A stretch of 64,000 nucleotides of DNA from Candidatus Peregrinibacteria bacterium GW2011_GWF2_43_17 (GTDB taxonomy: Bacteria; Patescibacteriota; Gracilibacteria; UBA1369; UBA12470), in the NCBI GenBank assembly GCA_000999315.1, contig LCFW01000001.1:11637-75636 (forward strand), given 5' to 3'. A model generated the notes under the pieces. That model saw nothing but the letters and a program-made list of their open reading frames with translations, did not search any database and was not told the origin of the DNA. Position numbers and translations under genes: made by a program. Positions 1 through 64,000 of this stretch are shown piece after piece. Each line of letters begins with the position of its first letter. Within the stretch, counting starts at the first letter, position 1.

Positions 1-80
1 TGTGCCGTGCGATTGTTGAGAAGCACGATGTACTGCTTGCCACTCCTGATTTCTATACGATCGGGGATGAGTTTGAGCAT
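1..80 (-). CDS. 5' end of a CDS running off the window (MLKLIPDRIEIRSGKQYIVLLNNRTA...); possibly the N-terminus of an AMP/thymidine phosphorylase
   Basis: ATG at 80-78 after an A-rich leader, open to the window edge. The 26 residues loosely resemble archaeal-type AMP phosphorylase N-termini; the product is a guess. Confidence 0.4.
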   Translation of the reverse strand, partial: MLKLIPDRIEIRSGKQYIVLLNNRTA

Positions 81-166
81 GTGGTTTTTGTTATTTGTTT
101 TTGTTTTTTTGTACGATAAATTTACCCACAGTTTAGCAGATGGATTTTTGAATTGGAAGCAGGATT

Positions 167-904
167 TTATTCGTTTATCATCACTTTCCATCCTTCTTTT
201 TCCAGCATTTTTTTGATTTTCCGAATCGAATTTTCGGATGGTGGCTTCGTCCCTTTAAGTTTGTATTTGAGGCCGAGGTGTTCCCATTTATAAATTCCGT
301 GCGTGTGGTAGGGGAGAAGTTCGATCAGTTTGAAGCGTACGGTTTTCAAGAATTTTTTCAAAGCCCTCAAGTTGAAAAAAGTGTCGGTCCAGCCGGGCAA
401 GACCATGTATCTGAATCTGATGTTTGCCTTTTTCTTGCTTAAGTAGCGGATATTTTCGAGTATCGGTTTGTTTGACTGGCCGGTTAGTTTCAGATGTTTT
501 GTTTCGTTGAAATGTTTGAGGCTGATCATCCAAAGATCGGTGACCGGAATCAACCTGTCGAGTGTTTCTTTGGTTGTGAAACAAGACGTGTCGATTGTCG
601 TATGAATGCCTTCTTGTTTACAAAGTGTGAAAAATTTCACAACGAAATTGGGTTGCATGATCGGATCGCCGCCCGAGAGAGTGACGCCGCCTCCCGAGGA
701 TTGAAAGTATGTTTTATATGGGATGATTTTTTTGAAAAGTTGTTCAGGCGTCATATCTTTGTAATCTTTCATGTCGAGCATGTCGACGTTGTGACAATAA
801 AGGCAGCGAAGCGGGCAACCTTCCATGAAAATTACGAATCTGATGCCCGGGCCGTCGAGGGTGCCGAAGGTTTCGAAGGAGTGAATTTTACCCTTGATAG
901 TCAT
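167..904 (-). CDS. pflA: Pyruvate formate-lyase activating enzyme (radical SAM)
   Basis: ETFGTLDGPGIRFVIFMEGCPLRCLYCHN (CxxxCxxC), GGVTLSGGDP, ELLPYH; directly downstream of pflB. Confidence 0.97.
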   Translation of the reverse strand: MTIKGKIHSFETFGTLDGPGIRFVIFMEGCPLRCLYCHNVDMLDMKDYKDMTPEQLFKKIIPYKTYFQSSGGGVTLSGGDPIMQPNFVVKFFTLCKQEGIHTTIDTSCFTTKETLDRLIPVTDLWMISLKHFNETKHLKLTGQSNKPILENIRYLSKKKANIRFRYMVLPGWTDTFFNLRALKKFLKTVRFKLIELLPYHTHGIYKWEHLGLKYKLKGTKPPSENSIRKIKKMLEKEGWKVMINE

Positions 905-911
905 TTTCTTG

Positions 912-3221
912 TTAGAAATTTTTATGAAACGTTCTCGAAATAACTTCTTGCTGTTGTTCTTTTGTCAGCTTGATGAAATTTACGGCGTAACCGGAGACGC
1001 GAATTGTTAATTGAGGATATTTTTCCGGGTGTTTCATTGCGTCTTGCAGTGTTTCTTTGTTGAGTACGTTTACGTTCAAATGAAATCCGTTTTTGCTGAA
1101 ATATCCATCGAGCATGCCTCGCAGGTTTTCTACTCTTTGGGTGTTGTTTTTGCCGAGAGTTGATGGTGTGATTGAGAATGTGTTTGAAATGCCGTCGCGA
1201 CAATCTTCGTAATGGAATTTTGCAACGGAATTGAGGGATGCAAGGGCGCCTGATTTGTCACGGTTGTGCATCGGGTTTGCGCCGGGGGCGAAAGGTTCGC
1301 CGGTTTTTCTGCCGTCTGGTGTTGAGCCGGTGTGATGACCGTATACGACGTTTGCGGTGATTGTCAGGAGGGAAAGAGTGTGTTCGGCGTTTCTGTAGGC
1401 CGGATATTTTCTTAAGCAGGTTATGAAGTGTTTTACAACCTCTTCGCCGATTTTATCAACTTCTTGGAGGTCGTTTCCGAATGCCGGATACTCGCCGACT
1501 ATTTTGAAATCTTTGGCGATGCCTTTTGCATCTCGGATTGGATAAACTTTCGCGTTTTTGATTGCCGACAAACTGTCTATAACGATTGAAATTCCGGCGA
1601 CTCCGAATGCCATGAATCTGTGGATTTTCAAATCATGCAGCGCCATTTCGGCGGATTCGTAATTGTATTTGTCGTGGCAGTAATGAATGATGTTCATGGT
1701 CTCCACGTATTTTCTGCAAAGCCAATCCATCAGTTTGAAAAACTCTTTTTTTACTTCGCGATAGTCGAGAGGTTTTTGATGTTTCAGTTTCGGGACTCCC
1801 TCGACCATTAACTCTCCGTCCATTTCGTCGCGACCTTGATTTACGGCTAATAGAAGCAGTTTTGGGAGGTTGCAACGTGCTCCGAAAAATTGCATTTGTT
1901 TGCCGATAGTCATTGCGGAGACGCAACAGGCGATTCCATAATCGTCGCCGTGTATCGGGCGCATAAGTTTGTCATTTTCGAATTGGATCGAGCTTGATTC
2001 GACTGAAACTTCGCAAGCGTAATTTTTGAATTTCTCAGGCAGATTTTGAGACCAAAGAATTGTTAAGTTCGGTTCCGGAGACGGGCCGAGATTTTCGAGA
2101 GTGCGTAAGAAGCGAAAAGCGGTTTTTGTAACCAGAGTTCTGCCATCTTTGCCTATGCCGCCGAGCACGCATGTGACCCAAGTCGGATCTCCCGCGAAAA
2201 GGTCGTTGTATTCGGGTGCGCGTAGGTGCCTCACGAGTCTTAATTTTATTACAAAATCATCTACGAATTGTTGTATTTCGGATTCGGTGTATTTGCCTCT
2301 GCGCAAATCTTTTTCTGCGTAAATGTCTATAAATGCATCTATTCTGCCCATGCTCATCGCGGCGCCGTCTTGTTCTTTCACGGAAGCCAAATATCCGAAG
2401 TATAACCATTGAATCGCTTCTTTGGTGTCTTCCGCCGGTCGGCTTATATCGAAGTTATAAGTTGCCGCCATCTCTTTTATTTCTTGCAGAGCGACGATCT
2501 GCTTGTGTGCCTCTTCGCGGAGCAACATGTTTTCTTCGTTCATGTAGGTGCATTGTTCGTTCAGCTCTTCCTGTTTTTCCGCGACGAGTCTGTCTATTCC
2601 GTAAAGCGCAACGCGTCTGTAGTCGCCGATTATTCTTCCTCTGCCGTAGTTGTCGGGGAGGCCGGTGATTATGCCTTTTGATCTGAATAATTTGTGCGTT
2701 TCGGGTGTGAAAAACTCTTTCCAGCCGTAGTAAATGTCGAAAACTGCGTCGTTGTGGTTTTTGATTACGTTTGTGTAGAGGTCTTTTACTTTCGGATCGA
2801 GATGATAGCCGAAAGATTCGCATGTCGAGTCTATGAGTTGGACTCCGCCTTTCGGTTTGATCGCTCTTACGAGTGGGATGTCGGTTTGAAGTCCGACGAT
2901 TGATTCGTTGCGGCGGTCTATGTAGCCGGGTCCGTGACTTGTGATTGTTGAGGGGATTTTTGTGTCTATGCCGTAGATTCCGTCTCTTTTAAATTCAGTT
3001 CTCAGCAGTTTTTTTACTTGTTTGAAAACTTTTAGCGTTTTCTTGGTTGGGGGTGCGAGGAAATCTTTTCCACCCGTGTAAGGTTTGTAATTTTTCTGAA
3101 TAAAATCTCTTAAATCCACATCCACTTGCCAATTTCCGGGATGAAATTTTTTATGGATATCGGGAATTTTAAATTTCTTATCCGGGTTTTTTGGGAGAAG
3201 ATTTTTTATGCGTTGAGCCAT
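912..3221 (-). CDS. pflB: Formate acetyltransferase (pyruvate formate-lyase)
   Basis: [22 protein letters not shown], active-site IACCVSAM, glycyl-radical motif TIRVSGYAV. Confidence 0.98.
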
Positions 3222-3331
3222 TTTGTGTAGCTATTAGTTTTAAATAGCTTAACATTTCGGGGGTTGAATTCAAGTTTGATTCTTAAGGTGTGTATGTTAT
3301 GATTTCCCCCAAGTTTTAAATGAAATAAAAT

Positions 3332-4429
3332 ATGAGCGAATCCGGGAGAATAGAGAGAGATGTCGAGGGTATATGTGATAGATTGACCTATATGGTGTCC
3401 GAATATCTTCTCGAAGAGGATGAGCCTAGGGGTATTATCAGGGCCGGTGGGATTGAGCCGTCGTTTGAACCCATGGGTCAAAGCAGGCTGTTGGTTAGAA
3501 ACGATCCGGCGGTTATGGTGGCGCTTGAGTCTAGGGGACAGGTTGAAGAGTGGCTGAGGCATGAGTGTGAGAATCTCTCTGTTGCCAATGAAGATAATTC
3601 TCATACGGTCAGAAGTCCTCGTTTGGATGATCCGATGAGCGTTCGGGATACGGACGGATTGGTTGGGCGTGTTTTAGAATTAAAACGTATGGGTGTTGAA
3701 GAGATCGATCTTAGGCGCGGAGATAGATATAGGTTGATGAGGAAAGAACCCAAGTCCCCGGTTAGAATGGCATGTGATTATATTCGGGATGCGGGTATTT
3801 TTAAAATTAAAGGACCGATTTCTCCCGCCGATAATGCCGAAGAATTTAATGCGGCGGATTATGGTTTCCAGATCGATGGCACCCTTTTTGACGATTTGCA
3901 TGAGGATTTTTTCGAGATAGGGTTGCCTAGAAATTTGACTCTTTTGATGTTGATGCAAAATCCAGGTTCTACCATTGAAACTCTCGTTGAGCAGGGGAGA
4001 GCTTTAAAAGTTACCGTTCCTCTCGGGATAAAATCGCCCGATGATGCTTTTCAAGAAGCGAGTAGGATTTATCCCGTTATCAAAGGTTTGCTTGCGCGAC
4101 GTGAAGGAAGGCAGACCGTATCCGTACTGATGAGAGGTGTTTCGAAAGATGGCCGAGCGCAACCTTTCTCTTCGTATTTTCAGATACTCGAAGCTTCCCC
4201 GGGTAAGAGCTCAAATGGGATTGTGAGAGTGGTGCGAGGCGGGTGGAATGGCGTCATGCCGACCATGATGGTGCAATCTGCGTTTGGAGGGCCCGTACTC
4301 CTGCCCTTGGTTGATCGCGGTAATTTACCCGAAGATGGTATAAGGATGACCGCGTACAAATCGGTTTACGCCTATGAGCAGGACGGTGTTGGCGCGGAGA
4401 TGTTTTTGTTTTGCGACGAATTAATTTAA
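3332..4429 (+). CDS. Hypothetical protein (365 aa)
   Basis: Long ATG ORF filling the gap between pflB and the next ORF; no recognised motif. Confidence 0.75.
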   Translation: MSESGRIERDVEGICDRLTYMVSEYLLEEDEPRGIIRAGGIEPSFEPMGQSRLLVRNDPAVMVALESRGQVEEWLRHECENLSVANEDNSHTVRSPRLDDPMSVRDTDGLVGRVLELKRMGVEEIDLRRGDRYRLMRKEPKSPVRMACDYIRDAGIFKIKGPISPADNAEEFNAADYGFQIDGTLFDDLHEDFFEIGLPRNLTLLMLMQNPGSTIETLVEQGRALKVTVPLGIKSPDDAFQEASRIYPVIKGLLARREGRQTVSVLMRGVSKDGRAQPFSSYFQILEASPGKSSNGIVRVVRGGWNGVMPTMMVQSAFGGPVLLPLVDRGNLPEDGIRMTAYKSVYAYEQDGVGAEMFLFCDELI

Positions 4430-4440
4430 TTTTAAGAAAT

Positions 4441-5055
4441 ATGAAAAGGCTTGATGGAAATCGCGAACCTCTTGTCGGGAAATTCCCCGCATTTTTGCAG
4501 TTTGTCGGTGCATGGTTGGTTCGGCAATCGTGGTTTGTCGCTCTTCGTAGAGCGGTTGAGCATGTGGTAAACGGAGACGTGCCGGTGCCTCGGCATTGGG
4601 ATATGACCGGGAACTTTGCGAGAATTCGTGCGATGTCTGCCGAAGCAACGCGTGGTATTGATGACGATAAAGAGAGCCAGGTTCCGCAAGAGCGGTCCGA
4701 TGTCGCTATACAGTCGGTTCCGTTGCCGGAGCGACCCAGAGTTCAGTGTTGGGATATGACAGAAGAGTATGAGAGACTTGATGCATATTTGCGTGAGATG
4801 AATCGCTTGATAGACGAGAGCATTGCTCGGCATCGTGCCGAGGAGTTCGCAAGATGCAGAGTGCCTAGAGTTTCCGATGCCGTACCTCAGCATTGGGATA
4901 TGACTGAAAAATTCGCGAGAATTCGTGCGATGGCGGCGAATGCGATGCCTCCCGATGATGATACCGTTCCGAAAGTGCCGCTTGTTCCAATAATAGATGC
5001 CTTGCAAACGATGGCCCGTCGTGGCGGGGGAGGAAGATCGGAAGATAATAATTGA
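4441..5055 (+). CDS. Hypothetical protein with three internal (H/C)WDMT repeats
   Basis: ATG at 4441 just after the upstream stop; repeats HWDMTGNFARIRAM, CWDMTEEYERLDAY, HWDMTEKFARIRAM. Confidence 0.65.
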   Translation: MKRLDGNREPLVGKFPAFLQFVGAWLVRQSWFVALRRAVEHVVNGDVPVPRHWDMTGNFARIRAMSAEATRGIDDDKESQVPQERSDVAIQSVPLPERPRVQCWDMTEEYERLDAYLREMNRLIDESIARHRAEEFARCRVPRVSDAVPQHWDMTEKFARIRAMAANAMPPDDDTVPKVPLVPIIDALQTMARRGGGGRSEDNN

Positions 5056-5073
5056 TATTGTGCCTCCCGCGTT

Positions 5074-6249
5074 TTATTTTCCGACGATTAGTTCCCAACT
5101 TTCTTTCGCGATTTGAAGTTCTTCGTTTGTCGGGATGACGAGTACGATAGGCTTGCCCGAGTTGATTTTGGCGATTTTCGAGAGAGGATATTCGGTTTTT
5201 TTGTTCTTTTTCGCGTTGAGTTCGATTTTCAAATAATCGCAAATCCATTTGCGGACGTACCATGCGTTTTCACCGACTCCTCCCGTGAAAACAAGCGCGT
5301 CGAGTTGACCGAGGGCGACCAAGTATGATCCCAAATATTTCGCGATTTTGTAGCAATAAATATCCAGCGCCAGTTTGGCTTTTTTGTCATGCTTGTTGAA
5401 CCACGCGTCGCGAAGTTCTCTTACGTCGGATTTTCCGTAGAGGCCTTTTAAGCCGGATTCATAATTGAGAATTCCGTCTATCGTCGCAGGTTTTATCCCG
5501 CATTTTTCTATCAAGAATAAAATTATTGCCGGGTCGAGATCTCCGCACCTTGTTCCCATAACAACTCCTTCCAATGGGGTGAATCCCATAGAGGTGTCTA
5601 TAACTTTTCCGTCTTTGATTGCGGTGATCGATGCGCCGTTGCCCAGATGACAGGTGATCAAGTGGCGGGCTTTTTTCGCTCCCAGGTATTTTATGGTTTC
5701 GCCGGCGACATATTTGTGGCTCGTGCCGTGAAAGCCGTAGCGTCTTATGCCGTATTTTTCATAAAAACTTGTCGGGAGACCGTAGAGATAAGCTTTCTCT
5801 TCCATTGTTTGATGAAAAGCGGTGTCGAATATCGCGATATTGGCGGATTTTTTAAGTAGTTTTTGGGCGGCCTTGATGCCTTCGAGGTTTGCCGGATTGT
5901 GGAGTGGGGCCAGATGCGAGAGGCGTTTTAATTCGTTAAAAATTTTAGTTGTGATTTTTGTTGCCGTTTTATATTTTTCTCCGCCGTGTACGATTCTGTG
6001 ACCGACAGCTTTTATTTCGGAGAGGTCTTTTATCACTTTGCTTTCAAGCATTTTTTTAATGCAAAAATTTAGCGCTTGTTCGTGTTTCTTGATGCCGGGC
6101 GTATCGCAACAGCCGTGAGAGCTTTTATATTCGCAAAAAGGAAGACCGATTCCATCCGCATGCCCTTTATATAGGACTTTCCATTTCTTGGGGTCTATCA
6201 GTTGAATTTTCAAAGAGGAAGATCCCGCGTTTAATGTAAGTATGTACAT
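5074..6249 (-). CDS. ackA: Acetate kinase
   Basis: ILTLNAGSSSLK, VGHRIVHGG, APLHNPANL, FDTAFHQT, RRYGFHGTSH, TSMGFTPLEG, IPTNEE. Confidence 0.98.
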   Translation of the reverse strand: MYILTLNAGSSSLKIQLIDPKKWKVLYKGHADGIGLPFCEYKSSHGCCDTPGIKKHEQALNFCIKKMLESKVIKDLSEIKAVGHRIVHGGEKYKTATKITTKIFNELKRLSHLAPLHNPANLEGIKAAQKLLKKSANIAIFDTAFHQTMEEKAYLYGLPTSFYEKYGIRRYGFHGTSHKYVAGETIKYLGAKKARHLITCHLGNGASITAIKDGKVIDTSMGFTPLEGVVMGTRCGDLDPAIILFLIEKCGIKPATIDGILNYESGLKGLYGKSDVRELRDAWFNKHDKKAKLALDIYCYKIAKYLGSYLVALGQLDALVFTGGVGENAWYVRKWICDYLKIELNAKKNKKTEYPLSKIAKINSGKPIVLVIPTNEELQIAKESWELIVGK

Positions 6250-6250
6250 T

Positions 6251-7228
6251 TTATTTTTGGGTTTGAAGTGAAGTTATCGCCGTAATGTTTACAATGTCTT
6301 CGACTTTGCATCCTCGGGAAACGTCGTTCATCGGTTTTTTCAGACCTTGCAAAACCGGGCCGATCGCCGTGTAGCCTCCGAGTCGTTCCATTAATTTGTA
6401 TGCGATGTTGCCGGATTGGAGATCGGGGAATATGAGAACGTTCGCGTTGCCTTTCAGTTTTGAGCTTGGAAATTTTTTCGCGCAAATTTCGGGGATGATT
6501 GCGGCGTCAACTTGCATCTCGCCGTCTATTACGAGTTTCGGTTCTTCGTATTTCGCGAGTGCTACCGCCTCTCTGACTTTGTCTACGAAAGGATGGTCCG
6601 CCGATCTGTTTGTCGAGAATGAAAGCATGGCGACTTTCGGTTTGATGCCAAAGTCTTCAGCCGTTTTCGCCGTGTCGAGTGCGATGTGTGCGAGGTCGTG
6701 CGAGTTAGGTTCGATGTTGATCGCGCAATCTGCGAATAAAAGGAGTCTTTTTTCCAGCATCATGAAGAAAAATCCGGAAACCTTATGGAATTTCTCTTTG
6801 GTTTTGATGATTTGGAGCGCGGGTCTTACTTTTTCCGCCGTTGTGTAAAATGTTCCCGAAACCATTCCGTCCGCATCTTCCATGTGAACCATCATTGTTG
6901 CGAAATAGTTCGGCTTGATTACCGTTTTCCAGGCTTCTCTTTCTTCTCCGCCTCGAAGTTTTATGAATTCTTTGACGTATTTTGTTGTGAGAGGGGAGTC
7001 TTCCGGATCGATAAGTTGAACTCGTTTAAGGTCGAGTTTTACTCCCAATTTTTTCGCTCGTTTCAGTATCTCGATTTCTTTGCCGATCAGAATCGGTTTT
7101 GCGAGTTTCTGTCTTAAAATTTTTTTGGTTGCAAGAATTATGCGATCATCCATCGCGGCTTCGGGAAATACAATTTTGCCGGGTTTTCTTTTTGCGCGAG
7201 CTTTAATGTCGGCTATGAATTTTCGCAT
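6251..7228 (-). CDS. pta: Phosphate acetyltransferase
   Basis: IVFPE, FADCAINIEP, VAMLSFST, DGEMQVDAA, GNIAYKL, GPVLQGLKKPMNDVSRGC; adjacent to ackA; ATG start chosen at 7228. Confidence 0.97.
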   Translation of the reverse strand: MRKFIADIKARAKRKPGKIVFPEAAMDDRIILATKKILRQKLAKPILIGKEIEILKRAKKLGVKLDLKRVQLIDPEDSPLTTKYVKEFIKLRGGEEREAWKTVIKPNYFATMMVHMEDADGMVSGTFYTTAEKVRPALQIIKTKEKFHKVSGFFFMMLEKRLLLFADCAINIEPNSHDLAHIALDTAKTAEDFGIKPKVAMLSFSTNRSADHPFVDKVREAVALAKYEEPKLVIDGEMQVDAAIIPEICAKKFPSSKLKGNANVLIFPDLQSGNIAYKLMERLGGYTAIGPVLQGLKKPMNDVSRGCKVEDIVNITAITSLQTQK

Positions 7229-7258
7229 TTTTTGTTTGTTTAGGGTCGTCCTCAAATT

Positions 7259-8005
7259 TCATTTTTCGACGACCTGTTCTCCCGTTGATTTTAGCCCTTT
7301 AAATTTTTTAATCAAGCTTTCTTTCAGAAGCCAAGTTTTGTCTCGGATTACAATGAAAGGCATAAGTATCAGCATCTCCCAAGTCGGGATCGGCACGGTC
7401 AGATTTTTTATATTTCCTTGTTTTAAAGCTTTCAAAATCGCTTTCAATTCAAGTTTTTTCGCATATATTTCACAGTGTGTTTTGCCGAAGTTTTTCAAAG
7501 AATGAGTATCCGATGTTCCGATGAAAGGGAGGTTGTGTTTTTTCGCCAAAGCTTGTCCGCGTTTGTTGAAATTTATAAGCTTGGAGTACCACCACGAGCA
7601 TTCTATCCCGTCGAAGCAGTCTATGTTTTTTTGTACGAGGTCGTTAAACATATTGAGTCCGGGAAAATAGGTGTGGGCCGAAAGTATGAAACAGTCGGAG
7701 TACTCTTTTTTGTATGTTCGCAGTGCGGCGAAAGTATGAATGTTCTCGGCGGACTTCGTTGCGTTAAGAATTACGACGTGTCTTGTCGGTGTTACCGACT
7801 GTTCCGTTCCGTGAATCAGCAAGATGCCTTTTCCTCGGGCGTAATTTGTCAGTTCTTCCGATCCGACGTAATGGTTGTGGCATGTTATCGCCAAAACTTT
7901 CACGCCTTTTTTGGCGGCATGATTTATCAACTCTTTATCCGAATATGTTATTGGGTCGTGAGGATCCGAGCTTGTGTGATTGTGGAGAGAGGTGAGAAAT
8001 TTCAT
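7259..8005 (-). CDS. PHP-domain metallophosphoesterase
   Basis: LHNHT, AITCHN, GTE, AH and GTSDTH metal-binding motifs. Confidence 0.88.
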   Translation of the reverse strand: MKFLTSLHNHTSSDPHDPITYSDKELINHAAKKGVKVLAITCHNHYVGSEELTNYARGKGILLIHGTEQSVTPTRHVVILNATKSAENIHTFAALRTYKKEYSDCFILSAHTYFPGLNMFNDLVQKNIDCFDGIECSWWYSKLINFNKRGQALAKKHNLPFIGTSDTHSLKNFGKTHCEIYAKKLELKAILKALKQGNIKNLTVPIPTWEMLILMPFIVIRDKTWLLKESLIKKFKGLKSTGEQVVEK

Positions 8006-8307
8006 TGGATGGCGGATTCTTCGGTCGTTTCGGTGATTTTCGGTGATTCGTTTATTTGCTGGATGCTGTCTATTGCCGTGCCGATTGCGTCGGCGGCGTC
8101 TCCCAGATCTTCCGCGGCTTGGTTGATTTCGTTGTATTTTTCTTCTATTGCGTTCGTTTTTGTCTCCACTTCGCTTTTTACGTTTTCGTAACCTTCGGTG
8201 GCCTCTTTCGTGATTGTGCCGAAGAAGTTCGCCAGGTTGTTCTCCGCGTTACAGCCGGTAATGAACAGGATGCTCGATGCGAGCAGAATTGCAATTTTGT
8301 TTTTCAT
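8002..8307 (-). CDS. Small lipoprotein with helical repeat region
   Basis: Lipobox FITGC after a hydrophobic stretch; 4-nt overlaps with both neighbours. Confidence 0.75.
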   Translation of the reverse strand: MKNKIAILLASSILFITGCNAENNLANFFGTITKEATEGYENVKSEVETKTNAIEEKYNEINQAAEDLGDAADAIGTAIDSIQQINESPKITETTEESAIQ

Positions 8308-8639
8308 CTTTGTTGTGAAAAAAGTTTTTTAAAATCACCGTCGAAATTTTCAAGAAAATTGTGGATTCCGGTAACCTCTTCTTGAGTTATCGGACCGACT
8401 TTATCGCCGAGATTGCGAATTTTCAATCCTTGATGTTTGCGAAGTTCGCGATACCTGTTGATCGCTGCGTTTACAAGTGATTGCGTATTGCATTTCGGGC
8501 ACTTGATATGAAGATAAATTTCATCTTTAAAAGACCCCAAAATCGTCATATCCGCTTCGCCGTGTTTGCTTTTACACGAGGGGCATGTAACTTCCCTTAT
8601 CAACTGTTCCACAAGTGATCGGAATTCGCCGTATAACAT
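8304..8639 (-). CDS. Hypothetical zinc-ribbon protein
   Basis: CPSC...CPKC pairs and C-terminal FLENFDGDFKKLF. Confidence 0.75.
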   Translation of the reverse strand: MLYGEFRSLVEQLIREVTCPSCKSKHGEADMTILGSFKDEIYLHIKCPKCNTQSLVNAAINRYRELRKHQGLKIRNLGDKVGPITQEEVTGIHNFLENFDGDFKKLFSQQR

Positions 8640-8698
8640 AAATGGGCATTATAGACGCCCACAGTATAGTGGATTCGAGCCGTAAAGTTCAAGCGTTA

Positions 8699-9352
8699 TT
8701 ATGCGGCTTTGCTTGCGAAATGTTCGTTGTTGTTTGTTGTGATTTTTTGCGCAATTTCTTGTCTTAATCGGTCAATTTCTTTCCCGGAAATTCGTTCTTT
8801 TGAGATTGCGGTTCTCGAGCTTTCGTTAAGAGTTTTTCGCAATTTGCTTATCGCCATGAGTTTTGGTAACAATTTTGCTATTTTCAAGATTGCTTCCGGT
8901 GCAAATATTGCAACTATCGCGGTGGCTATGAGCGCCATGATTTTTGTGTCTTTTAACGATTCTTCTCCTATTTGTTCCGCGCTTGTGTCTTTCGGTGCTT
9001 CTAAAAGTCCCGCTTCAACCAAGAATCTTATACCTTCCGGGGCGGCCGATAACGGACCGAGCGGGAGGTATTTCGCCCACCTGCTGATCATAAGGGCTTT
9101 TATGTTGTCCGGCGTTTTATTCCATCCGTCTTCTACCTTATGCCAAGCTTCCGTTCTGTATATTCCCAACATGAAATTCGCGTATGCTCCGTCTGCCGCA
9201 GAGGGATGATCTTTCGCGATTTTTTCAAGAGCATCCGCACCTCTTAATATGGTGTCGAGTTCGTCAGTTTTTTTGCCCTTTTCACGGGATTCTGGTTCCT
9301 CGTAGTTATTGTTAATGGGTTGTTCTATTGGTTGCGCTGATTCTTCCGCCAT
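8699..9352 (-). CDS. Hypothetical protein with one hydrophobic segment
   Basis: 217 aa ATG ORF downstream of gltX; IMALIATAIVAIFAP segment. Confidence 0.7.
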   Translation of the reverse strand: MAEESAQPIEQPINNNYEEPESREKGKKTDELDTILRGADALEKIAKDHPSAADGAYANFMLGIYRTEAWHKVEDGWNKTPDNIKALMISRWAKYLPLGPLSAAPEGIRFLVEAGLLEAPKDTSAEQIGEESLKDTKIMALIATAIVAIFAPEAILKIAKLLPKLMAISKLRKTLNESSRTAISKERISGKEIDRLRQEIAQKITTNNNEHFASKAA

Positions 9353-9392
9353 GGTGTTTTTGTATTATTTTTAATACAATATTTTACCATTT

Positions 9393-10862
9393 CTACTGTA
9401 ATTTGTCCAGGCAGAGGTCTATTCTTTTCATAGTTCGTTCTTTGCCGAGGCTTTCTATTACTTCGAATGTTCCCGGGGAGTATTGCTCTCCTGTCAGTGC
9501 GACTCTTAGAGGCCAGAGGACTTGGCCGTTTTTTAAGCCCAGTCGTTTTATGGTCCCTGTTAGGGTTTCTTGAACTTGTTGCAAAGTGAACTCTGTTAAT
9601 GTCGCCAAATCTTTTTTGCTTTCTTCCAATGCTTTGGTTGCCGTTTCTTTATCAACCTTCATTTTTTCATTGAGGAGCAAGGCGAGGTCGAAGGGCGGTT
9701 CTTCTATCAAGAAGAATTTCAGCATGTCGGGAGCCTCTGCCAGTGTTTTCAGGCGTGTTTGGATGGTTTTTACGGCTTTAAGAAAATATATCGTTTTTTC
9801 GTCGGGGTCGTCGAAGTTTTTTTCTTCGATATCCGCGAAAGCGGTCTCTTCGAACCATTTGGTTTGCAATCTTGGCAGGATCAGTTTCGCAAGGTCTTCG
9901 GGAGTTTTTGATCTTAAATAGTGACCATTGAGCCAATCCAGTTTTTCCAGATTAAAGACCGCTCCCGCTTTTTGAACTCGTTCTATTGAGAATTTTTTAA
10001 TTAAATCTTCAAGAGAGAAAAACTCTTCCGTTGTTCCCGGGTTCCAGCCGAGAAGCGCGATGAAATTGATGATAGCTTCTTTCAAATATCCTTTTATCAT
10101 GTAATCTTCTGCGGCAACATCCCCTTGGCGTTTTGACAGTTTGGTTTTGTCCGGATTCAGGAGTAGCGGAAGGTGAGCGAATGTTGGCGGGTTCCAGCCG
10201 AAAGCGTTGTATAAGGCGATGTGTTTCGGCGTAGAAGGGAGCCACTCTTCGCCTCTGATTACGTGAGTTATGCCCATCAGATGATCGTCAACCACGTTTG
10301 CCAGATGGTAAGTCGGGAATCCGTCCGATTTTATAAGTACTTGATCGTCAACCGTTTTCGGATCAAACTCCATGTCGCCTCGGACCAGATCTTTGAACTT
10401 AATGGTGCCGCCACTTGGCATTTTTTGCCTGATTACGAAAGGTTCTTCCGCCGAGATTTTCTTCTCGATTTCTTCGGGTGTCAGTTTGAGGCATGCTCTG
10501 TCGTACATGGGGGCTCTTTTTTTCGCGATTTGGTCTTCGCGCATTTTCGTCAGTCGTTCTTCCGTGCAGAAGCATTTGTAGGCGTGCCCTTTTTCAAGGA
10601 GCGCTTCGGCGTGTTTTTTGTATATTTCGGTTCGTTTTGATTGAAAATACGGGCCTTCGTCGTATTCGATCCCAAACCATTTTAAAGTTCTTAACAAATT
10701 TTCAACCGCGCCTTCGACATATCTTTTTTGATCGGTGTCTTCAATACGCAAGACAAATTCGCCTTTGTTTTGGCGTGCGAACAGGTATGAATACAAGGCG
10801 GTTCTTAATCCTCCCACATGAAGTAATCCGGTTGGGGATGGGGCAAAGCGAGTTTTTATCAT
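9393..10862 (-). CDS. gltX: Glutamate--tRNA ligase
   Basis: RFAPSPTGLLHVGG (HIGH), LRIEDTD, PTYHLANVVDDH, KLSKR. Confidence 0.98.
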   Translation of the reverse strand: MIKTRFAPSPTGLLHVGGLRTALYSYLFARQNKGEFVLRIEDTDQKRYVEGAVENLLRTLKWFGIEYDEGPYFQSKRTEIYKKHAEALLEKGHAYKCFCTEERLTKMREDQIAKKRAPMYDRACLKLTPEEIEKKISAEEPFVIRQKMPSGGTIKFKDLVRGDMEFDPKTVDDQVLIKSDGFPTYHLANVVDDHLMGITHVIRGEEWLPSTPKHIALYNAFGWNPPTFAHLPLLLNPDKTKLSKRQGDVAAEDYMIKGYLKEAIINFIALLGWNPGTTEEFFSLEDLIKKFSIERVQKAGAVFNLEKLDWLNGHYLRSKTPEDLAKLILPRLQTKWFEETAFADIEEKNFDDPDEKTIYFLKAVKTIQTRLKTLAEAPDMLKFFLIEEPPFDLALLLNEKMKVDKETATKALEESKKDLATLTEFTLQQVQETLTGTIKRLGLKNGQVLWPLRVALTGEQYSPGTFEVIESLGKERTMKRIDLCLDKLQ

Positions 10863-10952
10863 ACAACTTAGAGTTTAGAGAAAAGTTCAAAGTTCAGATT
10901 ATCAGTGCGGGATTGCGTTTTCAAGTTTCAGAGTGGTAAAATCCTTTCCGAT

Positions 10953-13127
10953 ATGGCAAGGAGAAGAAAACTTAAAACCAGTTATAGGAGAAAACTTCGA
11001 GGGCAGAATTTGAGCCTCGACGTTGAAGCTCATGTTATGAAAGATATCTGGGCGGTTTTTTATCTTACAATAGGGATTTTGACGATTTTGAGCATAAGGG
11101 GAAATTTGGGTTTTGTCGGGCAGTTGTGGATTGCGTTTTTGGATCCGGTTTTCGGGTGGGGGATTTTTGCCGTTCCCGTGCTGTTGATTATGATGTCGGT
11201 TTTTGAATTTTTTTCAAAAAAAATCAGTTTCGGGATTGCGAGATGGCTCGGAATGATGCTTATGATGGTTTCGGTTTTGGGGACGATACATTTATCCGTT
11301 CCGTCGGAAGATGTTTACGAAGTTGCCAAGGCGGGTGAATATGGAGGTTATATCGGTTTTGTCGGTAGTTTTATTTCAATGTCGGTGTTTGGAATCGCAG
11401 GTAGTTATGTGGTTTTCATGGCGATGATGATAGTGTCGGTTTTATTGATTTTTGATGTCTCTTTAATGGAAATTGTCGGACTTTTTAAGAAGGAAGAAAA
11501 GAAAGTGAAGAAAGAGGAAGTTGAAGAGGAGGATGAAGATTATTTTGATGATTTTGATGTGAATAAAATAAACATAGTTAAGCCGGAACAGATTGCGGTT
11601 GAGGAAAAAGAGTCGGTGAGGGAAGAAACAGTTTCTTTGAGAGAGGTGAAGGCGGAGGATTTGAAGGAAGATGTGAAGCTTGAGGCGAAAGAGGAAGAGG
11701 AGTTTGAATATGCGTTTCCCGATTTGGGCTGGTTGGATGCGACTATTGATAATATCGCGTTGGATCAAGCAGTTTTGAAAGATAATGCGGAAAAAATCAA
11801 GAATAAACTCGAGCAGTTTGGTATCAGAGTTGCGATGCACGACGTGCATGTCGGGCCGACGGTTGTTCAGTACTCTTTGAAACCGAGCGACGGAGTGAAA
11901 TTGTCGAAAATTACAGCTTTGAAAAACGATATGGCGATGGCGCTTGCCGCTCCTTCGGTTCGTATCGAAGCGCCGATTCCGGGGAAAGCTCTTGTCGGTA
12001 TAGAAGTCCCGAATATAGAGAGGGCTACCGTTAGATTGCGCGAGGTTATGGATACGCCCGAATATAAGGCTGTTCTTGGGAAGTTGAAATTGCCTTTGGG
12101 CAGAAGCGTAAGCGGTAAACCGATCATTGCGGATTTGGCCAAAATGCCGCATTTGCTTGTTGCCGGTGCGACTGGATCGGGTAAGTCGGTTTGCATGAAT
12201 ACTTTTCTGATGTCTTTTTTGTATAACAATTCTCCGAGAGATTTGAGGCTTATAATGGTGGATCCGAAAAGGGTTGAGTTGACCAATTATAATGGTATCC
12301 CGCATCTTTTAACTCCTGTTATAGTCGAACCGGATAAGGCGGCCACCGCTCTTCGTTGGGCTGTTGCGGAAATGACGCGAAGGTATAAGGTTTGCGCCGA
12401 AGCGAGACATAGAAGTATAGATGATTACAATGCCGATCCGAAGGTTCACGAGAAGATGCCGAAAATCGTGATAGTCATAGACGAGTTGGCGGATATGATG
12501 ATGGCGGCGAAACAAGAGGTTGAGGCTTCGATTTGTAGAATTGCGCAAATGGCTCGCGCCGTCGGTATACATCTTTTGATAGCCACTCAAAGGCCTTCCG
12601 TTGATGTAATTACCGGTTTGATTAAGGCGAATATTCCGGCGAGAATCGCGTTTACCGTCGCTTCTTCGATAGATTCCAGAACCATACTTGATGGGATCGG
12701 AGCGGAAGATCTTCTTGGTCACGGAGACATGTTGTATTTGTCGGGTACGACAGGGAAGCCGCAAAGAGTGCAAGGTGTTTATGTCGGTTCGAAAGAGATT
12801 GAGAGAGTCACGAATAAAATTAAAATCGGCTATGATCCGTCTTATGACGATACGATCACTTCGGCTCAAACTGCCGGTCAGAGTATGGTTGGAATACCTG
12901 ATAGCAGGTTGCTTGCCGAGTCCGGCGGTGCCGATGATCCGATGTATATAGAGGCTCTTGATTGTATAAAGAGATCGCGAAAAGCTTCTGCTTCGGCGTT
13001 GCAAAGGTATTTGAGGGTTGGTTACGCGAGGGCGTCTCGCTTGATAGATTTATTGGAAGAAAATGGTGCGATCGGACCGGCGAACGGGGCGAAGCCGAGG
13101 GATATATTTTTGGATAAGATTGAGTAG
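10953..13127 (+). CDS. ftsK: DNA translocase FtsK/SpoIIIE
   Basis: N-terminal multi-TM region, PHLLVAGATGSGKS, VIDELAD, ATQRPSVDVITG, gamma-domain LRVGYARASRLID; ATG start chosen at 10953. Confidence 0.97.
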   Translation: MARRRKLKTSYRRKLRGQNLSLDVEAHVMKDIWAVFYLTIGILTILSIRGNLGFVGQLWIAFLDPVFGWGIFAVPVLLIMMSVFEFFSKKISFGIARWLGMMLMMVSVLGTIHLSVPSEDVYEVAKAGEYGGYIGFVGSFISMSVFGIAGSYVVFMAMMIVSVLLIFDVSLMEIVGLFKKEEKKVKKEEVEEEDEDYFDDFDVNKINIVKPEQIAVEEKESVREETVSLREVKAEDLKEDVKLEAKEEEEFEYAFPDLGWLDATIDNIALDQAVLKDNAEKIKNKLEQFGIRVAMHDVHVGPTVVQYSLKPSDGVKLSKITALKNDMAMALAAPSVRIEAPIPGKALVGIEVPNIERATVRLREVMDTPEYKAVLGKLKLPLGRSVSGKPIIADLAKMPHLLVAGATGSGKSVCMNTFLMSFLYNNSPRDLRLIMVDPKRVELTNYNGIPHLLTPVIVEPDKAATALRWAVAEMTRRYKVCAEARHRSIDDYNADPKVHEKMPKIVIVIDELADMMMAAKQEVEASICRIAQMARAVGIHLLIATQRPSVDVITGLIKANIPARIAFTVASSIDSRTILDGIGAEDLLGHGDMLYLSGTTGKPQRVQGVYVGSKEIERVTNKIKIGYDPSYDDTITSAQTAGQSMVGIPDSRLLAESGGADDPMYIEALDCIKRSRKASASALQRYLRVGYARASRLIDLLEENGAIGPANGAKPRDIFLDKIE

Positions 13128-13161
13128 GAACGGGTGAAATTCCCCTAGTACGAAATTCTCG

Positions 13162-15777
13162 CTATTTCCCGCAACACTTCTTATATTTCTTTTCGCTTCC
13201 GCATGGGCACGGGTCATTTCTTCCCGCTTTTGGTTGTGATGTGTCGTAGGTGTTTCGGCTCACCGATTTTCCTCCCATAACACTTTCGATTTGGTCTTCG
13301 TTGGTTTTCATCGCTTTGGGTTCGTCGGCTTTCACGACTTGTTGCTCTTGCGGGCGGACTCTGATCTTGAAGAGGGTGTTGACGGTGGTTTTCTGGATGT
13401 TTTTTTGAAGTTCGCCGAAAAATTTATAGCCTTCGGATTTGTATTCGACAAGAGGATCTCGTTGGCCGTAGCTTCGGAGAGCGACGTTGTCACGCAAATG
13501 CGCCATTTCGTCTATGTGTTGCATCCAGAGGGTGTCTATGACGCGGAAATAGATCGATTTTTCGGCTTGGCGGAGGATTTTCGAGCCGTCTTTTTCATTC
13601 CAATCGGGGACCTCTTTTTCGCGTTCTTTGTATTCGGAAATCAGGTAGTTTTTAAGAATATCGATTAACATTTCTTCGTCTTCGATATTTTCTATTTGCG
13701 AAAGTAATAGCGGTTTGTGTTGGTCCTTGTGAATTGCATTGATGGTTTCGATCATTTCTTTGTAATCGAATTTGATACCTTTTTTGCGAACTTCTGCGCT
13801 TTGTGCCTGGGTCATGACGATGTTTTCCACCTCTTTTTCAAATAAAATCAAAAGTTCGTTGTAGGTATCTTCGGATTCGAGGAGTTTTCTGCGCTTTCGA
13901 TACATTATCTCTCTGTGTTTGTTCATGATGTCGTCGTATTCGACCAAGTGTTTTCTGATGTCGAAATGTTTGCCTTCGACGGCTTTTTGAGCGCCTTCTA
14001 TCGATTTTGAAATTCTGCCGTTTTGGATAACCATATCGTCCGGGACTCGTAAGAATTCCATCATTTTCTTGATGCCTTCGGCTCCGAATAAGCGCATTAA
14101 ATCGTCTTCCATTGAAACGTAAAATTGCGTCTTGCCCGGGTCTCCTTGACGGCCTGCGCGGCCTCTTAACTGATTATCGATTCGACGTGATTCGTGCCTT
14201 TCCGTGCCCATGATATAAAGTCCGCCGAGTTCAACGACTCCTTCGCCGAGCTTGATGTCGGTTCCGCGACCCGCCATGTTGGTTGCGATCGTGACGGCTC
14301 CTTTTTGGCCCGCTTTTGACACTATTTCGGCTTCTTGTTCGTGGTATTTGGCGTTGAGAACTTTGTGTGGAACTGCATGGAGCTTTAGCAGTCTTGAAAG
14401 CATTTCAGATTTTTCAATCGAAACCGTACCTATCAAAACAGGCTGATTTTTCTGATAAAGCTCTTTTGTTTTTTCGACGATCGCTTGATATTTGCCTTTG
14501 AGATTTTTGTAAATCGCGTCGGATTCATCTATTCTGACAATGGGTTTGTTTGTGGGGATTGAAATTGTGTCCAAGTTGTAAATTGCCGCGAACTCTTCTG
14601 CTTCCGTCATCGCCGTGCCTGTCATGCCGGCGAGTTTTTTATACATTCTGAAATAATTCTGGAAAGTTATTGTCGCGAGCGTCTTACTCTCACGTTTAAC
14701 CTCGACTTCTTCTTTCGCTTCGATGGCTTGGTGGAGGCCGGAAGAGTATCTGCGTCCCGGCATCAATCTGCCCGTGAACGCGTCAACGATTATCACTTCG
14801 CCATCTTTCACCATGTAGTCTATATCTTTTTTGTAGACCGTGTGGGCTTTGAGTGCTTGTTCGATGTGATTTACCTCTTGAAATCCTCCTTCGGTATAAA
14901 TATTTTCCATTCCGAGAAGTCCTTCCATTTTTTTGATGCCGTCTTCGGTGAGGATGGCGGTTTTGATTTTTTCATCTATGTTGTAATCAGTGTTTTCTTT
15001 GAGTTGCGGGATTAAGCTGGCGTATTTTTTGTATTTACTTGTAGACTCTTCTGCCGGAGCTGAGATTATGAGCGGAGTTCTTGCTTCATCTATAAGAATT
15101 GAGTCGACTTCGTCCACGATCGCGTAGTGAAGTTCCCTTTGAACACATCTGTCCAAGGTTCTTGCCATATTGTCTCGAAGGTAGTCGAAGCCGAATTCGT
15201 TATTGGTGCCGTAGGTGACATCGCAAGCGTAAGCTTTTTTCTTGTCTTCGTGGGGTTGTTCGTGTTCGATGACTCCGACTGTTAATCCCAGGAATCTGTA
15301 AAGTTCGCCCATCCATTCGGCATCTCTGTTTGCCAAGTAACTGTTTACAGTGACGACGTGGACACCTTTGCCGGTTAGGGCGTTAAGATAGATTGGCATT
15401 GTGCATACGAGAGTTTTACCTTCACCGGTTTTCATCTCGGCGATTTTGCCTTGATGAAGGATGATGCCTCCTGTTATTTGCACGTCAAAGGGGACCATGT
15501 CCCATGTGACTTCGTGGCTTCTGACTTGATATTTTCTGCCGATCATTTTACGGCATGCGAATTTTACGAGGGCAAAAGCTTCCGGCAGAAGTTCATCCGG
15601 CGGTTCGCCGTTTTGAATGCGTTTTTTGAATTCATCCGTTTTGTTCGGGATATCTTCCGCTTTAAGCTCTTTTTGATATTTCTCCTCGAGTTGGTTTATG
15701 TGCTCAAGGAGTGGTTTTAACTTCCCGATTTGTTTTAAGTTGTAGTCCCCGAAAAATTTTTGAATGAGGGAGATCAT
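13162..15777 (-). CDS. secA: Preprotein translocase subunit SecA
   Basis: EMKTGEGKT, DEVDSILIDEARTPLIIS, TNMAGRGTDI, GRAGRQGDPG, C-terminal SEC-C motif GRNDPCPCGSEKKYKKCCG. Confidence 0.98.
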   Translation of the reverse strand: MISLIQKFFGDYNLKQIGKLKPLLEHINQLEEKYQKELKAEDIPNKTDEFKKRIQNGEPPDELLPEAFALVKFACRKMIGRKYQVRSHEVTWDMVPFDVQITGGIILHQGKIAEMKTGEGKTLVCTMPIYLNALTGKGVHVVTVNSYLANRDAEWMGELYRFLGLTVGVIEHEQPHEDKKKAYACDVTYGTNNEFGFDYLRDNMARTLDRCVQRELHYAIVDEVDSILIDEARTPLIISAPAEESTSKYKKYASLIPQLKENTDYNIDEKIKTAILTEDGIKKMEGLLGMENIYTEGGFQEVNHIEQALKAHTVYKKDIDYMVKDGEVIIVDAFTGRLMPGRRYSSGLHQAIEAKEEVEVKRESKTLATITFQNYFRMYKKLAGMTGTAMTEAEEFAAIYNLDTISIPTNKPIVRIDESDAIYKNLKGKYQAIVEKTKELYQKNQPVLIGTVSIEKSEMLSRLLKLHAVPHKVLNAKYHEQEAEIVSKAGQKGAVTIATNMAGRGTDIKLGEGVVELGGLYIMGTERHESRRIDNQLRGRAGRQGDPGKTQFYVSMEDDLMRLFGAEGIKKMMEFLRVPDDMVIQNGRISKSIEGAQKAVEGKHFDIRKHLVEYDDIMNKHREIMYRKRRKLLESEDTYNELLILFEKEVENIVMTQAQSAEVRKKGIKFDYKEMIETINAIHKDQHKPLLLSQIENIEDEEMLIDILKNYLISEYKEREKEVPDWNEKDGSKILRQAEKSIYFRVIDTLWMQHIDEMAHLRDNVALRSYGQRDPLVEYKSEGYKFFGELQKNIQKTTVNTLFKIRVRPQEQQVVKADEPKAMKTNEDQIESVMGGKSVSRNTYDTSQPKAGRNDPCPCGSEKKYKKCCGK

Positions 15778-15818
15778 ATGGGGTAGTCCGATAGATGAAT
15801 AGGCTGGGCGCATAATTG

Positions 15819-15849
15819 CCGTCCTCAAATTTCATTTTCGGACGGTTTG
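15819..15849. repeat. REP-like 31 bp hairpin, copy 1 (ccgtcc...ggacgg)
   Basis: 27/31 identical to 16683-16713 inside the downstream MITE. Confidence 0.7.
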
Positions 15850-15916
15850 CTGATTGCCGAAGCAATATATCATTTCGTATGTGTGGTAGGAAGGTGAAAA
15901 AGTCCCCGATTTTCCG

Positions 15917-15944
15917 GGCATTTTCTCCCCGGGGAGAAAATGCC
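15917..15944. repeat. Perfect 28 bp palindrome ggcattttctcccc|ggggagaaaatgcc
   Basis: Exact inverted repeat with no loop between the divergent secA and 16010 genes. Confidence 0.9.
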
Positions 15945-15956
15945 AACGGGAAAGGC

Positions 15957-15986
15957 TTGACAAAAGTCCCAAAGTTGGTTTAAGAT
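15957..15986 (+). promoter_or_regulatory. Sigma70-type promoter for the 16010 gene
   Basis: TTGACA-18 bp-TAAGAT about 24 nt upstream of the ATG. Confidence 0.6.
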
Positions 15987-16009
15987 GGCGCCCTTTAATT
16001 AATTTAATT

Positions 16010-16489
16010 ATGATGATGACAAGCAGGCATATTGCTGGTAGCGGAAGAGACATATTACCTCCCATCGTACCGAAAGTCGCAGTTGCCGTGTTGGCTATTG
16101 GAGGGACAGTGATCGGAGCTATTGATTGTAATCGCGCTCATCGAAAGGAAGTACTGCAGAGAACCGGGCAAAATGAGGCTGTGGCGACGTATGGCGATGC
16201 GTGGACGCAAATTCAACCTATATGGGAGAAAGTCCAAGTGGGTTGTAATACCGGTATAGGTGATGTTTGTGCCGAGGTTTGGGGTTTTAAAAAAGCTATT
16301 ATGGAGGCCGGTTTCGGTGAACCCAGGGTTTGTTGCAATAAGGTGCATGATAATGAACCGCATCCTTATTACGAAGCTACGATAGATATTTCTCCGGCTA
16401 CCGATAGATGCAAGACTCTTCCGGATAGAGCTCGTTGCGACTGGTCCGTGTATCATGCCGGTCCGGATGGTTTTCAGTCCATATACTAG
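16010..16489 (+). CDS. Small Cys-rich exported or membrane-anchored hypothetical protein
   Basis: N-terminal hydrophobic helix VAVAVLAIGGTVIGAI and 7 Cys; own promoter. Confidence 0.7.
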   Translation: MMMTSRHIAGSGRDILPPIVPKVAVAVLAIGGTVIGAIDCNRAHRKEVLQRTGQNEAVATYGDAWTQIQPIWEKVQVGCNTGIGDVCAEVWGFKKAIMEAGFGEPRVCCNKVHDNEPHPYYEATIDISPATDRCKTLPDRARCDWSVYHAGPDGFQSIY

Positions 16490-16784
16490 GGCCTGTGCAC
16501 ACTATAGCCAAGCAACTCCAAAGTTGCATAGACTCATACCAATTCTAACGGAAGTAATGAGATTTTCCTGTGTCAATCTATATATGCGGATTCATGGTTG
16601 CTTGGCTGTATTGGTTTCGATTGGAATATCGCAGATATTATAGCAGTTCAAGGAACGACGACGAAGTGATACTGGAAACAGACCGTCTTCCAATTTCATT
16701 GTCGGACGGTCTGAGCGCTCCTCGCGCCTCAAATCTGAATAATTTTCTCTTTAACCAATTCGGAACCAATAGTGTGCACAGGCC
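16490..16784. mobile_element. 295 bp MITE with 16 bp perfect TIRs and CTAG target-site duplication (IS5-like)
   Basis: GGCCTGTGCACACTAT (16490-16505) and ATAGTGTGCACAGGCC (16769-16784), flanked by CTAG at 16486-89 and 16785-88; no transposase ORF. Confidence 0.9.
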
Positions 16785-18245
16785 CTAGCTCGCTTTCCTT
16801 CTTTTCCCTATCGCCAATATGGTTTTTGCGATTATCTTGATGTCTTGAAGCGGAGACCAATTTTCGATGTAATAAGAGTCCAGGCGGACCTCTTCTTGGA
16901 AGGTTAAGTCGGATCGACCGGAGATTTGGGCGAGACCGGTTATGCCGGGCTTGATGGTGAGGAGGAATTTTTCGTGTTCTTTGTATTTTGCCACCTCTTC
17001 GGGGAGGTGGGGGCGCGGACCGACAATGCTCATCTCGCCTTTCAGGACGTTCCAGAATTGAGGGAGTTCGTCGAGGTCTGTTTTTCGGAGGAATCGGCCA
17101 GCGCGCGTGATTCGTGGATCGTTTTTGATTTTTACCAACGGGCCGTCTTGGCGGATGTTGTTGTCGGCCAGCTTTGTGTATCTCAGGTTGTGGGTGCCCG
17201 GGTGCATGGTTCTGAATTTGTAAAAGTTGAAAAGTTTGCCATATTGACCGACCCTTTTTACTTGACTTCCATCATCGAGATATTTGAATAAAATCGTGCC
17301 TTTGGAGTCGAGTTTTATGATTACGGAGATGATTGCGAAAGCCGGGCTTAAAACGATCAATCCGACGGATGCTCCTACCATGTCGAAAATTCTTTTCCAT
17401 ACTTTGCCCCATCCTTCGAGCGGGGTGGGTTTCATGGTTATCAGCGGGATGCCCGAGATTGAGTTTATATCTATATTTTTGGCGTGGATTTGAACCAGAT
17501 CGGGGATGAAATGGTATTGGATTTGGTTTGATCTGCAGAAGTCTAAAATTTCGGGGGCCTCTTTTGCCCCCAATCTGTATTGGGTTTGCACGATCTCTTC
17601 GACTTTGTGTTTTTTGACGATCTTTTTCAAGTCTTCGAGAGTGTTGATTGCTCCTATGATTTCACAGCTTTTTATGTCGGGATCTTTTTCTCTTTTCAGG
17701 CAACCGATGATTTTGTAGTGGGGGTCTTTTTCAAACTCTTCCAAAATTTTCTCTGTCATTTTATTTGCGCTCAAAAACAGAACTCTTCTTTGACCGATTC
17801 CGATTCTGGCGAGAAGGTTTTGTATCAATCTTATCGTGGTTCTGCCACAACAGATCGTTATTGTTGATAAAATCCACCCATATCCGAGTACCAAGCGTGA
17901 GAAGAAAAATTCCCTGGAGAGAAAAAAGTAAGCGATGATTATCATCAGCCATGCCGATGTCAGAAATATCACTTTCAGGATTTCCTTCGAAAATCTTGTC
18001 GTGATTTTCAAGGAGTAGAGATTATTTAGCGCGAATATTGCGATCAAAAGTAGTGCCGTTTTCGCTATGAAAATCAGATATTCGTTCAGGAGCGGAAAGT
18101 TCATAATATCCACCGGCAGGGTCATTCCCGGAATCAGCGTTGAATAAGTTCTTAGCTTGAAAGCTATCATGAACGCGAAAATGACCATGAAAAAGTCCAT
18201 GGGGATTTTCAGGAGACCAAAGATGATTTCGGAAGGTTTGCGCAT
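16785..18245 (-). CDS. Polyprenyl-phosphate glycosylphosphotransferase (WcaJ/WbaP-like sugar transferase)
   Basis: N-terminal TMs, KRIFD, FYKFRTM, DPRITRAGRFLRKTDLDELPQFWNVLKGEMSIVGPRP; ATG start chosen at 18245. Confidence 0.95.
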   Translation of the reverse strand: MRKPSEIIFGLLKIPMDFFMVIFAFMIAFKLRTYSTLIPGMTLPVDIMNFPLLNEYLIFIAKTALLLIAIFALNNLYSLKITTRFSKEILKVIFLTSAWLMIIIAYFFLSREFFFSRLVLGYGWILSTITICCGRTTIRLIQNLLARIGIGQRRVLFLSANKMTEKILEEFEKDPHYKIIGCLKREKDPDIKSCEIIGAINTLEDLKKIVKKHKVEEIVQTQYRLGAKEAPEILDFCRSNQIQYHFIPDLVQIHAKNIDINSISGIPLITMKPTPLEGWGKVWKRIFDMVGASVGLIVLSPAFAIISVIIKLDSKGTILFKYLDDGSQVKRVGQYGKLFNFYKFRTMHPGTHNLRYTKLADNNIRQDGPLVKIKNDPRITRAGRFLRKTDLDELPQFWNVLKGEMSIVGPRPHLPEEVAKYKEHEKFLLTIKPGITGLAQISGRSDLTFQEEVRLDSYYIENWSPLQDIKIIAKTILAIGKRRKAS

Positions 18246-18255
18246 GGGGAGAAAG

Positions 18256-18283
18256 TACACGGTATATAGTACACAGTACACAG
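18256..18283. repeat. Heptamer tandem repeat upstream of the sugar transferase start
   Basis: tacacgg tatatag tacacag tacacag. Confidence 0.6.
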
Positions 18284-18464
18284 CAGGATAGTCTACTTGA
18301 AGTCATGGGTAGTAAGTCGCATAGAGGACTCTTTTCGAAATATATGTTTAGAATACATTAACGCCTCCTTGTAAAGTCTTTGTTTTATTGTGTGATTTCC
18401 GGAATTTCACGGTTTTTAACCTGAATTGCTTGTTTTCGACTGTGTTTGTCTCGATTATTAACGC

Positions 18465-18493
18465 TTAACACGAATCTTGTTTTCAGGTATAAT
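18465..18493 (+). promoter_or_regulatory. Sigma70-type promoter of the 18521-24354 surface-protein operon
   Basis: TTAACA-17 bp-TATAAT, 28 nt before the ATG. Confidence 0.65.
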
Positions 18494-18520
18494 ATTTCGA
18501 TTTAAAAAAGATTTTCATAT

Positions 18521-21457
18521 ATGTCGATCATTGGCGGTTTAAATAACAATAAGGGAACGAAAGTATCATATGGGGTGATACTTGTTATTGGTATTTTCGT
18601 CATTTTCTCTTTTGTTGTGCTTGGCGGTAATCGCATATTGCAACTTCCCATTCGGGACTTTTCCGGTGTCGATCATATTCACGTTGTTGCCAGTCCTTTG
18701 ATTTCCGTTTCGGATGGCGAGCATGTTTTTGTAAGGACTTCGGAAGAGTTTAAAGATAATTATTCAGAGATCAGCCTGACCTCTCTAAAATTGAATGTGT
18801 ATGCCCTGGAAGTTTATATTTACGGTGCCGGCGATTCTTTGATCGGTACAACATTCGGGTCGATCATTATTCCCGTTGAAATTTCACCGGTTATGCGAAT
18901 TGTTGCGATAGCCTTGTTTATGATTGTGTTTCTGATTTTTTTGTATAAAAAACCCAAAATCGAGCTGCTTGTTCTCAGGACGGCAATGGTGGGTAGTTTC
19001 ATTATGCTTTGTATGATGCTTATCGTAGTAAAAATCGGCATAACGCCGACTTATTCGAGCGATACCTCTTTCGATGTTGGCGATGTGAATTCTTTACAAT
19101 TCGATGAGTTGGTTGTCGATATGGAGGAGGATATACAGGAGCCGATATCCGAGCCGGTGGAAAGTACGGATATTGTTGAGGAAGTGACGGAAGAAGCGAG
19201 TGAAGAGGTCGAGTTGGATAAAGAAGTTAAACAAGACGAACCAGTGGAAAGCACAGAGATTGTTTCGGATGTTGTTGAGGAAGTGACGGAAGAAGCGAGT
19301 GAAGAGGTCGAACAAGATTTAACTGCCGAGAGTGATGAGGACTGGTTATCGGAAATATCTTTTGAGCAAGATGAACTTGGTGTGTGCCTTGATACGGTTC
19401 TGGAGATGTGGCAAAAAACAGATGCTGTTGATGAGGAGTTATCCTTGGTTGGCAAGTTGCAAAATCATGTAGATAATTTAACGGCATTTTTGTTGAAAGG
19501 GATGTTGATGGTGGACGTCTTGGACGTTAATGGTAAAACATCCAAGCTTGAGAAAAAAATCGAGAAGGTTTTGGCAACCGAAAGCGATGATATAACGGAA
19601 AATGTTGAAGAATCCGATAAAAAAGTTTCGAAACAAAGTGAGGAGGAAAAGTCCGAAGAAAATTCGACCGGAACAGGTTTCTCGGAGAAGGATGTTGAAG
19701 TTTCCGAACAAATTATAGAAGCGGAAGAAGCGAATGAGCTGACGGGAAGTGGCTATGTCGTTGAAGACGCAGAGGAAGATGAATTGACAGGGAGCGGCTA
19801 CGCGGCTGAAATTGTTGAAGAGGTTGAGGAGGAAAAGTCCGAAGAAAATTCGACCGGAACAGGTTTCTCGGAGAAGGATGTTGAAGTTTCCGAACAAATT
19901 ATAGAAGCGGAAGAAACGAATGAGCTGACGGGAAGCGGCTATGTCGTTGAAGACGCAGAGGAAGATGTTTTCGATGTTGACGATTTTCTGGCGGGATATG
20001 ATGGTCCGGAGGAGTTTCTGAGGGGCTTGTTCGGGCTTGAGAATCTCGATGATTGCGCGGCGGTGTTCAATGCCGTCAACGAGCGGTCCGATTACGGCGA
20101 GTTTGTCGGTTGGCTGAACTCTTTTTTGGAGATGGTATCGTCGGATGAAGATATTAAAGAAGATGATATGGAGGATGTCGAAGTTTCAATTTTGGATGTA
20201 AATATTTTGCCGAATCCTGTATTTCTCGATTCGCAATTGAGTGTTGATTATATTCAACTGGATAATGACGTGGATGGTGTTAATTTCGAGTATCAATGGC
20301 AGAAAAAAAACGTTGACGAAGATTCTTATGCGGCGAATTTTTCCAACAAGAAAATGTTTGAAAGTTTGGAACTGAACGGGTCCGATTATTTTTACGATCC
20401 CGAGAAAATTGATATTGGTTTCTCTTTTGATTTTTATGGGCAAACTTATAATGAATTGTATTTATCGAAACAAGGCTTTGCGAGTTTTTCGGAAATACCG
20501 GATGGTTATGTGGCGGATTCCGAAATCGATATGCCGATAATCGCTCCATTCTTGGTTTATGAAGATATTTTTAATTCGAGAGAAACTTATATAGAGGTTC
20601 AAACTATCGGTTCGGAGGGTGAGCGCGAAGTCGTGGTGCAGTGGCATTTTGTTACCGGCGATCTTTGCGAGGAGTTTTTGATGCAATTGCATTTGTATGA
20701 AAAAGACGACTCGATATCGTTCCATTACGAGAAGAGTTTTGATTTCGTTAAGTCTTACGGTGTTTTCGTGGGTCTTAAATATGGTGACCGATTCGAATTT
20801 GTTATCGATGGCGATAAAGTTATTAACAGTTTCCGTTCAATTGTTATAACTCGCGAGTCCGGATTTGAGTTTGAGGATATCGTCGGGCAACAAAGTTCCG
20901 TTTTGACGGAGGTTCTTGCATGCGATTGGGATTACAGGGCCGTCTTGACGCCTTACGGTGACCATATTCATGGTGATACTTTTCATACCGCTTCCGTTAC
21001 TCCGTTGTGTGAAGATTCCGGTGTTGACGAGCCGATTTCGGAAGATGATGTTGCCTGGTACGATTTGAGCGCTGTCCAGTTCAGGACTTATCCCGATGGT
21101 GAGAGGGTTGCCGTTCGGGGCTATGATCAGGTTTTGGGGATCTCGCTTGTCGATGAGATCGGACTTGAAGTGTTTTCCGGCACCAAAAGCTTTTATTTGA
21201 CGGTCGGTTCGTTTATTGGCAGAAATAATGCGGAGAATACGATTGGCGTTGAAAATGTTTCTCTTTATATCGGTGAGGACGAGATTGTTGGAACCATAGA
21301 TGGTGACAATAAATATTTCCAATTCGATCCTCAGCTTGCCATGACGGCTTATAACGAGAATGAAATTGTCAGTTTGAGGATTTTGTTTGATTCCAACAGG
21401 GGTCAAGATATTTACGATATAAATATTAGTTATGGAATCGTTGAGAATGTTCAGTAA
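18521..21457 (+). CDS. Large acidic membrane-anchored surface protein with repeat stalk, NIDO-like/Ig-like region and a probable C-terminal WxL-like domain
   Basis: Three N-terminal hydrophobic segments; duplicated E-rich blocks; IDIGFSFDFYGQTYNELYLSKQGFASF...IIAPF (nidogen-like); C-terminal SFYLTVGSF...IGVENVSL...IYDINISYGIV parallels the 23812 protein. Confidence 0.75.
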   Translation: MSIIGGLNNNKGTKVSYGVILVIGIFVIFSFVVLGGNRILQLPIRDFSGVDHIHVVASPLISVSDGEHVFVRTSEEFKDNYSEISLTSLKLNVYALEVYIYGAGDSLIGTTFGSIIIPVEISPVMRIVAIALFMIVFLIFLYKKPKIELLVLRTAMVGSFIMLCMMLIVVKIGITPTYSSDTSFDVGDVNSLQFDELVVDMEEDIQEPISEPVESTDIVEEVTEEASEEVELDKEVKQDEPVESTEIVSDVVEEVTEEASEEVEQDLTAESDEDWLSEISFEQDELGVCLDTVLEMWQKTDAVDEELSLVGKLQNHVDNLTAFLLKGMLMVDVLDVNGKTSKLEKKIEKVLATESDDITENVEESDKKVSKQSEEEKSEENSTGTGFSEKDVEVSEQIIEAEEANELTGSGYVVEDAEEDELTGSGYAAEIVEEVEEEKSEENSTGTGFSEKDVEVSEQIIEAEETNELTGSGYVVEDAEEDVFDVDDFLAGYDGPEEFLRGLFGLENLDDCAAVFNAVNERSDYGEFVGWLNSFLEMVSSDEDIKEDDMEDVEVSILDVNILPNPVFLDSQLSVDYIQLDNDVDGVNFEYQWQKKNVDEDSYAANFSNKKMFESLELNGSDYFYDPEKIDIGFSFDFYGQTYNELYLSKQGFASFSEIPDGYVADSEIDMPIIAPFLVYEDIFNSRETYIEVQTIGSEGEREVVVQWHFVTGDLCEEFLMQLHLYEKDDSISFHYEKSFDFVKSYGVFVGLKYGDRFEFVIDGDKVINSFRSIVITRESGFEFEDIVGQQSSVLTEVLACDWDYRAVLTPYGDHIHGDTFHTASVTPLCEDSGVDEPISEDDVAWYDLSAVQFRTYPDGERVAVRGYDQVLGISLVDEIGLEVFSGTKSFYLTVGSFIGRNNAENTIGVENVSLYIGEDEIVGTIDGDNKYFQFDPQLAMTAYNENEIVSLRILFDSNRGQDIYDINISYGIVENVQ
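19639..19966 (+). repeat. Intragenic duplication (about 142 bp units, 186 bp period)
   Basis: EEEKSEENSTGTGFSEKDVEVSEQIIEAEExNELTGSGYVVEDAEED occurs twice with near-identical DNA starting at 19639 and 19825. Confidence 0.9.
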
Positions 21458-22754
21458 AAAATTCGGCATAGTACTGATTGTGATTTTTTTGGGAATATTT
21501 CTTGTTGTTGGAGTTGGTCACGATAATTTCTTATTAAAACTGCTTAAAGACGATGTTGCTTTTACCGTTGTCGGTGTCACTCTATCTCCCGATACCACGC
21601 CTCCGGATACTCCTTTGGTATCGGTTTATTCCACATTGTGTGACAGTGTTGCGGGGGAAGTAATTTTAATGATAACAAGCGAATACGATGCCGATATTTA
21701 TATCAATGATCAGTATGTGGATACGGTTGAAGATTCGAATGGTGTTATGTACGCTACTCTTCCCCTGTCCGACGGGCTTAACTATTTTACGATTTACGCG
21801 ATTGATCCCTATGACAACAGGTCCCTTTCCACCGAAATCTTAGTGCAATGCGGTTCCGGTGGCGGTACGAGTGGCGGTACGAGTGGCGGTACGAGTGGCG
21901 GTGGTGCAGGTGGAACCAGGTTTGATGGCGGATCCGACGGTGGTGGTGGCACTGATGATGGTGAACCTGGTGATGGCGGATCCGACGGTGGTGGTGGCAC
22001 TGATGATGGTGAACCTGGTGATGGCGGTACCGACGGTGGTGGTAGTGGCACTGATGATGGTGAACCTGGTGGTGGCGGTACCGACGGTGGTGGTCCTCAA
22101 GAATATCCCGATATATCAGAGCCTTATTTTGGAGATCAAGATTGGGTTTGGGATGAATCAAGCTCGATCTGGTATGATTCGGATTTTATTGAAACGGTTT
22201 ATGATGGTGACGGGAAGGTGTCTTTCGATTGGAGTAAATTTCAATGGCAGGATTACGGATGGTCGTATTCCGGGTGGGAGGAACAAAGCGATGATGTTGC
22301 AGATCCCGTTTTTAGTGTGAACGAATATGTTGCCACTTCAAATTGGGAATTTTACGAGGGAAGTTTCAGTATTTACGGGCATGATCAAGAAAGTGTCGTT
22401 GTACAAGGGGACTTCTTGTTCGGTGATTATGCGTGGCAACAGCAGTATATAGGATTGTCTCCGGGTATGTACGATGTCGCGATTAATCCAAAAGCCGCTC
22501 TTACCGTAATTATAAGAAGTGTGGAAATACGGCAAGATGTTGTCGTTTATAATTTCGGAGATAATTTCGAAGTAGTGCTTGGCGATTTGTATGATGATAA
22601 TGTTATCAATGCTCTTGATATGGCCGTTATGATTGACGAATATCAATCCGAGGGTGATTATATTTCGGATTTAACCGGAGACAGCGTCATCAATTCTCTG
22701 GATTTGGCAATTTTAATTTCCAATTACTATATGCAAGGTGATGATTCTATGTAA
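21447..22754 (+). CDS. Exported protein with Ig-like domain, Gly/Asp-rich repeat linker and C-terminal dockerin
   Basis: N-terminal signal/TM; duplicated Ca-binding loops GDLYDDNVINALDMAVMIDEY and SDLTGDSVINSLDLAILISNY. Confidence 0.85.
   Translation: MFSKKFGIVLIVIFLGIFLVVGVGHDNFLLKLLKDDVAFTVVGVTLSPDTTPPDTPLVSVYSTLCDSVAGEVILMITSEYDADIYINDQYVDTVEDSNGVMYATLPLSDGLNYFTIYAIDPYDNRSLSTEILVQCGSGGGTSGGTSGGTSGGGAGGTRFDGGSDGGGGTDDGEPGDGGSDGGGGTDDGEPGDGGTDGGGSGTDDGEPGGGGTDGGGPQEYPDISEPYFGDQDWVWDESSSIWYDSDFIETVYDGDGKVSFDWSKFQWQDYGWSYSGWEEQSDDVADPVFSVNEYVATSNWEFYEGSFSIYGHDQESVVVQGDFLFGDYAWQQQYIGLSPGMYDVAINPKAALTVIIRSVEIRQDVVVYNFGDNFEVVLGDLYDDNVINALDMAVMIDEYQSEGDYISDLTGDSVINSLDLAILISNYYMQGDDSM
21861..22095 (+). 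repeat. Coding tandem repeats: 12 bp x3 (GGTS) and about 48 bp x3 plus a partial unit (DGGSDGGGGTDDGEPG)
   Basis: ggcggtacgagt x3 from 21861; gatggcggatccgacggtggtggtggcactgatgatggtgaacctggt units from 21924. Confidence 0.9.
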
Positions 22755-22768
22755 ATAATTAAATAAAT

Positions 22769-23815
22769 ATGAAAACAAAAATAATGTCTTTTATCAAGTA
22801 TATGTCGTGGAGGTTGCCGATTGCCATGTTTATTATTGTAAGTTTTGTGCCAAATGCCGCGGCGGCAAGGTTTTATCTTGAGAGTGTTACCGACATGGTT
22901 CAAGGCTGTCCCGCTACGGTTGCCGTCATGATCGATACGGAGAATTCCGATGTTTTGGCGGCCGATATGGCGATTACTTACGATGCCGATGAGCTTATGC
23001 CGAGCGAAATCAGAGTGGGGGATGCTTTACCCATGCAAGTTTTCAATCAAATTACCGGTGATCAAATTCAATTTAGCGCTTCGAGAGAGCCTGTAACCGG
23101 TAGTTTCAACGGCGTTGGGATTTTTGGATATATTGATTTCGTTGCCGGATATGCCGACGGCGGAAATTTTCTTTTTTCATCCGATTTGGAATTCGATAAT
23201 GTTATTGCAAGCTCAAACATCGTGAATGTTATTACGGGAATCGAGAGTATGCTGTTCCAGTTTAGAGATAGGTACAACGTTGACGTGGATGGTGTCGGTT
23301 TTTGTACGGTTGATGCCATTCCTCCGACAGTTTCCCCGATCAGTCCCGCGGATTTGTCGGTCGGCAATGCTCTCGATACGGATGTGGTTTTTTCTTTGGA
23401 GGATGATCGTGTCGGTGTTGATATGGATACATTAAACTTTACCATAGACGGGATTTCTTATGATCGGTTATCGGATCAAGTTAATATAACGGAGGATGAC
23501 GGGGTTTTCCTTGTGGAAGCGAATCCCGATGCGAATTTCGATTTGGGCAAAGATATTGTCGTGAGTGTATATGTTTGCGACAACAATGACGAGCCCGACC
23601 CGAATTGCGTCACCGACAGTTACAGCTTTATTGCCGATAAAGATTTGTTGTCGGAGCCGGTTGCCAAAATTGTTGAATTCGAAAAATTGCACGGAAGTTC
23701 CAATGATTGTTGCGACACCTGCGCGCAAATATTGTTTCCGTGGTGGATATTATTGATATTGCTGGTATTGTTGATTTCGAGTTGGCTTTATATTTTAAAA
23801 CTTAAATCCAAATGA
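22769..23815 (+). CDS. Membrane-anchored cohesin-domain protein with an Ig-like domain
   Basis: Signal peptide ending AAA; cohesin-like pattern TVAVMIDT...AADMAITYDADEL...FNGVGIFGYIDF; C-terminal TM followed by KLKSK. Confidence 0.75.
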   Translation: MKTKIMSFIKYMSWRLPIAMFIIVSFVPNAAAARFYLESVTDMVQGCPATVAVMIDTENSDVLAADMAITYDADELMPSEIRVGDALPMQVFNQITGDQIQFSASREPVTGSFNGVGIFGYIDFVAGYADGGNFLFSSDLEFDNVIASSNIVNVITGIESMLFQFRDRYNVDVDGVGFCTVDAIPPTVSPISPADLSVGNALDTDVVFSLEDDRVGVDMDTLNFTIDGISYDRLSDQVNITEDDGVFLVEANPDANFDLGKDIVVSVYVCDNNDEPDPNCVTDSYSFIADKDLLSEPVAKIVEFEKLHGSSNDCCDTCAQILFPWWILLILLVLLISSWLYILKLKSK

Positions 23816-24354
23816 AAAAGAAGATTTGTTTCATTTGGATTGCGGCTCAAGCTTGTTTATTTGTAACGGTTTTTATCGTTCATGCGCAAACCTGCGTCGG
23901 TGGTGGAGTGCTTTCCATTAATTCCGTACCCGTTTTGGAAAGTTTCGGGTCAGCGAATGTTGACGTATACGATCAGGAATTGATCCATGTCTTTTCCGAT
24001 TTTGTGCAGTTTGAAGATTCCAGAGCCGTCGCGCAAAGTTTTACTCTTTATGTCTCAGTTACGGATTTCGATGCCATATCTGTTGAAAATATTTCTATTA
24101 TAAGCGATGAAGACGATATTATCGATTATAACGCGGAATGCGATAATGTAGAGGGCATTACGCTTCAGCACACTTCGTTTTCTTCATTTGTTGATACGGA
24201 TAACGATGGGGTCTCTGACAATAAGGCGTTGGTTGTTGGTGATGACAGAACAAGAGTTGGCAATTATTCAATAAAACCCAAAATCAAACTTGTTGTTCCT
24301 GGTTCGTTATTGGCCGGTAATTACTCCTCGACTTTAACTTTTTCTATAATTTGA
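23812..24354 (+). CDS. Small secreted WxL-like protein
   Basis: Signal peptide ending VHA; LSINSVP..FG, QFEDSR, C-terminal LVVPGSLLAGNYSSTLTFSII; paralog of 27382-27966. Confidence 0.75.
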   Translation: MKKKICFIWIAAQACLFVTVFIVHAQTCVGGGVLSINSVPVLESFGSANVDVYDQELIHVFSDFVQFEDSRAVAQSFTLYVSVTDFDAISVENISIISDEDDIIDYNAECDNVEGITLQHTSFSSFVDTDNDGVSDNKALVVGDDRTRVGNYSIKPKIKLVVPGSLLAGNYSSTLTFSII

Positions 24355-25042
24355 TTTTTTTCTTGTTGTTTCTTTGATTCATGATCGTTACGAACAATCC
24401 CGCAATGATTATTATAAGCCCCGTTATTATATATTTGTAGTATGAGATTCCCGTTGTATTTGTTTTTGTCGCTTCTTTCATTTCCAATTCTTCCAGGAAC
24501 TGTACGAACTCTTCTTTGTCCACCACTTCGACTTTTACCCGAAGACCGTTTCGTATGACGCTATTGATCGAGGTTCCTCCTTCGCTGTTTTCCGATGCGG
24601 AGATCGCATCACTAACGATAGCGGAAACTCCGCCCCAATATGTTCCGGTTGCGGTACCTTCCGGCAAGGTGAATGTCAATGTGATTGTCCCATATTCTCC
24701 CGGTTCAACGGTTACGGTTTTTGTTGAAAGGACGCCCCATTTTCCTATATGGCTTTGTTCTTTAGTATCGTCGGATAATGCGAAAAACCCATCCACTTCG
24801 GTTGTATTGCTGGCATCGTTTACGGAAACCGCGTATGAGTGGGTTTCCTCCGATAAATTAACGACAAGGAAATCGTCCGATACGGATTCTCCCGGGGCGA
24901 CTTTCAATTCGATATAAGGCGATTCGTTGGTTACAAAATCATCTCTTTGCAGGGAGAATGTTCCCGCCAATGCGATTGGTATTAGCATGCTTAACGATGT
25001 GCCGATTACCAACATTCCGACGAGGATTCGTTTTTTTGACAT
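24344..25042 (-). CDS. DUF916 (WxL-interacting) protein with C-terminal TM
   Basis: PYIELKVAPGESVSDDFLVVN, NDA, HIGKW, FTLPEGTATGTYWGG; signal peptide and C-terminal TM with basic tail. Confidence 0.8.
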   Translation of the reverse strand: MSKKRILVGMLVIGTSLSMLIPIALAGTFSLQRDDFVTNESPYIELKVAPGESVSDDFLVVNLSEETHSYAVSVNDASNTTEVDGFFALSDDTKEQSHIGKWGVLSTKTVTVEPGEYGTITLTFTLPEGTATGTYWGGVSAIVSDAISASENSEGGTSINSVIRNGLRVKVEVVDKEEFVQFLEELEMKEATKTNTTGISYYKYIITGLIIIIAGLFVTIMNQRNNKKKIKL

Positions 25043-25054
25043 GTGAAAAACGGG

Positions 25055-25723
25055 TTAAAGTTTTTTAAAAAGCGATGGTTGTTGCGCGATTACGATAAAG
25101 ATTAATGCGCCGATTGTTATTATTCCCGAATACAGCAAGTATTCCGGTACCTTGTTTCTTCCGATCCATTTATCGTAGTGCTCTATTGTTCGAGGAGTAT
25201 CGGTTACCGTAAGCAGGATTCTTGCTCCCGTTTCCAGCACGGTTACCAATTGCGTACCTTCTTCGTGAGGTACGACGTATGATCCAAACAATGCTCCGTA
25301 ATATTCCTTATGGCTTGTGTTTTCCGGTATATCGATTTCGAAATTAACGGTTGTTTCTTCCTTGGGACCGAGTGTTATGATCGACTCGGATAACATTCCC
25401 CCCCACGAGCCTATATGTTCTTGAGTGTCATCATTGGTTTTCAAGGTGAAGTCTTTCAAGGTTGCTTCTTCCGTGGCGTCCGCAAATCTTAACGTGATTT
25501 CAACCGGCGTATTCTCGTAGTTTTTGATTATGAGGCTGTCCGAGATTTTCTCGCCGGGTTTTGCTTCATAGATGAACCAATAGGGATTCTCGGTATTCGG
25601 GTTGGTCGGTTTCAAGCCGATGCCTCCGGGGTTTCCTCGATCCGCGAAGACGTAAGCCAAAAGGCTTCCTATCAGAATCAATTCGATTATAACCAACAAT
25701 ATCAGTATTTTTTTTAATTTCAT
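25055..25723 (-). CDS. DUF916 (WxL-interacting) protein with C-terminal TM
   Basis: YWFIYEAKPGEKISDSLIIKN, FADA, HIGSW, IPENTSHKEYYGA. Confidence 0.8.
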   Translation of the reverse strand: MKLKKILILLVIIELILIGSLLAYVFADRGNPGGIGLKPTNPNTENPYWFIYEAKPGEKISDSLIIKNYENTPVEITLRFADATEEATLKDFTLKTNDDTQEHIGSWGGMLSESIITLGPKEETTVNFEIDIPENTSHKEYYGALFGSYVVPHEEGTQLVTVLETGARILLTVTDTPRTIEHYDKWIGRNKVPEYLLYSGIITIGALIFIVIAQQPSLFKKL

Positions 25724-25735
25724 TTCAGTTGGTTT

Positions 25736-26896
25736 TTATTTTTTCGACGGTGGTATCAGTACTGTTGTTCCTTTGGGTATTTCGTAAGGCGCTTTGATTT
25801 TATTTATTTTCGCGAGCAGTTTCCAGTCCACATTGTTTGTTTTTGCAAGTTCCAGTACGCTCTCATCTCGCGACACGATTACTCTTTTACAGTTTTTCAC
25901 GAGTGTCTCTTTTTTCCTTTCTCTTCCGTAAAGTATTGCGAATACTATTAGGAACAGTATGAAGCTGACCAGTAGTTCTTTTACGGGTATGATAATGAAG
26001 GTTATTGTTTTCTCCAGTGTTTCTTTTTCCGAACCTTCTTGGTCATCTCCCGACAATTGCGATAACAGTAGGGATTTTTCATATTCGATTTGCGTTGTCG
26101 CTTTGAAATAACCTATTATCGGCGGCGCTTCTTCCCAAAGCAATATGGTCGGTTCTATGGAGCTGTTACCCGGAGTTGCGTTTAAACTTGTTTCTATCGT
26201 TTCCGATGAGAAGATGCTTTCCAAGGTTACCGTTGCATTACTTGCCACTGTTACATTCCCATCGTTTTCCAGCGTGTAAGTCAAATAATGTTGACCGTTA
26301 TCGTTTACGGAATGTTCATAACCGGTCCAGCTAAAGTCCATTATGACATCCCCTTTTACCGTTATATACATTCGCACACCTATGTTGATAACACTTTTCA
26401 CGCTGGCGCCGCCGGACGAGACATCCTCTTCGGTATTTTTCTCGTCGGTTCCCGGACCGATCAAGAATCCGCCCGCGTAATCTCCCGGGCTTGCGTTTTC
26501 GGGTACCGTTAAGGTGAAAGAGCCTTTTACTTTTTCACCCGCATCCACCGTCATTGCGGTGGAGTCGTTAATTGTTATCCATTCTTGAATTCCACCTTCG
26601 CTTATGCCACAACCCAGTAGCGCAAAAGCTCCCTCCGATGTTGTTGTCGCCGTGGAAGGACAGATGATGATGTTTTGCGCGTAATCGGCTCCGTTATAAA
26701 TTTCGAAAGTATCTTCGATTGTTTCTCCCGGATTTAATTCGTATGTAAACCATGAACTGATTTCACGTTCTTTGTCGCTTGTCGGCATGATGCCCATACG
26801 TTCCTGAGCCATTGCCGGCTGACCGGTAATGCAAAATAATATTGTGGCAATCGCTCCCGCGTATGCCAATTTGAAAATTCCTGTCGTCTTTTTCAT
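25736..26896 (-). CDS. DUF916 + DUF3324-like protein with TM and C-terminal LysM-like domain
   Basis: SWFTYELNPGETIEDTFEIYN, VPENASPGDYAGG, LENDGNV, TM, then ESVLELAKTNNVDWKLLAKINKIKAPYEIPKGTTVLIP. Confidence 0.82.
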   Translation of the reverse strand: MKKTTGIFKLAYAGAIATILFCITGQPAMAQERMGIMPTSDKEREISSWFTYELNPGETIEDTFEIYNGADYAQNIIICPSTATTTSEGAFALLGCGISEGGIQEWITINDSTAMTVDAGEKVKGSFTLTVPENASPGDYAGGFLIGPGTDEKNTEEDVSSGGASVKSVINIGVRMYITVKGDVIMDFSWTGYEHSVNDNGQHYLTYTLENDGNVTVASNATVTLESIFSSETIETSLNATPGNSSIEPTILLWEEAPPIIGYFKATTQIEYEKSLLLSQLSGDDQEGSEKETLEKTITFIIIPVKELLVSFILFLIVFAILYGRERKKETLVKNCKRVIVSRDESVLELAKTNNVDWKLLAKINKIKAPYEIPKGTTVLIPPSKK

Positions 26897-26923
26897 TAGT
26901 TTTTGTTTTAAAAAATAAGTTTG

Positions 26924-27214
26924 TTATTCTTCGATTGTTATGCCGATCGTCGTTGTGTCTACGGAAAATCCTTGGCTCACGAACACATCTCCTTGCGATA
27001 TGAAATGTTCGACAGGGGCCGGATCCGTTTCTTCCGCGGATTCATTCGGTATTGCCTCGAAAGGTGGCAGTATGTTGCTTGCAGTTTGCAAGTTTGTTTG
27101 CAAATTGCTTGATGTGGCATCTCCCGATTTTCCCTGCGTGTTGATCTCCACGGTTATTATGGCTACGAAAGCCAAAGCGGAAACGAGAGCCGCGATAAGG
27201 GCTGTTCTGATCAT
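26924..27214 (-). CDS. Small membrane-anchored hypothetical protein heading the DUF916 operon
   Basis: ATG ORF with N-terminal hydrophobic helix, 27 nt upstream of the 26896 gene. Confidence 0.6.
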   Translation of the reverse strand: MIRTALIAALVSALAFVAIITVEINTQGKSGDATSSNLQTNLQTASNILPPFEAIPNESAEETDPAPVEHFISQGDVFVSQGFSVDTTTIGITIEE

Positions 27215-27276
27215 GTTTTATATGGTTAATTGATTAACGGTTGTATGATAACGGGTTCCGTTTTTGTTTTCAAGTT

Positions 27277-27300
27277 GAAATCACATTTTTCAGAAGTTCC
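27277..27300. mobile_element. Solo terminal remnant of the tilS MITE family
   Basis: gaaatcacatttttcagaagttcc is 22/24 identical to the reverse complement of 39040-39063; followed by TTAA. Confidence 0.65.
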
Positions 27301-27306
27301 TTAAAC

Positions 27307-27338
27307 AAAAAAACCTCTCCGTCAAGTGAAGAGGTTTT
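27307..27338 (-). terminator. Rho-independent terminator of the 27966-27382 gene
   Basis: Stem aaaacctct/agaggtttt with a U-tract on the minus strand. Confidence 0.7.
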
Positions 27339-27381
27339 ATTATGTTTCTTGCGAGCAAGTTTGTCTCAACTTTTCTTGAAC

Positions 27382-27966
27382 TTAAGATATGGAGTAAGTA
27401 ATGGTTGACGTATATGTTCCCGCCGCTTGTGAGCCCGGGATTGTCACGTCTATGGTTGGTGTGAACGTGCATGTGTCAACACGTACTACCGAAGTGTCTG
27501 CGGAGACTAAAGATTTGGCATCCGAGATTTCGCCTGTACCGGAGAACATTGCTACGGTGTTGTTTACTGTTACACCTGCAGTGCAGCCAGAGGATCCGAC
27601 GGCTGTAAGAGTGGCATCGTTGTCACCGGACATTTCGAATTGTTGGTATGGGAAGTAATTCACCCCTGATGTGAAGTACTGAGCTGTGGCCACTAGAGAG
27701 TATCCGGCATTTGTAGATCTGAGATCTGAGAATTGTACCGGAGTGCTGAATGTTACGTCCCCAAGATCTTGAGAGCTGGTTGAAACGCTTGTGCCTGTGA
27801 AGTTAACGCTTGCAGGTACAGAATCGATCGTCAGTCCGGATATGCCTGAGATGACAACACTACTTGTCGTTTGCCCCGTTGTTGATGCGAAAGCGAAAGC
27901 GAAAAGCGTAACGTTTGCCATCAATGCGGCAACGATAACGAGGCCGCATAGTTTTTTGTTTTTCAT
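27382..27966 (-). CDS. Small secreted WxL-like protein (probable major subunit)
   Basis: Signal peptide ending AFA; LTIDSVPASVNF, VQFSDLRSTNAGYSLVAT, C-terminal VTIPGSQAAGTYTSTITYSIS. Confidence 0.8.
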   Translation of the reverse strand: MKNKKLCGLVIVAALMANVTLFAFAFASTTGQTTSSVVISGISGLTIDSVPASVNFTGTSVSTSSQDLGDVTFSTPVQFSDLRSTNAGYSLVATAQYFTSGVNYFPYQQFEMSGDNDATLTAVGSSGCTAGVTVNNTVAMFSGTGEISDAKSLVSADTSVVRVDTCTFTPTIDVTIPGSQAAGTYTSTITYSIS

Positions 27967-28077
27967 TGTTTTGATGTTTTAATAAATGTGTTCCGGGGTT
28001 TTCACCCCTTTGTGAATGATTGTTGAGACAAATTGTCAAGGAACGTTTCGACCAGCTTTATTTATGCTGATCATGTT

Positions 28078-28106
28078 ATTATAATACGGAAAATTATCAT
28101 TGTCAA
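28078..28106 (-). promoter_or_regulatory. Perfect consensus sigma70 promoter for the WxL-like gene
   Basis: Minus strand reads TTGACA-atgataattttccgtat (17 bp)-TATAAT. Confidence 0.85.
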
Positions 28107-28175
28107 TGCGGTATAATGGTAAATTTCCAACCGGTCTGTCAAAATAATTTTCTCGATTTTTTAATCCAATCAATT

Positions 28176-29822
28176 ATGTCAGCCATGAATCCTGAATCGT
28201 TTCAAATGTCGGGATCGAAGCTGATGCGCTTGGCGGGAACTTGTTTGGTTATGAGCGGTTGCGGTGTTCCCGATCAAGGACCCGGACGTGCACCGCTTTC
28301 ATTGGTTGAGGGGAATCGCGGAATAGAAATATACGATGTGGGTATGGCGTCTCATGTAACGGTTCCCGTTAAACAAGTTTACGTGCGCGATCTCGCGGGA
28401 CTTACCGATGAGAACTTGGGTTCTTTGCCGTTTGAGCTTCAAGAATTATTGAAAGGTCCGAGACAACAGGTTAGTCTTTTATTGCATGATGGAGATTTTA
28501 GAGAAAAAGATGAAAACGGAGATACGGTTGTTCATTACAGAGTCGGTATGCGTCTTGACGATAGCGGTTCGTCTCCGGTTCCTCCGGCACCGTTTGTCCA
28601 GTTTGTGCTGGAAGAAGGTATTGTTGCTAACGAAGTGACGCCCGATAGCAATCCGAACTTGGCGATATGCGATGGTTGCGATCTTGTTTATCCCGCCGTC
28701 GCGCATCGTTTGAACGAGGAAACCGGAGAAACGGAAGCGTATCACATGGTTAGCGTAATGGGTGGTGATTTTTCGGAGTGTTCTTACGAGCCTTATATAA
28801 ATGGGGAGCGTGTATGGGATCCCGTGTATGAAAATTGTGCGATTGTCAGTTGGCAACTTGATCGGAGCGAAGGCGCGGGCAGTGTGCCGCATAATACGCC
28901 GAACGGGGCGATGGCGTACAGTACTTATATGGAGCACGATGAAACGTTTACGACTTGCGGACGAGAAGATAATGTCGGATACCACGGTTCGTTTGCGATG
29001 GAACGTGGTAATACGGAAGAAGAGTTGTGTATTCCGGATTCCGAAACTCATACTTGGGAATCGTCTTTGAGTTTGGGTAATAATTCTCTCGATGTTTTGT
29101 TTTCGCCTCCCGAAGGTGATATGACCACGGCCGAGGGAGACGGAGTTGAAGCGCTGACAACCGGATATCACAATGTGTTTTCCAATAACGAGATGTTGGA
29201 ATGTGCGCGCAGTAGATTCCTTTTTGCCGGCGATGCCATGGAACAATTATCCGTTTATGATCCGGGTACGCCTTCTTCGGGCAATGACATGCATTGCCTT
29301 CGTCCGATACAGAATCATGATGGCGATATAATGGGGATAAGATTTGAAGCGGACAGTACGTTGGGCTGGCCGCTTGATAATGAATGGTACGCTCAATTTG
29401 CTAATTTGAGTACCGGTCAAGTGTTATTGAATGTCACTTCAAATCGCACGTTGCCGGAAACGGGAACCGATTTTTGCGGTAATGTGGCTTATATATCCGC
29501 TGTTAACGAGAGCGGAGTCAAAGTTTTATATGAAGTTTATCCGGAGGATAATCCGCCCGCGGAGTGTGATTTGAGGGGCGAAATTGTTGATACGGGCGAT
29601 ACAGGTGATACCGGCGAGATCGTTGATACTGCGGATACGGATGATACAGGTGATATTGTTGATACGTCGGATACCGATAATGTTGTTGATACTGCGGATA
29701 CTGGGAAAACCAACGACGATGAAGGTTGCGATTGCGGTTCGTCACATTTAAACGGAGCGGGATTGTCACCCTTGTTGCTTGGGTTTGCCGCACTTATAAG
29801 GAGAAAGCTCTACCGAATTTGA
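28176..29822 (+). CDS. Acidic surface protein with possible lipobox, DTG-repeat linker and MYXO-CTERM-like C-terminus
   Basis: LVMSGC near the N-terminus; DTGDTGDTG...DTADTG; GCDCGSS + hydrophobic LSPLLLGFAALI + RRK; start uncertain (28116, 28176 or later). Confidence 0.75.
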   Translation: MSAMNPESFQMSGSKLMRLAGTCLVMSGCGVPDQGPGRAPLSLVEGNRGIEIYDVGMASHVTVPVKQVYVRDLAGLTDENLGSLPFELQELLKGPRQQVSLLLHDGDFREKDENGDTVVHYRVGMRLDDSGSSPVPPAPFVQFVLEEGIVANEVTPDSNPNLAICDGCDLVYPAVAHRLNEETGETEAYHMVSVMGGDFSECSYEPYINGERVWDPVYENCAIVSWQLDRSEGAGSVPHNTPNGAMAYSTYMEHDETFTTCGREDNVGYHGSFAMERGNTEEELCIPDSETHTWESSLSLGNNSLDVLFSPPEGDMTTAEGDGVEALTTGYHNVFSNNEMLECARSRFLFAGDAMEQLSVYDPGTPSSGNDMHCLRPIQNHDGDIMGIRFEADSTLGWPLDNEWYAQFANLSTGQVLLNVTSNRTLPETGTDFCGNVAYISAVNESGVKVLYEVYPEDNPPAECDLRGEIVDTGDTGDTGEIVDTADTDDTGDIVDTSDTDNVVDTADTGKTNDDEGCDCGSSHLNGAGLSPLLLGFAALIRRKLYRI

Positions 29823-32362
29823 AATACGTGCGTTTCAGCGTTTCCGCCGATATATACCAGGTTCGTATTCGCGAATTCCAGGATTTCTTCGCTGGCGTAA
29901 AAGAGTTCTGTCGGCAGGTCCGGGTCGTTAACCGGCGTGCTCAAAACCATATAGTCGAATCCCGATTCTTGAAAAGCCGCCATTATTTTTTCCGAATCTC
30001 CGTCCCAAGCGGTATATAAGCAATTAAAGAAATCAATATATCTGTCCGAGTAAACTCTGGTATTGTTTTGATCGATAAAAAACAATAAGGAAGCGTTGTT
30101 CGTTATATAGATGGTGTCTTCCGGGTTTGAATTTAATATATTTGCCAGATATTCGTGTTCGGGGAATCGGTTATTCGCGAACTCCGAGTCGTTTATCAGT
30201 CCTGCCAAATACGGAGCTGTCAATTTTGTTCGCGACAAGAACCAATTGGAACGGTTCCAGAATGACATGAGCAGGAAAATTATTATGAGTGTCCACGTTA
30301 AGGTTCGGATTATTTTTTCTTTTGCTAGCAAATATTTAATCGCGATCGCCAGCCACATTAACAGGAATACGAATCCCGTTATTCCGTACCACAAAACCTG
30401 ATTTGATATATAAAACCATATTATCCAATAAAAAATCCCTCCGGTTATAAATATTATCGGTATTTCCTCGCGGCGTTTAATGAAAGGTATTATTAATATC
30501 AACGGACAGATTGCCAAAAACAAGAATCCCGGATCGGTTGCCGGAGCCAGCGTGGAAGTGAGCATGGTTATGTCCCATGGACCGCGCATGATCCCGAATA
30601 AATTATCCGTATCGAGTTCGTATTTCACATAATCTCCGGTTGCGTTTCCCGGTGATGAGCAGATGGATGTGTCTATGTCGAATTCGTCGTATGAAATTTC
30701 GATTTTTTCTTCCGGCGGGTTTGACGACAAAACGTTGAATAAAGACGAAAAATCTTCATGTCCGGCAATGTTTATAGCGAACCATGGTAATATCGGCAAG
30801 GCTATGCCAAATATCATTACAGCGATACTTCCCAGCTTCCTTGTCAGTCCTCTTTTATTTTTTAGAATTATTATCACGATGCTGATCAAGAAAATGCCAC
30901 CGGCGATCCAGTTAATCGGAGACGAGTAGCCCAATAACGCGAGTCCGAATAAAATGCCGCTGATTGCGCATACTTCCCCCCATCTTTTCAGCAGTTGCGA
31001 GCTTGCTAGCAGTATCAACGTGATTACCAAAAGCGCCGCCGTCAGTTTTATGCTTAATGCGAAGCCGGTCAGTAATCCACTTAAGAGGAGCCATTTGATG
31101 TTTTTGTTTTCTCTCCATTGATCGAATGCGAATATGCTTAAAATTGAAAAGAAAAACAGCGGCATCTCGACTTTGAGATCTATGTGACTGTGATAAAAAA
31201 CGATCGGTAATGCGATAGTGATTGCGGATATTATCCATGCGATTTTTTCGTCCGAGTATTTTTTTACAAGGCTGAAAATTGCCAACGCTCCCATTGTCCC
31301 GTATAGAGATGTCAGTATTTGGGAAAGCGCGGTGTTTTTCGTGATTATCGTTCCGATGCTTTGTATCAGCGAGAAAGCATAAATACCCCAGTCGGATCGC
31401 ACGAGACTTCCGGATTCCGCCAATAAGCGAGGCATGTTCATGTACTGGATCAAATCGTCGAAAGCCGATGGCCATGGCGAAATCACTTGAATGAAGTTCC
31501 AAGCGCTGAAGAATATTATTAAAAGAATCGCTATAAGTTGAATGTATGGGATGTCTTTGATCGGTTTTGTTCTGTACGTGATAATTTCGCGAATTGTTTT
31601 TTTTGTTTCGTTATGCTTTATTCCGATTAGGATTGTCGGAATTACTCCCAGTATCAGCGTCAAGCCGAATATATTCAGTTTTCCCGCGACAGCCGCTGTT
31701 AACAATAGTAGGCTGCTTATCATGGTTCCCGCGCCCAACGACAGGAGTATCGGGTTTGGTATTTTTTGTTCTTTAAATATCGTTTTCAAGAATAACCATC
31801 CGTATATGAAAAAGATGGTTAAGCTCCAACCTGCGAGTAGCAAGTATTTGGTCAGGCTTAGAATTATATTAAAAAGACCGTTAATCGGGTTGATGCTTTC
31901 GAAATACGGTGCTAAAGATTCCCAGTTTTCCGCGTATAGCTCTCGAGGGTTAGCGACGACCATGCCATCCGACAGTTCGATTTGGTCATAGGTGATTGAC
32001 TCGCCTTGATATGTTTGCAGTATTTCGTTTGTTTCTATAATTGCAGGACCCCTGTAAATTTGAAAATCATCCCATACGAATCGGCTCCATGCCAATATTA
32101 CAACCAGTATGAACGATGAAACTGCGATTGTCATAACGGAAAGTCCCTTATCGGATTTCGAGAATTTTCTTATTGCGATTATCGGTATGACAAATAAAAC
32201 CAATACGAAAAGCAGATATTTCAATCCGTCGGCGATCGTTAAATCCGGGTTGATCGGGCTTATGAAGTCTTGATGTTCGTAAAAATAGAATCCGGTTATA
32301 ATGAATGACCACATCAGATACAATATTATTCCCGCGGTTGATTTTATCTTTTGATATAACAT
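29810..32362 (-). CDS. Polytopic membrane glycosyltransferase (GT-C fold, ArnT/PMT-like)
   Basis: Many TMs; FDDLIQYMNMP luminal motif; KVE; LLSGLLTGFALSIKLT. Confidence 0.75.
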   Translation of the reverse strand: MLYQKIKSTAGIILYLMWSFIITGFYFYEHQDFISPINPDLTIADGLKYLLFVLVLFVIPIIAIRKFSKSDKGLSVMTIAVSSFILVVILAWSRFVWDDFQIYRGPAIIETNEILQTYQGESITYDQIELSDGMVVANPRELYAENWESLAPYFESINPINGLFNIILSLTKYLLLAGWSLTIFFIYGWLFLKTIFKEQKIPNPILLSLGAGTMISSLLLLTAAVAGKLNIFGLTLILGVIPTILIGIKHNETKKTIREIITYRTKPIKDIPYIQLIAILLIIFFSAWNFIQVISPWPSAFDDLIQYMNMPRLLAESGSLVRSDWGIYAFSLIQSIGTIITKNTALSQILTSLYGTMGALAIFSLVKKYSDEKIAWIISAITIALPIVFYHSHIDLKVEMPLFFFSILSIFAFDQWRENKNIKWLLLSGLLTGFALSIKLTAALLVITLILLASSQLLKRWGEVCAISGILFGLALLGYSSPINWIAGGIFLISIVIIILKNKRGLTRKLGSIAVMIFGIALPILPWFAINIAGHEDFSSLFNVLSSNPPEEKIEISYDEFDIDTSICSSPGNATGDYVKYELDTDNLFGIMRGPWDITMLTSTLAPATDPGFLFLAICPLILIIPFIKRREEIPIIFITGGIFYWIIWFYISNQVLWYGITGFVFLLMWLAIAIKYLLAKEKIIRTLTWTLIIIFLLMSFWNRSNWFLSRTKLTAPYLAGLINDSEFANNRFPEHEYLANILNSNPEDTIYITNNASLLFFIDQNNTRVYSDRYIDFFNCLYTAWDGDSEKIMAAFQESGFDYMVLSTPVNDPDLPTELFYASEEILEFANTNLVYIGGNAETHVFQIR

Positions 32363-32409
32363 TTTGTTCGATTATAAAACGGATAATAATCGGCGACTAT
32401 AACGAACTA

Positions 32410-32438
32410 TTGACGAATCATGCGAATTGCCTTAAAAT
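32410..32438 (+). promoter_or_regulatory. Sigma70-type promoter for the 32470 gene
   Basis: TTGACG-17 bp-TAAAAT. Confidence 0.6.
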
Positions 32439-32469
32439 ACCCTCCTCGTAATATTTAACATACAATTGT

Positions 32470-33399
32470 ATGACAATGGATTCACCAGGCCAACAGGGAG
32501 GGATATGTGAAGGATTGGACGAAACACAAATAGAAACATTGCGGGGACTTCTGAAAGCCGTAATTTTTCAAGGAATCGATCCGCAAAGAATAAGAGAGTT
32601 GCTTTTGGATACGAATAACGCTTTAAGGATTACGGTAAGCCCTGGTGTGGAGTTGGTGGACCCGGTAAGCGATTTTCTTAATGGAGGGTTGGTTGTAGTT
32701 GTCAGTGATAACTTTTCGATTCGAACCGAACTGGGGATTATACCGGTTGGAGCAAATATGCATATTGGTGAAAGGGTCGCCTTGGGGATATCCCAGGAAA
32801 GGGCAACGCAAGTAACGGTTGCCGCCAATGGAGAGATCATCGCCATTCCAAACACATTGGCGGAATTGGGATTCACATTGGCGGAACTGAATCAAATTGG
32901 TTTAAATGTCCTGAGAAATCCTCAATTAAGAACGATAAATGCCGTAGCAGTTGAAACCGATGGGCTCAGACCCGGCGTATCGGAAGGGGTTGATCCGGGC
33001 AGTAATTTGATGGAATATTTTCAAAATCTGTTGCCGGGTGAAGAATTTGAGCCGTTGGAACTAACTCGCGGAGTACTTCCAGAAAAACCCGGACATCTGT
33101 TGGTGATTACGGGTCCTATTGGGAATCCTATTCGTGTTAATGATAAACTAACCAGGCAGTTGGTTGCGTCTATAAGACCCCCCATCGTGGTTCATGAAAC
33201 GATAGCGGTCGGTGGTGAGTCCACGGCAATTTTGATAGGGTCTTATGGCAATAGTGGGTTTTATATACCACTTACCGAAAATGTTCCCACATCGCGCACG
33301 GTGGAACAACAAGCAAGATTGATACGTATCGCTTTGGTGACGGGAGACGTAAAGCTTACAGATCAATCTGCGGCGATAGGAGATGCCCAGATGGGGTAG
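32470..33399 (+). CDS. Hypothetical protein, possibly tandem degenerate cyclic-nucleotide-binding domains
   Basis: IFQGID...GLVVVVS...IGERVALGISQERATQV resembles a cNMP-binding barrel; a weaker second copy follows. Confidence 0.6.
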   Translation: MTMDSPGQQGGICEGLDETQIETLRGLLKAVIFQGIDPQRIRELLLDTNNALRITVSPGVELVDPVSDFLNGGLVVVVSDNFSIRTELGIIPVGANMHIGERVALGISQERATQVTVAANGEIIAIPNTLAELGFTLAELNQIGLNVLRNPQLRTINAVAVETDGLRPGVSEGVDPGSNLMEYFQNLLPGEEFEPLELTRGVLPEKPGHLLVITGPIGNPIRVNDKLTRQLVASIRPPIVVHETIAVGGESTAILIGSYGNSGFYIPLTENVPTSRTVEQQARLIRIALVTGDVKLTDQSAAIGDAQMG

Positions 33400-33416
33400 T
33401 GGGGATTGTGTAATTC

Positions 33417-33425
33417 TGTTATAAT
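33417..33425 (+). promoter_or_regulatory. Extended -10 promoter of rnpB
   Basis: TGtTATAAT about 7 nt upstream of the P1 helix start. Confidence 0.7.
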
Positions 33426-33431
33426 TATCTC

Positions 33432-33834
33432 GCAGTGTTCTTTGTAAATGCGCAGTTACCGGTTCCTTAATTGGGGCTGGAGGAAAGTCCGGACAATATA
33501 AGGAAAGGGAAGTCTCTAACGGAGATCGGTGCGGAACCTAACAAGACCGCATTAGGGAAAGTGCCACAGAGACAATACTATTTCTCACTTCGGTGAGAGA
33601 AAAAGGTGAAAAGTCCCGCTAAGCGGGGACATTATGCGTTTCTTTGGGGTCAAACCCCATGAAACGGTCAGAAGTTGGTAAACCCTTCCCGTTGCAAGGT
33701 GAGACTGGTAATCAAGGACAACTTTTATCCTTAAAAGCTTGATTACTCACCGCTCGAGTTCGTCAGCAATGGCGAACCCAGACAGATGACTGCTTAAATA
33801 CAAAATCCGGCTTATAGTTTATGGGGGACACTGT
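33432..33834 (+). ncRNA. rnpB: RNase P RNA, bacterial type A
   Basis: GAGGAAAGTCCGG, GGAAAGTGCCACAGA, GGTGAAA, GGTAAACCC, AGACAGATGACTG, ACAAAATCCGGCTTATA; P1 pairing cagtgttctttgtaaat / gtttatgggggacactg. Confidence 0.97.
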
Positions 33835-33881
33835 TTTGCTTCCGACCTGCTACTTTTCCCGCTTCAGGGACGTCGTTCTCA

Positions 33882-34487
33882 CTACTTTCCTAACTTCCCG
33901 AATTCTCTTTGAAAAAACAACGCCGTTTGCAAGCAGTCGCGAGCCTTTTCGTTTTCAGGTTCGACTTGGATGGCGTGATTGAGAAGTTTTATTGTGCGTT
34001 CGAATTTTTTCTCATTCAAATAACAGACCGAGAGGTCGCAAATAATGAGAACGTCGTCCGGCGATATTGCGAGAGCTCTTTCCATTAGGACGAGACCTTT
34101 TGTTCTGTTTTCGCCGTGGAAAATCGACCAGCCCAGACATCTTAATATTTCCGGGTGGTTGGGTTGAATTTTGTAAGCTTCTTCAAGATGGCTTATTGAT
34201 CTCCTGAAATCGCCTGTCGAAGAGTAGGTGAATCCTATCAAATAGTGTGCGTTGGCGCTTCTCGGATTTAGTTTAAGAGCGCGAGTGAGTGATTTTAATG
34301 CTTTGTCGAATTCTCGCAGACTTAAGTAATTGTCGCCGAGTTCTTCATAAGCTTCGGCACATTCAAGGTCGTTAAGCAAGATTTTTTGGCAAATTGAAAT
34401 AGCTTCTTGATGTTTGCCTTGAAGTTTCAACTTGTCGGCTTCGATAAGCGGATCTTGGTATGATGTAGTTTGATTGTCGTCGTACAT
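33882..34487 (-). CDS. Tetratricopeptide repeat protein
   Basis: Successive TPR units (AEAYEELGDNY, ANAHYLIGFTY, PEILRCLGW). Confidence 0.9.
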   Translation of the reverse strand: MYDDNQTTSYQDPLIEADKLKLQGKHQEAISICQKILLNDLECAEAYEELGDNYLSLREFDKALKSLTRALKLNPRSANAHYLIGFTYSSTGDFRRSISHLEEAYKIQPNHPEILRCLGWSIFHGENRTKGLVLMERALAISPDDVLIICDLSVCYLNEKKFERTIKLLNHAIQVEPENEKARDCLQTALFFQREFGKLGK

Positions 34488-34540
34488 TTGGAAGGATTTT
34501 CTTTTCTTTAAATCCCTCCATTATATCAGAAAATCAGGAG

Positions 34541-35632
34541 TCATTCAATCGAATTGCAGAAGATTTGTTCATCAATGGTCGTTTCGTTATATATGTCAGT
34601 GCTGACAAGTTCGCCTTGTTCCTTGATTATATCTTTCATCTCTTCAGTCATACTTGCGAAGTCGTCATTGTCTTCCGTGGCGCTGCCATATAATTCTGAA
34701 ACCATGCTTGAGAAATAATACGAGATTCCTGTGTCGATTCCCTCGGTATGCTCCATGGAATAGATGCTATTTAAAGGCATGTCGTAGTCATAAAGATGTC
34801 TCAAAATCATTTCGATATTACTTTCTGACAAATTGTAAATTGCCGTTTCTCCCGAATTATCATTGTTGTTCCAGCTAAGTTCTGTTTTTCCGGTTTCACA
34901 AATCAAGAATTCCGAATGAAAATTTTCGTCGTCGTAATAATATTTTAAGACGATATTTTCTTCGTTTTCCGATCCAATAATATTGTGGTACCAATTGTCA
35001 TCTCTCCATTCCGACCATGAGTCCCACCAGAAGCCGTTATATATTATTTTTGCAGCCTCTCCGCGTGTTAGAAAACTATCGGGTTCGAATTTCCATATTT
35101 CGTTATTGTGTCCGCTTATTAACCCCAGATTGTAAGCGGTCATAATATAAGGTGTTTGCGATTCATCCGTTACGTCGTGGAAAATATTATAAAAAATATT
35201 TCCTTCGTCATATTCAAAATATGTTTTGTTGAACCACCATTCTAAAGCCTCGGCTCTGGTAATCGGGTCGTTTGGTCGAAATTCTTCTAGCTCCATATTT
35301 ATAATGCCGAAGCTATTTGCTTTTTCAAAATATGGATAATACCATTCTTCAGGTGCGTCGGGCTCTGTATAAAAAATAGATTTTACTAAAAGTATTTTTA
35401 AGAATTCTGCTCGCGTGATTGGTTGATCCGGGCGGAAATCACCGTTATAGCCGGTAATTGTCGGCTCTGCATTGTAGCTGTCATAAAACAGCTCATAAAG
35501 CTCGGTGATGTATTCTTGAGCCCAATGATTTTCAATATCATGAAAAGGGAGTGTTTCTTCCGTGGCATAAGATATTGAAGTTGTAGCGAGTAGGATGATT
35601 AACGAGGTAATTACGCAGGTGATTTTCCTCAT
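34541..35632 (-). CDS. S-layer homology (SLH) domain protein
   Basis: FHDIENHWAQEYI; FRPDQPITRAEF, FRPNDPITRAEA, FEPDSFLTRGEAAKII; signal peptide. Confidence 0.92.
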   Translation of the reverse strand: MRKITCVITSLIILLATTSISYATEETLPFHDIENHWAQEYITELYELFYDSYNAEPTITGYNGDFRPDQPITRAEFLKILLVKSIFYTEPDAPEEWYYPYFEKANSFGIINMELEEFRPNDPITRAEALEWWFNKTYFEYDEGNIFYNIFHDVTDESQTPYIMTAYNLGLISGHNNEIWKFEPDSFLTRGEAAKIIYNGFWWDSWSEWRDDNWYHNIIGSENEENIVLKYYYDDENFHSEFLICETGKTELSWNNNDNSGETAIYNLSESNIEMILRHLYDYDMPLNSIYSMEHTEGIDTGISYYFSSMVSELYGSATEDNDDFASMTEEMKDIIKEQGELVSTDIYNETTIDEQIFCNSIE

Positions 35633-36492
35633 ATCTTTTTTGATTTTAAAAATTTTGTTAAATCATTTTTAAGGTCCGGTCTTTTTAATGCAAAATCTAT
35701 GGTCGCTTTTATTAAGCCGAGTTTGTCGCCCGTGTCATACCTCGTTCCTTCGAGTTCGCAGGCGTATATTTTTTGTTCTTTCAAGAGTGAGCGAAAGCCG
35801 TCTATAAGCCTGATCTCTCCGTCTTTATGAGAAGACTTGGCTTTTTCAAGATGTTTGAAAATTTCAGGTGTACAGATGTATTTGCCGATAATGCCTAAGT
35901 TTGACGGAGCGTTTTCCGGTTTCGGTTTTTCAACCAAAGATTTTACTTCATGAGTTCTGCCTTTGCTTGAAAGCGGTTCGATAACGCCGTAACTTTCGGT
36001 ATCTCCTTTCGGGATTTTTTCAACTGCGATTATGGATGATTTCGTTTGTTCGTATAAATCGATAAGTTGTTTTAATGCCGGCACTTTCCCGTCGACGATG
36101 TCGTCTCCGAAAAGGACTGCGAAAGGTTCATCGCCGACAACTTCTTTTGCGCATAAAATTGCGTGGCCGTCGCCGAGAGGTTCGGGTTGGCGAATGTAAA
36201 TGAATTTCGCGAGTTTTTCGATTTTTTTAACCTCTTTGAGGAGGGCTGTTTTGCCTTTTTCGACGAGATTGTATTCGAGCTCGAAAGAGTGATCGAAGTG
36301 ATCCTCGATGGCTCTTTTGCCTCGACCAGTGATGATTATTATTTCGGTGATGCCGGAATTTACCGCTTCCTCGACTATATATTGTATGACCGGCTTATCC
36401 ACGATGGGAAGCATCTCTTTCGGGAGTGTTTTTGTTGCCGGAAGAAATCTTGTTCCGAAACCTGCCGCGGGCAGTACAGCTTTTCGTATCAT
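35629..36492 (-). CDS. galU: UTP--glucose-1-phosphate uridylyltransferase
   Basis: KAVLPAAGFGTRFLPATKTLPKEMLPIVDKP, LVEKP, RYDTG. Confidence 0.97.
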   Translation of the reverse strand: MIRKAVLPAAGFGTRFLPATKTLPKEMLPIVDKPVIQYIVEEAVNSGITEIIIITGRGKRAIEDHFDHSFELEYNLVEKGKTALLKEVKKIEKLAKFIYIRQPEPLGDGHAILCAKEVVGDEPFAVLFGDDIVDGKVPALKQLIDLYEQTKSSIIAVEKIPKGDTESYGVIEPLSSKGRTHEVKSLVEKPKPENAPSNLGIIGKYICTPEIFKHLEKAKSSHKDGEIRLIDGFRSLLKEQKIYACELEGTRYDTGDKLGLIKATIDFALKRPDLKNDLTKFLKSKKI

Positions 36493-36496
36493 GGTG

Positions 36497-36853
36497 TTAG
36501 CTTTTTTTAATTTTTACAATGCGCGTTTTTATGCGCTCGACTCGCGGAATTTTTATTACGAGTATGTTGTTTTTGAATTCGGCATCAACCTTGGTTGTGT
36601 CGACATCTTCCGGTAGAACGATTGAGCGCGAGAACATTCCCCAAAAACATTCTTGAATAAAGCAGTCCTCTTTATTGAGCGTTGTGCCGTTTGATCTTTC
36701 GCCTTTAATGGTGAGAACATTGTCCGTGACGGTTATCGAGACGTCTTCGGGTTTTACTCCGGCGACGGGTGCTACCACTGCGATTTCGTCTTTGCCTTGA
36801 AAGACGTCAACCGACAGCTGACCTTCAGGGTTTTTTTGTATATTGGTTTTCAT
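36497..36853 (-). CDS. Hsp20/alpha-crystallin small heat-shock protein
   Basis: LTIKGER, ECFWGMFSRSIVLP, AEFKNNILVIKIP. Confidence 0.93.
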   Translation of the reverse strand: MKTNIQKNPEGQLSVDVFQGKDEIAVVAPVAGVKPEDVSITVTDNVLTIKGERSNGTTLNKEDCFIQECFWGMFSRSIVLPEDVDTTKVDAEFKNNILVIKIPRVERIKTRIVKIKKS

Positions 36854-38682
36854 GGGAGTTTTAAGTTAAGAGTGCTAGTCGTGTCAAATAGTTTGATGAA
36901 CTCTTTTCTGTCGAGGGTCTCCTCTTTTATTAAAGTTTTTGCGATTTCGTGCAGTTGTTTTTCGTGTTTTTTCAAAATTTCCGTTGCTTGTTTGAGCGCT
37001 TTTTCCACGATTGATCTTACCATCGCATCTATTTTTGAAGCTATTTCTTCGGAGTAGGTGCGCATATGTTTAAAATCTTTTCCCAAGAAAATTTCGTCGT
37101 TGTTATCTCCGAAAATTGTTGGACCGAGGTCGCTCATGCCGTATTTCGTGACCATTTTGTGAGCGATTTTCGTGGCTCGTTCAAGGTCGTTTGAAGGGCC
37201 GGTCGAAACTTCACCGAACATCATTTTTTCCGTGGCGTATCCACCAAGCAGAGAAGCGAGTTCGTTTTCGAATTTCGTTTTTGAATATAGGTGCTTGTCT
37301 TCTTCAGGCAGGAACCATGTGACGCCGAGAGCCATGCCTCGTGATATTATCGAGATCTTATGGATAGGGTCGCATTCCGGGAGGAGGTGACCGACTATCG
37401 CGTGCCCGGTTTCGTGATATGCCGTGATCTCTTTTTCTTTTGCTGAAAGTACGCGCGATTTTCTTTCCGGGCCCATTACGACTTTTTCTATTGAAATTTC
37501 AAGGTCGTGTTGAGTTACGGATTTTTTATTGTTTTTTGCGGCCAGAATCGCGGCTTCGTTTGCCAGATTTTCCAAATCCGCTCCGGAGAAGCCAGGTGTT
37601 TGGCGCGCTATCCTTTCGAGTTCGGTGTTTTTTGCGAGAGGTTTGTTGCGAGTGTGAATTTTCAGTATTTCGGTGCGATCTTCGATGTCGGGTGTATCTA
37701 TGACAACTCTTCGGTCGAAGCGGCCCGGTCTTAGCAGTGCCGGGTCGAGAACATCGGGTCTGTTTGTTGCCGCCATTACGATTACGTTTGTGTCTTGTTC
37801 AAAGCCGTCCATTTCCGTGAGGATTTGATTGAGAGTTTGTTCTCTTTCGTCGTGTCCTCCGCCCATGCCCGCGCCTCTGTGTCTGCCGACAGCGTCAATT
37901 TCATCTATGAAAACTATACATGGTGCATTTCTTTTTGCTTTCTTGAATAGGTCGCGGACGCGACTTGCGCCGACACCCACGAACATTTCCACGAATTCGG
38001 AACCGGATATATTAAAGAATGGAACGTTCGCTTCTCCGGCTACCGCTCTTGCCATTAATGTTTTGCCCGTGCCCGGTTGGCCGATCAAGATGACACCTTT
38101 CGGGATTTTCGCTCCCATCGAGGTGTATTTGCTCGGGTTTTTTAAGAAATCAACAATCTCGATCAACTCTTCTTTTGCTTCTCTTGCGCCAGCGACGTCT
38201 TTGAAAGTGGTTTTTTTCTTCTCCGGATCCGCGATGCGCGCTTGAGATTTGCCGAACGATAGAGCTTGGTTATTCGAGCTTGCGGCGGATTTCATCATGA
38301 ATAGTAGGAACCCGATAATTAGTATGAAAGGTATCAGCGATACCGCGAGTTCCATCCATATGTTATTCGAAGTGGTGTCAATAACTTCCATGGCGATTCC
38401 GTCGGTTTTTGCGGGATCAACGGTCGCGAGAACTTCGGATAATGTTTGTCCGGACTCTTTTATCGTGTAGAAGTTCGCTCCTCCTGTTGTCGTGTAGTCG
38501 ATTTTGTTGCTTGAAACTTGGATTGTCTCGACGATTTCGGAATTTATATCGCTTAAAAACGTATCGAGTGTGACTTTTTCGGGTGATTGCGGGCTCGGAT
38601 TGAAAAATACATACAGTGCCGTCAGGACCAGAGTGATTACGACAATATATCCGAGTGTTGAAGATTTTTTTTGTTGTGCCAT
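36850..38682 (-). CDS. ftsH: ATP-dependent zinc metalloprotease FtsH
   Basis: Two TMs, [27 protein letters not shown]. Confidence 0.98.
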
Positions 38683-38696
38683 TTCGGTTTTGGAGG

Positions 38697-40025
38697 TTAT
38701 TTAAGCTTTTTAATTTTACTCGCTTTGGCAGGACTGCTCCAGGAAATTTTCAAAATTTGTCCAGTTGTTTTGGTGATTTTGTATTTGTCCGCGATTGCAA
38801 GCCATCCGACACATATAATTTCTTTCCCGAGTTTTATTACCGGAATCTCTTTTCTTATCTCTTGCGGGATTTTTTTGTTGGTGAATAGGTCTTGGAGTTT
38901 TTGAGTTTTGCCGTTTAGGCCGAGCGGTTTGATTTTATCGCCGGGCTTGAATGTGGTTGCGCGGAGTTTTTTTATGTCGCCGATTTTGTCGAAGTCGAGA
39001 AAGATCGGGCGAGTTGTCAAAATTGAAAAAGTCGGTTTGGGAACCTCTGGAAAATGTGATTTCGTCGCGAAATTTCCATTCTTTCGAGCGAAAACGGTGA
39101 AGATCGACGAAGTCGTCCCGCTTAGCGGGACGTCGAGGAGGTATGAGCTGTTTGTAGCCGAAAGATGGGAATTGCAGTAGAAGGCATGTTTTCCAGAGGT
39201 TCCCTTGAGTTCTCCCGGAAGTGGCATTGCTTTCCCGTAGGCGATTTTCATGTTGAGTTTTTTTGTGCCGGTCTTGTTTTGCGCGATTAATTTTTTCAGT
39301 TCCGCGATATTTTTTTTGGAAAGGTTGCGGTTTGTTTTTAAAAGTACTGCCGATTGCAAATACGGGTGTAGTTTTGCGAATTTTTTTGTGTCGAACGAAT
39401 CGGTCCAATGCTCGATTTCCGAGTCTATGAAAGCTTGTACCGATTTTAAATTTTCAATCGTTGAGAGGAAAGTTTTTTCCAAATTCGGATTTATTTTTTT
39501 GAGTTCGGGGATGATTTTTAGTCGGATTCGGTTGCGTGAATATTTCGGGTCCGAGTTTGACGAGTCTTTGCGGTAAGGGAGGTTGTGTTTTTTCAAATAA
39601 GATAAAATTTCCTGCTTGGTTGTGTTGAGAAGCGGGCGTTCGATTTTGTCGGACTTGATGCCGGTTAGCCCTCTTAAGCCTGTGCCGCGAGTTAAGTTGA
39701 GGATGAGAGTTTCAATCGAGTCGTTTAAGTGGTGGGCGGTTAAGATTTTTTCCGCGTTGTGTTTTTTTCTTACCCTTTCAAGGAAGTTATATCTGACGAT
39801 GCGGGCGGTTTCTTCGTTTTTTTTGGGTAATGTGATTTTTTCGGTTTCGATAACGAGGTTGTATTTTTTTGCGATTTGTTTGCAAAAAAGTTCGTCCGCG
39901 TCGCTTTCTTGTCCGCGCAAGTTGTGGTTCAAGTGGGCGAGGATCGGTTTTTCACCTTTTGCGAGAAGTTTCTGCAAAAGGTAGATCGAGTCGGGTCCGC
40001 CGGAGAATGCAAGGATTTTTTTCAT
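38697..40025 (-). CDS. tilS: tRNA(Ile)-lysidine synthetase carrying a 56-codon in-frame palindromic insertion
   Basis: AFSGGPDS PP-loop, TAHHLND, RNRIR, C-terminal PGDKIKPLG...KLQDLF domain; upstream of ftsH. Confidence 0.95.
   Translation of the reverse strand: MKKILAFSGGPDSIYLLQKLLAKGEKPILAHLNHNLRGQESDADELFCKQIAKKYNLVIETEKITLPKKNEETARIVRYNFLERVRKKHNAEKILTAHHLNDSIETLILNLTRGTGLRGLTGIKSDKIERPLLNTTKQEILSYLKKHNLPYRKDSSNSDPKYSRNRIRLKIIPELKKINPNLEKTFLSTIENLKSVQAFIDSEIEHWTDSFDTKKFAKLHPYLQSAVLLKTNRNLSKKNIAELKKLIAQNKTGTKKLNMKIAYGKAMPLPGELKGTSGKHAFYCNSHLSATNSSYLLDVPLSGTTSSIFTVFARKNGNFATKSHFPEVPKPTFSILTTRPIFLDFDKIGDIKKLRATTFKPGDKIKPLGLNGKTQKLQDLFTNKKIPQEIRKEIPVIKLGKEIICVGWLAIADKYKITKTTGQILKISWSSPAKASKIKKLK
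39039..39204. mobile_element. 166 bp palindromic MITE (RPE-like) inserted in frame in tilS
   Basis: 16 bp perfect TIRs GGGAACCTCTGGAAAA / TTTTCCAGAGGTTCCC; central hairpin cgtcccgct-t-agcgggacg; TT on both flanks, so 168 bp added in total. Confidence 0.88.
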
Positions 40026-40330
40026 AATGTTCGAAGATTTATCTTTGCAACTTCTTCTTGATTATCGTCATCCGCTGCCATATTAAGCTGTTTTTTGCCG
40101 CAGAGTAAGCATTTGTGGATTATTTGGTACCCTTTGTTGCCTTTGTATTCGAGGCCGATCGGTTCCATGAGACCGTGGCACGGAGAGAGTCTGTCTCCCG
40201 GGAGGGTTTCGTCCACATGCATAGAGTGGAGGCACTTTGTGCAATGGTTTCGGCAAGAGCTTTTTGACGGGGGGACGAGGGTTCCGCAGTTCTTGCAAAC
40301 GAATTTCTCGTTGATTTTTGGGGTTTTCAT
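40022..40330 (-). CDS. RNHCP domain protein
   Basis: FVCKNCG, CRNHCTKCLHSMHVD, PGDR, CHGLMEP, HKCLLCG; ATG at 40330. Confidence 0.92.
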   Translation of the reverse strand: MKTPKINEKFVCKNCGTLVPPSKSSCRNHCTKCLHSMHVDETLPGDRLSPCHGLMEPIGLEYKGNKGYQIIHKCLLCGKKQLNMAADDDNQEEVAKINLRTL

Positions 40331-40405
40331 GTTTTTTCTCTTGCGAATAGGGAGAGTTGCTACTAGAATTTTATCAAATAAATTATAAATTATAAAATCA
40401 GGCTT

Positions 40406-40918
40406 ATGAATCCAAAAGATCTTATGTACACGCAAAGGAGATTCTCGCTTTTACATTTCATCTCTTTCGCGGTTTTCGCGGGTGTGTTTGTTTTCGGTGT
40501 TTATACCTATATGGCAAAGATGACGCTCGATGCCAAGGTGCTTGATGCCGATTCTCAAATTGCGAATTTGACAACGCAAGTTGATGAGCTTGAGGCGCAA
40601 AATTTGAGTGAAGTTTCGTTGGCGCAACAGCTTCTTGCGAATGTCGAAGCTACGGAAATAAAATGGTCCGCTGTTATTACCGACCTTATAGCGACCACTC
40701 CTCTTTCCGTTTACTACTCTTCTTATTCCGGCAGTGAAGATGGCAAAGTTACGGTTGCCGGATTGGCCGATTCTTATGCGGCGGTTTCGGACCTTATAGA
40801 TGCGTTGTCGGGTAAAGATGCGTTTGTCGGGGTTTTTGTGCCTTCGGTTGCGGCTACCGGTTCCGAAGATAATCCGGATATGGCGAGTTTCAATTTGACG
40901 TTCGATTACGAGGAATAA
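40406..40918 (+). CDS. pilN: Type IV pilus assembly protein, PilN-like
   Basis: TM + coiled coil + KWSAVITDL...VTVAGLA..YAAVSDLIDAL ferredoxin-like pattern; precedes pilO/pilC. Confidence 0.75.
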   Translation: MNPKDLMYTQRRFSLLHFISFAVFAGVFVFGVYTYMAKMTLDAKVLDADSQIANLTTQVDELEAQNLSEVSLAQQLLANVEATEIKWSAVITDLIATTPLSVYYSSYSGSEDGKVTVAGLADSYAAVSDLIDALSGKDAFVGVFVPSVAATGSEDNPDMASFNLTFDYEE

Positions 40919-40947
40919 TTTCTAAAATCATTAATTTAAATTTTTTT

Positions 40948-41478
40948 ATGAAACGAACTTCAACAGCATTAAATCTTATGTCCGTAGTACTGCTTCTTGC
41001 GGTTGTTCTCGGACTTCTTTTCTTTGTTAATCCCATGAGAGCCGAAATCGGATTGATGGAGGTGAATCTTGCCGAGAAGGAACTGCAAGTTTCGGAACTT
41101 TCGGCTAAGGTTGCCGAACTTGAAGCCATTAAAGAAGAGGTTGGTTCTTCCGGCATTTCGGAGGACAAACTTCTTACGCAAGTTCCCGAAGGGATTTCCC
41201 AAGACGAATTGATTGTTGATTTGAGCGAACTTTCGACCACCGCGGGTATCGAACTTCACGGGATGAGTTTCAGTACGGTTGAGAGCGAAGATGGGGCGGG
41301 GGCTGTCAGCATATCCGCCAGTTTCGATGGGGATTATGAAGACTTGATCGGGTTTTTGCAGGCTGTCGAGGATAGTTCGAGGAAGATCAAGGTGAAGTCT
41401 ATCAATGTTCAACTTTCTTCAGAAGACGATGTTGCGAAGGCGAGTTTCAGCTTATTGATGGAGGCGTATTACCAATAA
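40948..41478 (+). CDS. pilO: Type IV pilus assembly protein, PilO-like
   Basis: TM + coiled coil, VP, GDYEDLIGFLQAVEDSSRKIKVKSI. Confidence 0.82.
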   Translation: MKRTSTALNLMSVVLLLAVVLGLLFFVNPMRAEIGLMEVNLAEKELQVSELSAKVAELEAIKEEVGSSGISEDKLLTQVPEGISQDELIVDLSELSTTAGIELHGMSFSTVESEDGAGAVSISASFDGDYEDLIGFLQAVEDSSRKIKVKSINVQLSSEDDVAKASFSLLMEAYYQ

Positions 41479-41494
41479 CTTAAAACTTAAAATT

Positions 41495-42685
41495 ATGGAC
41501 CTTAAGGATAAAAGCATTGATGAACTTCTTGCTCAGTTGAATGCGAAGGAAAGCAAGATTAAGGATGAGAAGATTGTTTACGGCGTTTATGATGCCGAGA
41601 AACAACCTCTCTGGGTCAGGGTGAATGATTTTCTTGTGGATAGAAGCAAGGTTAATCTTAGAGAGAAATCTTATTTTTTTCATTTGCTCGGGGTGATGCT
41701 TGATTCCGGTGTTCCGATTTTGAAATCTTTGCAGGTTTTGGTCAATAAAGTCGAAAATCCGCATTTCAGGAGAGTTGTGAATACATTGGCTTATGATGTT
41801 GAGCATGGGAGAAAATTTTCGGATGCGATGTCCAAGTTCCCGGATGTTTTCGATGACGCGGATGTCGGGGTTGTGAAGAGCGGGGAGGCGGTTGGGAATT
41901 TGAATCAAGTTTTGTTTAAATTGTCTAAGCAACAGGAGAGTTTGTATGCGCTTTATTTGACGGTGAAAGGGGCGCTCGTTTATCCGATTACGGTTTTGGC
42001 GGCGCTTGTTGTGGCGTTGTGGATCGTGATGACTTTCGTTATTCCGAAATTGAGTGAGTTTTTTACCGAGAGTGGCGTAAGTTTGCCGTGGATAACTTTG
42101 GCGGTTTTGGCGGTGAGCGATTTTGTGGCGAATTATTGGTGGGTGCTTATTATCGTTTTCTTGTTGCTGTTCTCGATGTGGAGTTTTTATGTGAATACGA
42201 AATTCGGCAGATTGAGATGGGATAGGTTTAAATTGAATATGCCGATTTGCGGGGAGCTTATCAGGAAGGCGACTTTGTCGAAATTATTAAGGATGCTTTC
42301 GGTTTTGACGCATTCCGGATTGGCGATAAATAAGACTTTGGGGATTTTGTCGGATGCGAGTGGAAATCAACTTTATAAAATCAAATTGAATGATGTGAGA
42401 AAAGCGGTTGAGAGGGGCGAGAAGATTTCAGAGTCTTTGGCGGATACGCCGTTTTTGTTTCCCGAGACCGTTACGCAGATGCTTCAAATAGGTGAGCAGT
42501 CGGCTTCTTTGAGCAAGACGGCGGAAAAAGTTGCGGATCATTATGAAATGGAAGTCGAACATGCGGTTAAAAATATGACGACGGCTATGGAGCCCGTGAT
42601 TATAGTTTTGGTAGGTGTTGCGGTTGCGGTTGTCGCACTTTCCATTTTGGGTCCGATATTCTCGTTGAGCGACATTGTTCAATAA
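41495..42685 (+). CDS. pilC: Type IV pilus platform protein (T2SS F family)
   Basis: MLDSGVPILKSL, GEAVGNL, ALVYP, MLQIGEQS, AMEPVIIV. Confidence 0.93.
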   Translation: MDLKDKSIDELLAQLNAKESKIKDEKIVYGVYDAEKQPLWVRVNDFLVDRSKVNLREKSYFFHLLGVMLDSGVPILKSLQVLVNKVENPHFRRVVNTLAYDVEHGRKFSDAMSKFPDVFDDADVGVVKSGEAVGNLNQVLFKLSKQQESLYALYLTVKGALVYPITVLAALVVALWIVMTFVIPKLSEFFTESGVSLPWITLAVLAVSDFVANYWWVLIIVFLLLFSMWSFYVNTKFGRLRWDRFKLNMPICGELIRKATLSKLLRMLSVLTHSGLAINKTLGILSDASGNQLYKIKLNDVRKAVERGEKISESLADTPFLFPETVTQMLQIGEQSASLSKTAEKVADHYEMEVEHAVKNMTTAMEPVIIVLVGVAVAVVALSILGPIFSLSDIVQ

Positions 42686-42687
42686 TT

Positions 42688-43233
42688 ATGCAAGTTTTAA
42701 AACAAAAGAAGGGTTTCACTTTAATAGAGCTCCTCGTGGTTATTTCGATTATCGGGATTTTGGCAACGATCGTGATTGCCGATTATAACGGCGAGATAAA
42801 GAGGAATCGGGTGCGAGTTGCCGGGGAAACTTTGTATGGAGAGTTGCAATATATGAGAACGATGGTTTCGAGCGGAAGTTCGGATGGGGTGACGGGTGAT
42901 TTGTATTGTTGGGGGATCGCCTTGAGCGAATCGGAATTCGAGAAAATTTATATTAAGTATGTTGATGGGATCGGATGCGATTATTCCGCGTTGACTGTTG
43001 ATAAGGAGATTTATTTGGGGTCCGGGATTTCTGCGGGTTTTGATGATGGGTTTTCGGGCGGATATGTTTTCTTCGTGCCGCCGTTTGCCGATATGTATGT
43101 TTTTGATGAAAATTTTTCCGATTTGACGGCGAGCTTGAGCGGGCTCAATGTGGTTTTGAGCGGAGGGGGAACCGATTTGCAGAGAATCGTGAGTTTCGAT
43201 TTTTTAACCGATAATTTTGCGTTAAATGAATAA
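42688..43233 (+). CDS. Type IV minor pilin (FimU-like)
   Basis: Class III signal KKGFTLIELLVV. Confidence 0.9.
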   Translation: MQVLKQKKGFTLIELLVVISIIGILATIVIADYNGEIKRNRVRVAGETLYGELQYMRTMVSSGSSDGVTGDLYCWGIALSESEFEKIYIKYVDGIGCDYSALTVDKEIYLGSGISAGFDDGFSGGYVFFVPPFADMYVFDENFSDLTASLSGLNVVLSGGGTDLQRIVSFDFLTDNFALNE

Positions 43234-43822
43234 AAAGGGTTTTACATTGGTGGAAGTTTTGATAGCCGTTGCGGTGCTTGCGACGACGCTGACCGCTATG
43301 GCGACTTTGGTGATAGTGACGATGAGGGCGAATCAGGCGAATATGAATACTTTGCAAGCTTATTATCTTGCCGAGCAGGGGATTGAGGCGATGCGAAATA
43401 CGCGAGATTCGAATTGGCTGCAAAATTACTCTTGGAATAAAGGTTTCGCTTGTACGGCCGATTTCGAAGAAGTCTATTTCACGATAGACGAGGATGTTGC
43501 GGGGCAAGTTCCGTTTCTTAGTTTTGATGGTACGAGAATGTTTACGACTCTGGGTGAGAATAATGACCCTTGGGAGATAAATTTAATCTCTTCTTCGAAT
43601 TTGGAGGCGGGGACGAGGATTTATAAGGTTGCGGAGACGGAAGGTTATTTTCGGTATACTCATGATGATAGTGGCGAAGCAACATTTTTTTACAGTTATA
43701 TAAAAGTTTATTATGAGACTTGCGGTGGAGAAGCGGAAGTCAGTTCGGTGGTTTTTTGGAATGAGAGGGGCAGTGATCGCGAAGTGGTTTTGACAACATA
43801 TTTAACAAATTGGAAGGAGTGA
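43226..43822 (+). CDS. Type IV minor pilin (PilV-like)
   Basis: KKGFTLVEVLIA; AYYLAEQGIEAMRNTRD; LTNW C-terminus. Confidence 0.9.
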   Translation: MNKKGFTLVEVLIAVAVLATTLTAMATLVIVTMRANQANMNTLQAYYLAEQGIEAMRNTRDSNWLQNYSWNKGFACTADFEEVYFTIDEDVAGQVPFLSFDGTRMFTTLGENNDPWEINLISSSNLEAGTRIYKVAETEGYFRYTHDDSGEATFFYSYIKVYYETCGGEAEVSSVVFWNERGSDREVVLTTYLTNWKE

Positions 43823-44415
43823 AAAAAACGAATTTAAAAGCGGGGTTTACGTTAATCGAGATGATTGTTTCCATCTGTATCTTTACGATTTTCATTTCGA
43901 TGCTCGCAGGTACTTATTTGTATATCGCGAGAGCGCAAAGAGAGACCGCGGAGGCGAGGAAGGTTTATTCGGGGTTGAGAGATGTTGTCGAAGAGATTTC
44001 TGAAGAGGTTAAATTGAGCGGTATTTATTACGATTGTTATTCTGGGGTTTTGGTCGGAGTGAACGAGTGTTCGACTTATTTCGATTTGGCTCGGGGCAGT
44101 GTCGCGACTTCCTTGGCTTTGATGGATGATGAGAATTTAAAAATTTTTGTTTTGGAGGATGGAAAAGTCGGGGTGAAGGAGTATGAGTATAGCGATGGCT
44201 TGTGGGTGCCAAAAACGAGCTCTTATCTTTCCGGAGAAGATTTCAATGTGGACAGTTTTTATTTCGGGATTTTCCCTGCCGAGGATCCGTCCGACAATTA
44301 TGAGGATTTATCGGTTCAGTATCAGCCGCATGTTACGTTGTATGTTTCGGTCTCTTCGGAGGGCGGGACGGAGCTGGATTTGCAAACATCAATATCCGTA
44401 AGAAAGTATGAATAA
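43819..44415 (+). CDS. Type IV minor pilin (PilW-like)
   Basis: KAGFTLIEMIVS; QPHVTL...LQTSISVR; GTG start overlapping the upstream TGA. Confidence 0.88.
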   Translation: MKKTNLKAGFTLIEMIVSICIFTIFISMLAGTYLYIARAQRETAEARKVYSGLRDVVEEISEEVKLSGIYYDCYSGVLVGVNECSTYFDLARGSVATSLALMDDENLKIFVLEDGKVGVKEYEYSDGLWVPKTSSYLSGEDFNVDSFYFGIFPAEDPSDNYEDLSVQYQPHVTLYVSVSSEGGTELDLQTSISVRKYE

Positions 44416-45301
44416 TTTTAAACATAAAGAAGGGAGTGCGCTTTTGGTCGCGATATTGATTATGGCGGTTTTGTTGGTTTTCGGGCTCGGGATAAACATA
44501 TTGATTGTTATGGAAATGAAGGCGGAGAGAGGGCTGGTTTCGGGCGGGCAAGCTTATTATTCGGCGGAGGGGGCGGTTGAAATGGCGATGTATGATGTTG
44601 TTACAAATATGAAGGGGTATGAGGTTGTTGATGAGGCGGGGTCTTTGAGCAACGAGGCGGATTATGTTTATTCGATAGAGGCGATGGGTGAGACGTGGCC
44701 TTGTTATGAGTACGGCGATAAGATTTATACGGATGATGCGGGCGCTATGTGGAGAGTGCTTGAAACGGAGGAGTCGGTGATGATTCCGCTTTTTGATGAT
44801 GCGGGGAAAATTACGAATTTTACGTTATATTATTATACGATGGATGAGGGAGGAATTTTCCCAACCGGAGAGGTTTTGAGGTGGAAAGTTATCGGGATAA
44901 ACGAAGACAGCGGGCTTACGGAAGCGATTTCGGCTTATGATATATTGATGGGGTTCCCGAGTTCTTTCGAGTCCGCGATGAAGACGGGTGGATATTATAT
45001 GGATATTGGAACGACTTGGGGCGGCAGGGAGTATGAGTATCTCGAAGCGAATCTGAAAAGTTTTCTCGAGTTGCACAGTTACAATTATTTGACCGTTACG
45101 AATGTTGTAAATGAAGAGAGCGATATGGAGTATGATTTGTATGTGCGGATGAGCGATGCGAATGTGGAGTTCGTTTGCGAATATGTGAAAGTTGTAGCTG
45201 ACGGAACGTTCGGCGATTATGTGCAGAAAATAGATTCGTTTATGAAAGAGGGAGAGCCTTTGCCGGTGTTTGATTTCGTGTTGTGGGAAAAAGACTTATA
45301 A
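44408..45301 (+). CDS. Type IV minor pilin (PilX-like)
   Basis: EGSALLVAILI lacking E5; QAYYSAEGAVE. Confidence 0.85.
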   Translation: MNNFKHKEGSALLVAILIMAVLLVFGLGINILIVMEMKAERGLVSGGQAYYSAEGAVEMAMYDVVTNMKGYEVVDEAGSLSNEADYVYSIEAMGETWPCYEYGDKIYTDDAGAMWRVLETEESVMIPLFDDAGKITNFTLYYYTMDEGGIFPTGEVLRWKVIGINEDSGLTEAISAYDILMGFPSSFESAMKTGGYYMDIGTTWGGREYEYLEANLKSFLELHSYNYLTVTNVVNEESDMEYDLYVRMSDANVEFVCEYVKVVADGTFGDYVQKIDSFMKEGEPLPVFDFVLWEKDL

Positions 45302-45372
45302 ATCCTTTTAGTATATCTGGCGAGTTGGTTAGCGACCTGGTAAACTGATAGAGAGATTTTTTAACTTTTTTT

Positions 45373-46899
45373 ATGGCTCAGAAAGATAAGTTTTATATCA
45401 CAACAGCGATAGCTTATGTGAATGCCGCGCCGCATATCGGGTTTGCGATGGAGGTTTTGCAAGCCGATTGTTTGGCGAGATATCACCGAGTGATAGGGGA
45501 TGATGTGTGGTTTTTGACGGGAGTGGACGAGCACGGATCGAAGATTAAGCAGACCGCGAAAGATCAAGGTGTTGCGCCTCAAGATATTTTGGATAAGTAC
45601 ACGCCGCTTTTTCAGGATTTGGGTAAAAGTTTGAATTTTTCAAATAATGATTTTATAAGAACAAGCGAGGAGAGGCATAAAACGGGTGCGAAGAAGTTGT
45701 GGCGCAAATTGATCGAGGCGGGTGATATTTACAGATCGAAATATCAAGGTTTCTATTGCGTGGGTTGCGAGGCGTTTGTTACCGAGAAGGATTTGGTTGA
45801 TGGTAAATGTCCCGAGCATAATAAGAAGCCCGAGTTGATTACGGAGGAAAATCATTTTTTCAAGTTGTCGAAATATTCGAAAAAAATTGCCGATTTGATC
45901 AGGTCGGACGAGCTTAAGATTTTGCCGGAGGCAAGAAAGAATGAGATTTTGTCGCTTTGCGAAGAGGGGCTTACCGATGTCAGTTTTTCGAGACCGAAAA
46001 GCCACTTGGACTGGGGGATATCGGTGCCGGATGACGACGACCAGGTTATGTATGTTTGGTGCGACGCTTTGTCGAATTATATTACGGCGTTGGGATATGC
46101 GGGCGAGGAAGAGAAATTCGGGAGATATTGGCCGGCGGATGTGCATCTGATAGGGAAGGGGATTTTGAGGTTTCATGCGGGGGTTTGGATCGGGATGCTT
46201 TTGTCGGCGAAGTTGCCTTTGCCGAGAGCGATTTATGTTCACGGGTATATAACTTCCGACGGACAGAAAATGTCGAAAAGTATCGGCAATGTTATTGATC
46301 CTTTTGCGGTTACCGAGAAGTACGGAGTTGATTCGATCAGGTATTTCTTGCTTCGGGAGATTCCGACTTCGGAGGATGGGGATTTCAGCGATATGAGATT
46401 CAAGGTGGTTTATGAAAGTGAACTTGCGGATAATTTCGGGAATTTGTTTGCGAGGGTTTTGGCGATGACGGAAAAGTATTTCGGAGGAGTTGTGCCGGAG
46501 ATTTCGTCGGATGCCAGAATGGTGAATTTGTTGAAAGACGCTTGGTTTGAGTATGACAAGTATTTTAATAATTTTGATCTTAAAAAAGCTTGCGAGGAGA
46601 TTGTGAAGGTTGCCGTGGTGGCGAATCAGTATGTCGAGGACAATAAACCTTGGCAGTTGGCTAAAACGGATAAGGATGCGCTTGGACGGGTTATGTATAA
46701 TTTGCTCGAGGTTCTGCGCCAGATTGCTTGCATGCTTTATCCTTTTATTCCAGGGACGGCGGATGCGATGTTGAAAAGCTTAGGGATGGGGAAGATTTAT
46801 GATGAAGGGACTTCGGTCGAGTTCAGGAAGTGGGGGTTTTTGAAAAAAGGCGGGAAGGTTGAAAAGGTCGGGGTGCTGTTTCCGAAGGAAAATCGCTAG
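45373..46899 (+). CDS. metG: Methionine--tRNA ligase
   Basis: YITTAIAYVNAAPHIG, GVDEHG, YVWCDAL, KMSKS. Confidence 0.98.
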   Translation: MAQKDKFYITTAIAYVNAAPHIGFAMEVLQADCLARYHRVIGDDVWFLTGVDEHGSKIKQTAKDQGVAPQDILDKYTPLFQDLGKSLNFSNNDFIRTSEERHKTGAKKLWRKLIEAGDIYRSKYQGFYCVGCEAFVTEKDLVDGKCPEHNKKPELITEENHFFKLSKYSKKIADLIRSDELKILPEARKNEILSLCEEGLTDVSFSRPKSHLDWGISVPDDDDQVMYVWCDALSNYITALGYAGEEEKFGRYWPADVHLIGKGILRFHAGVWIGMLLSAKLPLPRAIYVHGYITSDGQKMSKSIGNVIDPFAVTEKYGVDSIRYFLLREIPTSEDGDFSDMRFKVVYESELADNFGNLFARVLAMTEKYFGGVVPEISSDARMVNLLKDAWFEYDKYFNNFDLKKACEEIVKVAVVANQYVEDNKPWQLAKTDKDALGRVMYNLLEVLRQIACMLYPFIPGTADAMLKSLGMGKIYDEGTSVEFRKWGFLKKGGKVEKVGVLFPKENR

Positions 46900-47371
46900 C
46901 GATTAGGATATTTTTCCATCCCTCCGTTTGAGCCTCCGGTTCGGTTGTTTCTTCCGCGTTTTCTTGTTCCGATACGTCGGTCGTGAGGACGACTCTTATT
47001 ACAAATCTTACAATCGAGTATGAAAGCATAATGATGAGTAGACCGGCTATTGACCACATAATGCCCTTTTTGGCTTTATCTATTTTGTCTTGCTGGCCGA
47101 ATGAACTGGCGTATGAGAGAGCGTTTGCGACAAGGAAATATACCGCGATGACGCCGACTATTCCGAGAAGTCCGCTTACCAAGTCCGCGAGTACGTATGT
47201 TACCGCCGTTGCGCCATAATCACCACCTTCAGTGCTTTCGTTTTGATCCGCCCGAGATTCGGCGATGTTTGACGGTTGATACTCTTCCGGTACTTCGTAT
47301 GCGGCGAAAGCCGTTTTGCAAAGCGGCAGAAGTAGGACGAGTGTCGTGATTGCGATTAAGATTTTTTTCAT
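46823..47371 (-). CDS. TrbC/VirB2-like pilin (T4SS_pilin-type)
   Basis: Signal peptide; helical hairpin GIVGVIAV...G..DKIDKAKKGIMWSIAGLLIIMLSYSIV; tail overlaps the metG 3' end. Confidence 0.78.
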   Translation of the reverse strand: MKKILIAITTLVLLLPLCKTAFAAYEVPEEYQPSNIAESRADQNESTEGGDYGATAVTYVLADLVSGLLGIVGVIAVYFLVANALSYASSFGQQDKIDKAKKGIMWSIAGLLIIMLSYSIVRFVIRVVLTTDVSEQENAEETTEPEAQTEGWKNILIASDFPSETAPRPFQPSRLFSKTPTS

Positions 47372-47373
47372 TT

Positions 47374-48165
47374 TTAAAAATTTATATTCGATATGCCGCT
47401 GACCAGCGCGTATGAAAGGGCGACCACGATAATGCCTACGATTGAGTAAAGAATGATATTTGTAGCCTTTTTAACGTCTTCTTCGTTGCCTCTTGCCGTA
47501 ACATACAGAATGCCCGAGTAAACCAATGCCACGAATACTATCGTGCTGGTTATATACAGAATGATATTTATCGCTTTCGGGAGAACGTCCTTTATTAAAT
47601 CGCCTCCCGGCAGAGATGCTCTTTGTGAGTTGGGAGACTTTTCTATCAATTCTTCTTCGGATGGCAAAAGTTCGTTGAGTTTGTCGTCCAATGTGGCTTC
47701 TTCCGCTTGCGCCGTGTCGGCTTTGAATATATTCGCATCCAAATTCAACGAGCCGATAATTGATACTATCGCGTATGAGAATATGGCAAGTAAGAGGCCT
47801 ACCAGAGCGAATATGATGGTTTTTTTGGCCGAGCCCACTTGTTCATCGTTGCCGTAAGCTGTCAAGAGTCTTATGCCTCCGATAAGCATTCCGACAAACG
47901 ATACGACTCCGACTATGCCTATAAATCCGGCTATGAAGCCGGGGATGGCTTGGTTTTTGAAGTAATCCTGGACGTCTTGTTGCGAAGCTCCTTCCGTCGC
48001 TCCGGGTAAAAGGTCAGGTTTCGGGATGGTTGGGGCTACGGTGTTTGTGTCTTCTTCTTCGGTCGGGGTGTCGTTGGCTGTGGCGTTCGCGATTTTTGCC
48101 AAAGACGGAGTGACAAGGTTGAGCGCGATGACTGCGAATGTGAGAAGTATTAAGATTTTTTTCAT
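47374..48165 (-). CDS. Tandem double TrbC/VirB2-like pilin
   Basis: Two units: GGIRLLTAYGNDEQVGSAKKTIIFALVGL and SGILYVTARGNEEDVKKATNIILYSIVGI. Confidence 0.82.
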   Translation of the reverse strand: MKKILILLTFAVIALNLVTPSLAKIANATANDTPTEEEDTNTVAPTIPKPDLLPGATEGASQQDVQDYFKNQAIPGFIAGFIGIVGVVSFVGMLIGGIRLLTAYGNDEQVGSAKKTIIFALVGLLLAIFSYAIVSIIGSLNLDANIFKADTAQAEEATLDDKLNELLPSEEELIEKSPNSQRASLPGGDLIKDVLPKAINIILYITSTIVFVALVYSGILYVTARGNEEDVKKATNIILYSIVGIIVVALSYALVSGISNINF

Positions 48166-48166
48166 A

Positions 48167-48844
48167 TTAATTTGTGAAAAATGTTGGGTTGATCGTGTAA
48201 AGTATCAATGCCGATAAAAACAGGAGCGCCAAACCCGCGAGAGCCTGAGTGATTCTGTTTTTCGCGGAACTGATATCTTCTCCTCTCGATGCGGTGATTT
48301 GGATGCCGCTAATGACTATGAGAAGGACGCAAATGATGCCGACGATGCTTGCCGCCCATCTGTAAAGTTGCATCGCGTAAAATTTGAGCAAGTTGATGCC
48401 GGAAGTTGAGATGATGAGCTGGATCGGGGTGCATAAGTCGGCGATGTTTTCGCAGGCTACCGGGTCATCTTCGTATACGCTTATGATTTCGCTTGTGCAC
48501 CTGCCGTCTTCCGTGAGGGAGTCTTTACAGCAGTAACCTTTGTAGGCGCTTACTATAATCGAACCCGATATGGCTGTTTCCGAATTTTCGGATGATAAAG
48601 ATTCGGAAAGTTCCACTACGCGGGCCGTTTTTGGGTCGAAATCATTTCCAAGCATAGAGCCTGCTTTTTCTTCGATGAATGTCGTGAATGAGTATGATGC
48701 GGTTGTCGGGTCGTCGTCTTCACATTTGTGTGTGAGTTTTTCTTCGGTTAACGCATCCTCCGCTGTATCCGCGAGCGCTATTGCGTTCGGCAGAAACAGA
48801 AGCAGTAAAAGCGAGATCGAAATTAAGATTTTAGCTTTGAACAT
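48167..48844 (-). CDS. TrbC/VirB2-like pilin with Cys-rich variable domain
   Basis: SGIQITASRGEDISSAKNRITQALAGLALLFLSALILYTINP; several Cys in the N-terminal domain. Confidence 0.8.
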   Translation of the reverse strand: MFKAKILISISLLLLLFLPNAIALADTAEDALTEEKLTHKCEDDDPTTASYSFTTFIEEKAGSMLGNDFDPKTARVVELSESLSSENSETAISGSIIVSAYKGYCCKDSLTEDGRCTSEIISVYEDDPVACENIADLCTPIQLIISTSGINLLKFYAMQLYRWAASIVGIICVLLIVISGIQITASRGEDISSAKNRITQALAGLALLFLSALILYTINPTFFTN

Positions 48845-49304
48845 ATAGAAGAGATTGAACGAATGTTACGAGTATGTACGAAGTCAGAGAGAGTATCAGA
48901 CCGATAATCGCTTGAGTGATGATGGCTTTACCTTTTTGGACTTTGCTGTCGTCGCCTTGCGAGGAGAGCATGAGCAAGCCTCCGATTATGATCAGAATCA
49001 TGCAGAATGTGCCGATAACTTTTATAAGAAAATCTATTACGTCGAGGATGAAGCCGAGGATTGGTGCTTGATCCTCGTCGTCAAGATAGCCTTGTTCTTG
49101 TCCTTCTGTTGTCAGAAGTTCTCCAACGTCAAAGGATCCCAAACTGTCGTATGTCGGTGTATCGGGCGTAGGGTCGGTGTCGGATCCGCTTGCACCCGAG
49201 TCGATTCCCGTATCTGTGGTGCTTTCCTCCGCCATCGCGATGTTCGTTTGAGCGATCAGAAGGGTTGTAATTGCCAAGATTGTGAGTACGAATTTTTTAA
49301 TCAT
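48831..49304 (-). CDS. TrbC/VirB2-like pilin
   Basis: Signal peptide ending AMA; GGLLMLSSQGDDSKVQKGKAIITQAIIGLILSLTSYILV. Confidence 0.8.
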   Translation of the reverse strand: MIKKFVLTILAITTLLIAQTNIAMAEESTTDTGIDSGASGSDTDPTPDTPTYDSLGSFDVGELLTTEGQEQGYLDDEDQAPILGFILDVIDFLIKVIGTFCMILIIIGGLLMLSSQGDDSKVQKGKAIITQAIIGLILSLTSYILVTFVQSLLYVQS

Positions 49305-49310
49305 ATGTTT

Positions 49311-50354
49311 TTAATCTTCAAATTCCATCGGTAAATATTTCATGGCTTCTTCTTTTGTGATTTTGCCTGTGGTGGCCAATTCCAAAAGTGAGCGTTTCAT
49401 GGTTTGCATGCCTTCGTTCCTGCTGGTTTCGATAACGGTGTCTATTTGATGCGTGGCTCCTTTTCTGATCAGGTTCGCAGTGGCATGATTTTGGAGCATG
49501 AATTCAACCGCGGGGACTTGGGATTTCGAGTCGGCCGTTTTGACAAGTCTTTGCCAAATTATCGCTTTTAATATTTCCGCGAGCTGGGCTTTGATTTGAT
49601 TTTGCTGATCCGAAGGGAAGACGTCTACGATTCTGCTTATAGTTTTGGCGGTTCCGCTTGTGTGTACCGTGGAAAGGACCAGATGTCCCGTTTCCGCGGC
49701 CGTTATCGCGAGTGAAATTGTTTCCAAGTCGCGCATTTCACCGACGAGAATGACATCGGGACTTTCTCTCAAAGATGATCTTAAAGCTTGCGCGAAATTT
49801 TTGCAGTGTGGGCCGACTTCGCGTTGATTGATTATCGAACGTGCCGGTTTGTGAATATATTCGACCGGATCTTCGATTGTGATTATGTGTTTCGGGTATT
49901 TCTGGTTTATTTCGTTTATGATTGAAGCCAAAGTCGTTGATTTGCCGCATCCCGTCGGACCTGTTACGAGCACGAGTCCGCTGTTCATGTCTACGATTTG
50001 ACGGATTGCTTGCGGGAGCCCCAACTCCTCAAACTTCGGGATATCGGCGGCGATCAATCTGAAAACCCCGCCTATTCCGTTTCTTTGTTTGAAAACATTT
50101 ACTCTGAAGTTTGCAATTTCCGGGACGGAAACCGAAAAATCAAGATCTTCCCCGGAGTCGAATAATTGTTTTTGTTTATCCGAAAGAAGTTCGAAAATAT
50201 ACTCTTCCGTGGCTTCGCGAGTCAGTACGGGGTGGTCCTTGATTGCGACGATATCTCCGTTGATTCTGAGGCATGGTTTCGCACCCGCTTCGAGTAACAG
50301 ATCCGACGCCTTATATTGATTTACCGTTTTTAGAAGTTTGTCGAGCTTTAACAT
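49311..50354 (-). CDS. pilT: Type IV pilus retraction ATPase (PilT/PilU family)
   Basis: ASDL, GPTGCGKST, TIEDPVE, LRESPDVILVGEMRDLET, AAETGHLVLSTVHT, ANLIR. Confidence 0.95.
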   Translation of the reverse strand: MLKLDKLLKTVNQYKASDLLLEAGAKPCLRINGDIVAIKDHPVLTREATEEYIFELLSDKQKQLFDSGEDLDFSVSVPEIANFRVNVFKQRNGIGGVFRLIAADIPKFEELGLPQAIRQIVDMNSGLVLVTGPTGCGKSTTLASIINEINQKYPKHIITIEDPVEYIHKPARSIINQREVGPHCKNFAQALRSSLRESPDVILVGEMRDLETISLAITAAETGHLVLSTVHTSGTAKTISRIVDVFPSDQQNQIKAQLAEILKAIIWQRLVKTADSKSQVPAVEFMLQNHATANLIRKGATHQIDTVIETSRNEGMQTMKRSLLELATTGKITKEEAMKYLPMEFED

Positions 50355-50433
50355 TGAGGTGTTTTAATCGTATTATTATACCATAGAAAGCGGAATTACA
50401 GAAGACAGAATTACAGAAAAAAGATAAAAATCC

Positions 50434-50452
50434 CTTTCGGCTACAAACAGCT
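50434..50452. repeat. Internal remnant of the tilS MITE family
   Basis: ctttcggctacaaacagct is the exact reverse complement of 39146-39164. Confidence 0.65.
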
Positions 50453-50466
50453 ACGTAATTCAGAGT

Positions 50467-51426
50467 TTAATCCCTTATTTCCGCGAAAATCTTCTTTATA
50501 TCGTCATAAGATTCAACTTGGACCAGTTTACTTCTGTATTTTGATGCGTCTTTGAATCCTTTGATGTATGCGGCGAGATGTTTTCGCATTTCAAGAAGTC
50601 CTCTTCGGCCGCGCATTTTTATGTCTATTTTTGCGTGTTTGAGAATAAGCGGGATTTTTTCTTCGAGAGAGGTTGGTGGAGTATATTTCTTTCCTGTTAA
50701 TGCGGATGCGATTTCGGCCATAATCCACGGATTGCCGAAAGTTGCTCTGCCGACCATGATGCCATCGAGTTTTTTGAGCCTTTTTAGGGCGATTTCGGCT
50801 GACGTGATGTCGCCGTTGCCGATGACCGGGATTTTCAGGTGTTTTTTTGCGAGGTAAATCGGTTCCCAGTCGGCTTTGCCCGAGAAGCCTTGCGCGGTTG
50901 TTCTGCCGTGGATTGTTAGCGCTTGTATGCCCGTTTGTTCCAGCATTTTTATGAAATCCAGAAATTGTTTTTCGTTGTAAGTTTTAAATCCGATGCGCAT
51001 TTTTACGGATACGGGGAGCCTGGTTGCTTTTACGGTTGTGCGGGCGATCTCTTCAGCGAGTTTCGGTGTAGTCAAGAGAGCCGAACCGTGCATTGAGTTC
51101 ACAACTTTTCTTGCCGGGCAACCCATGTTTATGTCTATTCCGTCGGCGCCTTGGCTTGCTACGATTTTTGCGGCTTCGCTGAAAAAATCCGGGTTTTTGC
51201 CGAAAAGTTGGACTATAAACGGGCGTTCTTTCTTTTTGTTAAATTCTAAAAATTCCAGAGTTTTCTCACCTCCGAATTTTATGCCATCAGCGCTTATTAA
51301 TTCTGTTACGCAAATGGTTTCCGGTGCGATTTCTTTTACGATTTGTCGAAAAGGGGAGTCGGTGTATCCTGCCATCGGGGCGAGGAGGAGCATGGGTTTT
51401 TTATATTTCGACCAAGAAAACGGCAT
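50467..51426 (-). CDS. dusB: tRNA-dihydrouridine synthase (DusB-like)
   Basis: LAPMAGYTD, IDINMGCP, PVSVKMR, TIHGRT, GNGDI, MVGRA; ATG start chosen at 51426. Confidence 0.93.
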   Translation of the reverse strand: MPFSWSKYKKPMLLLAPMAGYTDSPFRQIVKEIAPETICVTELISADGIKFGGEKTLEFLEFNKKKERPFIVQLFGKNPDFFSEAAKIVASQGADGIDINMGCPARKVVNSMHGSALLTTPKLAEEIARTTVKATRLPVSVKMRIGFKTYNEKQFLDFIKMLEQTGIQALTIHGRTTAQGFSGKADWEPIYLAKKHLKIPVIGNGDITSAEIALKRLKKLDGIMVGRATFGNPWIMAEIASALTGKKYTPPTSLEEKIPLILKHAKIDIKMRGRRGLLEMRKHLAAYIKGFKDASKYRSKLVQVESYDDIKKIFAEIRD

Positions 51427-51472
51427 AGACGAATAGACTAATAGACTTATAGCCACATAGTACCATGGTTTT
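51425..51472. repeat. Octamer tandem repeat filling the intergenic space upstream of dus
   Basis: atagacga atagacta atagactt atagccac atagtacc atggtttt. Confidence 0.7.
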
Positions 51473-52229
51473 ATTTCTTGACCTTAACTTTCGGTTTGGA
51501 CTCTTCCGCGTTTGTGATGAAAATTACGTTTTCGGATGCCTCGTCTCTGTAGTCCGGATGATCGTTGACGCTTGCGCCGGTTGTAAGGATTGTATTTTCG
51601 GTTTCTTCTTCAAAAAGTCCCGCCAAGATGTATTCGGTTTCATATCCCGCGTAAGAATAAGCAAATACGTTCCCGGCAGAGTCGGTTTGTCCGTCCATCG
51701 GATCGTATGGCATTTCATCTCCAAGCAATGCAACCAGTTCGTTCGTATCCGGATATGAGCTGTTTTCCTCGAAATATTTTTCAACCGACTCTTCGATGAT
51801 TTGTAAATCCGCAAGCCTTTGGTTGTTTCTGATTTCGGTTTCCGATACCTCTTCCTTGGGTTGTTCTTCGGTGACAGGTTCTTTTTCCGGTGCTGTTTTT
51901 TCGATTTTATTTCCGAAAATCTTGAAATATATGAAAACTCCGCCTCCGATTATCGCGGCGATCAATATTATGGCTATCAAATTAAGCAAAATTCCGTGAG
52001 AAGGTTTTTTTGCTATTGGTGTTTCTGTCGAAATTATCGTTTCTTCAAGTTTCGGCGTTTCGAGTTCCGCCAATATGGTTTTCGCTGATTGGTTTGTCGG
52101 ATCTATTTCGAGAACTTCTTTGCATCCCGTGATGGCATCATCTTTTTTGCCTTGAGCTTGCCATTCTTTGATTTGAGTAATGGCGTCTTGGATGGTTGCG
52201 TTTTGAGGTTGTTGATTTATTGGGTCCAT
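51471..52229 (-). CDS. Bitopic membrane protein with TPR-like N-terminus and a pilin/GspG-like extracellular domain
   Basis: CKEVLEIDPTNQSAK; one TM; RNNQRLADLQIIEESVEKYFEENSSYP...PYDP...YSY...YILAGLFE. Confidence 0.65.
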   Translation of the reverse strand: MDPINQQPQNATIQDAITQIKEWQAQGKKDDAITGCKEVLEIDPTNQSAKTILAELETPKLEETIISTETPIAKKPSHGILLNLIAIILIAAIIGGGVFIYFKIFGNKIEKTAPEKEPVTEEQPKEEVSETEIRNNQRLADLQIIEESVEKYFEENSSYPDTNELVALLGDEMPYDPMDGQTDSAGNVFAYSYAGYETEYILAGLFEEETENTILTTGASVNDHPDYRDEASENVIFITNAEESKPKVKVKK

Positions 52230-52235
52230 AATTTT

Positions 52236-52802
52236 TTAAAATAAATTGTCGGATTTTTCGGAGCCGAGTTTGGGGATTACGTTCTCGATAGCTCCCCATT
52301 CGCTCTCGCCGTGATCGGGTACCACAAGGGTGATTTCGTCGCCGGATTCGGCTTTGAAATATGTTACCGATGCGAGAAGTACGTTGTATGCATGTCCTTC
52401 GGCCAATACTTTGTATTTGCCATCTTCGTATGTCAGGACGCCTTTAATTTTCTTTCTTTCGATCGGACCGATTTGTTTATAAAGGAACGTGCCGTCTTCT
52501 TTGATTGTTAATTTAAGGACATCACCCGGTATCAGTTTCGATTTGGATGCGTAATTTGCCGGGACGGGATAAGTTTTTTGGTTCGGACCTATCATATTTT
52601 GCCCGTCAAAAACTCCTTCAATAATTTGGTCCTCTCCGTCTTCGCCGACAGAAAGTTCGGCCGCGGCTTTTTCGAGTTTTTCTTTTGCACCGGACTTGCC
52701 TCCGGCGATTTCGTTTAAGATTTTTTTCGCCGATTTCAAATTGCTTTCCGCCGTTTCCAGCATTTCTTTAGCCAAAGCAATTTTTGCCACTTGAGATGCC
52801 AT
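52236..52802 (-). CDS. Conserved hypothetical protein (CPR-type)
   Basis: IIEGVFDGQNMIG...YPVPANYASKSKL..GD.LKLTI..DG.F.YKQIGP; function unknown. Confidence 0.85.
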   Translation of the reverse strand: MASQVAKIALAKEMLETAESNLKSAKKILNEIAGGKSGAKEKLEKAAAELSVGEDGEDQIIEGVFDGQNMIGPNQKTYPVPANYASKSKLIPGDVLKLTIKEDGTFLYKQIGPIERKKIKGVLTYEDGKYKVLAEGHAYNVLLASVTYFKAESGDEITLVVPDHGESEWGAIENVIPKLGSEKSDNLF

Positions 52803-52888
52803 AAATTATTTGTTTTTATTTTTGTATCTGTAAATTATACCAAAAAAACGTTCGACTTTCAATGCCAATATTCGAGGGGTGTTTTTAA

Positions 52889-53800
52889 CTAGTTTAACAT
52901 ATAGACAACCTTGTCTCCCGTTTGACCGGATATCCGGAGGTCTATGTATTTCAAATCCTCCTCATAAATATCGAGCTTTGGGAGTGATAATTTGAGCTTG
53001 AGGAGTTGTTCGTCTACCGTAAGTTCCGTGTCCAGCCACACATAAAAATATCTTTCGGTTTGCAGGTGTACTTCGCGTGCGATTTTGTAGTAAGTGGTGT
53101 CCAAAATTTGCATGCCGAATTTGCTTTCAAAATCGTTTATCGCTTCAAGGATAAATTGTAAAATCTCGGGTTTTATCACTTCTTGATTCTCGGTCGGGAC
53201 CTTATCCGTTTCGAAATAGACGTAGGGGAGTGAAAGGTCTTCCGTATCCGTATTTATGGCGATCCCGTTTTCATTTATTATGAATTTTCTGCTTATGCCG
53301 TCTTGTTCATATATCAGGTTTGCAACCATCGCGTATTCTTCAAGTTCAAGGATGAGCGTGCCCGGCAGGGATTTCTTAATATTGACTTTTTTGTATTGCG
53401 GGTAGGTTGATTTCAAATAATTTTCTTCGTCGGCTTCGTTTAACAAAAAGATGTTTGTGCCTTTGAAGTTTTGCATGTAGGCGAGTATCGGATTTTCGTC
53501 TTCGACTTGAATTTGGTCATGGTCGTAATCCGTTTTTTTTATCGCGAAAATATCGGAAATTATAAATATGTAAGAAATGCCGTAGAGGGTTAACCCTATT
53601 AATATGAGGACGATCGGTCTTAATATTTTCGAGAAACGTCTTTGAGTGAGTCTGTTTTTCAGAATTTTCTTTTCGGTGTTTGTTTCGAGAAATCCGGTTT
53701 TTTTAATCGGTTTCTTTCTTGTTATATTCGAAAGATTCGGGCGGTAATGCCCCATAGTGCCCATGGTTTTTCCGATTCTTTTCTTTTTGAAAAAAAACAT
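52889..53800 (-). CDS. ftsQ: Cell division protein FtsQ/DivIB-like
   Basis: Basic N-terminus, single TM, POTRA-like GTNIFLL...KKSLPGTLILEL, C-terminal YIDLR. Confidence 0.8.
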   Translation of the reverse strand: MFFFKKKRIGKTMGTMGHYRPNLSNITRKKPIKKTGFLETNTEKKILKNRLTQRRFSKILRPIVLILIGLTLYGISYIFIISDIFAIKKTDYDHDQIQVEDENPILAYMQNFKGTNIFLLNEADEENYLKSTYPQYKKVNIKKSLPGTLILELEEYAMVANLIYEQDGISRKFIINENGIAINTDTEDLSLPYVYFETDKVPTENQEVIKPEILQFILEAINDFESKFGMQILDTTYYKIAREVHLQTERYFYVWLDTELTVDEQLLKLKLSLPKLDIYEEDLKYIDLRISGQTGDKVVYMLN

Positions 53801-53824
53801 TCGTGTTTGTTTTGCTCAAAACAG

Positions 53825-53992
53825 CTAGCAGTTCTCGAGAAACGCTTGTTTTGCCGCCTTAATGGCGTCTTGTCTTGCCACGCTTTTTATTCTTGCCTTG
53901 GCTTTATTCTTCTTGACCCTTTGTTTGCTCTTGGGTCTCGTGATGTTTACTTTTGTGTAGCCGTGTTGATGGCTTGCCAATCCGCTTGTCAT
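53825..53992 (-). CDS. Small highly basic protein, 55 aa (absent from the supplied ORF track)
   Basis: MTSGLASHQHGYTKVNITRPKSKQRVKKNKAKARIKSVARQDAIKAAKQAFLENC; ATG...TAG; fills the gap in a same-strand gene run. Confidence 0.65.
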   Translation of the reverse strand: MTSGLASHQHGYTKVNITRPKSKQRVKKNKAKARIKSVARQDAIKAAKQAFLENC

Positions 53993-54025
53993 AGGGGTAA
54001 AATTAATAGATAGTAGATAGTAGGT

Positions 54026-54364
54026 TTAGTGGCATCCGCCGTCGCAGTTTCCGCAACAACCTCCGCATCCTCCGTCTTCTTTTAGGTTGGGGTTGTTTAT
54101 TTTAAACCCGTCGGCTTCTTTAATAAAGTCTATTTCGCATCCGTCTATTAAAGGGATGCTTTCTTTCGGTACCGCGATCGTGATTTCGCCTGATTTGGTC
54201 GTGACAGAGTTTTTTTCACTTTTCTCGATGAAATCCATGTAATATTGGAAGCCCGCGCACCCTCCCGGGAATACGTCGAACTTCAATATATATCCGATTT
54301 TCTTTTCCGCTTTTTGCATCTTTTTAACCTCGCTTGCCGCCGTTTTGGTGAGTTTTATTTTCAT
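54026..54364 (-). CDS. Fe-S cluster assembly accessory protein (IscA/HesB/ErpA family)
   Basis: IKLTKTAA, GGCAGFQY, IDF, FKINNPN, Cys-rich tail. Confidence 0.9.
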   Translation of the reverse strand: MKIKLTKTAASEVKKMQKAEKKIGYILKFDVFPGGCAGFQYYMDFIEKSEKNSVTTKSGEITIAVPKESIPLIDGCEIDFIKEADGFKINNPNLKEDGGCGGCCGNCDGGCH

Positions 54365-54813
54365 GAGAATGATGATTCAAGAATATGTGTTTCGTTTGGA
54401 ATTGCGATGTCCGTTGCCACTTCTTTTGTTACGATGATCTCGGTGTAGCTCTCGAAATCTATGGTCGTGTCCGTGGATTGATAATCAAATGTCCAAGAGG
54501 TTTCGTTTTTCTGAAGAGTGCCCAAATTCATGGTTGAGAAAGGGCTCAATCTTACCAGCCAAATTATATACGAGGATCCTTCTTCCGGATCGGGGAGCGT
54601 GGTTTCCAGGGTTAAGTCGTATGCGCCATTTTCGAAATATCGTGAAGCCGTACCTTTTACGCTTGAATCCAAAGGATCCGTCAGGTTGGCTTCACTGTCG
54701 AATTGGGTTTTCATCATGTTTGCCGACAGGAAAGGCGTGATTGCGGTTCCCAAGAACAGCATTACGAGAATTAACGGGATTGCGGACGACATTATTTTTT
54801 TGCTTGATAACAT
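54361..54813 (-). CDS. Exported or membrane-anchored hypothetical protein (RskA C-terminal-like)
   Basis: N-terminal TM; LPDPEEGSSYIIWLV...LGTL...IIVTKE. Confidence 0.65.
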   Translation of the reverse strand: MLSSKKIMSSAIPLILVMLFLGTAITPFLSANMMKTQFDSEANLTDPLDSSVKGTASRYFENGAYDLTLETTLPDPEEGSSYIIWLVRLSPFSTMNLGTLQKNETSWTFDYQSTDTTIDFESYTEIIVTKEVATDIAIPNETHILESSFS

Positions 54814-54907
54814 GGTTTCCGATGATTTAAATTTACATGCCTCGCAAGCTTAATTTTTTTTAATCCATTTGTAAATGGAATCTGATGTGAGTATACTTTT
54901 TTTACTT

Positions 54908-56728
54908 ATGGGGATTTTAAAGAATAAAAAATTCTTGGGTTTGGTGGCGGTTGTCGCAGTACTTCTGTTTGGATATTTCAAGTGTTCCTCGAATGGTGAT
55001 TCGACGGAGTATGAATTTGCGGATGCTTCTTATCGGGATGTTCTTCAAGAGGTTTCCGTGACCGGTACGGTGGAGGCCGATCCGAAGATAGAATTAAGAT
55101 TTCAGATTTCGGGAGAGGTTAGCGCTGTGAATGTCGAAGTTGGGGATAGCGTTTTGGCGGGGAATACTTTGGCGGCGCTGGATGCCACTTCTTTATCCAT
55201 TAAAAAACAGTCGGCCGAGGCGGATTTGGCTTTGGCGCAAGCGAAATATGATCAGGCAATTGCCGGCAGTACCGATGAAGCGATAGTTGTTGCGCAGGCA
55301 TCTTTGGATAAGGCGCAGGCGGATTTTGATAAAGCGAATCAAGATTATGAAAGTACTCAGGTTTTGGCTGAAGAGTCTTTGAATTCTGCGCAGTTGGTTT
55401 ATGATTCGGCTTTGACCGATTATGATAATGCGTTGGCTACTTATGGCGAAGATGTTGTTCATGCGTATGAGGATTTATATAACAAAGTTGACTCTTCTTT
55501 GAGCGAGGTGAATGACGCAATGCGCGATCTTGATAATATATTGGGAGTTGATGATGAGGATGTGAATGATGATTTTGAATTGGCGCTTGAGACTGCAAGT
55601 GCTGGACAATATGAGAGTGCTCAATCGGAATATGAAGATGTTTCGTGGAGTTATGATGCTTTGTTTGCCGATTTTGCCTTGGCTGATATGAGCGATTATA
55701 CAGGTATAGACTCTTTTGCCGATAGGGCCTATGCGTTACTTTCCGATTTGGATAATTTGCTTGATGATGTTGATGCGCTTTTGGTTGATACTCCCGCAAT
55801 TGGCGGATATTCGCAGACTGTTAAGGATTCAAAAAGGACCATAGTTGCATCTGAAATTACGGATATTGCCAATGCTATTTCCGGATTGTCTTCCGCGATG
55901 CAAACTGCCGAGTCGGCAGTTACATCCGAAGATACGAGTTTGAAAAGTGCGGAAGATGCTTTGTTTTCTGCGGAACAAGCTTTGAGCGAGGCGCAAGTAC
56001 AGGCCGATTCCAATGTTGCTTCTGCCGAGGCGTCTCTCGCGGTTTACGAAGCGTTGGTTGCACAGGCGCAGGCGAGCTTGGATGAGGTTGAAGCTGGGCC
56101 GAGGGATGTGGATTTGGCTGGTCTCCAAGCTTCAATAGATAGTGCGCAGGCGGCGTTGGATTTGGCGCAGTATAATTTGTCTTTGGCTTATTTGACCGCT
56201 CCGGTTTCGGGAATAATTACCGAGGTTAGTTATGATATTGGTGAAAATATTTCAAGCGCGGATGTATTTTTGGTCATGGTTTCGAGCGATTATCAAGTGA
56301 CCGCAAATGTTTCGGAGACCGATATTGCGAATGTGAAGGTTGGAGATAAGGTGAGCATGACTTTGGACGCTTTTTCTTATGATAAAATTTTTGATGGCGA
56401 AATTATTCAAATAGACCCGGCGGAAACAGTTGTGCAGGGCGTGATTTATTATCAAGTGAAGGCGGCTTTCGTATTGCAGGATTCGGAGATAAAGCCTGGG
56501 ATGACTGCGAACATGGATATTGTTACCGCGGAATTGGCGGATGTGTTAGCGATACCTGTGAAAGCGCTTAAATATGATGAGGCGAGGACTTATGTTTTAC
56601 AGGTTAATTCGTTGACTGGCGAGATGTATGAGGCCGATGTTGAGGTTGGAGTGAAGGGTGATCAATATGTTGAGGTGTTAAGTGGGCTTGCGGATGGGGA
56701 TCAGGTGGTGACGTACGTGAGGGAGTAG
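54908..56728 (+). CDS. Efflux transporter membrane-fusion/adaptor protein with long coiled coil
   Basis: VSVTGTV, GEVSAVNVEVGDSV, LTAPVSGII, VSETDI, IKPGMTA, VEVLSGLADGDQVV. Confidence 0.92.
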   Translation: MGILKNKKFLGLVAVVAVLLFGYFKCSSNGDSTEYEFADASYRDVLQEVSVTGTVEADPKIELRFQISGEVSAVNVEVGDSVLAGNTLAALDATSLSIKKQSAEADLALAQAKYDQAIAGSTDEAIVVAQASLDKAQADFDKANQDYESTQVLAEESLNSAQLVYDSALTDYDNALATYGEDVVHAYEDLYNKVDSSLSEVNDAMRDLDNILGVDDEDVNDDFELALETASAGQYESAQSEYEDVSWSYDALFADFALADMSDYTGIDSFADRAYALLSDLDNLLDDVDALLVDTPAIGGYSQTVKDSKRTIVASEITDIANAISGLSSAMQTAESAVTSEDTSLKSAEDALFSAEQALSEAQVQADSNVASAEASLAVYEALVAQAQASLDEVEAGPRDVDLAGLQASIDSAQAALDLAQYNLSLAYLTAPVSGIITEVSYDIGENISSADVFLVMVSSDYQVTANVSETDIANVKVGDKVSMTLDAFSYDKIFDGEIIQIDPAETVVQGVIYYQVKAAFVLQDSEIKPGMTANMDIVTAELADVLAIPVKALKYDEARTYVLQVNSLTGEMYEADVEVGVKGDQYVEVLSGLADGDQVVTYVRE

Positions 56729-56735
56729 AGCCGAG

Positions 56736-56963
56736 GTGTTAAAGATAATTCTGAAACTTGCGGATCTTGATGTTGCCGAGTTATACGGTGATGAACTCTT
56801 GGATTATTATTTCCTACCTTCAAACCTGTTTCTTGATATGAACGATCGAGCATGGTATGCGCCTGATGTTACTTATTCATACATGCAAGGAATCGTTCCG
56901 GAACAACAAGTCACCCTCGGTGAAATGGCGAAAATATTGGTGTTGGTGGGGAGGTTGTGGTAG
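56736..56963 (+). pseudogene. Degenerate SLH-domain fragment
   Basis: FLDMNDRAWYAPDV...GIV|PEQQVTLGEMAKIL lacks the usual G..dg.F.P segment; no signal peptide; GTG start. Confidence 0.5.
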
Positions 56964-57035
56964 TTGCAATCGCTCTTGTTTATTTTTCGGCGAATTGATA
57001 CTCTTTTTGAGTAAAAAATCTTAACAAAAACTACC

Positions 57036-57503
57036 ATGTCTATGGAAAAAACATTAGTGCTCGTGAAGCCGGATGCTATTCAGAGAGGGTTGATAGGGGA
57101 GATAGTTTCAAGATTTGAGAAGAAGGGGCTGAAGCTTGTTGGGATGAAAATGATGACGCTTGATGAGGCTATTTTGAGGGAACATTATGCGCATTTGGCG
57201 GACAAGCCGTTTTTCGGCAGTTTGAGCAAGTTTATGATGAAAAATCCTGTTATTGCGATGTGCTGGGAGGGGCTTGAATGCGTGAACGCGGTCAGGTTGC
57301 TTTGCGGTATTACAAAGGCGAGATCGGCTGAGGCCGGCTCAATCAGAGGCGATTTGGCGATGAGTGTCAGTTGTAATGTCGTGCACGCTTCGGACTCGGT
57401 TGAAAATGCTGGGAAAGAGGTGAAGAGGTTTTTTAAGGATGGTGAAATTTTTGATTACAAAAAGACGGAGTTCGAACATGTGTATGCGGAGGATGAGATG
57501 TAG
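57036..57503 (+). CDS. ndk: Nucleoside diphosphate kinase
   Basis: EKTLVLVKPDAIQRGLIGEIVSRFE, GSIRGD, NVVHASDS. Confidence 0.97.
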   Translation: MSMEKTLVLVKPDAIQRGLIGEIVSRFEKKGLKLVGMKMMTLDEAILREHYAHLADKPFFGSLSKFMMKNPVIAMCWEGLECVNAVRLLCGITKARSAEAGSIRGDLAMSVSCNVVHASDSVENAGKEVKRFFKDGEIFDYKKTEFEHVYAEDEM

Positions 57504-57518
57504 GAAAGGGTGATGATT

Positions 57519-58724
57519 TTACAAAAAACGACGACGTTTTGTAATTCCCCCCAGGTGTAAAGTTGCCAGTACTAAATCCCCCAAGTTCGTACCTGTTGGG
57601 CCGGTTATGATTAAGCCGCCGGTTTTTTTGAAGAAGTGGTAAGAGTCGTTGTTTTTCAAGTACGGGAGAGGGGAGACGCCTTGTTTGAGCGTGTCTGAGT
57701 TGGCGATTGCGCCTGCGACTTTTTCGGGGCAAAAGCCGTCGACACCGTCGGTGCCGATTGAGAGGATTTCGATTTTCGGGTTTGTGTGGATTGCGGCGAG
57801 GACGAACTCTTGGTTTCGGCCGCCTGCGCCTTTGCCTTTGACCGTTACGGTCGTTTCACCGGTCAGGATGTAGATCGCTTTCGGGTCGGTGATTTTGCGG
57901 GCGATTTCTGCGGCTTTGATGCGACATTCGCCTTTCAGGTTTGTGTCGAGAATTATTGGTTTCAGGCCTTTTTTCTTGATGATTTTTGCGACAGTGTTGG
58001 CTGTGGTTTCGTGGTTTGCGAGGATTTTTGATTTTATGTTTTTAAAAATTTTGTCACCAGGTTTTGGGGTTTCGACGAGTAGTTTTCCATATTTTTTCAA
58101 AATCTTAAAAGCGTCTTCGCGAGTTGTCGGATCGGGAGAGAGTGGGCCGGAAGCGATCGAGCTTAAATCGTCACCGAGGACGTCGGAGATGACGAGGTTT
58201 AGGCAGGTTGCGGGGTAGAGAGCTTTTGCCAAGAACCCGCCTTTTATTTGTGAGAGATGTTTTCTGACGGTGTTGATTTCCTGGATGGTTGCTCCGGACT
58301 TGAGGAGAGAGGAGGTGATTTTGATTTTATCTTTTAAAGAGATGCCTTTTGCGGGAAGCGGCATGAGGGCTGAGCCGCCACCTGATATTAGGCTGATTAC
58401 GAGATCGTTTTTGTCGGCTTTTTTTGCGATTTTTAAAATCTCTTTTGCGCCTTTTACGCCGTTTGCGTTTGGCAGTGGGTGAGAGGCGTTTAAGTATTTG
58501 ATTTTTTTGAGTTTTGGAGGCGTTTCGCCTTCGGGGATCGTTATGAAGCCTTCGGTGATTTCCAGGTGTTTCTCGACAGCTTCCGCCATTTTTGATGCGC
58601 CTTTTCCCGTTCCGATTACAAAAATTCGTTCGTAAGAGCCGAACGAGTGTTTTTTAAGTTCGGTTGTTACCAAATGCGCCGGATTTATTTTTTTCAAAAC
58701 CTCTTTTGCGATTTTAACGAGCAT
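57519..58724 (-). CDS. Glycerate 2-kinase (MOFRL/TtuD family)
   Basis: IGTGKGA, HPLP, LISGGGSAL, RKHLSQIKGG, GETTV, GGRNQE, GTDGVDG, TGPTGTN. Confidence 0.93.
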   Translation of the reverse strand: MLVKIAKEVLKKINPAHLVTTELKKHSFGSYERIFVIGTGKGASKMAEAVEKHLEITEGFITIPEGETPPKLKKIKYLNASHPLPNANGVKGAKEILKIAKKADKNDLVISLISGGGSALMPLPAKGISLKDKIKITSSLLKSGATIQEINTVRKHLSQIKGGFLAKALYPATCLNLVISDVLGDDLSSIASGPLSPDPTTREDAFKILKKYGKLLVETPKPGDKIFKNIKSKILANHETTANTVAKIIKKKGLKPIILDTNLKGECRIKAAEIARKITDPKAIYILTGETTVTVKGKGAGGRNQEFVLAAIHTNPKIEILSIGTDGVDGFCPEKVAGAIANSDTLKQGVSPLPYLKNNDSYHFFKKTGGLIITGPTGTNLGDLVLATLHLGGITKRRRFL

Positions 58725-59697
58725 TGAGGAATTCTTTATTTACCAAATATTGAGGTTCTTTGCCTGATAAGACATCTACGATATTTTGGACGGCGATGAG
58801 GCCCATGTTGGTTCTCGTGCCGGTTGTTGCCGATCCTACGTGAGGTGCGAGGATAATATTGTGGAGGTCTTTTAAGCCGGGTTTCATTTTCGGTTCGTCT
58901 TCAAAAACATCCAAGCCCGCGCCGAAAATTCTCTCAGCTTTTAGGGCTTCCACCAGCGCAACTTCGTCTACTACGGGTCCTCGGGATGTGTTTACCAAGA
59001 TTGCGGTTTTTTTCATCCAGCTTAAGTTTTTCTCGTTAATTAAATGGTGTGTTTCGGGATAATAATTCACATGAACCGAAATGAAGTCACTTTCGCGACA
59101 AAGCGTCTCCATGTCGACTTTTTTAGCTCCGGTTTCTTTTTCGAGCGTTTCGTTGCCCTTGAGATCCGTATAAAGAATTTTCATACCAAATCCATGTGCC
59201 ATTTTTTTTGCAACATTTTCACCGATCCTGCCCGCTCCGACTATGCCGAGAGTTTTTCCAGTGATGTCTTGTCCCAAAAGTAACATTGGTCCCCAACCTG
59301 TAAATTTTTCTTGACGCATCATGGTGTCCGATTCGACGACTCTTCTTGCCATTGCGAACATCAGCGTGATTGCCATGTCGGCGGTTGCGTCATCAAGAAC
59401 GCCCGGAGTGTTTGTGATCATAACTCCTCTTTCACCGGCAGCTTTTAGGTCTATGTTGTTGAAGCCGACTGCGTAGTTTGAGAATATTTTGCAGTTTTTT
59501 CCTGCGGCATCGAGGACTTCGCCATCAATTTTATCTGTCAAAAGACAAAGTACCGCGTCGCGACCTTTTACTTTTTCTAAAAGTTCTTCGCGAGTTAAAA
59601 CGCGATCATCCGGATTTATTTCAAACTCTCCCAGTTTTTCTTTCAAAAGATCGAGTGCGCCTTGTGGTATTTTTCTTGTGACGTAGATGTTGGGCAT
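58714..59697 (-). CDS. Glyoxylate/hydroxypyruvate reductase (D-glycerate dehydrogenase)
   Basis: AVGFNNID, TNTPGVL, GIVGAGRIG, NTSRGPVVDE, GLDVFEDEP, PHVGSAT. Confidence 0.92.
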   Translation of the reverse strand: MPNIYVTRKIPQGALDLLKEKLGEFEINPDDRVLTREELLEKVKGRDAVLCLLTDKIDGEVLDAAGKNCKIFSNYAVGFNNIDLKAAGERGVMITNTPGVLDDATADMAITLMFAMARRVVESDTMMRQEKFTGWGPMLLLGQDITGKTLGIVGAGRIGENVAKKMAHGFGMKILYTDLKGNETLEKETGAKKVDMETLCRESDFISVHVNYYPETHHLINEKNLSWMKKTAILVNTSRGPVVDEVALVEALKAERIFGAGLDVFEDEPKMKPGLKDLHNIILAPHVGSATTGTRTNMGLIAVQNIVDVLSGKEPQYLVNKEFLNAR

Positions 59698-59714
59698 AGA
59701 TTGGAGATTTGAGA

Positions 59715-60899
59715 TTAGAGATTTAAGAGGTAATCTTTGATTTTTGTGAGACCGTCTTTAATTTGTTCCGGGGTTGAGACGTAAGACATTCTTACGAAGT
59801 CGTCGCCATAGAGTCCGAATACTGTTCCCGGGAGGATTAAGACGTGAGCTTCGCGCATGATTTTGTCGCAAAGTTCGGCTGAGGTTATTCCCAGCTTGTC
59901 TAAGATTTTTCTAACATTGATCATTAAGTAGAAAGCGCCTTTCGGAGATTTACAGCTCATGCCCGGAATTTCGTTGACCATGGAGACCATTAAATCTCTG
60001 CGAGCTTTGTACTCTTTTAACATTTCGTCGACTGCCGTTTGTGGGCCGGTTAGTGCTTCAACTGCGGCGTACTGAGCCATTGTGTTTACGCATGAAATGT
60101 CGTTGCAAGCGAGTTGCTCCAAGTATTTCGCCATTTCGCGATTTTTGGTGACTCCCCATCCGATTCTGTAACCTGTCATTGCGTATGTTTTCGAGCATCC
60201 GTTAAGGATTACTGTTCGATCCGGCATGCCTGCGAATTTTGTGATCGAAACGTGTTTCCCTTCGTGGACCATTCTGTCGTAAATTTCGTCAGAGAGAACC
60301 CAAAGATCGTGTTTTACCGCTAATGCTGCGATCTTTTCAAGAAGTTCTTCTGTCAAAACTCCTCCAGTTGGATTTTGAGGAGAGTTTATAATTATGAGTT
60401 TCGTTTTCGGAGTAATTAATTTCTCGAGGTCTCCGGCGGTGAAGTTGAAATCGTTTGCTTCGGTTAGTTGTATTGGGATGATTTTGCCTCCCAAATATTC
60501 GGTTACAGATCCGTAGATTGGGTAAGCCGGATTTGGGACGATAACCTCGTCGCCTTCGTCTATCAATGCGTTGATGGTGTAGAACATTATCGGTTTTCCG
60601 CCTGCGACTACTACGGTGTCTTCTGCGGCGTAAGGCGTGTAAGAATATTGTGAATGATATTTTGCGATAGCCTCTCTAAGCGCAGGGATGCCCGGAGTTG
60701 CCGTGTAGTGTGTTTGGTTGTCGTTGACCGCTTTGATTGTTGCGTCTTTGATGTTTTTTGGCGTGTCGAAACCCGGTTCGCCTATTTGCAGGTATACGAG
60801 TTTAATTCCGGAATCTTTTTCGAACTGTTTGGCTTTCGTTATAACGGAGAAAGCATTTTCGGTGCCGAGTCGCGGCATGCGTTTGGAGAAGGGTTTCAT
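59715..60899 (-). CDS. Class I/II PLP-dependent aminotransferase
   Basis: IGEPGF, NSPQNPTG, SDEIY, SKTYAMTGYRIG. Confidence 0.95.
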   Translation of the reverse strand: MKPFSKRMPRLGTENAFSVITKAKQFEKDSGIKLVYLQIGEPGFDTPKNIKDATIKAVNDNQTHYTATPGIPALREAIAKYHSQYSYTPYAAEDTVVVAGGKPIMFYTINALIDEGDEVIVPNPAYPIYGSVTEYLGGKIIPIQLTEANDFNFTAGDLEKLITPKTKLIIINSPQNPTGGVLTEELLEKIAALAVKHDLWVLSDEIYDRMVHEGKHVSITKFAGMPDRTVILNGCSKTYAMTGYRIGWGVTKNREMAKYLEQLACNDISCVNTMAQYAAVEALTGPQTAVDEMLKEYKARRDLMVSMVNEIPGMSCKSPKGAFYLMINVRKILDKLGITSAELCDKIMREAHVLILPGTVFGLYGDDFVRMSYVSTPEQIKDGLTKIKDYLLNL

Positions 60900-60911
60900 A
60901 TGATGGGGTAG

Positions 60912-61868
60912 TTAACTATTTGATTTTTTGCGGAGTATGACTTTTAGGGATTTCTCAATGATATCTTTCGAGGTGATGCCGTATTTTCGCATCAATTCTT
61001 TTGGTGTGCCGGATTCCCCGAATGTGTCGTTGATTCCGACCATTTCGACGGGGACGGGGAGGTTTTGTGCGAGTACTTCTATAACTGCGCTACCCATGCC
61101 GCCCGCGAGTTGATGTTCTTCGGCGGTGACGACGCATTTCGTTTTTTTAACCGAATTTAATATTGTGTTTTTGTCTAACGGTTTTATTGTATGTAAATTT
61201 ATGACTTCTGTCGATACTCCTTTTGTTGCCAAGAATTCTGCCGCGTTGAGTGATTCCGCCACCATCGTTCCGCAAGCTATTATTGTTATATCTTCTCCTT
61301 CTTGCATGATATTTGCTTTTCCTATCTCGAAAGGCGAGTCCGGTTTGGTCACTGCCGGTGTTTTTTCTCTGCCGAATCTGATGTAAACCGGACCGTTTAT
61401 TTCAACCGAAGCCAAGACGGCTTTTTTGGTTTCGTAATAGTCCGCCGGTGCCAAAACCGTCATATTTGGAAGAACACGCATTATTGTTAACTCTTCAAGC
61501 GCTTGGTGTGTTGCGCCGTCAGGGCCTACCGAAATTCCGCCGTGCGCGCCTCCGAATTTCACGTTTAATTGTCCGTAGCAAATCGAGGTTCTGATCTGTT
61601 CCCATGCTCTGCCCGATACGAAAACGCCGTATGTTGCAACGAACGGTATGAGACCGGTTAGCGATAGTCCGCCCGCGACGTTTATCATGTTTTGTTCCGC
61701 GATTCCCATGTCGAAAAATCTTTTCGGGAATTTGTCTTTGAAAAGACAGGTTAGGGTTGATTTCGCCAGGTCTGCGTCGAGGACTACCACTTTAGGATTT
61801 TTTTCTCCTAGTTCGAGGAGTGCGTCCGCCCAGCCTTGGCGTGCCAACATTAATTCTCTTTCGGCCAT
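60912..61868 (-). CDS. Transketolase C-terminal subunit
   Basis: DADLAKST, MGIAEQNM, GPDGATHQ, GPVYIR, EEHQLAGGMG. Confidence 0.95.
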   Translation of the reverse strand: MAERELMLARQGWADALLELGEKNPKVVVLDADLAKSTLTCLFKDKFPKRFFDMGIAEQNMINVAGGLSLTGLIPFVATYGVFVSGRAWEQIRTSICYGQLNVKFGGAHGGISVGPDGATHQALEELTIMRVLPNMTVLAPADYYETKKAVLASVEINGPVYIRFGREKTPAVTKPDSPFEIGKANIMQEGEDITIIACGTMVAESLNAAEFLATKGVSTEVINLHTIKPLDKNTILNSVKKTKCVVTAEEHQLAGGMGSAVIEVLAQNLPVPVEMVGINDTFGESGTPKELMRKYGITSKDIIEKSLKVILRKKSNS

Positions 61869-61872
61869 ATTA

Positions 61873-62709
61873 TTAATTTTTAAGTTGTAGTTCAGCTAGT
61901 GCTTTTTCCATCTCTTCTTTAGATGGCGCTTTGCCGTGCCAGCCCGCTTGGTTTTCCATAAATGATACGCCTTTGCCTTTTATCGTGTGGGCGATTATTG
62001 CGGTTGGTCTGCCTTTTAGAGTTAGAGCTTTTTTGAGCGCTTGTCTGATTTGATCAAAATTATGACCGTCTATTATGAGGACGTTCCAGTTGAAACTTTT
62101 AAATTTCTCATCTAGAGGATGGACTCCCATGACATCTTCGACGTTGCCGTCTATTTGCAGTTTGTTGTAATCAACCAATGCGCATAAATTGTCGAGTTTG
62201 TAATGTGCCGCCGACATTATTGCCTCCCAGCTTTGACCTTCTTGTAAGTCGCCTTCACTTGTCATTGCGAAAACTCTGTTCGGTTTGCCCTGATGTTTTA
62301 AGCCGAGGGCCACTCCTGTTGCGATTGACAAGTTTTGACCGAGCGAGCCGCCGGACATTTCGATTCCTCTCGGGGAGAATCTCGAAGGATGTCCTTGAAG
62401 TTCGGATCCCAGTTTTCTGAATGTGAGAAGCATTTTCGGATCGAAATATCCGACTCTTGCCAGAATCGAATATATTGCCGGAGTGATGTGGCATTTGCAA
62501 AAAATCATTCTGTCTCTTTCTTCCCATTCCGTGTCCTCGGTATCGTGTTTTAAGAATTCGTTATACAGAACTACGAGCATGTCCACCGCCGATAAAGATC
62601 CGCCGGGATGGCCGGAACCTGCGGCGCAAGTCATTTCGACTATGTCGCGGCGCATTTGAAGCGCCTTTTGTTGAAGCTCGAGTTCGGTGAGTCGAATTGG
62701 GTATTTCAT
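61873..62709 (-). CDS. Transketolase N-terminal subunit
   Basis: GSGHPGGSLS, LQGHP, GSLGQ, TPP-binding EGDLQEG...N, TIKGKGVSFME, WHG. Confidence 0.95.
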   Translation of the reverse strand: MKYPIRLTELELQQKALQMRRDIVEMTCAAGSGHPGGSLSAVDMLVVLYNEFLKHDTEDTEWEERDRMIFCKCHITPAIYSILARVGYFDPKMLLTFRKLGSELQGHPSRFSPRGIEMSGGSLGQNLSIATGVALGLKHQGKPNRVFAMTSEGDLQEGQSWEAIMSAAHYKLDNLCALVDYNKLQIDGNVEDVMGVHPLDEKFKSFNWNVLIIDGHNFDQIRQALKKALTLKGRPTAIIAHTIKGKGVSFMENQAGWHGKAPSKEEMEKALAELQLKN

Positions 62710-62713
62710 ATGT

Positions 62714-62863
62714 TAGGGGGTAGGAGGTAGTTCGTAGGGTATAGTGAACGAGAGATTTTCGTTTTGCAACTTTTATCCTGTATTTCGCGTTGATTTGTTT
62801 GCTGAAATAAGGTGGGGAATAAGACTGTAGACCGTAGATAGTAGACGGCAGATTGTAGATTTC
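62714..62863. repeat. Two heptamer tandem-repeat arrays upstream of transketolase
   Basis: taggggg taggagg tagttcg tagggta tagtgaa (62714-48); agactgt agaccgt agatagt agacggc agattgt agatttc (62822-63). Confidence 0.75.
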
Positions 62864-62893
62864 CGAGAACAGATGGAGTTTCTCTGTAAAATT

Positions 62894-62902
62894 TGGTATA
62901 AT
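62894..62902 (+). promoter_or_regulatory. Extended -10 promoter for the 62930 gene
   Basis: TGgTATAAT about 28 nt upstream of the ATG. Confidence 0.55.
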
Positions 62903-62929
62903 TAGAAGATAAAAAAACAATAAAAAAAC

Positions 62930-64000
62930 ATGACGGCTCCTACGCCCGAGAAAAAAGAGAGTAAGTCTGATAAATCGTTGTCTTCGAAAACGGTCGAGCA
63001 ACTTTTTATGGAAACCGTTGATGCGATGGAGGAGACCGGGATGACGCCAAAGGAGCAGGCAGCTTTGACCGAACTTAAGAGAGGTTATGATGAAAAAAAG
63101 CTTAAATTGACCCTAGATACTCTCTCAGAGGTTGACGGGATGAAGGCCGAGATTGATGAGTTTTTGACCGATAAGATTTTGACTCCTGGAGAGAAAATGA
63201 AACTTGATTCGAATATCGCGGATGATTTGGCGAGAGAAACGGTTGAAGAAGCTATTAATGGACAGGTTTCGGATGTTGAGAAAATTTCCGATTTGCGAGC
63301 GCTTTCTCTAGATCAACTTAGGGATTTGGAATCCAAACATGAAGGGATTTTATTTTATGCTTTTACGGATTTTGTTTCGTCGGATACAAAAGTTGATTTC
63401 GCGAATTATAAAAGTTGGTATAAGGCACCTAAAGATGGAGATGAGTTTAAAATAAATTTTCATGGTAATCAGGAGGCTTATTGGAAGCTTGGGGCCGGAG
63501 ATATACTCCCGCCTACGGTTAGAGGAGTCACGGTTTATGTCGGAGGAGATAAGAGTAATGTTCGTGCAAGCGAAAGGAGAGTTGGTTTAAAAGGTGGCGG
63601 TTTTTTTGATGAGCAGGGGTATATACCGGTTTTTACTTCCGATGTTGTTAGGGTTGGCGCGATACAGATGGATTTTGATCAAAAATATAGGAAGGCTGAT
63701 GGTGGTTTAGATTTTGATAAATATGATGCCGAGGTTGGTGTTTCCGATCGAGAATATGTTGATGAAAAAAGGGCTGAAGGTGTTCCTGTTTCCAAATATC
63801 ATTCCGGAGATTCGTTAAGTGATTCCGACAAAGAGGGGATGGGTTTGGATAAAAAAGTTAAAGGTAGAAAAATAGATGATATTATAAGAAATCAGCCTGA
63901 TTTGTATTATTATGCACATTCGGCGCGCGAGAAGTATTCTGCGCAGACAGGTATCGATGTTCCGGAAAGTATTATGTTCTCGATAATGAAACATGAGTCC
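62930..64000 (+). CDS. Large protein truncated by the window end; probably entering a lytic transglycosylase (SLT) domain
   Basis: ATG at 62930, 357 codons to the edge in the same frame; ends AREKYSAQTGIDVPESIMFSIMKHES. Confidence 0.75.
   Translation, partial: MTAPTPEKKESKSDKSLSSKTVEQLFMETVDAMEETGMTPKEQAALTELKRGYDEKKLKLTLDTLSEVDGMKAEIDEFLTDKILTPGEKMKLDSNIADDLARETVEEAINGQVSDVEKISDLRALSLDQLRDLESKHEGILFYAFTDFVSSDTKVDFANYKSWYKAPKDGDEFKINFHGNQEAYWKLGAGDILPPTVRGVTVYVGGDKSNVRASERRVGLKGGGFFDEQGYIPVFTSDVVRVGAIQMDFDQKYRKADGGLDFDKYDAEVGVSDREYVDEKRAEGVPVSKYHSGDSLSDSDKEGMGLDKKVKGRKIDDIIRNQPDLYYYAHSAREKYSAQTGIDVPESIMFSIMKHES

Follow-up and report, generated by a model that had tools for sequence, protein, structure and literature searches.

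A 56-codon insert in the tRNA-Ile lysidine synthetase gene tilS is best explained as a non-autonomous MITE that was mobilized by an IS5-family transposase and is tolerated by the host enzyme as a translated loop, an account to which, taken as a whole, we assign a probability of about 0.85. Under this account, an IS5-family DDE transposase acting in trans would recognize terminal inverted repeats (TIRs) of roughly 16 bp and would place the 164-bp core into short AT-rich targets, with duplication of 4 bp. One such transposition would have brought a copy into the part of tilS that encodes the variable linker joining the middle domain to the C-terminal one, and the gene stays open because the strand that became sense has a stop-free frame. 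The insert would most likely be translated as a Ser/Thr-rich, unstructured surface loop of 56 residues that the enzyme tolerates. A few in-gene copies would survive in this way, where they preserve the frame and lack stops, and most others would lie between genes. The core is not derived from the insertion sequence (IS), and some single-stranded DNA or RNA form of it appears itself to be under selection. We found no description of this repeat family in the literature; it is large and apparently undescribed, whilst the kind itself is known from the Rickettsia palindromic elements (RPEs) and other MITEs.

The palindromic element and its host gene

The window, which is the whole 64,000-nt stretch of DNA that was analysed, contains the following features of the insertion.

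38697..40025, minus strand: tilS open reading frame, 442 aa plus stop, intact and reading through the element
39037..39204, minus strand: insert of 56 codons, which encodes residues 275-330 of TilS (GTSGKHAFY...SHFPEVPK)
39039..39204, plus strand (the strand of the covariance model, antisense to tilS): 166-bp palindromic MITE copy, recognized by its TIRs, fold and model score
39039..39054, plus strand: left TIR, the exact 16-mer GGGAACCTCTGGAAAA
39189..39204, minus strand: right TIR, a perfect reverse complement of the left
39036..39039, no strand: left flanking direct repeat TTTG, part of an imperfect 4-bp repeat around the 164-bp GG..CC core
39204..39207, no strand: right flanking direct repeat CTTG, identical to the left copy at three of four positions
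39115..39131, no strand: apex hairpin GTCCCGCTTAGCGGGAC, which reads CGTATCAGnnnnnGATACG in most family members

The TIR 16-mer matched the whole window twice (at up to two mismatches), on both occasions at an element end, against an expectation of 0.09 from shuffled sequence. The 166 nt fold into a single long imperfect hairpin of -63.7 kcal/mol; 200 shuffles gave -35.5 +/- 3.8 kcal/mol (z = -7.37) and none was as stable. The sequence-only reading had described exactly such a 166-bp hairpin with perfect 16-bp TIRs, and had proposed that together with a TT flank it adds 168 bp, or 56 codons. The 168 bp and the 56 codons stand, whilst the TT gives way to a 4-bp target duplication: the boundaries are better drawn as a 164-bp core at 39040-39203 (GGAACC...GGTTCC) plus an imperfect 4-bp direct repeat, 168 bp in sum. 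The element scored 160.2 bits against covariance model R1 on the plus strand (G000:C1:50675-50840). Two frames are open through the 166 bp, that of tilS and one other short one, and the element carries no transposase of its own. The apex 17-mer is itself a dispersed repeat of the genome, with 22 occurrences at up to two mismatches, three of them within MITE copies.

Logan contigs of four runs from three studies span the junctions between tilS flank and element, on one or both sides, and the insertion is therefore no assembly artefact. No joint that skips the element, as an empty-site allele would, was present in the contigs of these four runs; because contigs drop rare variants, the missing empty allele is no proof of fixation. 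The contigs stop within the element, an observation which shows that such inserts break short-read assemblies. Identity between the tilS copy and its nearest siblings reaches only 84-89%, so the insertion is not recent.

The encoded protein has a PP-loop domain (PF01171) at residues 3-168 (E = 1.7e-51), with the SGGxDS motif of the PP-loop ATPases present as AFSGGPDS, and a TilS_C domain (PF11734) at residues 358-427 (E = 2.2e-9). Its fold matches were headed by the TilS-tRNA complex 3A2K and included 2E21 and 1NI5. Residues 275-330 thus fall between the catalytic region and the C-terminal domain, where the insert had been placed from the letters alone, and their removal does restore the predicted ...PGELKPTFSIL..., joined between K and P. 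The proposed comparison with close relatives revealed the empty site: the 56 residues were absent from 13 of 13 aligned TilS orthologs, whose linkers differ in length at this position. In the AlphaFold2 model, residues 272-337 have a pLDDT below 50 and are flanked by confident domains; across the three folded domains, the means of ten-residue blocks are mostly 79-97, with a dip to 64-66 around residues 111-130. That the insert is translated as part of TilS is inferred from the open frame.

Could tilS instead be a decaying pseudogene, inactivated by the insertion, in a cell that reads AUA in another way? A loop of 56 residues between tRNA-binding domains could disturb function, and only two tRNA(CAU) genes were found in the assembly where three are usual. 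Against this, the frame of 442 codons is intact, and the PP-loop motif is kept along with the other catalytic motif columns that are invariant in the TilS alignment. Neither a second tilS nor a tRNA-Ile(UAU) gene was found in the assembly, yet AUA codons are in use, six of them in tilS itself. The insertion is not recent, yet frameshifts and stops are absent, and the same allele recurs in runs of three studies. We regard loss of gene function as very unlikely; judged from its sequence, tilS looks to be needed.

Copies inside and outside genes

The element belongs to a dispersed family, as the sequence-only reading had supposed when it proposed a genome-wide search for further copies. The host genome holds 14 covariance-model matches, eight of them full length, in at least three subfamilies. 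Genomes G027, G039, G001 and G009 each hold from 33 to at least 78 matches, and copy number per genome is patchy and burst-like, from 0 to more than 78, with many truncated copies. Genomes were scanned with a plain 14-mer. Verified copies are spread across many Patescibacteria lineages. Motif matches outside the candidate phyla radiation (CPR; in Bacteroidaceae, Anaerolineae, Deltaproteobacteria and others) were rejected by the covariance model, and their number is about that predicted by chance. The earlier suggestion of a repeat family analogous to the RPEs in one CPR lineage was thus sound as to a family with in-frame copies, and too narrow as to its host range.

The family has an AT-rich target duplication of 4 bp. 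In the GG..CC register, a perfect 4-bp direct repeat flanks 21 of 42 copies and nine more match at three of four positions, compared with a mean of 3.4 (maximum 10) under permuted pairing and 0-3 in shifted registers. These counts follow the alignment register, because automatic detection of TIRs and duplications was misled by AT-rich flanks that extend the inverted repeat. None of the eight full copies of the host genome has a perfect repeat in this strict register. Two copies of subfamily B in the same genome show one by eye, one base further out. The core is 164 bp long in 24 of the 42 copies, so that core plus duplication comes to 168 bp. The element is a MITE: it is small, has TIRs and a target duplication, lacks a transposase, is dispersed, shares its ends with an IS and is found at filled sites with empty counterparts.

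Most copies avoid genes. Among the 31 full-length copies examined, 28 lie outside open reading frames of at least 110 aa and three lie inside, against a crude coding fraction of 0.90; in an unselected 358-kb sample of G009, one of 25 full copies is truly intragenic. A few in-gene copies amid mostly intergenic ones is the pattern that purifying selection on roughly random insertions would leave.

A second in-frame copy in the host genome follows codon 2 of rsmI. In all eight full-length matches to RsmI orthologs, the alignment opens at query residue 56-58, which directly follows the element, or slightly ahead of it, and the six orthologs whose 5′ ends were read start directly with M(T)LY.VATPIGN or VLY.VATPIGN. 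In relatives, in-frame copies occur in genes for a PLP-decarboxylase, a radical-SAM QueE-like protein, PrmC and a Wzy-type protein. With 4 bp added, the core has a length divisible by three in five of the five in-gene copies to which the register applies (168 bp in the tilS, decarboxylase, QueE-like and Wzy-like genes, 165 bp in prmC). The rsmI copy measures 166 bp in this register, and there the upstream ATG maintains the frame instead. Every in-gene copy examined preserves the frame and is free of stops. Where both neighbouring genes agree in direction, 12 elements are antisense to them and three are co-oriented. Replication strand does not account for element orientation, which showed no link with local GC skew (21 of 43 agree).

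The family also bears on whether the 56 residues might be an ancestral, lineage-specific segment of TilS, with the other copies resembling it by chance or derivation. The variable length of the linker among orthologs would permit such a segment. However, no aligned ortholog has it, the same DNA recurs at intergenic sites complete with TIRs and target duplications, and conservation in the family alignment has no codon periodicity (0.742, 0.751, 0.738). We consider this origin scarcely credible and return to an inserted MITE.

The closest parallel in behaviour is with RPE-1 to RPE-10 (Ogata et al. 2000, as summarized in PMC10969869), palindromic hairpin repeats found in frame in housekeeping genes. 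As far as that summary describes them, RPEs are, like the tilS family, hairpin palindromes of about 150 bp dispersed in a small genome, and insert in frame into unrelated housekeeping genes, adding a peptide through a stop-free frame of their own. The analogy drawn from the sequence is supported by the in-frame hairpin copies in tilS, rsmI and the genes of relatives; it is one of behaviour only, and no sequence relation is expected. The hosts differ, being Patescibacteria here and an alphaproteobacterium there, and the tilS family is mostly intergenic (28 of 31), whereas the account of RPEs in PMC10969869 stresses genic copies. Clear TIRs, a target duplication of 4 bp and an IS5-family transposase that matches are features of the tilS family; no such link is known to be established for RPEs.

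Insertion sequences with matching ends

The sequence-only reading had pointed to an autonomous IS with GGAACCTCTG ends as a possible partner. Such an IS exists in genome G090, where it is 1168 bp long and of the IS5 family, and has relatives in G193, G143 and G006; none was found in the genome that carries the tilS element. The G193 copy (contig C28) is 1169 bp long, has the TIR GGAAGCTCTGAAAAAC and is flanked on both sides by TTAG; its 315-aa transposase matches DDE_Tnp_1 (PF01609, E = 2.6e-29) and DUF772 (PF05598, E = 5.2e-19). The G090 IS is 84% identical to it, and its TIR GGAACCTCTGAAAAAC is the same as the ends of the MITE subfamily to which the tilS element belongs; bases 2-16 of the left TIR of the tilS copy match it at 14 of 15 positions. 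The IS copies of G143 and G006 have the TIR GGACTCTCTGAAAAA, which is identical to the termini of a further MITE subfamily (loci L062, L079 and L050).

These ISs are 1157-1170 bp long, with one DDE_Tnp_1/DUF772 transposase, TIRs that begin GGAA or GGAC and a TTAG duplication, all of which resemble the IS5 group, to which they are putatively assigned. IS5 of Escherichia coli is about 1.2 kb long, with a 16-bp TIR that begins GGAAGG and a 4-bp YTAR duplication. The tilS element differs from the group in its lack of a transposase and in sharing only about 16 bp per end with the IS.

A matching transposase was present in eight of 201 genomes of the order, a count from draft assemblies that may miss repeats or IS copies. 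It was found in none of five genomes searched specifically, namely the host's own and the copy-rich G009, G039, G027 and G001. Because the transposase was found in so few genomes and not in the host's own, mobilization by an IS5-type enzyme is something that we infer from the identical ends. Pairs of family TIRs 0.5-3 kb apart were also lacking in the host genome, which has only solo TIR-like ends. The single DDE_Tnp_1 gene of that genome (C14:5609-6805) was considered as an autonomous partner and rejected, as its ends are unrelated.

Similarity between MITE and IS is confined to some 16-17 bp at each end. Derivation of the core from the IS was rejected: similarity ends after about 16 bp, and of the conserved core motifs the four IS copies contain next to nothing, only the short ACGAAA, one TTGCAGT and one reverse GAGCGAAAA.

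Other bacterial MITEs, including Correia/NEMIS of Neisseria, RUP and BOX of pneumococcus, ERIC, and QMITE1 of Coxiella (PMC10969869; PMC5896051), share a number of properties with the tilS family. As these sources portray them, they are likewise non-autonomous elements with TIRs, target duplications and a hairpin core; they lie mainly between genes, with an in-frame copy inside a gene now and then, and vary in copy number between strains or species. The tilS family differs from all of them in sequence. Its AT-rich duplication of 4 bp and its GGAACCTCTG ends connect it with an IS5-family IS and set it apart from Correia and RUP, in which the duplication is TA. To our knowledge, none of those families is so widely spread, through many classes of one phylum, or so structured.

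The hairpin core and its significance

Across the family, 49 of 57 stem pairs show compensatory change, a count inflated by the inclusion of related sequences. Conservation is higher in unpaired than in paired columns (entropy 0.586 vs 0.802), 42 copies from different families have 22 invariant columns in common, and the internal loops are nearly invariant. Because the stems covary and the loops scarcely change, a single-stranded DNA or RNA form appears to be under selection. G-T pairs outnumber A-C pairs in the stems by 80 to 27, and the strand so favoured is antisense to tilS and to four of six host genes. The two strands differ clearly in their covariance-model scores, with roughly 170 bits for one and 70 for the other. 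Covarying stems, invariant loops and a G-T excess go beyond the needs of a plain MITE. An Rfam 15 scan of positions 38900-39350 (E up to 10) returned three sub-threshold matches and none at gathering score, the best being CRISPR-DR57 (19 bits against a gathering score of 39 bits, E = 0.15).

Such a structure raises the question of whether intron-like excision, RNase cleavage with re-ligation or translational bypass, all acting on the RNA, keeps the element out of the protein and leaves a TilS without the 56 residues. The great stability of the hairpin, its covarying pairs with conserved loops and a G-T excess suggestive of a selected folded single strand would all suit such a process. Frame and stops would then be irrelevant, yet the in-gene copies keep the one and lack the other, and copies are strongly depleted from genes. 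The G-T-favoured strand is, moreover, the wrong one for tilS and most host genes, no Rfam family reached gathering score, and no ribozyme or intron motif was recognized in the element. Removal from the RNA is therefore improbable in our view, and translation of the insert remains the preferred reading.

A possibility that would add to the MITE account, and which we entertain tentatively, is that the core serves some purpose other than mobility and rides on IS5-type ends, the tilS copy being a by-product. As structured RNA or single-stranded DNA, it could for example signal processing or termination, act as an antisense RNA, or be an intermediate of replication or transposition. The conserved unpaired and invariant columns, the compensatory pairs, the separation of strands by the model and the antisense bias in orientation are all in keeping with this, as are a core unrelated to the IS interior and its conservation in many Patescibacteria lineages. 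On the other side stand the lack of an Rfam family, the inflated covariation counts, the patchy, burst-like copy numbers and many truncations that are typical of selfish DNA, and the fact that a preserved hairpin could serve transposition itself. Slightly more doubtful is a bolder form of the idea, in which a core of about 130 nt is a functional structured nucleic acid across Patescibacteria that has repeatedly gained the ends of different IS5-family ISs, and in which the frame-preserving size (164 + 4 bp) and single stop-free frame were selected for survival in essential genes.

Bacteria of the CPR have tiny, gene-dense genomes, which are usually thought to be poor in mobile DNA. The host of the tilS element is an ultra-small groundwater bacterium. 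The MITE family reaches dozens of copies per CPR genome of 1.2-1.4 Mb, is common to many Patescibacteria lineages and can be linked with one particular IS5-family transposase, and the match between TIRs and IS makes its mobilization a directly testable hypothesis. Its frame-keeping insertions have hit core translation-related genes (tilS, rsmI and prmC) as well as others, and such inserts enlarge and distort gene models and marker-gene alignments in metagenome-assembled genomes. Its conserved loops and covarying stems mark the core as a candidate structured element. If the bolder reading of the core were true, the family would supply new protein segments throughout the phylum, in organisms with minimal genomes.

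A hairpin element in frame within tilS

The sequence-only reading had claimed a 166 bp hairpin element inside tilS that adds 56 codons in frame, and our analysis confirmed both parts of the claim. The two features, in window coordinates, are:

39039-39204: hairpin element, tilS copy, 166 nt, reads GGGAACCTCTGGAAAA...TTTTCCAGAGGTTCCC
38697-40025, minus strand: tilS ORF, 442 codons, contains the element

The terminal 16-mer and its own reverse complement were the sole two window matches at ≤2 mismatches, versus 0.09 expected. The 166 nt element folds as one long imperfect hairpin (-63.7 kcal/mol versus -35.5 ± 3.8 for 200 shuffles; z = -7.37), and 0 of the 200 shuffles folded as well. From its Pfam domains (PP-loop at residues 3-168, E = 1.7e-51; TilS_C at 358-427), the open 442-codon ORF is TilS. 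Sequence matches to solved TilS structures covered the catalytic domain only, and fold matches were the full-length TilS-tRNA complex 3A2K, Aquifex TilS and E. coli MesJ. The predicted inserted peptide, GTSGKH...PEVPK, corresponds to residues 275-330 (56 aa).

The empty site is seen in relatives. A TilS homolog is present in all 41 genomes searched; in same-family relatives the match falls into two pieces, skipping roughly residues 267-330, and the insert is absent from 13/13 aligned orthologs, among which the surrounding linker varies in length. An AlphaFold2 model built on a 14-sequence alignment had a mean pLDDT of 76. Confidence was high in the three TilS domains, where ten-residue blocks averaged mostly 79-97 but only 64-66 near residues 111-130. 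The pLDDT fell below 50 at residues 272-337, between confident domains, which places the insert after the middle domain, whose strands reach residue 268, and before the C-terminal domain, which starts at 341. The tilS flank was joined to the element in Logan contigs from four runs in three studies, all labelled groundwater metagenome; no contig skipping the element occurred among the Logan contigs of those runs, which break inside the element, as with repeats.

The tilS copy is 11-16% diverged from its sibling copies, and the persistence of an intact frame over the time needed for such divergence argues against a pseudogene. The 16-contig assembly holds no second tilS, and tilS itself has six AUA codons. 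Aragorn identified 43 tRNA genes, two tRNA(CAU) among them and no tRNA-Ile(UAU). With only these two CAU anticodon tRNAs, the substrate tRNA of TilS is not obvious in the assembly.

Copies and distribution across Patescibacteria

In keeping with the repeat family proposed by the sequence-only reading, BLASTN, nhmmer and a covariance model gave 14 matches in the window's own genome, G000 (1.2 Mb, 16 contigs). Eight were full length, and the others were internally deleted, truncated or carried a nested insertion. The full copies form subfamilies that differ by their ends (GGAACCTCTG, GAGACCTCTGC, CAGACCCGCTGC, GAGGTTCCTGC).

Full-length copies in G000 (contig:position)
C1:50675, the tilS copy
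C4:17791
C3:38779
C2:142899
C2:164300
C4:66183
C2:78980, subfamily C, rsmI
C1:100793

Longer variants of ~217-285 bp have additional sequence inserted close to one shared internal position, and their profile match is split near model positions 72 and 47.

Longer variants in G000 and in its relative G009
G000:C4:55835-56119
G009:C9:5873-6090
G009:C12:30742-30960
G009:C29:64063-64280
G009:C17:14041-14258
G009:C31:48274-48491

Smaller repeats were also seen. A 17 nt hairpin, GTCCCGCTWAGCGGGAC (window 39115-39131), takes the place of the apex normally found (CGTATCAG...GATACG) in three copies of the element and is itself dispersed in G000, with 22 copies at ≤2 mismatches (for example C1:8743, C2:135329, C9:2471 and C11:32140). 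Several of the other copies are flanked by sequence similar to GCTTGAATGTATTGCG, suggestive of an additional repeat family. A solo end resembling the terminal inverted repeat (TIR), CATTTTTCAGAAGTTCC, lies without a partner nearby at window 27284-27300 (C1:38920-38936, minus strand), with similar solo ends at C2:346247, C7:20920, C8:24501 and C2:286712.

Element DNA was matched in 12/41 relative genomes, with covariance-model matches numbering 37 in G001, 35 in G039, 33 in G027 and at least 78 in G009. The 14 nt end motif showed strong enrichment, patchily distributed over genomes from several families (G009 174, G039 59, G190 43, G057 33, G180 32, G027 31, G172 27, G062 21, G182 21 and G000 19), against 0-2 occurrences of the reversed motif as control. 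In G182 the same TIR occurs in pairs only ~108-110 bp apart (for example, C2:56524-56645 and C5:26147-26270), as would be expected if another family of the order had a shortened, ~122 bp form of the element.

Scanning ~186,000 species genomes with a degenerate core motif yielded over 121 loci, and the covariance model, applied to 63 of the 80 loci listed, matched 46. The matching records are labelled Candidatus Peregrinibacteria, Peribacteria, Saccharibacteria, Doudnabacteria, Falkowbacteria, Uhrbacteria, Magasanikbacteria, Moraniibacteriota, Sungiibacteriota, Gracilibacteria, Paceibacterota, Parcubacteria group and Patescibacteria group; among the matching contigs, one whose locus is cut at the contig end is labelled Gammaproteobacteria. 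Core-motif loci in Bacteroidaceae, Anaerolineae, Deltaproteobacteria and similar groups had no covariance-model match, and their number is about that expected by chance.

Target duplication, IS5-family ends and a structured core

With 42 full copies aligned on the GG..CC core as register, a perfect 4 bp flanking direct repeat was found in 21 and a 3-of-4 match in nine more, including the tilS copy (TTTG...CTTG). The perfect repeats were TAAA (6), TTTA (5), CTAA (2) and TAAG (2), with CATA, TATA, TTAG, TCAA, AAAA and TTTT occurring once each; flank permutation gave a mean of 3.4 (maximum 10), and shifted registers gave 0-3.

An autonomous IS sharing the element's ends, which the sequence-only reading proposed to look for, was found in G090 and not in G000 itself. 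In G193, an inverted 14-mer pair 1.17 kb apart surrounds a gene for a 315 aa DDE_Tnp_1/DUF772 transposase, with TIR GGAAGCTCTGAAAAAC and TTAG on either side; homologs of this transposase occur in 8/201 genomes of the order. The IS copy of G090 (84% identity) has the TIR GGAACCTCTGAAAAAC, equal to the ends of the tilS subfamily, and GGACTCTCTGAAAAA, the TIR of the G143 and G006 copies, recurs at the ends of another subfamily, found in G001 and G004. Judged by these sequences, the end variation of the element thus mirrors that within the IS clade, and the element is classified as a MITE with IS5-family ends. Beyond ~16 bp the similarity ends, and the core is therefore not derived from the IS.

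This transposase was not found in G000, G001, G009, G027 or G039, and we therefore only infer that the element would be mobilized in trans by an IS5-family transposase. Its source could be an IS since lost, never assembled or only transiently present. The only DDE_Tnp_1 ORF of G000 (C14:5609-6805, 399 codons) was rejected as mobilizer; its flanking inverted repeats, which begin CTAAAAAGGCACGA, bear no relation to the ends of the MITE.

RNAalifold on the 42-sequence alignment gave 57 pairs, 49 with at least one double compensatory change. Conservation was higher in unpaired than in paired columns (mean entropy 0.586 versus 0.802), with ACGAAA, GAGCGAAAA, TTTGCAGCC and TTGCAGT as near-invariant core motifs; codon periodicity was absent from the alignment, and Rfam held no matching family. 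On the model strand, that matched by the covariance model and antisense to tilS, there were 80 G-T/T-G versus 27 A-C/C-A pairs (64 versus 25 without one dominant pair), with 30 pairs showing any G-T and 15 any A-C; where both neighbouring ORFs ran in the same direction, this strand was antisense in 12 cases and co-oriented in 3, all these counts coming from related sequences rather than independent events. Together, these data suggest that a folded single strand, DNA or RNA, matters to the element. Orientation showed no link to GC skew (21/43 agreeing). On G009 contigs C12, C13, C29 and C35, and among the G000 copies, it was strongly uniform within a contig (for example, C13, 10/10 full copies minus; C29, 5/5 plus) and mostly antisense to neighbours.

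Insertion between and within genes

The core is 164 bp in 24/42 copies, which with the 4 bp duplication makes 168 bp and so preserves the reading frame. In an unselected sample of four whole G009 contigs (358 kb, 25 full copies), a stop-free frame lay opposite the model strand in 24/25 copies and on it in 2/25. Only one copy, in a radical-SAM QueE-like gene, was flanked on each side by 40 or more open codons. Most insertions are intergenic: with crude genes defined as ORFs ≥110 aa (coding fraction 0.90 in this sample plus G000), 28/31 full copies lay outside ORFs, a count that leaves out two G000 copies under the profile-coverage cut. Five genic examples, found via peptide search and thus a selected set giving no frequency estimate, all had a core plus 4 bp divisible by 3.

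Genic insertions
TilS, G000: insert residues 275-330
Orn/DAP/Arg-decarboxylase-fold protein, G039: insert residues 306-360 of 442; Pfam match resumes at 361
QueE-like radical-SAM protein, G009: insert residues 158-212 of 330
PrmC, G001: insert residues 163-216 of 337; element in reversed orientation; methyltransferase match cut at residue 164
Wzy_C-type membrane protein, G009: insert residues 498-552 of 600

Just upstream of the QueE-like insertion (locus L072, G009:C12), the host frame reads ...GNPDK GNPDKYAYY..., doubling the first five element-encoded residues, which suggests a partial extra TIR beside the full copy. Another complete element is found ~360 bp from there, at L072:1440-1605.

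G000 itself has one more in-frame copy, outside the window:

G000:C2:78980-79142 (L089:281-443): subfamily-C copy between ATG-ACG and the rsmI TP_methylase domain

The Pfam match of rsmI starts one residue past the element. Eight orthologs matched at full length, each from that residue or slightly ahead of it (a ninth, at a contig end, covers the C-terminus only). The six orthologs examined at their 5' ends start M(T)LY.VATPIGN or VLY.VATPIGN, and that of G002 has the same AAAAAATGAC context as is found upstream of the element in G000. Given these starts, and with no ATG, GTG or TTG between element and domain, the most likely readings are a predicted 55-residue insertion after the second codon or else a start at an ATG inside the element.

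Sections of the 2024 prokaryotic MITE review (PMC10969869) describe in-frame fusions by Rickettsia palindromic elements (RPEs), ERIC, BOX, QMITE1 and Anabaena MITEs, a property shared with the tilS element; the terms Patescibacteria and candidate phyla are absent from the review. The phenomenon is of a known kind. We found no description of this family in the literature on CPR repeats, RPEs, Patescibacteria MITEs and IS5-linked bacterial MITEs, and within that literature neither the family nor its phylum-wide spread or IS5-family link appears to have been described. Overall, the analysis supports the sequence-only interpretation of a repeat family analogous to RPEs that would create new protein sequence in this lineage.
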